Shown piece by piece: positions 1 to 32,760 of a DNA stretch of 32,760 nt. Numbering within the stretch: the stretch's first letter is position 1; every line of letters starts with the position of its first letter. Source of the stretch: Thraustochytrium aureum (taxonomy: Eukaryota); contig BLSG01000139.1 in the NCBI GenBank assembly GCA_012862495.1, positions 18,272 through 51,031 on the forward strand, given 5' to 3'. A model generated the notes under the pieces. The model was not told where the DNA came from. It worked only from the letters and a program-made list of their open reading frames with translations, and ran no database searches. Both the position numbers and the translations under genes were made by a program.

Positions 1-391
1 CTGCGGTGGCCTTCGCGGCATTGCGCCTGCTCCGGGGATTCTGTGGTTGCTCGCTCTTTCGCAGAGCCTGCCGGCGCTAGCGTTCGGGGTCGTTTTCGCG
101 CGTCCGGCCTTGAAGCAGCTGCAGTCGCGGCAGTTTCGCTCTGTCAACCCGCAGGTTGTTGACGGTGGCAGTACGACTGTTACCCAGGTTGCCCAAGCTG
201 TTCCTGCGAAGATAGAGCAGTAAAAGTAAACGAAATGCTTTGGCGCCTTCCGCTCCTCGACCTTGCTAAGCCAAGGAGGATGGATCTTCATGGCAGAGCG
301 CAACACCGTGCAAAACAAACGATGGCTCTCACTCTTACCGTGGAGATGATAAGTCTGGATTCTCGGCCCTTGTGGTGCGTTGTATTCGCAA

Positions 392-2305
392 TCACACTAT
401 TGGGACTGTTGCAGTTGCCTCCCGCAAGTGCATCATATTTCTGCGGGCGTGGATGTGCTCTGGAACGAGGCGCAGTGCCTCTTCAAAGTTGCGCCGCGCT
501 GCAAAGTGCTTGTCTTGGTTGAATAAAATTGTGCCCACGTTATTGTACGCAGAGGCGTGGGCGGAGGCAGTATAGATCGGCGACTTGAGCCGCTCGAGTT
601 GCTCACTTAGCTCAATGGCAGCCAGAAAGTCGGCCATCGCGGCCTCCTCATCCCCGAGCTGGGCGCGCGCAATCCCGCGGTGGTTGTAAAGGTTTGCCGG
701 AAAGTCGCCAAGTCGGAGGTTGGCAACCACTTTGTCGCAGCAGCCAATAACCCCAACGTCGTCACCTGTGATCAGGTACGCGTGGCAAAGGTCTGTACGC
801 ACAAGTCCGTCCAACATGGCCCAAGGAAGTTCCCCAGCTGGTGGCAGATCGCCGAGCTCCTTGCGGCGAGCGACCTCCAAAAGCGCTCCCTCCATGTGCA
901 GCACCGCACGAGCGAGCTGGCCAAGCTGGCCGTACAGAGACCCCAAGTGGTACATCGAACTGACGTGTTTTGGCTCGAGCTGGAGTGCGCGCTGGAACGA
1001 GTTCTCTGCCTCTGCGTTTGAGTGAAGAGCCATCTGGAGATTTCCAAGCATAAACCAGCCGTCCGCGTAGAGCGGCTCGCGGCTGAGAAGATCTCCAAGC
1101 ACAAGTGCAGCGACCTCATACCTGGACTGCGTTGGCGAATCTTTCGCTTCTTGATAAAGGTCCTTTGCACGCGCGCGGTCGATGCGCTTTCCGCTGCACC
1201 ACCATGCGAGCTTGTCAAACCCAAGCAACTCTAGAGCCTGACGCGCCGCTCGCGCCGGAACGGTTCCATGGAGGGGTTTGTCCGCGCCCAGCTGCACTTG
1301 GCACTGCCGGGCTGCGGCCTCGGCCCAACGCCGGATCGCGTCTGTTGTCCGTCGCGCCTCTTGAACAGCACCCACGGCCTTTTCGACGAGCTGGGGCTGC
1401 AAAGCCGTGCTTGCAAGGCTCTGGGCGACGCTCGCACGAGCGGCTTTGACGCGCGAGTGTACACCGCTTTGGTCGGATCGGCTGACGCACGCGAGCAGCG
1501 ACTCAGTATCAGCCCTGGAAGGAGTTGAGGCGACCGCCCCACCGCCACTGTTTGCGCTCGGCTCAGCACATGCTATGCAGGCCAAAGCAGGCTCCGCAAG
1601 ACCTTCGCTGAGCAGCGCAAGTGCTCGAAGCTTGCACAACGTGGCCTGTGAGCCCCTATCAAGCGTGTCGACATGTAACCCAATGACATCAAGCCCATCA
1701 AGTGCGCGACGCAGATCGCTGGCCGAGCTAGAGTTGACCCCGGCGTACAATTCAATGGTGGGCTCCAGTCGCTTCTGCAATGCATGAAGCTCCGTCAAGG
1801 CGTGGGCGGGCGTGTCCGCCCTTGTCGCTGCAGATCGCGAATGTAAAACGACGCTCAGGGTGCATCCTATCAGTGCGACAAGCGATGCAGACGACTGAAT
1901 GGAGCGGGTCGTCGACTTGGCAACGTTTCGGAGTAACGAACGCGCGCCAAATAACAAGCTTTCGACATCGCGGAAGAATGCAGGGTCCCAGGCTGCACCG
2001 ACGGCTTGCACCCAAAATGCCCAGAGTCCCGACGACCGAAGCAATGCGCCCGCAGAGCGTTGCGCGCCAACGGAGACGCAAAGGCACCACACAACGCTCG
2101 CCTCCGCTGGAGATGCGGCCGCAAGGCCAGAGACTGCAGCGAGGAACGCACCCGCACCTAACATGCCCTGGGTCCTTGCTGCCCTCAACGAGTCAGAGGT
2201 ACTTGCAAAAAGCAAGAGCCACAGCGCCGCCCCACGTGAAACCCCAACGGTAGCCCAGAGAACACATGCACAGCTTTGCATCGCGGCCCACGTGACCTTT
2301 TCCCA
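392..2305 (-). CDS. TPR-repeat protein with hydrophobic N-terminal region; 5' end probably in the gap
   Basis: C-terminal TPR consensus repeats (ADGWFMLGNLQMALHSNAEAENSFQRALQLEP; NLYNHRGIARAQLGDEEAAMADFLAAIEL; AYNNVGTILFNQDKHFAARRNFEEALRLVP). The frame stays open upstream of the 2281 ATG (WEKVTWAA) up to the gap at 2306, so the start is uncertain. Confidence 0.8.
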   Translation of the reverse strand, partial: WEKVTWAAMQSCACVLWATVGVSRGAALWLLLFASTSDSLRAARTQGMLGAGAFLAAVSGLAAASPAEASVVWCLCVSVGAQRSAGALLRSSGLWAFWVQAVGAAWDPAFFRDVESLLFGARSLLRNVAKSTTRSIQSSASLVALIGCTLSVVLHSRSAATRADTPAHALTELHALQKRLEPTIELYAGVNSSSASDLRRALDGLDVIGLHVDTLDRGSQATLCKLRALALLSEGLAEPALACIACAEPSANSGGGAVASTPSRADTESLLACVSRSDQSGVHSRVKAARASVAQSLASTALQPQLVEKAVGAVQEARRTTDAIRRWAEAAARQCQVQLGADKPLHGTVPARAARQALELLGFDKLAWWCSGKRIDRARAKDLYQEAKDSPTQSRYEVAALVLGDLLSREPLYADGWFMLGNLQMALHSNAEAENSFQRALQLEPKHVSSMYHLGSLYGQLGQLARAVLHMEGALLEVARRKELGDLPPAGELPWAMLDGLVRTDLCHAYLITGDDVGVIGCCDKVVANLRLGDFPANLYNHRGIARAQLGDEEAAMADFLAAIELSEQLERLKSPIYTASAHASAYNNVGTILFNQDKHFAARRNFEEALRLVPEHIHARRNMMHLREATATVPIV

Positions 2306-2887
2306 NNNNNNNNNNNNNNNNNNNNNNNNNNNNNNNNNNNNNNNNNNNNNNNNNNNNNNNNNNNNNNNNNNNNNNNNNNNNNNNNNNNNNNNNNNNNNNN
2401 NNNNNNNNNNNNNNNNNNNNNNNNNNNNNNNNNNNNNNNNNNNNNNNNNNNNNNNNNNNNNNNNNNNNNNNNNNNNNNNNNNNNNNNNNNNNNNNNNNNN
2501 NNNNNNNNNNNNNNNNNNNNNNNNNNNNNNNNNNNNNNNNNNNNNNNNNNNNNNNNNNNNNNNNNNNNNNNNNNNNNNNNNNNNNNNNNNNNNNNNNNNN
2601 NNNNNNNNNNNNNNNNNNNNNNNNNNNNNNNNNNNNNNNNNNNNNNNNNNNNNNNNNNNNNNNNNNNNNNNNNNNNNNNNNNNNNNNNNNNNNNNNNNNN
2701 NNNNNNNNNNNNNNNNNNNNNNNNNNNNNNNNNNNNNNNNNNNNNNNNNNNNNNNNNNNNNNNNNNNNNNNNNNNNNNNNNNNNNNNNNNNNNNNNNNNN
2801 NNNNNNNNNNNNNNNNNNNNNNNNNNNNNNNNNNNCTAGCTAGAGAGAGGCCGGTGTAGCGATTTGGGTTGGTTTTGATTGACAACT

Positions 2888-4355
2888 CTACTCGTTCGAA
2901 TAAAAGTTCTCCTGCGGCATGTGCTGGCCGTCCGCGGCGGGGTCGATGCGCTGAAAATGCTGGTTGTTCTTGAACTCCATGTAGAGCGTGAAGAGGACGT
3001 GCAGAGACTCCACCATGGAAGTGAACACCGGGATGTCGAGCACCGCGCAGACAACCCGCGCGTAGTCCTTCAGGTCCAGGTCAATGTCCGCAGACGGCAG
3101 TTGAATCTCCCGCATGAGCGCCTCAACCTCGTCAGGCCAGACCTGCATGAGCGACTCAATGTCTGGCATTTGGCGCGAGTAGTGAACGGTGGGGCGCGGC
3201 TTGGACCGGTGCAGGTCCTTGATCGAGTCTATCCACTGCTGCACTGCCTTCTTGTCACGGCTTGCGTTCTCTATCGACCGCACAACCATGGGGTTCTTGA
3301 CGCTCTTCTTGGAGATGGCGCGCAGCTGCAGGTCAAGTACGGTAGCGTCTGACTGGCTGGCAGCCGGCTCGTCCAGGACCTTCAGACCGAGCTGGTCCAC
3401 TTCCATATTCGGAGCCGGGATCTTGACAAATGTATCAATCTGCCCCACGGCGGGAATGTAGTCCGGGATAAAGCACTTGAGCTTGGCGTCGAGCTCAAGC
3501 TCGTGTGGTTTGTAGCGCCCGATATACTGGAAGAGCTCTTTCACCTCTGAGGAGACATCAAGGTGCTGATAGTCGCTCGGGTTGTAGCCACCAGGCAAAA
3601 CTGCTGCCGCCTTGCGGCTCGCCGCGCTCGAGGTCGTTGACGACTCCTCTTCGTCATCGTCGTCATCGTCGTCGCGATCTTTGGCAGCCTCCTCTTCGCG
3701 CGCTCGCCTTTCTGCAGCTCGCCGCGCGGCCTCTTGCATGTGGGCGCTCTGCGCTTCAAGCTTGACGCCGGCCATCGTGTTCTTCCGCGGCGTTGTCGCC
3801 TCGGAGGCGTCCTCTTCTTCTTCCTCTTCTTCGTCTTCGCTTTCGTCGCTCTTGTTGGAATCGCGCTTGACCGGTCTCTGTGCAGGCGCTCCGCTTGCTC
3901 GGCCGCCGAGCGCTCCAGGGATTTCCTCCGTTTCGGAAAGGTCTCCGTTGCCGAGCCCCGGAGACGCAGCGTCCCTCGGCGGCGAGTCTCCTCGGCTCTC
4001 CGTATCGGAACTGCGGCCTGCCTTTGGACTGGTAGTCTCAACCGTCCGCATTTTGGGGTTTTGTGTCGCTTCGTCGTGCGTGTCGATGCTCTCGTCGGAA
4101 AAGCTGTCTTCCAGCTCGACCTTGGCGTCATAGGGCTGGTTTTCTACCTCGCGCATGTTCAGGCCGCCGCTGCCGCTGCCCTCCGTGCCGCTTGCCGCCG
4201 CCGTCCGACTCGGCGAAGGATGCGTCAAAGTCGCTGTCTTCTTCGTCGTCCTCGTCGTCGTCGTCTCCGGTCGACCGCGACACGTCGTCCGCGTGACTGG
4301 CGTCGTCCTCGTCGCCAGAAAAGTCCGAAAAGTCCTCCTTGCCTTCCGTCGCCAT
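2888..4355 (-). CDS. IFT46: Intraflagellar transport protein 46 (IFT-B); acidic N-terminus joined across an apparent +1 frame break near 4192
   Basis: Conserved IFT46 core YNPSDYQHLDVSSEVKELFQYIGRYKP...LKCFIPDYIPAVGQIDTFVKIP...LGLKVLDEP...QSDATVLDLQLR...MPDIESLMQVWP, plus N-terminal ENQPYD. ORF 4128..4355 (MATEGKEDFSDFSGDED...) joins the main frame if one T at 4192-4193 is removed. An alternative in-frame ATG lies at 4156. Confidence 0.93.
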
Positions 4356-4363
4356 CCTGCCTT

Positions 4364-4477
4364 GCGCTCAAGGCCCGCTCTCGTTTTTGCGCCCTGCCGT
4401 GCGCTGACGCAGCCGTGCGATGAGATGGCCCGCTCTCGCTGCGGGGACCTGCCGCGCGCTCAAGGCCCGCTCTCGTT
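4364..4477. repeat. 22-bp direct repeat (GCGCTCAAGGCCCGCTCTCGTT) just upstream of IFT46
   Basis: Exact copies at 4364-4385 and 4456-4477, with a partial copy GGCCCGCTCTCG at 4427-4438. Confidence 0.75.
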
Positions 4478-5097
4478 GGAAACGCCTTGCGCTAAAGGCC
4501 TTCTTCGCGATGGAATGCCGCGGCTCGCCGCTGCCTGCCCCGCCCTCGCCCGACTCTGCCCTGCCGCAAGCAGAGCGCCTCAGCATCTCTCGCGCCGACG
4601 ATGTGGCCGTTACGTCCCACGAACAAAGCACTGCTCATTCAAGAAAAGAACAAAAGAACCCTGGGAAGAAACGCGGCGCAGCGGCTGGGGAATGAAGAGC
4701 CGTTCGCCCTGGGCTTGTCAGTCAATGTCGGACAGTCCTATCCTCTGCCAGAATGCGAATGGCCGTCGTGCGTCTGCCTTGCACGCGAAGACGATACAGC
4801 GCCCTGCCAGGTCGATCGGTGCGTATGTAGAGGAGTAGAGGAGTAGAGTGCTCTTATTCGCCTCACGAGCTGCACTAGCTCGAGTACTTAGTCAGCACGG
4901 CATCGTAGGTCAGACCCCTTTCGCCTCGTTCCGCTTTTGGCTGTGTTATTGCGACGCGGAGGTCACCATTCCCTCACGGGCAGACACCATTCGTGGACGC
5001 GCAGGGGTGCGAGAGCCAAGCAGCGCTCGGTCGCGCAAGTACCGACGCCAGGAGCCGGGTTGCGGTCGGGCTGCTGCCCAAGGCAAGCCGACTCGCC

Positions 5098-7056
5098 ATG
5101 TTTGCTGTGCGGAGGCTCGCGCGAGCTGAGACTCGGCTGCGTAGCGTGCAAAACCTGAGAGCGTTGTCAACGGCGAGCGAGGCCGTCGTGGACAGCAAAC
5201 TCATCGACTTTGTGCTCTTTGACGTCTTGAACGTCGAGGAAGCGTTGTTCAGGAAATCGGAGAGGTTTGAGCATGTGACAAGGGATCTTGTGCATGACGC
5301 GCTTTCCACGTCGACCAAGCTCGCCACGGACAAGTTCCGTCCGCACAATCGTCGCAACGACTCTGAAGAACCTGTCTGGATTCCCGGGCAAGGCGTGCGG
5401 ATGCACCCCAAGGTCGGCGAAGCCCTTGAAGCCTTTCGGGACGCTGGGCTCTTGTCCGCGCACGCCGAATTCGAGTACGGAGGCATGCAATTTCCGTCGG
5501 TGGTGATGAACGCTCTATTTTTGCCCCTATACGCCGCAAACGTGGGCACCATGACTTTTCCCTTTCTGACGATTGCTGCGGGCAACATGTTGGCGGCCCG
5601 CGGCACTGAGGACCAAAAGCAACGTTATTTGGTTCCCATGCTCGAGGGCGAGTCCACGGGGACGATGAACCTTAGCGAGCCGCAGGCCGGAAGCTCGCTG
5701 GGGGATATTACCACAAAGGCGATCCGACGCGCGGACGGCACGTACGCCATCAAGGGCACAAAGATGTGGATTTCTGGAGGGGAGATCCCGGAGCCCCTTG
5801 GCCCCTTCCAAACAGTGACGCACATGGTCCTAGCCAAGGTGGCCGACCCCGCCGATCCGACTAGCACGCCTGCTGGCGTCAAGGGAATCTCGCTCTTCAT
5901 CGTCCCGAAGCACCGCCGCAACGAAGACGGCTCGCTCGGTCCGAAGAACGGCATCGAGCTGGCGGGCCTCAACCACAAGCTCGGATGGCGCGGCGCCACC
6001 AACTGCGTTCTCAACTATGGCGAAACGGGGGACACAATTGGCGAGTTGGTGGGGAAGGAGGGCCAGGGCCTCGCGGCGATGTTTCTGATGATGAACGAGG
6101 CCCGCATCACGATCGGCGTTATCGCGTCTGCGCTCGGCTACGCCGGGTACGCCGCTAGCCTTGCCTATGCCAAAGAGCGGAGGCAGGGCCGGATCGCGTC
6201 GGCCAAGGACCCCACGCAGTCTCAGGTCCCCATCGTGAATCACGCAGATGTGAAGCGCATGCTGCTTGCCCAAAAGGCATACGTCGAAGGCTCAATCGCG
6301 CTTTGCTTGTACGGCAGTCTGTTGGTGGACCAGCTGCACGGCGGGGTTGCCGCGCCCGACAGCGCTGCAAAGCAGGACGCTGAGATCCTGCTGGACACCT
6401 TGACTCCGCTGATAAAGAGCTGGCCGAGCGAGTGGGCGCTTGAAGCCAACAAGTGGGCAATTCAAATCCACGGAGGCTACGGGTACACGCGCGACTACGA
6501 CGTGGAGCAGTTCTACCGCGACAACCGCCTCAACTTGATCCACGAAGGAACCAACGGGATCCAGTCTCTGGACCTCCTTGGTCGAAAGGTGCACGCCAAG
6601 TCGGGCCGCGGGCTTGGCGTGCTCGTCGAAGCTATGCTGCGCGATGTGGCCTCAGCGCAACAAACCGCAGACGAGGCTGGGCCGGAGGCGCTCCTCTCGC
6701 AGCACGCGAGCGCCCTCAAAGATGCCGTCGGCCGCCTCGTCGAGACCACCAGCGCGCTCAGTGCCGTCGGCAAGTCCAACCCCGATCTTATGCTAGCCAA
6801 CTCGCACGAGTACCTCAACATGGCGGGGCACACAGTGGTGGCGTGGCAGTGGCTCCGAATGGAGACCGCGGCAACTCGCGCACTCCGTGGTCTGGGACAA
6901 GCGCAGCCCGCTGTGACGGACGAAGCGTTTCTTCGCGGCAAACTCGCGACGTCGCGCTTCTTCTTCCGGCATGAGCTCCCCAAAACGGAGACGCAAGCCC
7001 GTCTTCTCTGCTCCCTCGACGACACGAACGTGACAACCGACGAGGCCTGGCTCTAA
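5098..7056 (+). CDS. Acyl-CoA dehydrogenase, long bacterial-type (FadE5/DmdC-like clade), with probable mitochondrial presequence
   Basis: ACAD motifs GTMNLSEPQAGSSLG, IKGTKMWISGG, GVKGISLFIVP, KLGWRG, MFLMMNEAR, AIQIHGGYGYTRDYDVEQFYRDNRLNLIHEGTNGIQSLDLLGRK, plus a C-terminal extension. The first ATG (5098) starts an Arg-rich leader, MFAVRRLARAETRLRSVQNLRALST. Confidence 0.93.
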   Translation: MFAVRRLARAETRLRSVQNLRALSTASEAVVDSKLIDFVLFDVLNVEEALFRKSERFEHVTRDLVHDALSTSTKLATDKFRPHNRRNDSEEPVWIPGQGVRMHPKVGEALEAFRDAGLLSAHAEFEYGGMQFPSVVMNALFLPLYAANVGTMTFPFLTIAAGNMLAARGTEDQKQRYLVPMLEGESTGTMNLSEPQAGSSLGDITTKAIRRADGTYAIKGTKMWISGGEIPEPLGPFQTVTHMVLAKVADPADPTSTPAGVKGISLFIVPKHRRNEDGSLGPKNGIELAGLNHKLGWRGATNCVLNYGETGDTIGELVGKEGQGLAAMFLMMNEARITIGVIASALGYAGYAASLAYAKERRQGRIASAKDPTQSQVPIVNHADVKRMLLAQKAYVEGSIALCLYGSLLVDQLHGGVAAPDSAAKQDAEILLDTLTPLIKSWPSEWALEANKWAIQIHGGYGYTRDYDVEQFYRDNRLNLIHEGTNGIQSLDLLGRKVHAKSGRGLGVLVEAMLRDVASAQQTADEAGPEALLSQHASALKDAVGRLVETTSALSAVGKSNPDLMLANSHEYLNMAGHTVVAWQWLRMETAATRALRGLGQAQPAVTDEAFLRGKLATSRFFFRHELPKTETQARLLCSLDDTNVTTDEAWL

Positions 7057-7185
7057 GGCCGCGCACGGCCGGTCTTGTCCTCCTAGATCAAGGATTGTCG
7101 CAAGCGTGAGCGTGGGCCCCGTTTTAGTTTCGTATCAATCGCCTGGGCCAGGCAAGTCCACAGCCACAACCGTGTGCGTTTATTT

Positions 7186-9199
7186 CTATAGATCAACACC
7201 CTTGCTCTCTGGAGTCGCCTTGCGGGCCGCAGCGCCTGCGTTCCATCGCCGCCGCACGTTGGACGACAAGGACTTTAGCGATTCGCGCGCCGCCGCCGCA
7301 GAGGACAAACTGAGACCTGCGAAAGGGTCACCCCGAGAACCCGACGATGCACCCTCACTCTTTGGAACGTGGCCTCCGACAACTTGAGATACAGGTTCTG
7401 GGCTTGCAGCGATCACTTCGGCAGCCACAGTCCGCGCGGCGGAGGCCGAGAAAGGGCTGGAGCGTTCCGAGAGAAGCTCGACCCTCTGGTGAGCGGCGAT
7501 TTGTCGGTGACCAAGCTCGTCCATTGTTGGCACGCGCGCCCAAGCAAACCCTAGTTGCTGCAAATACTCGTGCAAAAACGCAGCGAAACGCGAACTGTAC
7601 GCGGCGGCGGGAAGTGCACGTGGTGCAACTTCGCCCCCTTGGTCTCCCGAGACTGGCGCTCCTGAAATTGGAAGGAACGCCAAGGCTCTGGGCGGCAAAG
7701 TTGCAACAAGTAGCGCTGCAAAGAAGGCCAAACGCGTGAATGTTGGCGCCAAGTGAAGGGCGACGAGCACCAAGGTGCACGATACGACCAGGAGGTCAAG
7801 AGCGACGCTCAACGTTGCGGACGCGTTCGGATCAGCATAGACGATGGCGTTGACGCTCCGCTCGCACTGGTCTGCCACCCACCCGCTGGCAGCTTCGACC
7901 CAGAGCACCTCGCGTGACGCACTGGCGGACTTTTCAAAAAGGTTGAGCCCGCGCTTCGGATCGCGTATGTGCTCATTCCAGATCACAAAGTCGCGCAGAG
8001 CCATGGTGGCTGCATCCCGGTGCACAGGTACCCCGTCGCGCTCGTAGATCGCGTTTAGGTTTGGGCTTGCCAGGCCGGCGTCCGGCATGCCGACATCTTC
8101 GACAGCCTCGGCACATGTCGAGCTTGTTTCCGTGGTGCGCCGCGGCTTGGCCCCCAACAGCAGACTGCGGTCCACATCCTTGGTCTTGAGTTTGGTGAGC
8201 AAGTTGCCGACCCGCTCCTTTGCAGCGACTAGGCCTGTCCGCCTGTTCTGTACTGTCGCAGGCGGCTCTTGCATGGCGCTTTCGGATGCGGGCCCAGCAT
8301 TCGCAGGAACCTGTGCACGGCGCCCCCTCTCCTTGAGAACACGGCGGGACGAGCGGCGCCTGCGTGCTGTGCCCGAGAGTGGAACAGTTTCCCAGTTCAT
8401 CTGCAGCCTCGCGTTGCGCACGGACGTGCGGGAAACGACCACAGCCGCAGCGTACAAAAGTGCTGGGATCTGCCAAAGCGGCGCGAGAACAACGACGTAA
8501 GCGGCGAACGCGTAAAAGGCGGCAGAGACTAGAGGGCGGCTCCACTGGCCGATCTCGGCGAGGGCTTGACGAGGGCCTCGAGCGAAAAGTTGACTGGCAA
8601 AGTTTCGAACCACAGAGACCCGCAGCAAGTTGCGTCGCAGTCCCTTGAACGCCTCCAAGGTGCCTTTAATTGTGGACCGGTTCGCGCTCGAGTTTGCGGC
8701 GGCTGCAGCGGCGGCGACCGGGTCTGGGGCCAACAGGTATCGCTTCCACAAAGCAGAAGGGCCGACTCCGGGCGCGAGCTCGAGCGAGCACTCGAGGCGG
8801 ATATACCCGAGCGGGTTGGCGGGGAACTCCATTCCAGACTTTGCCACTGTGGGCCCAGCCGGCCTATACTTGTCTGCTTTGCCAACCGGAAAAAGCTCGA
8901 ACCATCGGTCAAAGGCGGGTTCGGCAAAGATGGCGTCCAGAGGGACAATTACTTGGCCGAATGGCTTTGGGTTCCCAATCATTGAGCTCTTGAAGACAAC
9001 AAGGCGCAGGTCCCCGCAAACGTCGTGCACTGCAAAGTCGAGTCGCGTGTTCCAGTCCCACACATCGGGCGTGTTGGGCGTCCTCTTTGACGTGATGGAC
9101 CGTGCAAAGGAGGGCTTCTTGCGCCCCTCCTCGTTCTCCAACATGGGGCTTGTTGTTTGGCTTCCCAGGCCCACGTCGGGTGCAGCATGCCCTTCTTGC

Positions 9200-9230
<31 letters not shown>

Positions 9231-10134
9231 CGGAATTTGGTTCCTGGGGGAATCGAACTGTGGTCCCGCCAAACGAGACGCTGTAGCCAGCTGCTTTGAG
9301 AGCAGACGAGCTCAGTCGCTTTGTTTTCGAGTCCGCGTCGCTTTGCAAGCCTGCAGCATCCGCGACGCGTACAAACAGGTGCCCGAGGGCGGGTGGCCGC
9401 CCGCGCAAAATGCCGTCGGCGCCGAGAGCTTGCTGCACAGGTGAGAAGTCGATCGGAAACTCTTCAACGTCATCGTCATCGTCGTCGTCGGTGAGGGTCT
9501 CGTCCTCGAACGAGCTGCCGTCCTCGTCACTGGAGTGCTCGGTAGTGGCGGAGAACTCGCCGACTTGAACGTTGTGCTCGTCTGACGGAGGTTCTGAAGC
9601 CCCTCTCTCAACTTCTTCGAGCTCACTCTCTGCGGCGCTCACCGCGACCACACCGAGCGCGCTGTGGTCTCGCGGCTCTTCGATTTTGCCGTGGGAGGAT
9701 GCGGCGTGACCTTCCGTGTTGGTGGAACGTTTGCTCTCGTTTGGCGCTTGGTCAGAGATCGCTTCCGGCTGTCGAAGCGATGTCGTTCGCGGTGGCGGTG
9801 GTGGCGGCGGCGACGTCGCGGCGCGCACCGACTGTGGCAACAACGCTGTGCGCGACGGTTGCTGGTTCTCGGCCGGCGCGGGGAGGTTGTGGCTCGGGGG
9901 GCTCAGGGCAGCGCGCGCTCTCGCTAGAAGCGGCCTTTCGTCGCGGCGTGTCTCGTGCGCTATGCATGGGACTTCGAGTTGCGCCTTTGCTTTGCAGCTG
10001 GCGTGCACGACTGCGCCGCAGGTGGCGCATTTGACGCCCTGGTGCCTCAGGCCGATGAGCAGCTTGGAGCACGCCAGGCACTTTGTCGGCTTGAACACCG
10101 TTTCGGCGTGAAAGTCATGCGGGCGGTCTGCCAT
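7186..10134 (-). CDS. C1 + C2 domain membrane protein with MCTP/PRT_C-like transmembrane C-terminus
   Basis: C1 zinc finger HDFHAETVFKPTKCLACSKLLIGLRHQGVKCATCGAVVHASCKAKAQLEVPC; C2-like segment WDWNTRLDFAVHDVCGDLRLVVF...FGQVIVPL...RWFEL; two hydrophobic hairpins; ER..NA....DP and RVP motifs like MCTP C-termini. Confidence 0.8.
9201..9226. repeat. (CTG)n microsatellite encoding poly-Ala in the C1-C2 protein
   Basis: ctgctgctgctgctgctgctgctgct. Confidence 0.85.
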
Positions 10135-10425
10135 CGTCGGCTTCTCGCCCCGGGGGCGCTGTGCCGCTCCCGAAGAGCCGGCCGGTTTGGTCGGCAGCAG
10201 CAGCGTCCCGTTTGGGACGAGCGCCGTACCTCTCCACCCGCCCAGAAAGGAGCGCGGCTCTACCTACCAACACTGACACGCGCGCTGGTCGAGTCTCCCG
10301 AGCAGCCGGCCTTCCGCGTGCGGGTCCCGCCCTCCTGCCGCTTCTTCGCAGGGCCCGTACGCAGCTGCGAAGCGTTCGGTCTTTGCCTTGGTCTCTCGAG
10401 ACTGTTGTCCCGAGCAAGACACGGA

Positions 10426-11517
10426 ATGGCAGCGTTCGCCGCCGCGAGCGAGGCGCTCAATGCCGCAGCCCGAAGCGGCGATGCTGGAGCTGTGCGCGAG
10501 CTGCTGCAGGCAGGCCTCGCAGACCCGGGGTACAACTTTGACGAGGCGCTGCGGTCAGCTGCTGGACTCGGGCATTGCGACGTGGTCAAAGCGCTGCTCG
10601 AAGACGCGCGATCCGACCCCAGCGCGTTCGGCCACGCAGCGCTATACCAGAGCTACGCGAACGGCCACGTCAAGGTGACGAGAATGCTCTTGGAGAGCGG
10701 ACGCGTCGAGGAGATTTGTGCGCTCGAGTTTTGCGCAAGGGACGAGTTCGCCGAGCTGCTGGGCAGACTTGTCTCCGTACACGGGCTTGACTCACGTGCC
10801 GGAGACCATATTGCGCTGCGCATGGCATGCTCCATGGGGCAAGAGGCCGCGCTGCGCGTTCTCCTCAACGACCCGCGCGTCGATCCAGGGCATACGGGTA
10901 GCGTGGCGCTAGAATTGGGCATCCAATCGCAAAACGTGTCGGTGGTGGCGGCCTTGCTCAAGGAGCCGAGGGTGGACCTGCTGGCGCGAAACCTGCGCGC
11001 CGTCAAATTGGCGCTGCGGGCGCACAGGCCGGCCATTTGCCGGCTTATTTTGCGAGTGAAGGATGTGCAGGCCGCCATCCCGTCAAGGCTCCGGCACTTG
11101 CCCCAAGTTCGCGAGCATTTTGACGAGCTTGTGCGAGCCGCGCTCGATGCGGCACAGCGCTTGTTGGCATCGCGGGTTCAGCTCCCGGATGCCCTCGCAG
11201 CTCGCGTTGGTGCGCTGGCTTTTCGGAGATGCGCTAATCATTGCGCACTGGCGCAGGGATGGAGCGGAAGCTCGATTTCAACGCGCGCAGGGTCTTGCAG
11301 AGTCGCTCCTTTCGATGCGCCGAAAAAGTGGGCGGCTCTTGATTCGACCGAAAGCGTCGACAGCTCTGGTGAGAATGATGGGGATCTGCTGAACATCAGT
11401 TGGTGGCTCCGATTGTCTACCTTACCCCAGTTCGCGAAAATTTGGAAGGGGAGGAGTGCTCATGCATGCCCTTCGGCGGCCTTGGCTCAGATTCCGCTTC
11501 CCGAGTGTGCCTTGTAG
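10426..11517 (+). CDS. Ankyrin-repeat protein; C-terminal end uncertain
   Basis: Repeats such as ALNAAARSGDAGAVRELL, ALRSAAGLGHCDVVKALLEDARSDPS and ALRMACSMGQEAALRVLLNDPRVDP. First ATG at 10426. The ORF end overlaps the convergent gene by 31 bp, so a frame break near 11220 with a stop at 11392 is possible. Confidence 0.82.
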   Translation: MAAFAAASEALNAAARSGDAGAVRELLQAGLADPGYNFDEALRSAAGLGHCDVVKALLEDARSDPSAFGHAALYQSYANGHVKVTRMLLESGRVEEICALEFCARDEFAELLGRLVSVHGLDSRAGDHIALRMACSMGQEAALRVLLNDPRVDPGHTGSVALELGIQSQNVSVVAALLKEPRVDLLARNLRAVKLALRAHRPAICRLILRVKDVQAAIPSRLRHLPQVREHFDELVRAALDAAQRLLASRVQLPDALAARVGALAFRRCANHCALAQGWSGSSISTRAGSCRVAPFDAPKKWAALDSTESVDSSGENDGDLLNISWWLRLSTLPQFAKIWKGRSAHACPSAALAQIPLPECAL

Positions 11518-11885
11518 CCAAAATACGAGACGGACGCGAAGATGCAGTTGCCAATAAAGTCGAGGGCGAGAAACTCGGTAAACATGCCTGAGCGCCAGCC
11601 CCACGCGTTGAAGGCGAAGAAGGGCACCATGGAGAATCCCAAAAGTTTGTAAAGCTCGGCGCTCGGCGTGACAGTTGTCATGACGAGGCCAAGGAGCGTT
11701 GCCTGAGCGCCAAAGCATCGAAGCATCAGCGCGGTCGTGGGCGAGTTGTGTTGATACTTGGGAGTCAGGCACAGTTTTTCCACAGAGCTGGGGTGGAACA
11801 GGCACCAGGCGCCGAGTCCCAAGTACGGCCCAACGAAGAGGGCCTGATAAGTCTCCATTCCGCAAATGGTTTGCTCCACCGCCAT
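11487..11885 (-). CDS. Small (132 aa) uncharacterised multi-pass membrane protein
   Basis: ATG at 11885 and four hydrophobic segments (PYLGLGAWCLFHP; LMLRCFGAQATLLGLVM; LLGFSMVPFFAFNAW; FLALDFIGNCIFASVSYFGY). Confidence 0.75.
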   Translation of the reverse strand: MAVEQTICGMETYQALFVGPYLGLGAWCLFHPSSVEKLCLTPKYQHNSPTTALMLRCFGAQATLLGLVMTTVTPSAELYKLLGFSMVPFFAFNAWGWRSGMFTEFLALDFIGNCIFASVSYFGYKAHSGSGI

Positions 11886-11890
11886 GGCTA

Positions 11891-11967
11891 GGAAGCGTGG
11901 CGCTCGCACAGGAAGCGTGGCGCTCGCACGGAAGCGTGGCGCTCGCACGGAAGCGTGGCGCTCGCAC
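11891..11967. repeat. 19-bp tandem repeat x4 (GGAAGCGTGGCGCTCGCAC)
   Basis: Copies start at 11891, 11911, 11930 and 11949. The array lies 5 bp from the ATG of the small membrane protein. Confidence 0.92.
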
Positions 11968-12100
11968 AAGCGCTGTTCTCTCCTACTTGCGGTACTGGCA
12001 CGAGTCGGTGGAGTATCTTGCTGCAACAGCAGCTGTGTGTCATAAACAATTGCGGGCCAGCCTTGCCAGACCGGGTGGAGAAGTTTCTCAAAGCGCTTCC

Positions 12101-12171
12101 TCTCCCATGGTGTAGTGGTAACACAATTGACTTTGAATCAATAGCTCTGGGTTCGATTCCCGGTGGGAGAA
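12101..12171 (+). tRNA. tRNA-Gln, anticodon UUG
   Basis: Acceptor stem TCTCCCA/TGGGAGA; D arm GTGTAGTGGTAACAC; anticodon arm ATTGA-CTTTGAA-TCAAT; T arm CTGGG-TTCGATT-CCCGG; no encoded CCA. Confidence 0.95.
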
Positions 12172-12172
12172 C

Positions 12173-12178
12173 TTTTTT
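12173..12178 (+). terminator. RNA polymerase III oligo-T terminator of tRNA-Gln
   Basis: TTTTTT begins 2 nt after the discriminator base. Confidence 0.8.
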
Positions 12179-12575
12179 GTTGGGTCAGAGGTCTCAGTCC
12201 TACCTGACAAGGATAGNNNNNNNNNNNNNNNNNNNNNNNNNNNNNNNNNNNNNNNNNNNNNNNNNNNNNNNNNNNNNNNNNNNNNNNNNNNNNNNNNNNN
12301 NNNNNNNNNNNNNNNNNNNNNNNNNNNNNNNNNNNNNNNNNNNNNNNNNNNNNNNNNNNNNNNNNNNNNNNNNNNNNNNNNNNNNNNNNNNNNNNNNNNN
12401 NNNNNNNNNNNNNNNNNNNNNNNNNNNNNNNNNNNNNNNNNNNNNNNNNNNNNNNNNNNNNNNNNNNNNNNNNNNNNNNNNNNNNNNNNNNNNNNNNNNN
12501 NNNNNNNNNNNNNNNNNNNNNNNNNNNNNNNNNNNNNNNNNNNNNCACCTGAACTGGCAAAGGCAATCCCTGATC

Positions 12576-12676
12576 TGGCAAAGCCCGGCAACAATGCGTG
12601 GCAAAGACCCGGCAACAATGCGTGGCAAAGACCCGGCAACAATGCGTGGCAAAGACCCGGCAACAATACCTGGCAA
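12576..12676. repeat. 24-bp tandem repeat, about 4 copies (TGGCAAAGACCCGGCAACAATGCG)
   Basis: Copies start at 12576 (1-nt deletion), 12599, 12623 and 12647 (degenerate end). Lies downstream of LPMO-like gene A. Confidence 0.9.
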
Positions 12677-12739
12677 GGACGACAACAACCCTGCCAATCG
12701 CGCACGTTGAAAGTTACTTTTGAGTATCACCTTACTACT

Positions 12740-13835
12740 CTACACTTGGTATCGCGGGTTGGCGGCTGCCATTGGTTGCTGCGAATGGATCCTGTCCAAC
12801 TGACGACGCTTTTTGTAGATCGTGAAGCCCATCCCCACGGCAAGCACCGAACCCACGACACCGACGCCAACGCCAGCGCTCTGCGCTGTTGAAAGGCCTG
12901 CCGTTTCGTTACCGTTATCGATCGATCCAGCAGCGCTTTGCATGCTCCCAGGCACGCACTGGCTGTAGTATGAATTGTACGTCTTGCACGATGTACCCTG
13001 AGGGCAGCAGGCAACACCCGTGAAGGAATTCCCACCGCATTGGCTCCAAACTGCGTTGGGGCAGTTGACCGTCGGCGCGGGGGTCGGCGGAGCAACTGTG
13101 GGCGCCGTCGGGGCATTTGTTGGAGAACCTGCGAAGGCATGGATCAGGTTAGCTGCGACCCAGTGCTATTTCAACGATAGGTGCAAAAGCGCAGCCATCA
13201 CAACGGCACTCGCCGAACGCTTACCATTTCCAGTGCCGCCCCCGGTGCCGCCATCGGCGCCGCCCCCCGTGCCAATGCAGCCTGGGCTGCCTGCAGTGCA
13301 GGGCTCTAGGGTGGCCTCCGCTGGGCCGACGAGGTACTGCTCGCTGGGGCTCTGGCCAGAATACACCTTGCGGTATGCATCAGCGCTCGCCGGGAGGTGC
13401 TCGATTCCAGCGATCGCCACCATCGGTGTCGGCTTGGCCGGGCCCGCGCTTGAAACGATCTTGACATCCGTGCACTGCACATAAAACTCGACGTTGGTGA
13501 CTTGCTGGTGCGCAGTCCATTCCCAGCGCAAAACGCAGTGCTCGCAAGCTGGGAGAGCTGCCGGAATCGGCGCTTGAAGCGTGTATTGATTGGGCATCGC
13601 AATCGCGTTGACTGCGCCGCACCCAGGGAAAGAGGCGATTTTGAAGAAGTCCGTGGGGTTGCACGGCTCGTTTGCAGGTTTGCCCTCGCAAGAATAGCTC
13701 ACGTACAGGTAGCAGTCACCGGGGTGCGGGGCTTCCATCGTGACGCCGAGCTCGAGGTTCGTGCCAGCCGTAACAGTTGTCAGGGCGGAGGGGGTGTCAA
13801 AGTCATGGCACCGCATTGATGTAGGGCTGTACCCG
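12740..13835 (-). CDS. LPMO-like protein A with CBM1, TM helix and NPRYQV tail; 5' end in gap; exons >13835-13225 and 13128-12740
   Basis: The catalytic-type domain is nearly collinear with paralogue B (RCHDF, HPGDCYLY, CEHCVLRWEWTAHQQ, EFYVQCTDV). After a phase-1 intron the frame reads a P/T linker, CBM1 CPNAVWSQCGGNSFTGVACCPQGTSCKTYNSYYSQCVP, TM AGVGVGVVGSVLAVGMGFTIY, KKRR, ...ANPRYQV*. Confidence 0.85.
13129..13224 (-). other. Spliceosomal intron (96 nt, phase 1) in LPMO-like gene A
   Basis: Donor G|GTAAGC, branch-like GCTAAC and acceptor TTCGCAG|G. Splicing puts CBM1 in frame. Confidence 0.88.
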
Positions 13836-14547
13836 NNNNNNNNNNNNNNNNNNNNNNNNNNNNNNNNNNNNNNNNNNNNNNNNNNNNNNNNNNNNNNNNN
13901 NNNNNNNNNNNNNNNNNNNNNNNNNNNNNNNNNNNNNNNNNNNNNNNNNNNNNNNNNNNNNNNNNNNNNNNNNNNNNNNNNNNNNNNNNNNNNNNNNNNN
14001 NNNNNNNNNNNNNNNNNNNNNNNNNNNNNNNNNNNNNNNNNNNNNNNNNNNNNNNNNNNNNNNNNNNNNNNNNNNNNNNNNNNNNNNNNNNNNNNNNNNN
14101 NNNNNNNNNNNNNNNNNNNNNNNNNNNNNNNNNNNNNNNNNNNNNNNNNNNNNNNNNNNNNNNNNNNNNNNNNNNNNNNNNNNNNNNNNNNNNNNNNNNN
14201 NNNNNNNNNNNNNNNNNNNNNNNNNNNNNNNNNNNNNNNNNNNNNNNNNNNNNNNNNNNNNNNNNNNNNNNNNNNNNNNNNNNNNNNNNNNNNNNNNNNN
14301 NNNNNNNNNNNNNNNNNNNNNNNNNNNNNNNNNNNNNNNNNNNNNNNNNNNNNNNNNNNNNNNNNNNNNNNNNNNNNNNNNNNNNNNNNNNNNNNNNNGT
14401 CTGTCTAATCACAATTTACAAGCGGTGCCTGGCGCAGTCGCGCACGCCAAACATGACCAAGGCATGGTCGATACTGGTTGTAAATGCGGTCGCGCGTCTG
14501 CGGCGCGCGACGCACTGGGAAAGGCGATCTTCAAATGGCTCGAGGGG

Positions 14548-16113
14548 CTAGTCGAGCACTGCCACTGTTTGGCGTCGCGCGAGCCAGGCCGTGCCAAGGT
14601 CATCGTGGCTCGGAAGGCGGTCGAAAAGGGCCAGTGCAGCAGCGCGGAGATGATCGAGTCGACGCGAGCCCGACGGTAACGGGACGACGAGCAAAAATAC
14701 GAGCGCAGGCCCATAGAACGAGAGACCGAGCAGGGTGCAAAAATGCAGCGCTGCGGCCCACACGACGCAGACCAGAAAAAGCAGCATGAGCATAACTGAG
14801 GTGGCCAGAGGGTCTGAAAAGTTCCACGCATTCACAGCCTTCTCAAGCAGCGTCGCGCCAATGTCGGCGGCCTGAGCCGCCTGATCAAACTTTCGCGCAA
14901 CTCTGGCAAGGCGCACCACTGTCGAGAGGCCCTGGTCGGGGTCTTGGTCGATATCTTGGTTGAAGATGACCCAGTTGTAGTTCTCGTGGTGCACCTTTTT
15001 GCTGAGAATGCACATGGCGGTGAGAAGGGCATACAGGAGGAGCGGCGCGGCCCATTGAGGCAGCCACCGAGCCGCCGCGAGAGCAAGGGCGCAGACGCCC
15101 CCCGACAGCAGCGGCTGGTCCCAGCTGCGCAAGTGAAAAAGCAAAACAACTGGGAGACTAGAGAGCATCTCGAGTAGCGACGTTTCGATGCGCGCCGCGT
15201 TGCGCTTGATGTCGTTCACGCTGGCCAAAAGCTCTTGCGGCAAGCTGAGAGCGCGAACGCGGTCGTCTGCGCCAGCGTCGCGGCGTCGGCTGCGGTGCGC
15301 CGGGATGTATCTGCGGTTGGCCAAATAGAGCGGCCATAGAATGCGCTTGGGGCCAAAGATGTCGAGCTCGTGGCGCACTGTCAAGTGGAGGGAGCCGTCG
15401 TAGGCTTCCTTGTCGAGGCCTGTGCCAAGCGCCTTGCGATGGCCCGGAACGCCAAGCTTGTAGGTTGCGCTACTCGCGGGCGTGGGCGGCGGCAGCAAAG
15501 CATAGACGGCGGTGCGGCTCTGGCGGGCGCCTCGGTCCAGCAACGCAAAGAAAGGGACGACCAAAGTCCCGATGCACTTGTCCTTGGCGGACAGCGCGCT
15601 GCTGCTAAAGACGCGGATCGAGAAAGAGCCTGCAATGTCGGTGACTGGGAGCCGTGCCTCGAGCTCCCACACGAAAATGGTCCCGGCTGTTTGAAACGCA
15701 ATCGGTGATTGGATGGTCTCGCCTTCCACGCTCAGCTCAAACCACGCTTTGCTTGCGTCCTCGCAAACCAGGGATTTGACCCGGACTTTGAGGAAGCCGA
15801 TGCGCTCTCTCTTCGCTAGACCCAGCTGCTCGTCGCTCTCTTCGCAGAGGCCGAGGGGTGCCAGCTTGCCGCCAAGGAGCCAGTTACCCTCGGCTTGCGC
15901 CGAGTCGCGCTCGTCCGCGTTGGCGCCCGCAGCAGAGGCATCGTCCGCGCCGAGCTCGCCGAGGTCGACCACGAGCTTCCTGAACGCGGTCGACTCGAGT
16001 ACCGTGTTTTCCACGTTGCGCAGCTCGCGTTTGATCTTGGACCTCCATTTGTCTTTGGTCTCGGCCCAGTCCAGCTCGAGCGACTGGAGCCAGCGCTCGC
16101 CCGGGTTGTCCAT
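14548..16113 (-). CDS. C2 domain membrane protein with MCTP/PRT_C-like C-terminus; divergent paralogue of 7186..10134
   Basis: C2-like IGFLKVRVKSL...FVWELEARLPVTDIAGSFSIRVF...CIGTLVVP; TM hairpins; EKAVNAWNFSDPLAT and DRLPSHDDLG motifs. Start assigned to the ATG at 16113; an upstream in-frame ATG lies at 16359. Confidence 0.78.
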   Translation of the reverse strand: MDNPGERWLQSLELDWAETKDKWRSKIKRELRNVENTVLESTAFRKLVVDLGELGADDASAAGANADERDSAQAEGNWLLGGKLAPLGLCEESDEQLGLAKRERIGFLKVRVKSLVCEDASKAWFELSVEGETIQSPIAFQTAGTIFVWELEARLPVTDIAGSFSIRVFSSSALSAKDKCIGTLVVPFFALLDRGARQSRTAVYALLPPPTPASSATYKLGVPGHRKALGTGLDKEAYDGSLHLTVRHELDIFGPKRILWPLYLANRRYIPAHRSRRRDAGADDRVRALSLPQELLASVNDIKRNAARIETSLLEMLSSLPVVLLFHLRSWDQPLLSGGVCALALAAARWLPQWAAPLLLYALLTAMCILSKKVHHENYNWVIFNQDIDQDPDQGLSTVVRLARVARKFDQAAQAADIGATLLEKAVNAWNFSDPLATSVMLMLLFLVCVVWAAALHFCTLLGLSFYGPALVFLLVVPLPSGSRRLDHLRAAALALFDRLPSHDDLGTAWLARRQTVAVLD

Positions 16114-16408
16114 GTCGGCGGCGGAGGAGGAGGCCCGTTGAGGTCGACTTGGCCTGGCGCTGTGGGCCGATAACTCGTAGCGCGGGGAGGGCTTGCTGGC
16201 TTCAGCTGGGACGATCGCCGCGCCGGCTGTGCGCGCTCTCGTGTGCGGCCTGGCCTGTTCCGTTCGCGGCACTGCACGGGCTGTGACGCAGTGAACAAGT
16301 GAACACCACAACAGTGACAACACCAGCGAAATAGAACAAGGAGCGCCACGAACGAACATGAGCACTGCTGACGACGTGGCTGACGAGCTCGCTAGCTGTC
16401 GGGCTTGC

Positions 16409-16468
16409 GCGGGCTCGCTTGGCTGGCGGGCTCGCTTGGCTGGCGGGCTCGCTTGGCTGGCGGGCTCG
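16409..16468. repeat. 17-bp tandem repeat x3.5 (GCGGGCTCGCTTGGCTG)
   Basis: Copies start at 16409, 16426, 16443 and 16460 (partial). Confidence 0.88.
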
Positions 16469-16691
16469 GCGACATCAGCGACTTGAGTCACTGGAGCTCG
16501 ATGCGACCTCGCGCAAGCTGCGCCAGGCGCGGCGCGGGAACGCAGCGAGAGTTGCTCTGAACGAGATAGAGATAGAGCTGGTCAGGCCACGGTTCTATCT
16601 CGTTCATCCAAGGGTGGTGCAGCGTCCTGACAGCCGTGAAACTCTGCATGAGGAATCGTGGAGGTTTGCAAATACTAGCGTTTTGTTGTGT

Positions 16692-17998
16692 CTACACTTG
16701 GTAGCGCGGGTTGGCGTTGGCGACCATGCCTTGGGGCGGCATGGACTTCAGCTGGTCTTGCTGGCGCTTCTTCTTGTACAAGGTGAAGCCCATCCCGGCA
16801 GCAAAAAGTGACCCGACGATGCCGACGCCGAGTCCAGCGCTCTGCGCGGTGGTCAATCCAGCGGTGTTGCCCGCGGAGTCGACCGAGCCGGCCTCAAGCT
16901 GGCCAGCGCCAGGAATGCACTGCGAGTACCATTCGCTCTGAAAGTTGCAAATCGTCCCGGCGGGGCAGCACTCTGCGCCTGTGAACGTCTTGCCACCGCA
17001 CTTGGCCCAGACACGGTTCGGGCAGTTGACAGACGGCGGGGGGGTCGGGACTGGTGTAGGAGCTGGCTGGCCTGTGTTTGGGAAACGAGTCCAGGCGGTT
17101 ATCGGAACGCAAGCAGCGCAGTCGTCAGTATTGGAACAAATCCGGCATGCACTACGGCGGGCTGCAAATTCCGCTTACCTCCTCCAGTGCCGCCGTCACC
17201 AGTGCCGCCGCCAGTGCCGCCGCCAGTGCCGCCGTCGGTGCCACCAGCTCCGGTCCCGCCGGCCCCGACGCAGCCCGGGCTGCCTGCGGTGCAGGCCGTG
17301 AACGTGGCCTGAGCAGGGCCGACAAGGTACTGCGGCCCGGGGCCCTCGCCGTTGTACACCTTGCGGTACGCCGCCGCGGTGTTCGGAAGGTGCTGAATGC
17401 CGGCGATGGCAACCATGGGGCTCGGCTTTGCAGGCGGCGCGTTGGAAACAATCTTGACGTCTGCGCACTGCACGTAAAACTCGATGTCGACGACCTGCTG
17501 GTGCGCCGTCCACTCCCAGCGCGGCACGCAGTGCTCACAAGCGGGCAGAGCTGCCGGGATGACCGTGTTCAGAGTGAAGGCGCCCGGGGGCGCGATCGAG
17601 TTGACGGCGCCGCAGCCCGGGAACGACGCGATCTTGAAAAAGTCTGTTGGCTCGCACGGCTCGGTCGCGGGTTTGCCCTCGCACGAGTAGCTCATGTACA
17701 GGTAGCAATCGCCAGGGTGTGCGGCCTCGAGCGAGATGTCCAGGCCGAGGTTCTGCCCGGCTGTGATGGTGGTCAGCGCAGAGGGCTGCTTAAAGTCGTG
17801 GCACCGCATCGAGGTGGGGCTGTACCCGCCGCGGTTGCCGGCGAGGACGTAGACGGGCGCGCGCTGCTCGTGGCTCACCGCCCTGCCGATCGAGTCGCCG
17901 CGGGGCGTGGGCTTGATGAGCTGCCCGTGCCCGCTGGCCGGGTCGGCAAGAGCCGCGAGGGCGGCGAACGCGGCGGCAGTTGCGGCGAGAACCTTCAT
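16692..17998 (-). CDS. LPMO-like (His-brace) protein B, 399 aa: signal peptide, LPMO-like domain, G/P/T linker, CBM1, TM helix, NPRYQV; exons 17998-17179 and 17071-16692
   Basis: Signal peptide MKVLAATAAAFAALAALADPASG is followed directly by His (HGQLIKPTPR). Second His in AAHPGDC; EFYVQCADV. Exons of 820+380 = 1200 nt are in frame. CBM1 CPNRVWAKCGGKTFTGAECCPAGTICNFQSEWYSQCIP; TM AGLGVGIVGSLFAAGMGFTLY; KKKR...ANANPRYQV*. Confidence 0.9.
17072..17178 (-). other. Spliceosomal intron (107 nt, phase 1) in LPMO-like gene B
   Basis: Donor G|GTAAGC, branch-like TACTGAC and acceptor ACACAG|G. Same position and phase as in gene A. Confidence 0.88.
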
Positions 17999-20129
17999 GG
18001 TGATGTCGCTGTTGGGTTTTCCTTTTGGTGAAGCCTGCGGAGGTTTGGGGTTTGGCTCGCCGAGCAAAGTCCCAACCACTCAGGCTGCTCTACTCACCTT
18101 AGCTACCTTAGACTGCGAGGACGCACTCCATTCAGACTATACCTTGATAAGAGAGTACCCACTCTAGTAGTATGTGGCATCAATGTGGCATGCTGCGTTT
18201 GGCGCCATCATCCAAACCTTGCGATGATGCCGCAGTTTCGCGCAGCCTGCACTGTGCAGACACAAAAAGCAGGCATTTCATTCATCAATTTCCATGGGCT
18301 ATCCAGCCAGTGTCGCCACAAACTTGTCATGCGCAACCGCCCCATTCACGCGACTACACTCTGTAGGTACCGTTTGCTCTGCGAGCCACTCTGCGAGCCG
18401 CTTTGTTCGCGCGTGTTGAATTCCTGTCCTTGCTTGGGGCAATTGGGGGGCGCCGCAAATCGGGCAAGCGTCCATTTTCCGCGCAAAGGAAGGGCCAAAT
18501 CGTGCAAGGAGCGATGGAGCCGAGCAAGCGAGCGAGTAGTGAAGCGGAGCCGTTGCTGCTGGCAGGCCAAAACTTGGGGGGCCAAAGCCAGGACAGGCTT
18601 CGTCAGCCCAACGCTCACGCAGAGCACGCGCGGGTCACCTCGGCATCTATCCACGGGCACTCCAACGATGCGAAGAGTGCCGGCCCAATCCTGGCTTCAC
18701 AAGAAGCGGGCGCACGGCCAGGCCGCCTCGAGTCGCTCTCGATCCTGGGCGTGCGCAAGTCGGGGGTTGCATTTCTGCCACGGCGCACGGTGGCGTGCGC
18801 CCATTTTTTTGGTGTGAGCAGTCTCCATCCGAGACCTATCGCTGAACAACGATCAACTCGCGAGCAAAAGCAGGCACGCCAGCGGAACGAACAATGACTA
18901 GATCGGCGGGTGTGTCCGATCCGAAGTGCGGAACGCTCCGAGCCGCGGCACGTGCTCTCGCACGAAGGAGGGGCACAAGGAGCTGCGGGCAGGCCACGCA
19001 GCCGCGGTGGATCGAGAAAAGAAACGATGTTGCTCGAATGTACGTAGAGGCAAACTNNNNNNNNNNNNNNNNNNNNNNNNNNNNNNNNNNNNNNNNNNNN
19101 NNNNNNNNNNNNNNNNNNNNNNNNNNNNNNNNNNNNNNNNNNNNNNNNNNNNNNNNNNNNNNNNNNNNNNNNNNNNNNNNNNNNNNNNNNNNNNNNNNNN
19201 NNNNNNNNNNNNNNNNNNNNNNNNNNNNNNNNNNNNNNNNNNNNNNNNNNNNNNNNNNNNNNNNNNNNNNNNNNNNNNNNNNNNNNNNNNNNNNNNNNNN
19301 NNNNNNNNNNNNNNNNNNNNNNNNNNNNNNNNNNNNNNNNNNNNNNNNNNNNNNNNNNNNNNNNNNNNNNNNNNNNNNNNNNNNNNNNNNNNNNNNNNNN
19401 NNNNNNNNNNNNNNNNNNNNNNNNNNNNNNNNNNNNNNNNNNNNNNNNNNNNNNNNNNNNNNNNNNNNNNNNNNNNNNNNNNNNNNNNNNNNNNNNNNNN
19501 NNNNNNNNNNNNNNNNNNNNNNNNNNNNNNNNNNNNNNNNNNNNNNNNNNNNNNNNNNNNNNNNNNNNNNNNNNNNNNNNNNNNNNNNNNNNNNNNNNNN
19601 NNNNNNNNNNNNNNNNNNNNNNNNNNNNNNNNNNNNNNNNNNNNNNNNNNNNNNNNNNNNNNNNNNNNNNNNNNNNNNNNNNNNNNNNNNNNNNNNNNNN
19701 NNNNNNNNNNNNNNNNNNNNNNNNNNNNNNNNNNNNNNNNNNNNNNNNNNNNNNNNNNNNNNNNNNNNNNNNNNNNNNNNNNNNNNNNNNNNNNNNNNNN
19801 NNNNNNNNNNNNNNNNNNNNNNNNNNNNNNNNNNNNNNNNNNNNNNNNNNNNNNNNNNNNNNNNNNNNNNNNNNNNNNNNNNNNNNNNNNNNNNNNNNNN
19901 NNNNNNNNNNNNNNNNNNNNNNNNNNNNNNNNNNNNNNNNNNNNNNNNNNNNNNNNNNNNNNNNNNNNNNNNNNNNNNNNNNNNNNNNNNNNNNNNNNNN
20001 NNNNNNNTGTCCGTCGCCTGTCGGGGAAACCCACGGCTTGCGCGCCAGCGTCCGTGATCCACCGCCACGGTCCGATCCGCGGCGCGCCCTGGAGCAGAAC
20101 AGAGCGGTGACGTGGCGGCGACGGCGGCG

Positions 20130-20699
20130 ATGGCGACGCTGGCTGTTGGCGCTGGCGCAGCACGCAGCGCAGCCGCGCAGCTGACGGCGCGCAAGCAACG
20201 AGTTGCCACGATCGAGTCGACCTCCGGGGGGCTCGTCGGCGCCCAGCTGCTGGCCTGTCCCGGAGCCAGCAGGTTCTTCGTGAGCTCTCGCGTCGTGTAC
20301 AGCGGCCGCGGGTACCAGCAGCTCCTTCCGCAAGCCGTCCTGGCGCAGAGCGGCGTCCAGGACCGCGAACACAACTACGCAAACAGGTCAAATTATGTCG
20401 CGTCCAAACTCAAGTTTGTCAGCTGCGTGGCGCGCGAGATGCGAGAGCAGCTTCGCGCCGACTGGCTTGTTGTCGAGTCGGGGACGAGCGGGCCCGAGTT
20501 TTACGTTCCCGGCGTACAAGCAGGCTTCACGGCGATCGCGGTGGCAGGCCCTGGCGTCCATCACGTCCAAGTCTTCGAGACAGCGTCATCGGATCGAGCG
20601 GCCAATATGGTGGCTTTCACAGAGCGGGCTCTCGAGATTCTGGACGAGTGCTTGCGGCGCAGCGCCTCGGACGGGCCTCCGCCGACGGCCCGGCTCTAG
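20130..20699 (+). CDS. CinA/PncC-family (NMN deamidase-like) single-domain protein
   Basis: VATIESTSGGLVGAQLLACPGASRFFVSSRVVYS matches the CinA C-terminal motif (AESCTGG...PGAS...YS). Also ESGTSGP and a terminal R..N...F...AL..L helix. Confidence 0.82.
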   Translation: MATLAVGAGAARSAAAQLTARKQRVATIESTSGGLVGAQLLACPGASRFFVSSRVVYSGRGYQQLLPQAVLAQSGVQDREHNYANRSNYVASKLKFVSCVAREMREQLRADWLVVESGTSGPEFYVPGVQAGFTAIAVAGPGVHHVQVFETASSDRAANMVAFTERALEILDECLRRSASDGPPPTARL

Positions 20700-21050
20700 C
20701 GCCGGCCTTGACTTGAAAGGGTCTCATCTGATCTCATCTGATCTATCTCACTTGGTCTGCAAATAGAATGGCGTCCCAGCTGGTCGCTCCAGCTCGAACG
20801 GCAGGCAGGCAGGCAGCAGCCCATTCGCCGAGGCTTGCTTTTTGATTTGTTCATTTGTATAAAAAGTCGATGAAGTAGTGATCATTGTTTCTGACGAGGA
20901 GATGAGCCTTTCGCGCCCTCAAAGCGCGACGTCCATGTCCTGCACACAGATCAAGCAGCCGCAGAGGGCCCCAAAGCGATTGGGTCTGACAAGGAGCAGA
21001 AAATGCATTGTACACAGGTCTCCGGCGCGCTGCGCGCGGGAGCGGTTGAA

Positions 21051-21146
21051 GAGACGGCTGGCGCAGGTGCCGGCTGGACAAGAGACGGCTGGCGCAGGTG
21101 CCGGCTGGACGAGAGACGGCTGGCGCAGGTGCCGGCTGGACGAGAG
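21051..21146. repeat. 31-bp tandem repeat x3 (GAGACGGCTGGCGCAGGTGCCGGCTGGACRA)
   Basis: Copies start at 21051, 21082 and 21113, just past the stop codon of the SAM gene. Confidence 0.92.
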
Positions 21147-21162
21147 CAGACGCCGCTGTCTC

Positions 21163-22344
21163 TCAGAGGTTTGTCCTGTCCCCCAGCACATAGTCGCCAA
21201 ACCCAGCGTCTCCGCCCACGGCGTACGCGCTATGCCTGCTTGACGCGTCCGCGTCTGCAGAAGCAGAGCGGCGCACTGGCCTAGCCGTTGCCCCCTTGGC
21301 AGAGTACCTGTCCGAGCCAGAAGACGCGAAGGAGTTCTCCTTGGAGCTGCTCCAGCGCTTGGCCTTCAGCCCGGCGAGCTTGCGGATCGCCTTGAGAACA
21401 ACGATGGACTGGATCTCGGTCAGCTTCATAGTGCGCCGAAGCGCGTTTTGGTCGAGGTGGGCAAGCAGAGTCCCGTTGACGGCATGCTCACGAAACAGGT
21501 CGTTGAGGTGAGCGAGGTGAATGCTGTCCAGCCAGTCGTGGATCTCCGCGGGGCCCCAATCCAAGTAGGACGCCTGCGGGTCGACGGCAAATCCAAACTT
21601 GCGCGCTCGCTCCACCGCGTGCCATAGGCTTTCCAGGACGAGCTCAGACTCTCCCTGCTCGCCCACGAAGAGCCTGGCAGCAAACTCTGTCTTGCGCATG
21701 CTGAGCAGGACCCCGCCATGAACGGCGGCGTGCGTGAATCGAGGCACCAGCTGCTCGAGTCCGCGCAAGGCGAGCCAGCGCAGGACGCCGGCGTGGCTCC
21801 ACTCCCACTTGGTATAGTCGATCATCTGCATCTTGAGGTCTGCCAGCGCGTACCGGAGCGAGAGCTCGTGCAGCGGGTTGTTGAGCCCTAGGCAGCGCTC
21901 GAACTGGTCGCGCCGAAGCTCGAGCAGCGTGGGGCCGTCGACTCCGTTTTCCAGAAAGACCTGCTTGTACGCGTGCAGCCCGATGAGGTCGATCCACGAG
22001 CCGACCATGGGCGCCGTCCAGTACATGGCCTGGCTCTCCTGCAGCCGGCGCTGCGTCGGGAACGCCGCCCGAGGCTTGCCGCACGCGACCCCCATGGCGG
22101 CGCCGCGCTCCTGCCCCGCGCGCTCGTCCTTTCGGCGCACGTCGCTGGGGCCTGCTCGTCGCAAGGCGCCCTCTCTCTTGCGGTGGCGCGGTCGGTGTCG
22201 CCTCGGCTTGCGGGGGGCTGGCGCGCCGCACGCCGACAGAGCGTGACTGCCTGCAGATTGCCTGGCAGCGCGTGGGAATCGCGTGCGTGGTCGTCGCTGG
22301 ATGGACGCTCTTCCGCCCTGTTTTTGGGGCGCGCCTTGCTGCAT
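21163..22344 (-). CDS. Protein with three tandem SAM domains
   Basis: WTAPMVGSWIDLIGLHAYKQVFLENGVDGPTLLEL; WSHAGVLRWLALRGLEQLVPRFTHAAVHGGVLL; WGPAEIHDWLDSIHLAHLNDLFREHAVNGTLLAHL. Basic, low-complexity N-terminus; start uncertain. Confidence 0.85.
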   Translation of the reverse strand: MQQGAPQKQGGRASIQRRPRTRFPRAARQSAGSHALSACGAPAPRKPRRHRPRHRKREGALRRAGPSDVRRKDERAGQERGAAMGVACGKPRAAFPTQRRLQESQAMYWTAPMVGSWIDLIGLHAYKQVFLENGVDGPTLLELRRDQFERCLGLNNPLHELSLRYALADLKMQMIDYTKWEWSHAGVLRWLALRGLEQLVPRFTHAAVHGGVLLSMRKTEFAARLFVGEQGESELVLESLWHAVERARKFGFAVDPQASYLDWGPAEIHDWLDSIHLAHLNDLFREHAVNGTLLAHLDQNALRRTMKLTEIQSIVVLKAIRKLAGLKAKRWSSSKENSFASSGSDRYSAKGATARPVRRSASADADASSRHSAYAVGGDAGFGDYVLGDRTNL

Positions 22345-22731
22345 TGTTCTGGGTGAGCCGCTGGTGAGCGAATGTTACCGTTGCGCTGTTTCGCGTCGAG
22401 GACGTGGCGTGACGGAGCCCCCGTGCACGCCTCGCGTGACGCACGGTCAGGCGTGACGGAGGAGGTTTGGGGACTTGTGCGCGGCGCCGCTGAACCCTCC
22501 CTCGGTCGTCAGAACAAACAGCTCGCCGCCGGGGAAAGGAACAGTGCCACGCGCTCGCGCGTGCCAGCGTGGTTTCGAGGCGGGCGCCTGGAGCGCATGG
22601 GACAGTAAAAGGCAAATGGCATTGTTCACGGAGATCTGAGGGCGTATCTATGTATGTACATGCGTGGGCACGAACGGCAGGGCAGAGCAGGGCAAGGCAG
22701 GGCAGGGATTTGGGCTGTGGCGTCGGTCGAC

Positions 22732-23680
22732 TCAGTTGTCAGCAGCGATCTTGGCGCGCAGCGAGTCGCTGATCATAGAGTACGACATGAAGATGATGCC
22801 TTGGCCTGGCAGCACGCGGCACATACGGAGGGACCAAACCCTTGTAGAGCGACATGAAACCCTCCTCGCGGACCATCGTCGTCGCGCAGTGCACGACGCT
22901 CTTGTAGCGACTTGCCTCGAGGCCCTGCATGCGGCTCTTGATCGTGTCAATAGGCGTGTTTCCGAGCGCCCCCAAGCAGCCCGCGAGGCAGCCCCCGGCC
23001 AGCGCCTGAAGCGGGGTGAGCGACTGCTTGGTTGGGTTGTCGAGGATGACGTTCTTGTACTGGTTGAAGATGACGAAACGCAGGCCCTGGTTGCTGGCGC
23101 TCTTGGCGATTGTGGCGCCAAGGCCCTTGTACATGCCGCGGATGCCCTCCTGCTGCAGCACAAAGCGGACTCCTTCCACGATGCCCTTGTTGCTGTGAAT
23201 GAGGCGCGTCTTGACGGTCTCCATGGGGCAGACCACGAGCGTCGACTCGAGCACGCCGGCGCCCAGTCCGGCGAGGAGGCCAGCGCTCATGCTCACCTTG
23301 CCGTTCTCGTCCTGGAGGCGCTGGTTAAAGTACTCTAGCGTGGAGAAGCGCGCGACGCCCTGGAGCGGCGCGCCGATGAGCATCGGCGTGATGCCCTTGT
23401 AGATCGAGAGACCTTGCGTGCGCAAGTGGTTCATGATGTTGAAGTTGGGGTTGGCGCGGTTGAGCTGCAGCTGCGTCTTGCTGTACTCGAAGGGCCAGGT
23501 GGCGGTGATCTCGATGGCGGCGCTGGCGAAGCCTGCGATGGGAGCGACCATCTTCTCCTTCGTCGAGTTGGGCACGCGGCGGTGGAGCGAGAGAACGGAC
23601 TTTTCGACCACCTTGCGCGCTTGGTGCGCGGGCGCGCCGGAGGCGTTGCGCCGCAGCACGGTGTTGAGCTCGGTCGACAT
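22732..23680 (-). CDS. Mitochondrial carrier (SLC25), citrate/tricarboxylate-carrier-like; apparent +1 frame break near 22829
   Basis: Three Px[DE]xx[KR] signatures (PFEYSK, PMETVK, PIDTIK) and SNQGLRF, as in SLC25A1/Ctp1-type carriers. Removing one base in CCTCCGT restores KGLVPRMCRVLPGQGIIFMSY...AADN* (stop at 22732). Confidence 0.9.
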
Positions 23681-23691
23681 GGCTAGCTAGA

Positions 23692-23747
23692 GAGCTTGCT
23701 GGCGGCGAGCTTGCTGGCGGCGGGCTTGCCGGCGTCGAGCTTGCTGG
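23692..23747. repeat. 15-bp degenerate tandem repeat, about 4 copies (GAGCTTGCTGGCGGC)
   Basis: Copies start at 23692, 23707, 23722 (variant) and 23737 (partial), 11 bp from the carrier ATG. Confidence 0.82.
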
Positions 23748-25412
23748 TAAGCCTGGTCTGCAGCAAAGAGCGGAGTGGCGGCTTGCGATTGGGATTTGGG
23801 GACTGGAACACGACGGCAAGGTAGGTAGAGCAGCGAAGTAGGTTGGTCGGCTGCCGCTTCAGTCTTGTGCACGACGCAACATGGATACTCCACTGCCGCC
23901 TGCGGCAAGGAGGCGACAGCAGACACTCCAGGAGAAGAAGGGTCGCATGATGAAGCGCGAGCCGTCGCCGCTGCTTTTTCCCATGAGCCTTCGATTTCCC
24001 AAGTCCAAGTTTTCATTTACGTCCTCTCTGTTCTGTGTCGGAACAGCACCGCAGGTGGTTTCACCACTCCCTCTCACACGCGTTCATCGCATGGAGAGCA
24101 CCACCTTTTGTCTGCGACACCCGCCAGCACTGCGGAAGTGGACACACGAAACACTCTCTGGCAGCATCCAACGGTGGGTCATCACAGCAGTACTGAAAAT
24201 CCCGCTCGTCCATCGCGCGAGAGTGACCGTGACTCGGACTCGCGCTGCGCGCACCTGCGGGCGAAAGTGGGCCGGCCCGTTGCCTCACGGCGCAACTCCG
24301 CGGGTTTCGATGCTCCTTGCTGATTTCGTTGCTCGTGCCGTTCCGATTCCTCCGCGGGTTCTGAAACGCCAGAGATGCTCCTCCGACGCCACAAACTTCC
24401 GACCAGGGCATCATCAATCAATCAATCCACCCAAATCAGCGACTTTACCCGGCTTGAATGGACTCGGAGAGTCATCAAGGTGAAGGCAAAGCAGCAAAAG
24501 GAAGGAAAAGACACTACTNNNNNNNNNNNNNNNNNNNNNNNNNNNNNNNNNNNNNNNNNNNNNNNNNNNNNNNNNNNNNNNNNNNNNNNNNNNNNNNNNN
24601 NNNNNNNNNNNNNNNNNNNNNNNNNNNNNNNNNNNNNNNNNNNNNNNNNNNNNNNNNNNNNNNNNNNNNNNNNNNNNNNNNNNNNNNNNNNNNNNNNNNN
24701 NNNNNNNNNNNNNNNNNNNNNNNNNNNNNNNNNNNNNNNNNNNNNNNNNNNNNNNNNNNNNNNNNNNNNNNNNNNNNNNNNNNNNNNNNNNNNNNNNNNN
24801 NNNNNNNNNNNNNNNNNNNNNNNNNNNNNNNNNNNNNNNNNNNNNNNNNNNNNNNNNNNNNNNNNNNNNNNNNNNNNNNNNNNNNNNNNNNNNNNNNNNN
24901 NNNNNNNNNNNNNNNNNNNNNNNNNNNNNNNNNNNNNNNNNNNNNNNNNNNNNNNNNNNNNNNNNNNNNNNNNNNNNNNNNNNNNNNNNNNNNNNNNNNN
25001 NNNNNNNNNNNNNNNNNNNNNNNNNNNNNNNNNNNNNNNNNNNNNNNNNNNNNNNNNNNNNNNNNNNNNNNNNNNNNNNNNNNNNNNNNNNNNNNNNNNN
25101 NNNNNNNNNNNNNNNNNNNNNNNNNNNNNNNNNNNNNNNNNNNNNNNNNNNNNNNNNNNNNNNNNNNNNNNNNNNNNNNNNNNNNNNNNNNNNNNNNNNN
25201 NNNNNNNNNNNNNNNNNNNNNNNNNNNNNNNNNNNNNNNNNNNNNNNNNNNNNNNNNNNNNNNNNNNNNNNNNNNNNNNNNNNNNNNNNNNNNNNNNNNN
25301 NNNNNNNNNNNNNNNNNNNNNNNNNNNNNNNNNNNNNNNNNNNNNNNNNNNNNNNNNGCAATACCAGCTAGCTAGCTAGAGAGCGACGAGCATGCGCGCC
25401 GGAGCCAACCAG

Positions 25413-28400
25413 CTAGCTGGAGAGCGACCAGTGCAACACTGTGCGGTCGTTGCCGCCTGCAGAAACAAGCGCCTTGTCCCCAAGAAAGGCCACGTTGGTG
25501 ACGTGCGACGAGTGCCCCAAGCCTTTGCGCACCGCAGACTCGTCGCGCACTGCACAAGGATAGGGGTACAAACAGACCGCGCCGCTGTCGTCCCCCGAAG
25601 CTAGCATGCGGTGCCCACAAGCGACAACCGCGTTGACGTCGGTCCCGTCCGCGTCAGGCGGCCACACCCCCTCGGTCTCCCAGGTCAGCGAGCAGTTGGT
25701 CGTGGCCCACTCCACGTCCCTGAGCGCCGTGGCGCTCGTAAGCTGCTTCTTGGCTGTCACGTCGTAAAACAGAAGCTCGTATGAAGTGTCGTTGGTGCGA
25801 ATCACCTTCGAGTCCGCCGACCAGTCAACGTGCGTCACCGTGCCGCTCGAACTCTTCAGCACTGCCTTCTTCTTCAACGACGCTGTGTCGAGGATGTACA
25901 CGTTGGTGTCGTTCGAGCCCACCGCCAAGAGCGCCCCGTTCGGGCTGAACGCGATGCAGGTTGCCGCCTTGCCCTCGCGAGATTTCGCCGCCCGCGTTTT
26001 GCCAGTCTTGGCTGGGTTTTTGCTCCCTTCACTGGCCGCCTTGGCCCCTGCAGGGGCAGTGACGGCTTTGGTTTCAAGCGTCTCGGCGTCAAGGAGCGCC
26101 ACCACATTGTCCGGACCGGCCACCGCGAGCGTGGCGCCGTCCGGCGAGCAGGCCACGGCTCGTGCTGGACCCATTGCTAGCTTGGCCGAGCGCAACTCCT
26201 TGCGCTCCGTAGAACACCAGAGCTTGACGACCGCGTCGTCGCCGACAGAGGCGAGCTTGCCCTGCGAACCGACCGCGGTAAGACCCCACAGCTCGCCAGC
26301 AAAGTGGCTCCCAGCCACAACAGTCTCGCTGCGGAGGAGGTCCCCGTTCGCCAACGAGGCGAACGAGACCGTCACGGCCCGGATCGGGGCGCCGTGCTTC
26401 ACTGCGCGAGTGCGCTCAAGGGCGGCGCCGGATCCTACAGACCACACGACCAGGTCGCCGCTTTTGCTGCCGGACGTCAGCGTCTTGCTGGCTGCGTCAA
26501 AGCACAAGGCGTCCACAGGGCTGCCGCCGTGGCGTCGGCTCCCACCGCCGTCGTGCAGCGCCGTTCGGCGGCATCCCAGATCAACAGCGCGCCGGACTCT
26601 GCGCCAGTGACCAGAAACTCGCCGCCGATCCCGACCAGCGCGGCAGCGCACGGCAGGGTCTGCGCAGAGCCACCAGCTGCCTTGCCAAAGCGGCCCGGCT
26701 TGCCCTTCTTGTTGGGCTCCGCGGGATCCAAAAACGCCGCGTACCGCACTCCGCCAGTCACGAAGCGCTGCCCAGAGTGGACGGCAAACAGGCACACTTC
26801 CTTGTTGCCCTTTGCGCTGCCCAGCAGCTTGCCCGAGGCGGCCTCGTATATGGCCACCGAGTGGCTGTCGTCTGCGCCAACGGTCATGACCTGCGAGCCG
26901 TCCGTTGAGAAGGCGACTTGGCTGACAGCGCGCTGGTGGGAAAATTTGTCCAGCTTTGCCACCAGCTCACCCGAGGTGGTGTCCCAGACGCAGGCGAAGG
27001 GGCTCTTCCCCACCTGCCCCGTCACCGCTTGCGTCCCTGAGGCGTTGACGTCGATGCAAATCACGTCGTCCGTGTGACCCCTGAAGAACACTTGCTTGTG
27101 CGCGTCGACGTCAAAGACGACGCCGAGCCCCGCCGCCGGGTACAACGCGTGGCCCTTCACGCTCTCTCTGAGAGCGCCCCTTGCGCAATTCCGTCCGAAT
27201 GCCCAGTCAAGCTTTGGCTCGACACCGCCGAGGGGGCTGGGGGCCGGGGGCTTTGAGGGCGGGACGATGGCCCCCTTCCACGGCTTTACAGCCATGAACT
27301 CGTCACCGGCAGTTTCCAAGAAACTGAGCATGTGCTCGGAGCACCGCCGCGCGGGGCGCGGACTGGCGGCCTGTTCGCCGTGAACGCTGCCGAGCAAGCT
27401 GTCCAAAAGGTCCTCCGGGATACGAGAGCGCGTGGGCCGTGGTGCCGTCGGCTTGACGAGCTCGTCCGCGCCGTGCACCGGTCCCTCGTAGCACTTTAGC
27501 ATCTTGCCGTAAAGGAGCAGGACGTGCATCATGCGTGCCTGCTCTTTGCGGACGGCGTCCAGCTCAGAGGCGAGCGTGTCGTTTTCGTGCTGGAGCTCGC
27601 GGACCGCACCGGCTAGCATGCGAGCTACTACCGCCTGACCGGCCGCAGGCTTCGCTCGGCTGCCCAGTGGGCCGCCCGCGCCGGCACCAACCGAGCTGTC
27701 CGGCATCGCCTCGTCGCCTCCTCCCTCTGAGCCCTCCGCTGCGCCGAACAGCTGGTTCTCTGCAACCTCGGCCTCGGCGAGCTTGTCGAGCTCAGCCTTG
27801 TCGAGCAGACCGTCCCCCCCGCTGAAGACAGCAAAGGCATCTCGAGAAGGCTGCAGGCCTAGCTTGGCAAGCGCGACTTGCCATTGATCCCACGTGGCGG
27901 CTTGTGCTTTTGAGGCGAGGGCTGGCCGCAGGACCGCGACGAGATCGGCAACGGTGTGCCTTTGCGTGGCGAGCTGGGCTTTGAGCTCCTCTTTGTGCTG
28001 CTCAAACGCGCGAAAGCTGCTCAGCTGGGTTTTCGTCGCGGGCTTTGGCGCCGGCGCGGCAGAAAAGTCGACGAAAACGTACTTGCCGTTGTCCTCCTCC
28101 TCCTCCGCAATTAGCGAGCCGCCCTCCAGGGCGATGGGCTTGTCAGAGTACAGGTGCAAAAAGTAGGGGCCATCGCGCTTGTCATAGTAGATCGACGGGA
28201 CGCACACGTAGTTGCCCTTGGCCATGGTCGGGATGTCGAGGTCCACCGAGAGGTGCATCTTGTACGGGGCTTGGGCAATGCCCTGCGGGCCGCCCAGCTT
28301 GGAGCTCGAGCCGGGGATGAGGTCGGGCGGGTGCTCTGGCAGCGAGCCGCCCAGTGGATCCGCAGCGATGTGGAACCCGATGGGGTCCTGGAACTTGAAC

Positions 28401-29684
28401 TGGTCCTTGCCGTCAGCGATTCGGGGGTCGTCCTGGCAGAGTGAGATGAAGACGCGCGTGCTATCCTCCAGGACCCGAAAGCGGTGCGCTGGGTTGGTCA
28501 TCCAGGTCTTCATGGTGTTGTTGCCGCCCGAGGTCGACTTGGTCCATTGGCCAGCTAGCTTGAGGCCTGCCCAGTGCTCGGGAAAGTCAAGCGCGGCAAA
28601 GACAACCGTAAAGTAGCGAGCCCAATCTTCCCAGGCCATGAAAAAGGTTCCATCCTTGTCGTTCGCCTCCACCGTTTGCGCGGTGCTGTCGACGCCCTTG
28701 CGCTTGGACACAGGACCGGAAAACTCCTTTTCGAGCTGAGCCTTGTAGGTGCGAAACTCGGCGCTGTCGTCCGACCAGCTGCCCGTCCACTCGCCAAACC
28801 CCCAGGGGTTGCGCAGCCGCAAGAGCCTTACAGGGCCGCTGCTCGTCTGAATCGTCCCGACGTCGATGAGGGAGTACGCGTGGCGCATCATGAGTCCAGT
28901 GTCGCCAATCTTGGTCTCGACCGAGCCCTGACCCGCGCCCTGCGGGTCGGGTTGGATCGAGCAACCCATCATGCAAGCCCACTTGTTCAGGTACTCGTCC
29001 ATCATTCGCCATAGCGAGCCGTCTTCGAGGTCGCGCTTGTTTTTCGGGTGAAATCCGGTGTGGCCCTCGCGGAGCACAAGCTCTTGGCACGCGTACCCTG
29101 TCAAGTCGCGGAGGGCCCCGTCGACGTAGCCCCCGATCAGAGCGTCGTAGCTGCGGTGAAGCTTGGCGTACGCCTTCTCCAGCAGAGGGACCCACAGCTC
29201 GTTCGAGTCCTTGCAGTGCGCGAACACCGGCTTGCCCGACTTTGTGAAGACGGGCAACAGGTCGTCGATGATCACGAAAAACCAGGCGTTGTCCTTGAAA
29301 AACCTGCAGACGCGAAACCCGTACTTGCGCATCTTGCGCTCCATCGACTTGTTGGTGCTACGCCAGAACACGCGCTCGAGCAGGTCGGCGCGCGTCGCGA
29401 GCACGCTCATGCCGCTCAGGAGCCAGCAGTCGCCGACCTTGCCCTGGATCACGTCGTTGGCGTTGACGCCGCCAAGAAAGAGAGCTCCGGCCTCGCAAAA
29501 CCACTTGCGACCAGACTCTCTGCCGTAGCTGTCCTCCGCCAGGGGGTCGCTCGAGGTTGCCGTGTCGGCCTCCTCGTCCGTTTCCTCCTCATCCTCGGAG
29601 GTAAAGCCGCCGTCTTTCGACTCCTCGACAGCGTGGATGCCAAGCTTAAGGTCCTTGGTGTAACGAGGGCGCAGCCAGCTGCAC
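25413..29684 (-). CDS. Calpain (CysPc + domain III) fused to an EML-type HELP/WD40 beta-propeller region; 5' end in gap; apparent -1 frame break near 26531
   Basis: Catalytic triad motifs QGKVGDCWLLS, RHAYSLI and LRNPWG; domain III (GQWTKSTSGG, ISLCQDD, YVCVPS). EML motifs GDEFMAVKPWKGAIVPPS, FFRGHTDDV, TGQVGK, DGTDVNAV, SGDDSGAVCLYPYPC, GHSSHVTNVAF and SAGGNDRTVLHW. Confidence 0.88.
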
Positions 29685-30595
29685 NNNNNNNNNNNNNNNN
29701 NNNNNNNNNNNNNNNNNNNNNNNNNNNNNNNNNNNNNNNNNNNNNNNNNNNNNNNNNNNNNNNNNNNNNNNNNNNNNNNNNNNNNNNNNNNNNNNNNNNN
29801 NNNNNNNNNNNNNNNNNNNNNNNNNNNNNNNNNNNNNNNNNNNNNNNNNNNNNNNNNNNNNNNNNNNNNNNNNNNNNNNNNNNNNNNNNNNNNNNNNNNN
29901 NNNNNNNNNNNNNNNNNNNNNNNNNNNNNNNNNNNNNNNNNNNNNNNNNNNNNNNNNNNNNNNNNNNNNNNNNNNNNNNNNNNNNNNNNNNNNNNNNNNN
30001 NNNNNNNNNNNNNNNNNNNNNNNNNNNNNNNNNNNNNNNNNNNNNNNNNNNNNNNNNNNNNNNNNNNNNNNNNNNNNNNNNNNNNNNNNNNNNNNNNNNN
30101 NNNNNNNNNNNNNNNNNNNNNNNNNNNNNNNNNNNNNNNNNNNNNNNNNNNNNNNNNNNNNNNNNNNNNNNNNNNNNNNNNNNNNNNNNNNNNNNNNNNN
30201 NNNNNNNTGCGACTGCGATGGAGTACTGAATGAGGCAGAGCACTGAGCGCGCGCACGAGTTCGCACTCTACTCCTCCCACTCAACTTCGCGGCACTGCCC
30301 TGACAGAGCAGGAACATTTGGCTGCCAGTGTCATCTGGCCAGAACACACGCGCAGAGCTCCTCCAGACGACGAGGACAGACCCGCTGGACTGGTGCGCAC
30401 AGCGACCAGCCTGTCTGTCATAGGGACCGGCAGACCGACGGCCACCGCGCGGCGCCTGGCGCCAGAAAGCGCAAGGCGCAGGAGAGCTGAGCTCCCAGCT
30501 CGGCACGCGAGCCCGCCTCCCGAGACGCCAACTCGCCACAAGCAGCAAACGCGCAAGGCGACGGGGCGCACGCAGCACGTTGCCGCGGAGGCGGC

Positions 30596-31955
30596 ATGGC
30601 TTGCCAATCCGACTTTGACTGCCCAGGGACGGAAGTGTGCTACACCAACATCACCTGGGCAATCGAGACTGGCTTTGCTGACGCCGCAGGGTGCGCCTGC
30701 TCGGCCTACTATGGCTGGCACGGGCCCAACTGCCTCGAATTGAGCGCGGCGACCTATGCGGCTGTCGTATTCAACATTGCGATGAGTTTTATTGCGTTTG
30801 TGGGCGCCTGGATCGGCGTCTCTACCCTCTACGAGCTCGTCAAGGCGAACAGGGGCGCGAGCGTGCTCAACGCGAGCAACACGACCTCAATCTTCACGAC
30901 GCTTTCTCTCCTGGCTTTTGTCGGCTGGCGCATCTCGGAAATGCTCATCTTCCTCGCCCCTTCGCTCGCAAACAAGGAGCTCAGCGCCGTGAGCGGCTCT
31001 GTCGCATCCAAGACGAAATACCACGAATACAGCGTGACGACCCGAGTTTTCACCACGCTGGCAGCGCTATTTGCCACGCTGGCGTCGCTCAACATCAGCT
31101 TGATGTGGATTGAAGTGGCCAACTCATCCTCGCAGATCCGCCGCCGCATCTCGAGCAATTTCTCCGTGTACAAGATCACCATCTATGTGTTTGAGGCGTT
31201 ACTCACTGTCATGATGGTGGTCTTCATGGCTCTGAACGAAACGGGGTTGGCCGCTCTTGCGGTTTACCCATTCATTTTCTTCATGATCATCGTGAACACG
31301 ATTGGAGGGATTCGAATGGGCCGCCTTCTGGACAGCATGGCTTCCAGCTCCTCGGAAAGCCAGAGCCAAACCCCGAGTCCTGCCGAGCCCGGTCCAAAGT
31401 CGATCATCGCCCGTATCAAGGCCGCTGTCTCCTCTGCGGGGTCTTCACCCGCGAGGCTCACCTCTGACCCCGCAGCGACCGAGTCTCGCACTGACGAGTC
31501 CTCTTCGAGGCGGTACCGTGAGATGCTGCCCTGATCCAGGTCACGAGTAGGGTGACGACGTTTTTCCTCGTGCTTATAATTTTGGGCGGCGGGTTGTATG
31601 GTTACATGGGTGCTGACAACTGGCGCAAGTACACGCGGGACCAGCAACTCAGCGCGATAGTGTGGGTCAACCACATTCTTGTGGTGGGCATCATTGGGGC
31701 CACGTGCACTGTGCAGTGGTACTGCTACCGAAACATGAAAACCGCGCTTAGCCGGCTCCAGGGGGCAGCAACTGGCTCTGGATCTGGCTTGTCGTCTTCG
31801 CCCAACTCGAAGGACGTGCTTTCTCGATGGCGACAAACATGGCCACCTCTGGACATGTCACCTCCTTCAACGCGCACGCCTCGAGCTTTCAGGGAGCCGC
31901 AAGGTCGTTTTACGAGACGGCAGATGTCGACCCAGACGGGGACTTGTTTGTATGA
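30596..31955 (+). CDS. Seven-TM membrane protein with a Cys-rich EGF-like N-terminus; two apparent -1 frame breaks (about 31528 and about 31815)
   Basis: N-terminus CQSDFDC...C...CACSAYYGWHGPNC. Five TM helices in 30596..31534 and two more in the frame of 31552. Adding one base at ATGCTG(G)CCCTGATC joins them. The end at 31955 assumes a second shift; the unshifted frame ends at 32079. Confidence 0.72.
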
Positions 31956-32760
31956 CGAAGCTTGCCGCGGCCTGCAGTTGTTTTGTCGCCGCAGGACGAA
32001 AGAAACCGGTGAACGGGTCGGGGGGTTCGTGAGTTGTGCAAGATCTCAATCTCGCGACGTTTACTCTGTACTTCGTTAGTTGCCTGTTGTCTGGGGGGAG
32101 GACACGAGCGTTTTCCGCTCGCCGTCGTCAGACGGTCGCCTCGGAGTCCATTTCTTGCGCAGCAACCTGAGCAGAAGAACTTCAGCAGGTTCCAGAAGAT
32201 GTTCGTTCGTTCCTCGCTTGACGGACAGAACCGCAAGCGTCGCGGTTCTTCGCTCGCAACGCCAGAAAATCTTGGACACTGTCTCACGATCACGAGCCAG
32301 GTCCTGTGAGGCATCGCAGTGCGATTCATCAGAAACACGTAATACAAGAACAACCGTATCTTTCGTGGGACGAACGACGGAGGGAGGGAGGGCGGGATTC
32401 GTTGTCGTTGCTCGGACCGGACGCGTGGCCGCCTGCACAGTGCACGTGTAGACCTTGCCGAAGCAGATGCGATGGGTCTCTTTGGCCTGACTCGTCCGGA
32501 ATCACGCACGTTGGGTGCGCTGTTGCCATGTTCGACAGTGGTCGCCGAGTGCTGTTCATTCCTCTACACACGCCCGCACCCACTGTCTCCCACCCACCGG
32601 CAGAACTGAAGTAGGCTTGTCGTCTGGCAGGATCAGGAATGCCGAGTGGCGGACTTGTGCCGGACCGGACCGACGAGACCCACTGGCAATGGCAGAAGCT
32701 GAATCGATCAACAGGCAGGCAGGCCCCTCTTTGCGCTCCAAACTTGTTTCTCCTACAAAG

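Follow-up and report, generated by a model that had tools for sequence, protein, structure and literature searches.

A candidate intron-encoded anchor switch in two predicted cell-surface LPMO genes of Thraustochytrium aureum

Most of what is known about LPMOs comes from enzymes that fungi and bacteria secrete. The window, a stretch of 32,760 nucleotides from Thraustochytrium aureum that was analysed as a whole, carries two paralogous genes which raise the question of how a predicted LPMO is held at the cell surface and what the single intron ahead of its CBM1 contributes to this. The copy 2 gene lies at 17998-16692 on the minus strand, and removal of the intron 17072-17178 gives an open reading frame of 399 aa in the order signal peptide, His1, LPMO fold, linker, CBM1, TM helix and tail. 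Because the AA9 and CBM_1 matches, a TM-like stretch followed by KKKR and the NPRYQV end are all recovered in this frame, the architecture that the first-pass annotation had described for copy 2 is real. The features of both copies are:

17930..17998, minus: predicted signal peptide of copy 2, 23 aa, before His1 (11-aa hydropathy as high as 2.25)
17264..17929, minus: LPMO domain of copy 2, 222 aa (Pfam AA9, structure model, HMM alignment to AA9 chains)
17927-17929, minus: His1 of copy 2 (HMM alignment)
17717-17719, minus: His71, second brace His of copy 2 (HMM alignment)
17501-17503, minus: second-sphere His143 of copy 2 (HMM alignment)
17480-17482, minus: second-sphere Glu150 of copy 2 (HMM alignment)
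17474-17476, minus: axial Tyr152 of copy 2 (HMM alignment)
17179..17263, minus: Gly/Thr-rich linker at the end of exon 1, copy 2 (sequence)
17072..17178, minus: GT-AG intron of copy 2, 107 nt, phase 1 (contigs with and without it)
17099..17178, minus: GPI-signal-like intron read-through of copy 2, 26 aa, stop at 17099-17101 (hydropathy, shuffle)
17025..17071, minus: Pro/Thr linker at the start of exon 2, copy 2 (sequence)
16917..17024, minus: CBM1 of copy 2 (Pfam CBM_1, E 4.2e-9)
16776..16841, minus: predicted TM helix of copy 2, Gly-rich with one GxxxG, then KKKR (best 19-residue hydropathy 1.66)
16692..16775, minus: predicted cytosolic tail of copy 2 ending NPRYQV, and stop (sequence)
13280..13834, minus: LPMO domain of copy 1 without its N-terminus (Pfam AA9, E 6.4e-13)
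13724-13726, minus: brace His of copy 1 (likeness to copy 2)
13508-13510, 13487-13489 and 13481-13483, minus: second-sphere His, second-sphere Glu and axial Tyr of copy 1 (likeness to copy 2)
13129..13224, minus: inferred GT-AG intron of copy 1, 96 nt, phase 1, with a CTAAC branch-like motif (restores the CBM1-TM frame)
13166..13224, minus: GPI-signal-like intron read-through of copy 1, 19 aa, stop at 13166-13168 (hydropathy, shuffle)
12956..13063, minus: CBM1 of copy 1 (Pfam CBM_1, E 7.1e-8)
12815..12880, minus: predicted TM helix of copy 1, then KKRR (hydropathy 1.90)
12740..12814, minus: predicted cytosolic tail of copy 1 ending NPRYQV, and stop (sequence)

Copy 1 matches the layout of copy 2 from the LPMO core onward. 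Upstream of 13835 a run of N hides its first ~57 codons, which leaves its signal peptide and His1 unconfirmed, and the earlier statement that both copies share one architecture holds for the remainder only. The LPMO domains are identical at 145/188 residues and the TM helices at 16/22, and the four-fold sites in the LPMO domain, identical at 29/67, are near saturation; judged by these sites the two paralogues are old. Two separate genes per locus were considered and ruled out, since exon 2 has neither a start nor a leader ahead of its CBM1.

In copy 2 the putative first copper ligand is amino acid 24, directly after the hydrophobic leader at a cleavage site predicted from hydropathy, and relatives have a leader followed by His-Gly at the matching position. 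Pfam AA9 reaches 45 bits in copy 2 and 49.5 bits in copy 1 (cut-off 27.8), the match covering part of the profile (38-187 of 207), and CBM_1 reaches 36.6 and 32.7 bits, respectively (cut-off 20.6). The structure prediction that the first-pass annotation had proposed gave a model of the copy 2 domain with a pLDDT of 90.9, for which Foldseek finds the LPMO fold with E 3.5e-9. In a VIA structure comparison the 23 top rows are all LPMOs or LPMO-like proteins, with a best Z of 16.9 to the AA9 structure 8b7p, 14.1 to AA11 and 9.8 to X325. A PDB search with the single sequence returned linker matches only. Across 39 aligned rows His71 and Glu150 are invariant and Tyr152 is at least 90% conserved, and in the HMM alignment His71 and Tyr152 pair with the His of the AA9 H-P-G motif and the axial Tyr. 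Taken together, the Pfam matches, the model, the VIA comparison and a contig joint in run X2 bear out the earlier proposal of an LPMO-fold protein with a predicted copper site that is spliced to a CBM1 and one predicted TM helix.

With AA9 (AnLPMOC 8b7p, HiLPMO9B 5nns; many members carry a CBM1) the domain has the fold of residues 1-210 in common (rmsd 3.0, 187 aligned), as well as His1, the H-P-G second His, the second-sphere His, the axial Tyr and the CBM1 partner. However, identity to AA9 is 17-22%, and the window genes differ by an extra Cys-pair loop, by membrane anchors, by their non-fungal origin and by a Glu that replaces the AA9 Gln two residues before the Tyr. The second sphere of copy 2 is a natural His-Glu-Tyr (His143-Glu150-Tyr152), and the His-Gln-Tyr motif of AA9, as defined in PMC11137697, is absent in both copies. 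Axial Tyr plus Glu, present in both copies, is a combination typical of AA11 (AfAA11B 9exj, AoAA11 4mai) according to PMC12186267, and AA11B is the best PDB sequence-profile match (E 1.9e-7). In contrast to AA11, both copies have His instead of the second-sphere Asn; identity is ~20%, and AA9 chains outrank AA11 by structure (Z 15-17 versus 14.1). The corresponding HEY mutant of MaAA10B has, according to PMC11137697, ~5-fold higher oxidase activity and performs better on beta-chitin. By analogy, the His-Glu-Tyr site is a feature hinting at chitin or mixed chitin/cellulose as substrate, and the published mutants point to a possibly high rate of H2O2 production. Because His-Glu-Tyr is natural here and an engineered mutant in the bacterial LPMO, the window proteins allow a direct test of substrate and H2O2 handling. 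In line with this hint, among the relatives the Glu-type L046 is fused to two chitin-binding modules and the Gln-type L038 to a GH45. The earlier reading had overlooked this second sphere, and likewise the anchor-like read-through of the introns.

Splicing of copy 2 is represented by one X2 contig of depth 93 that lacks exactly the 107 bases 17072-17178, its joint having a short side of 21 letters, below the bridge threshold of 31 letters. Intron-containing contigs of copy 2 occur in X1, X2 and X3, of which X2 and X3 are probable RNA runs; spliced and retained contigs alike have fewer than 31 letters on at least one side. X2, X3 and X4 are presumed to be RNA, none being recorded as such, and as contigs they carry neither strand nor expression level. 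At mature position 136 of the LPMO domain, X1 and X2 read Leu. The intron of copy 1 has the same place, the same phase and the same GTAAGCG donor, and from this donor and the restored CBM1-TM frame we infer that it is spliced as well. No contig of the probable RNA runs X2-X4 falls on copy 1, which is no evidence of silence. The GT-AG intron claimed earlier for each paralogue has thus been found skipped in copy 2 and is predicted in copy 1, where the proposed RNA mapping has no cover of 13129-13224. Intronic polyadenylation was ruled out, since there is no AATAAA-type signal and one contig crosses the whole intron.

When left unspliced, both introns read on into a short hydrophobic C-terminus followed by a stop. 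The best 11-mer hydropathy is 2.14 in copy 2 and 2.28 in copy 1 (shuffle P 0.005-0.013 and 0.006-0.026, respectively), inside the range of the C-termini of relatives, and the copy 2 read-through has omega-site candidates by a simple rule; by hydropathy and simple omega rules the ends look compatible with GPI signals, which have small omega residues, a polar spacer and a hydrophobic C-terminus with no cytosolic tail. With a GPI-like rule based on hydropathy only and picked after the ends had been seen, the two real donors are the only ones to pass among the 51 GT[AG]AG sites of the window read in donor phase, and 4/153 readings pass when all three phases are taken, the two real donors among them. 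GPI-like C-termini are present in 14/31 protein relatives and 29/59 parsed loci, which are overlapping sets, and TM helix plus tail in 3/31 protein relatives; by such predictions membrane tethering is common in this kinship. Since the paralogues are old and the hydrophobic end is kept in both, it suggests that the read-through has been held by selection.

We therefore slightly favor the view that the single intron could serve as an anchor switch for a predicted cell-surface LPMO in both paralogues. The spliced message would encode LPMO, linker, CBM1, predicted TM helix and short tail, and the unspliced message LPMO, linker and a GPI-type signal without CBM1. In the TM form the CBM1, ~25 residues from the bilayer, would pin the membrane to crystalline polysaccharide, and the LPMO on its ~45-residue linker would oxidise the surface within reach, a form of contact digestion. 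The GPI-type form, which would be the common state of the family, may work untethered from the substrate or get shed. In animals, NCAM, CD58 and acetylcholinesterase are genes with GPI/TM or read-through isoform switches, in which splicing choice yields differently anchored products; unlike in these, the retained intron itself would here encode the GPI-type signal, and the switch would also add or remove a CBM, in a carbohydrate-active enzyme of a protist. GPI-anchored members of AA9, AA14, AA15, AA16 and X325 are, like the proteins proposed here, tethered to the surface by an anchor that follows a low-complexity linker at the C-terminus (PMC8615602), whereas the window protein has a predicted TM helix and cytosolic tail, with two anchors proposed from one gene. 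In the main text of the same survey, which covers 27,060 LPMO sequences, the word "transmembrane" is absent.

A serious but rather doubtful alternative is that the intron is an ordinary one: only the spliced TM form would be made, the hydrophobic read-through would be a chance product or the relic of an ancestral GPI-signal exon kept after downstream capture of a CBM1-TM exon, and the retained contigs would stem from pre-mRNA or DNA. The read-through peptides of the two copies are indeed not significantly alike (P 0.42). As DNA the introns show a weak likeness (P 0.036); their best alignment contains a 2-nt gap, and GC3 is 0.56-0.61 in the read-through versus 0.65-0.84 in the exons. Because of this likeness, the gap and the low GC3, the tests on the two copies depend in part on each other, and the evidence for coding is weak. 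Among the protein matches and parsed loci no relative shows this intron layout, and in X2, whose RNA status like that of X3 is presumed, the spliced contig is deeper than the retained one. However, an ordinary intron does not readily account for a read-through that closes on a hydrophobic, charge-free stretch and a stop codon in each of two old paralogues whose four-fold sites are near saturation, nor for the depth of the X2 intron-containing contig, 21 compared with 3.6-5.5 in the flanking contigs (4-6x).

The first-pass annotation had read the tail as a conserved recycling or cytoskeletal signal of the NPxY type, under which the protein would sense substrate in the manner of a receptor; such a role would be compatible with the anchor switch. 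Here NPxY sits ~22 residues past the helix and close to the C-terminal end, as it does in integrin beta tails. As the annotation had noted, NPRYQV ends both tails while neighbouring residues diverge: 7/7 terminal residues are identical versus 9/18 in the remaining tail, with a chance of ~0.008-0.03 for such a run at a background identity of 50-60%. Yet 20/21 bases are also identical there, including 6/7 third positions (P ~0.1), so that conservation at the DNA level is possible, and the protein has no signalling domain. An NPxY C-terminus is present in 0/31 protein relatives and 0/59 parsed loci, three TM proteins included, and in the TM relative P0070 the N-P and the final Val recur with identical spacing, while Ser takes the place of the Tyr. 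Lack of NPxY conservation in orthologues, which the annotation had named as evidence against its reading, is thereby half borne out, the relatives compared having up to 64% identity. A C-terminal Val, also found in P0083, can be a PDZ-type or ER-export signal, and its occurrence in both relatives favors such a signal. The predicted cytosolic tail is probably a sorting signal; the receptor reading is weak and, going by these sequences, unlikely.

Least probable is that the protein cuts no polysaccharide and is a surface copper-binding or H2O2-generating protein akin to the X325 LPMO-like proteins, whose members are GPI-anchored (PMC8615602): some His-brace proteins lack peroxygenase activity (PMC12186267), HEY variants are strong oxidases (PMC11137697) and relatives P0078, P0080 and P0081 have a domain that looks SOD-like by eye, without Pfam support, but axial Tyr and second-sphere Glu are retained, the fold is much nearer AA9/AA11 (Z 14-17) than X325, and the domains found fused to it comprise CBM1, chitin-binding modules, GH45 and GH8.

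Returning to the anchor switch, its consequences, if true, would be that one oxidative enzyme is toggled between a substrate-clamped TM form and a CBM-less lipid-anchored form, and that a new C-terminal module can be gained without loss of the old anchor. A broader version is more tentative still: a regulated intron-retention switch in two old paralogues between a lipid-anchored, sheddable LPMO and a TM LPMO-CBM1 adhesin-enzyme with a sorting tail, combined with a new LPMO family, His-Glu-Tyr and between AA9 and AA11, in dinoflagellates, labyrinthulomycetes and giant viruses, which would be chitin-active in aquatic food webs. Such a system would be relevant to how aquatic protists turn over chitin and cellulose and to the surface display of coral-symbiont dinoflagellates.

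In the full-text literature searched we found no description of a surface-tethered LPMO branch of protists and giant viruses, nor any title about transmembrane or protist LPMOs, and the catalytic domain apparently belongs to an undescribed group. Its relatives are proteins of Symbiodiniaceae, Prorocentrum, Mucochytrium quahogii, metagenomes and giant viruses, which are 33-67% identical over the LPMO region that aligns and have a conserved RWEW...EFY core; 0/10 pattern matches in prokaryote genomes were relatives. The host itself is likely a flagellated protist of labyrinthulomycete-like kind. With exon 2 as query against longer proteins, the matches were just 2 CBM1 proteins, both unrelated. 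The combination LPMO-CBM1-TM-NPxY, which the first-pass annotation had suggested searching for, was found in none of the protein relatives or parsed loci; in the distant relative L038, LPMO and GH45 go with CBM1-like repeats and a TM-like helix with tail, and because of L038 the LPMO-CBM1-TM layout is not unique. In trees the window genes are unplaced, a clade with P0070 and Mucochytrium being neither recovered nor rejected (p-AU 0.23 and 0.44). The Cys-pair loop is common to Mucochytrium, P0070 and the window genes, and Mucochytrium also has a CBM1. The window protein has no entry in the Atlas; another relative, P0005, falls in an unnamed cluster of the Atlas at 0.93 and is AA9 by structure.

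The spliced product of copy 2 is predicted to be a transmembrane LPMO. The paralogous genes, copy 1 and copy 2, stand in a eukaryotic window that is dense in genes (GC ~60%, six runs of N):

17998-16692, minus strand: copy 2 gene
17072-17178, minus strand: copy 2 intron (GTAAGC...CAG, phase 1, 107 bases)
13834-12740, minus strand: visible part of the copy 1 gene, domain order as in copy 2

Removal of the copy 2 intron, one of 19 frame-keeping GT-AG choices, gives 399 amino acids. Pfam assigns exon 1 to AA9 (E 1.6e-11) and exon 2 to CBM_1 (E 4.2e-9); the predicted transmembrane (TM) stretch (19-residue window, hydropathy 1.66) is followed by KKKR and a 28-residue tail. In run X2, one contig omits precisely the 107 intron bases, the short side of the joint measuring 21 letters and the RNA status of X2 being a guess. 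The copy 1 intron has the same phase and an identical seven-base donor, and 145/188 residues of the LPMO part are identical between the copies. The LPMO-CBM1-TM-tail layout of the first-pass annotation is borne out for copy 2 and, from the LPMO part onwards, for copy 1, whose N-terminus with signal peptide and His1 falls within a run of N. Splicing, likewise postulated for both, is supported for copy 2 by the X2 contig; on copy 1 no contigs of the putative RNA runs X2-X4 were seen, whereas the DNA run X1 covers 29/30 bins. The X2 contig also lacks 26 bases upstream of the copy 2 start codon (window 18063-18107), either a strain indel or a small, poorly aligned intron.

His-brace LPMOs oxidize crystalline polysaccharides. 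The LPMO domain model, built with a 39-row alignment, reached a pLDDT of 90.9, and its best 23 VIA rows were all LPMOs or LPMO-like proteins, with AA9 chains on top (Z 16.9, rmsd 3.0, 187 aligned, 22% identity) and AA11 (Z 14.1), AA15 (12.3), AA14 (12.0) and X325 (9.8) behind. In a sequence-profile search of the PDB, AfAA11B came first (E 1.9e-7) and AA9 chains next. The profile alignment to AA9 equates His71 with the H-P-G His, His143 with the second-sphere His and Tyr152 with the axial Tyr, and places Glu150 opposite the AA9 Gln. Of 48 parsed loci, 15 carry H-E-Y at this spacing and 25 V-E-Y, the latter mainly in the low-GC group. Excerpts of PMC11137697 define the AA9 motif as His-Gln-Tyr and describe an engineered HEY variant of MaAA10B whose oxidase activity was raised about five-fold and which performed better with beta-chitin but less well with cellulose; Tyr plus Glu is called unique to AA11, with Asn as third residue, in excerpts of PMC12186267. 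The window genes thus differ from AA9 in having Glu150 instead of Gln, and share Tyr plus Glu with AA11 but have His143 instead of Asn. The group is therefore predicted to work like AA9 and AA11, yet one defining feature of each is missing. At mature position 136 (window 17523), Pro replaces the Leu of X1, X2 and nearly all relatives, which probably reflects either a misassembly or a rare allele.

GPI-anchored LPMOs are on record for AA9, AA14, AA15, AA16 and X325 in a survey whose main text, as excerpted, lacks the word "transmembrane" (PMC8615602); in contrast to these, the spliced window proteins have a predicted TM helix with a tail. Full-text literature, in which subscription journals are thinly covered, yielded nothing on LPMO-CBM1 proteins with a TM helix or on LPMO anchors encoded by an intron. 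Nothing was found in full texts on this protist LPMO group either, members of which may already be listed as AA9 in CAZyme tables of protist genomes. Successive searches gave 15 and then 31 protein relatives (named hosts Symbiodinium, Breviolum, Effrenium, Durusdinium, Prorocentrum and Mucochytrium quahogii), as well as 61 metagenome and five viral loci; four of the latter carry a giant-virus MAG label, and the viral loci appear to be repeats of metagenome loci. By an ad hoc hydropathy rule, and with overlapping protein and locus sets, the ends of the 31 proteins were GPI-like (14), TM with tail (3) or partial/other (14), and the 59/66 loci that could be parsed included 29 GPI-like and four TM-with-tail ends, three of these being one and the same protein. 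Judged by its sequence features, the Gln-type relative L038 (44-2542), in which LPMO is combined with CBM1-like repeats, GH45 and a TM-like helix carrying a tail, is a predicted second transmembrane LPMO multi-enzyme. The strand that follows His71 leads into a two-Cys loop in 8/68 parsed rows, namely both window copies, the protein relative P0070 with its three loci, and P0079 and P0097 of Mucochytrium. Together with the IFT46 gene of the window, this loop hints at a host that is flagellated and resembles labyrinthulomycetes; trees neither recovered nor rejected a grouping of the window genes with P0070 and Mucochytrium.

Switches between GPI and TM isoforms are familiar in animals. In the unspliced frame a stop follows after 26 intron-coded residues in copy 2 and 19 in copy 1, and both read-through ends hold an uncharged hydrophobic stretch with a best 11-mer hydropathy of 2.14 (copy 2) and 2.28 (copy 1), compared with 1.78-2.83 in GPI-like relatives. 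In 20,000 shuffles of the intron interior, P ranged with rule and shuffle from 0.005 to 0.013 (copy 2) and from 0.006 to 0.026 (copy 1), in a test picked only once the ends had been seen. The window has 3005 GT sites, 15 of which pass a generic GPI-like rule; among GT[AG]AG sites it is passed by the two true donors alone (2/51). Gly-rich omega candidates lie, by a simple rule, 21-33 residues before the ends. X2 has a contig spanning the copy 2 intron (depth 21, vs 93 for the joined contig and 3.6-5.5 for flanking contigs), as has X3, which indicates presence and neither level nor strand. Against a functional read-through stand the non-significant likeness of the two peptides (P 0.42), the weak similarity of the intron DNA (P 0.036, with a 2-nt gap) and a GC3 of the read-through frames below that of the exons. 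The same intron layout was not found among the 31 proteins and parsed loci. On balance, we lean towards the read-through form being functional as a second anchor. In the simplest history, we infer, a donor would have arisen just 5' of the anchor signal of a GPI-anchored ancestor and thereby captured the CBM1-TM exon. Both predicted forms, TM with CBM1 and read-through GPI-type, would be displayed at the cell surface, where the TM form would digest polysaccharide on contact. CBM1 binds cellulose and chitin. The LPMO substrate would lean to chitin.

Between the two tails, the last 7 residues are identical (7/7) and 9/18 of those preceding, while the four-fold sites of the LPMO part are near saturation (29/67 identical). 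This suggests constraint on the predicted tail end (P 0.008-0.03), a reading tempered by its third positions (6/7 match, P 0.1). NPxY is an endocytosis motif, and a C-terminal Val can serve as a PDZ or ER-export signal. No C-terminal NPxY occurred among the 31 protein relatives and 59 parsed loci, none of which is a close orthologue. P0070, a type I membrane protein, keeps N-P and the terminal Val at the window spacing, with Ser replacing Tyr. The data favour neither signal, and P0070 would tilt the choice toward the terminal Val; the sensing or recycling role first proposed for the predicted tail is possible but unsupported.

Several relatives differ in architecture. On contigs of ~25% GC, loci L062-L066 (also L018-L034 and L051) encode relatives of ~600 aa that contain EGF-like repeats and have GPI-like ends; four are labelled giant-virus MAGs, a chondroitinase-B-like gene lies near L065, and no viral hallmark gene was found among 7 neighbours scanned. 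GH8 fusions occur in L017 (Pfam) and L023 (by likeness), GH19-like regions in L016 and L050 (by eye), chitin-binding modules in L046 and a LamG-like domain in L002. L019, L024 and L025 (P0078, P0080, P0081) have a substituted second-sphere His and join the LPMO to a ~170-aa domain without Pfam match, Cu/Zn-SOD-like by eye, before a GPI-like end. The NCBI annotation "Vps13c" of P0035-P0040 (Symbiodinium) is likely a mis-annotation from a fused gene model.

Between the LPMO copies, 14548-16113 (minus) encodes an unrelated membrane protein of 521 aa, which resembles multiple-C2 transmembrane proteins (weak PRT_C match, E 0.07), as does the membrane protein with C1 and C2 domains at 7186-10131 (minus). 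The window further contains an IFT46 gene and, at 26477-30280 (minus), a calpain protease domain with domain III and a long WD40/EML-like region (WD40 by eye) in one frame, with a run of N between the calpain and WD40/EML-like parts. A tRNA-Gln(TTG) gene lies at 12101-12172 (plus), and a short 24-nt tandem repeat (12585-12670) immediately 3' of copy 1.

What the first reader, a model, noticed from the sequence alone, without database searches (positions are those of the whole stretch)
13129..17178. Intron retention would switch both LPMOs to a short GPI-signal-like tail
Seen: reading through the unspliced intron gives an in-frame stop after small residues, a polar spacer and a hydrophobic end in both paralogues (A: ...GTGNGKRSASAVVMAALLHLSLK*, stop 13166; B: ...GTGGGKRNLQPAVVHAGFVPILTTALLAFR*, stop 17099). 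The intron sequences are otherwise divergent. Established: GPI signals have this small-residue/spacer/hydrophobic layout. Inference: alternative splicing could yield a CBM-less GPI-anchored or shed isoform and a CBM1-TM isoform from one gene. The hydrophobic stretches are short and end in a basic residue, so chance is possible.
Basis: partly seen in the sequence, partly recalled or inferred. Interest (0 to 1): 0.72.

Follow-up and report, generated by a model that had tools for sequence, protein, structure and literature searches.

The report
Intron-encoded GPI-like tail in two LPMOs
Two neighbouring genes of a thraustochytrid-like marine protist encode LPMO-type copper enzymes whose single intron, if left unspliced, would swap the cellulose-binding and membrane-spanning end for a short tail predicted to be a GPI lipid-anchor signal; this is a plausible but unproven anchoring switch.

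Summary
Both genes lie on the minus strand. Each has one phase-1 GTAAGC...AG intron between a Gly-rich linker and a CBM1-TM exon. Reading through gives GKRSASAVVMAALLHLSLK* (gene A) and GKRNLQPAVVHAGFVPILTTALLAFR* (gene B).

New evidence:
- An RNA contig joins 17070 to 17178, so the gene B intron is spliced exactly as predicted.
- An unbroken contig also crosses the intron, at about one fifth of the exon depth. This could be retained-intron mRNA, pre-mRNA or DNA.
- Composition-preserving shuffles give such a hydrophobic tail in about 1% of trials per intron. The paralogues are old (dS about 1.1; intron identity 49%).
- The wider LPMO family often ends in a hydrophobic, GPI-like tail (21 of 78 representatives) or in a TM anchor (26 of 78).

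Evidence against:
- The two tails show no sequence-level or dN/dS signal.
- GC3 of the tail codons looks intron-like.
- Tail A is short.
- No GPI predictor was available, no orthologue DNA was found, and gene A RNA was not examined.

Verdict: the tail is a real, non-trivial feature. It is likely an alternative or ancestral GPI-type C-terminus that has been kept inside the intron (confidence about 0.5). Function is not shown. This would be a new variant of known kinds: GPI-anchored LPMOs and GPI/TM isoform switches.

The parts
17179..17998 (-). Gene B exon 1. It holds the start codon (17998-17996), a predicted signal peptide (17930-17998), His1 of HGQL (17927-17929), the LPMO catalytic domain and a Gly/Thr-rich linker (17180-17266). 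The last base, 17179, is the first base of the split codon.
   Evidence: Translation; Pfam AA9 at 2e-11; RNA contig colinear over 17178-18062; coordinates.
17072..17178 (-). Gene B intron: 107 nt, phase 1, GTAAGC...CACAG.
   Evidence: Sequence. A contig in run X1 (depth 93.3) joins 17070 to 17178, skipping 107 nt with ends CT..AC on the + strand. Unbroken contigs cover 17050-17197 (X1, depth 21.1) and 17045-17255 (X2, depth 3.9).
17099..17179 (-). Gene B read-through tail codons GKRNLQPAVVHAGFVPILTTALLAFR plus the stop TAA (17099-17101).
   Evidence: Shuffle P is 0.001-0.009.
16692..17071 (-). Gene B exon 2. It holds a Pro/Thr linker, CBM1 (16914-17012), a TM segment (16776-16832), a cytosolic tail (16695-16775) with NPRY (16701-16712), and the stop (16692-16694).
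   Evidence: Translation; Pfam CBM_1 at 4.2e-09; coordinates. RNA contig covers 16665-17045.
13225..13835 (-). Gene A exon 1, visible part only. It covers the LPMO domain from GYSPTSMRC onward and the Gly-rich linker (13226-13273). The N-terminus lies in the N block 13836-14398.
   Evidence: Translation; 74% amino-acid identity to gene B; N blocks located.
13129..13224 (-). Gene A intron: 96 nt, phase 1, GTAAGC...TTCGCAG, with a CTAAC element. Predicted from the sequence only.
   Evidence: Sequence and homology of position and phase with the gene B intron.
13166..13225 (-). Gene A read-through tail codons GKRSASAVVMAALLHLSLK plus the stop TAG (13166-13168).
   Evidence: Shuffle P is 0.008-0.06.
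12740..13128 (-). Gene A exon 2. It holds a linker, CBM1 (12953-13051), a TM segment (12815-12871), a cytosolic tail (12743-12814) with NPRY (12749-12760), and the stop (12740-12742).
   Evidence: Translation; Pfam CBM_1 at 7.1e-08; coordinates.

Best explanation
Two tandem paralogous genes each encode an LPMO-type enzyme whose single intron, when spliced out (shown for gene B), joins the catalytic domain to a CBM1-transmembrane-NPxY exon; when left in, it would end the protein in a short hydrophobic tail that is predicted to act as a GPI-attachment signal and has likely been kept by selection as an alternative C-terminus.

Shown:
- The gene structure and the read-through frames.
- Splicing of the gene B intron.
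- The presence of an unspliced form in RNA-type runs.
- The statistical rarity of such tails.
- The frequent GPI-like and TM-type C-termini across the family.

Inferred:
- The family's ancestral layout was LPMO, then linker, then a GPI-like tail.
- A donor site arose at the linker/tail boundary and captured a downstream CBM1-TM exon before the A/B duplication.
- Since then the default product has been a type-I membrane LPMO with CBM1 and an NPxY sorting motif. A minority of transcripts that keep the intron would be translated into a CBM-less LPMO that is GPI-anchored, or shed after cleavage.
- The intron is the only intron in the coding sequence and the last one before the 3' end. The read-through stop therefore has no exon junction downstream, so the retained transcript would likely escape junction-dependent mRNA decay.
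For: 1. Both tails exist as described.

2. In RNA-type run X1, the spliced junction is exactly 17070|17178 at depth 93.3. A separate unbroken contig across the intron has depth 21.1. Run X2 holds an unbroken 211-nt contig across the intron.

3. Shuffles that keep dinucleotide content reach the observed hydrophobicity with an in-intron stop at these rates. Gene A: 0.010/0.008/0.062 for the last 12/15/20 residues. Gene B: 0.009/0.005/0.001. The six-frame null in the window gives about 1%.

4. The paralogues are old. dS is 1.08 in the catalytic domain and intron identity is 49%. In a neutral-decay simulation that starts from either tail, only about 4% of trials keep the property at 0.5 substitutions per site, and about 1.6% at 1.0. 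Keeping it in both copies is therefore unlikely without constraint.

5. Family context:
- 10 of the 16 closest proteins end in hydrophobic tails by eye.
- 7 of 12 mRNA-like metagenome loci do so; some of these are the same clusters.
- In 78 representatives with a near-complete domain, 21 have a C-terminal hydrophobic tail and 26 a TM-like segment.
- P0016 and P0013 have the same layout as the read-through products: LPMO, a Gly/Ser linker, a basic residue, then a hydrophobic end. P0016 also ends in basic residues.

6. Tail hydrophobicity (last 12 residues: 1.77 and 1.58) lies within the range of 10 of the 11 relatives' native tails tabulated (1.39-3.27); the eleventh, P0016, scores 0.52.

7. 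Both tails fit the layout in PMC2571997 (passages): small residues at w-1..w+2 from the Gly linker, a spacer of about 6-7 residues, then a hydrophobic end.

8. GPI anchors are reported for AA9, AA14, AA15 and AA16 LPMOs and for X325 proteins. C-terminal variants by alternative splicing are reported for a Gloeophyllum trabeum LPMO gene (PMC8615602, passages).
Against: - The two tails share no significant sequence similarity (local score 15; P 0.29-0.41).
- dN/dS over 17 aligned codons is about 0.64, which is not informative.
- GC3 of the tail codons (0.54-0.58) resembles the rest of the intron rather than the exons (0.65-0.84).
- Tail A has only 12-13 hydrophobic residues, interrupted by His and Ser. 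Both tails end in Lys or Arg.
- No GPI predictor could be run.
- The unspliced contigs may be pre-mRNA or carried-over DNA. The runs are only guessed to be RNA, apart from the splice junction itself.
- Intron retention is common in another stramenopile (PMC5859163, passages), so one fifth unspliced need not be special.
- No baseline from other introns was obtained.
- No orthologue DNA was found; the best metagenome locus is 65% identical.
- Both the statistic and the feature were chosen after seeing the data.
Confidence: 0.5

Rival explanations
1. Chance plus ordinary splicing noise. The intron is constitutive, the unspliced contigs are pre-mRNA or contaminating DNA, and the hydrophobic read-through peptides are accidents of a T- and C-containing, GC-rich intron read in one frame.
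For: - The tails show no sequence-level similarity and dN/dS is not significant.
- GC3 of the tail codons is intron-like.
- 'GKR' and the small residues are explained by the donor consensus and the exon linker.
- Intron retention or unspliced reads are common in stramenopile RNA-seq (PMC5859163).
- The feature was picked post hoc.
- Real introns may be more hydrophobic in read-through than shuffles are, and that null was not available.
Against: - The shuffle P is about 0.01 or less for each of two introns that are only 49% identical, giving a joint value near 1e-4 before any discount for post hoc choice.
- The same kind of tail is the native C-terminus of many relatives.
Confidence: 0.3
2. Decaying relic. 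The tail is the ancestral GPI signal of the family, stranded in an intron when a CBM1-TM exon was captured. It is no longer used and has simply not decayed yet.
For: - Relatives with LPMO, linker and a GPI-like tail exist (P0013, P0016, P0066).
- The intron sits exactly at the linker/tail boundary in both paralogues.
- GC3 of the tail codons is intron-like.
Against: - With dS about 1.08 between the copies, neutral simulation keeps the property in about 4% of trials per lineage at 0.5 substitutions per site. It keeps it in 8.5-9.7% at 0.25. Retention in both copies would therefore be roughly 0.2-1%.
- The intron is otherwise near random identity.
Confidence: 0.15
3. The retained-intron product is made but is not GPI-anchored. 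The hydrophobic end would serve as a transient membrane or ER-retention segment or a degradation signal, or be removed at the dibasic KR, giving a soluble CBM-less LPMO.
For: - A KR pair directly precedes the hydrophobic stretch in both tails.
- Tail A is short for a GPI signal and both tails end in a basic residue.
Against: - KR is dictated by the donor sequence GTAAGCG.
- No protease-site or degron evidence is available.
- Relatives' native tails have the same look without KR.
Confidence: 0.05

Closest known systems
GPI-anchored LPMOs and LPMO-like proteins (some AA9, AA14, AA15 and AA16 members; X325)
   Same: A secreted copper-enzyme-type domain, a flexible linker and a C-terminal GPI-type signal. 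These are reported as a recurring LPMO architecture (PMC8615602, passages). The read-through products here have that layout, and so do many relatives.
   Different: Here the GPI-like signal is not the annotated C-terminus. It lies inside an intron and would be used only if the intron is retained. The catalytic domain is only distantly related to AA9 and AA11 (PDB profile E 1e-7). GPI attachment has not been tested.
Alternative splicing that gives C-terminal variants of an LPMO (Gloeophyllum trabeum lpmoA, GtLPMO9A-1 and GtLPMO9A-2)
   Same: One LPMO gene yields products that differ in the region after the catalytic domain (PMC8615602, passage).
   Different: In the passage read, the G. trabeum variant carries a disordered Cys-containing extension. 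It does not switch between a TM anchor and a GPI anchor. I did not read the original paper.
GPI versus transmembrane isoform switches by alternative splicing in animals (NCAM 120/125 kD versus 140/180 kD; CD160 versus CD160-TM)
   Same: One gene and two modes of membrane attachment, chosen at the RNA level (PMC2290859, abstract; PMC10870674, listing and start of abstract).
   Different: Those are animal adhesion and immune receptors that use alternative exons. Here the protein is a protist carbohydrate-active enzyme, the mechanism would be retention of the only intron, and the switch also removes a CBM1. Neither protein isoform has been shown here.
[quoted passage not shown]
   Same: The spliced products here are signal peptide, LPMO, then a single C-terminal TM segment. 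This is the 'membrane-tethered CAZyme' layout described in bioRxiv 10.1101/2021.12.30.474559 (passages).
   Different: The genes here also carry a CBM1, an NPxY-bearing cytosolic tail and the intron-encoded alternative tail. The organism and the LPMO clade are different.

Membership tests
LPMO (AA9/AA11-like copper monooxygenase fold) | Significant match to a curated LPMO family model | tested here: met
   Pfam AA9 (PF03443) scores 44.6 bits against a cut-off of 27.8, E 2e-11. A profile of the family hits AA11 and AA9 PDB chains at E 1.3e-07 and weaker.
LPMO (AA9/AA11-like copper monooxygenase fold) | Histidine brace: His as the first residue after signal-peptide cleavage, a second His, and an axial Tyr | tested here: met
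   HGQ follows the hydrophobic leader in 13 of the 13 aligned sequences that include the N-terminus, out of 15 rows in all. The His of HPGDCY and the Tyr of EFYVQC align with H and Y of an AA11 chain. The cleavage site was judged by eye; no signal-peptide predictor was run. The gene A N-terminus is masked.
LPMO (AA9/AA11-like copper monooxygenase fold) | LPMO beta-sandwich fold | tested here: inconclusive
   The AlphaFold2 model is of low confidence (mean pLDDT 58.6). The listed Foldseek PDB matches are nevertheless LPMO or LPMO-like chains of AA9, AA11, AA10, AA15 and AA16, with a best E of 8.4e-07.
LPMO (AA9/AA11-like copper monooxygenase fold) | Copper binding and oxidative polysaccharide cleavage | not testable with these tools
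   This needs biochemistry.
CBM1 | Match to the CBM_1 model with its Cys pattern | tested here: met
   PF00734 scores 36.6 bits (gene B) and 32.7 bits (gene A) against a cut-off of 20.6. The Cys spacing was found at 16914-17000 and 12953-13039.
GPI-attachment signal | N-terminal ER signal peptide | tested here: met
   Gene B starts MKVLAATAAAFAALAALADPASG followed by HGQ, judged by eye. Gene A cannot be seen because its N-terminus is in an N block.
GPI-attachment signal | Small residues at w-1..w+2 after an unstructured linker, then a spacer of about 7 residues (layout from PMC2571997) | tested here: met
   By inspection, gene A reads G-T-G then NGKRSAS, and gene B reads G-G-G then KRNLQP. This is weak evidence, because the Gly-rich linker would offer such sites to any tail.
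GPI-attachment signal | Hydrophobic stretch running to the C-terminus | tested here: inconclusive
   Gene A has AVVMAALLHLSL+K (12-13 residues, containing His and Ser). Gene B has AVVHAGFVPILTTALLAF+R (18 residues). Mean Kyte-Doolittle values over the last 12 residues are 1.77 and 1.58, within the range of most relatives' native tails. Both end in a basic residue, as does relative P0016.
GPI-attachment signal | Positive call by a trained predictor (NetGPI, PredGPI, big-PI) | not testable with these tools
GPI-attachment signal | Lipid anchoring shown (PI-PLC release, detergent partition, mass spectrometry of the w-site) | not testable with these tools
   This needs experiments.
Alternative-splicing GPI/TM isoform switch | Both mRNA forms exist as mature transcripts | tested here: inconclusive
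   For gene B, the spliced junction is shown and an unspliced contig is seen at about one fifth of the exon depth. Contigs cannot tell mature mRNA from pre-mRNA or DNA.
Alternative-splicing GPI/TM isoform switch | Both protein isoforms are made and differently anchored | not testable with these tools
   This needs proteomics or tagged constructs.

The most novel reading that the evidence does not exclude
An old, selectively maintained intron-retention switch lets a single protist LPMO gene produce two forms. One is a CBM1-bearing, NPxY-sorted transmembrane enzyme. The other is a CBM-less GPI-anchored (or shed) enzyme. The GPI signal is the family's ancestral C-terminus, preserved inside the intron in both paralogues since before their duplication.
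Probability: 0.35. Interest if true: 0.7.

Novelty: new variant of a known kind. Interest (0 to 1): 0.5.

Why it matters
LPMOs are studied mostly as freely secreted fungal and bacterial enzymes. How they are positioned at the cell surface is an open topic, and protist LPMOs are almost uncharacterised.

If the reading holds, it would give a compact example of anchor switching encoded by one intron: TM plus CBM1 against GPI. It would also show how an exon-capture event can keep the old C-terminus alive as an alternative isoform. Finally, it would offer a handle on surface-bound polysaccharide oxidation in thraustochytrid-like decomposers.

If the reading is wrong, these are simply two ordinary single-intron genes for membrane-tethered LPMO-CBM1 proteins.

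Tried and rejected
- **Whole genome.** None is held. Other introns of this organism could therefore not serve as a null, and the GPI transamidase genes could not be sought.
- **The look-up of sequencing runs.** No RNA holder is listed as such. Three coded runs from one study are only guessed to be RNA.
- **Read laying on gene A (window 12547-13836).** I did not resend or trim it and made no further read-laying run. Gene A splicing and a baseline from other introns are therefore missing.
- **Parts without cover.** X1 has depth 0 at 18079-18100, X2 has none over most exons, and X3 has nothing. These cannot be used to exclude DNA carry-over or to claim silence.
- **Loose ends of contigs at 18062 and 16664.** I considered a spliced leader. 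I rejected it by eye, because the loose letters resemble the window's own flank with small differences. This points to strain or allele variation.
- **Exon 2 protein against longer proteins.** Only two fungal-type CBM1 hits appeared, with no relative sharing the CBM1-TM-NPxY module.
- **phmmer against PDB.** No hits. The profile search was needed.
- **Metagenome loci.** Of 17 loci, none is closer than 65% identity. The test of orthologous introns was therefore impossible. L013-L017 look genomic but are distant, and I did not analyse them.
- **Protein Atlas for IFT46.** Uninformative for taxonomy.
- **Earlier findings.** Nothing was returned.
- **AlphaFold2 on 15 sequences.** Low confidence; used only for a fold search.
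- **Sequence-level tests of the tails.** dN/dS and alignment score against permutations were both non-significant.
- **Paper searches.** I searched LPMO + GPI + alternative splicing, thraustochytrid + LPMO, Labyrinthulomycetes + intron retention and lytic polysaccharide monooxygenase + dinoflagellate. By their titles and abstract starts, and by the passages read from two of them, none of the listed papers describes such a switch or this LPMO clade.
Full report
**What is there.**

Both genes lie on the minus strand.

Gene B:
- It starts at 17998 and runs as one open frame to 17179.
- That frame holds a hydrophobic leader, then HGQL..., an LPMO-type domain and a Gly/Thr-rich linker.
- A 107-nt intron follows at 17178..17072 (GTAAGC...CACAG, phase 1).
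- Exon 2 (17071..16692) encodes a Pro/Thr linker, a CBM1, one transmembrane segment and a 27-residue basic tail ending ANPRYQV.

Gene A:
- It has the same plan.
- Its exon 1 is visible from 13835 down to 13225, and the N-terminus is hidden in an N block.
- The intron is 13224..13129 (96 nt, GTAAGC...TTCGCAG) and exon 2 is 13128..12740.

Family assignment:
- Pfam gives AA9 at 44.6 bits (cut-off 27.8), and CBM_1 for both second exons.
- A family profile reaches AA11 and AA9 structures at E 1e-7. The second brace His and the axial Tyr are aligned.
- A low-confidence AlphaFold2 model (pLDDT 58.6) still finds LPMO or LPMO-like chains in every listed Foldseek match.
- Only these two LPMO genes are in the window.

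**The observation.**

Two caveats follow directly from the sequence:
- The shared 'GKR' is the donor G|GTAAGCG read in frame.
- The 'small residues' are the exon-encoded linker.

Only the hydrophobic stretch and the in-frame stop are therefore informative.

**Is the intron real, and is it ever retained?**

One search for public runs found three coded runs from one study, guessed to be RNA. I laid their contigs on gene B.

- In X1, a 967-nt contig (depth 93.3) is colinear with exon 1 and then jumps from 17178 to 17070. It skips 107 nt with GT..AG ends on the gene's strand. This proves both that RNA is present and that the predicted splice is used.
- In the same run, a separate 148-nt contig (depth 21.1) covers 17050-17197 without a break. 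This is the unspliced form, at roughly one fifth of the exon depth (93-114).
- X2 holds a 211-nt unbroken contig across the intron (depth 3.9) and no spliced contig.
- X3 holds nothing.

Contigs cannot tell retained-intron mRNA from pre-mRNA or carried-over DNA, and uncovered parts prove nothing. Intron retention is prominent in another stramenopile (PMC5859163, passages), so this level may be ordinary.

I left it there. Gene A's splicing and a baseline from other introns are therefore missing.

**More than chance?**

Dinucleotide-preserving shuffles of each intron, with donor and acceptor fixed, gave these results over 20000 trials per intron:

| Measure (mean hydrophobicity) | Gene A | Gene B |
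|---|---|---|
| Last 12 residues | 0.010 | 0.009 |
| Last 15 residues | 0.008 | 0.005 |
| Last 20 residues | 0.062 | 0.001 |

Each value is the fraction of shuffles with an in-intron stop and a tail at least as hydrophobic as the observed one.

Of 644 peptides preceding stops in all six frames of the window, about 1% match the observed values.

The two copies are old:
- Nucleotide identity is 74% in exon 1, 64% in exon 2, 49% in the intron and 39% in the 3' flank.
- dS is 1.08 and dN is 0.16 in the catalytic domain.

I simulated neutral substitution starting from either tail, without indels. About 4% of trials keep a stop-bounded tail of the observed hydrophobicity at 0.5 substitutions per site. 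About 1.6% keep it at 1.0. Persistence in both copies therefore argues for constraint on the property.

Against this:
- The tails share no significant sequence similarity (P 0.29-0.41).
- dN/dS over 17 aligned codons is 0.64 and carries no weight.
- GC3 of the tail codons (0.54-0.58) is intron-like, against 0.65-0.84 in exons.
- The statistic and the feature were chosen after the fact.
- Real introns, the proper null, were not available.

**Family context.**

The closest proteins are 52-61% identical and come from dinoflagellate and unnamed marine transcriptomes.

- By eye, 10 of these 16 end in a hydrophobic tail, and one has a TM segment plus a charged tail.
- Among the 12 metagenome loci analysed of the 17 fetched, L001-L012, which look like mRNA, 7 end in a hydrophobic tail. 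These partly overlap the same clusters.
- A search of 1.84 billion representatives gave 270 hits at E<=1e-3. From the 150 listed, I kept the 78 rows whose match spans most of the catalytic domain and dropped 72 partial rows. A simple rule gave this breakdown:
  - 21 with a C-terminal hydrophobic tail;
  - 26 with an internal hydrophobic segment followed by more residues (mostly TM plus a short basic tail, with some likely false calls);
  - 30 other;
  - 1 ending just after the domain;
  - 4 of the 78 carry a CBM1 motif.
- P0016 (276 aa) and P0013 (328 aa) consist of the LPMO domain, a Gly/Ser/Thr linker, a basic residue and a hydrophobic end. P0016 even ends in GRR. This is the layout of the read-through products.
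- The read-through tails' hydrophobicity lies within the range of these native tails, apart from P0016, which scores lower.

Surface tethering by either a GPI-like tail or a TM segment is thus the family's habit. The window's genes would encode both, one in the intron and one in exon 2.

**GPI-likeness.**

I judged both products against the layout given in PMC2571997 (passages). That layout is an unstructured linker, small residues at w-1..w+2, a spacer at w+3..w+9, and a hydrophobic tail to the end. Both products fit:
- Gene A: G-T-G, NGKRSAS, AVVMAALLHLSLK.
- Gene B: G-G-G, KRNLQP, AVVHAGFVPILTTALLAFR.

Tail A is short and interrupted by His and Ser, and both tails end in a basic residue. 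No trained predictor was available, so 'GPI-like' remains an inspection-level call.

**Organism.**

The window is gene-dense, with long ORFs on both strands and about 60% GC outside the N blocks. It encodes IFT46, an acyl-CoA dehydrogenase, a mitochondrial carrier and an EML-type WD40 protein. Its IFT46 domain is 80% identical to that of Mucochytrium quahogii, a thraustochytrid. It is 61-64% identical to oomycete proteins. I therefore read the source as a thraustochytrid-like labyrinthulomycete. This is placement by one gene, not an identification.

**Most likely mechanism (inferred).**

- The ancestral gene ended in a GPI-type signal.
- A donor at the linker/tail boundary captured a CBM1-TM-NPxY exon before the A/B duplication.
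- The spliced mRNA is the main product. It gives a type-I membrane LPMO with a cellulose-binding module and an NPxY motif in its cytosolic tail.
- Transcripts that keep the intron would give a CBM-less LPMO with a predicted GPI signal.
- The intron is the only one in the coding sequence; the RNA contig is colinear over all of exon 1. The read-through stop therefore has no downstream exon junction, so the retained transcript would likely not be a junction-dependent decay target.

I put about 0.5 on the tail being a maintained alternative C-terminus. I put 0.3 on chance plus splicing noise, 0.15 on an unused relic, and 0.05 on another fate for the product.

**Compared with what is known.**

- GPI-anchored LPMOs (AA9, AA14-16, X325) and alternative splicing that changes an LPMO's C-terminal region (G. 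trabeum) are in print (PMC8615602, passages).
- GPI/TM isoform switches by alternative splicing are classic in animals: NCAM (PMC2290859, abstract) and CD160 (PMC10870674, listing).
- Membrane-tethered protist LPMOs have been described (bioRxiv 10.1101/2021.12.30.474559, passages).
- Four searches listed no paper that, by title and abstract start, describes an intron-retention GPI/TM switch in an LPMO or this LPMO clade in labyrinthulomycetes. Supplements were not consulted.

If real, this is a new variant of known kinds.

**Verdict.**

Function is unproven but testable. Interest is moderate.

Noticed in passing
window 12749-12760 and 16701-16712 (minus strand): Both paralogues end in the same ...ANPRYQV* although the rest of the cytosolic tail has diverged. 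NPRY fits the NPxY tyrosine-based sorting/endocytosis motif; the motif name is recalled, not tested. This suggests that the spliced TM form is internalised or sorted.
   Followed up: partly
(P0005-P0020 against P0169-P0172): The LPMOs' nearest relatives (52-61% identity) are dinoflagellate or unnamed marine sequences. The window's IFT46, in contrast, is closest to a thraustochytrid (80%). A 'Durusdinium trenchii' IFT46 on a 4.7-kb contig is also 80% identical. Possible explanations are lateral transfer of the LPMO family or labyrinthulomycete contamination in dinoflagellate data sets.
   Followed up: no
window 11891-11967, 12576-12680, 16409-16468: Intergenic tandem repeats of 19, 24 and 17 nt (4.0, 4.4 and 3.5 copies, 95-100% matches) flank the LPMO genes and the gene between them. 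The 12-nt arrays at 13233-13273 and 17184-17242 are the Gly-rich linker coding repeats.
   Followed up: partly
window 12101-12172 (+): A tRNA-Gln (anticodon TTG) gene lies just downstream of gene A.
   Followed up: no
window 14548-16581 (minus strand): A long ORF lies between the two LPMO genes (677 codons stop to stop, likely start near 16130). It has no Pfam match and its C-terminal part looks hydrophobic by eye. Its function is unknown.
   Followed up: no
window 16664/16665 and 18062: The gene B RNA contig ends at 16665, only 27 nt after the stop codon. Contigs covering the upstream region of the next gene begin at 16664. Contigs carry loose ends at 16664 and 18062 that resemble the window with small differences. 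The RNA therefore seems to come from a slightly different strain or allele; there are 9 single-letter differences in the exons.
   Followed up: partly
window 17044-17079: Two extra 36-nt contigs in X1 (depths 15.2 and 29.8) cross the acceptor by 8 nt into the intron. One then departs from the window. This may be a second allele of the unspliced form, in which case the unspliced share is higher than one fifth.
   Followed up: no
window 2306-2835, 12217-12545, 13836-14398, 19057-20007, 24519-25357, 29685-30207: Six N blocks of 329-951 nt interrupt the window. One of them hides the N-terminus of gene A.
   Followed up: no
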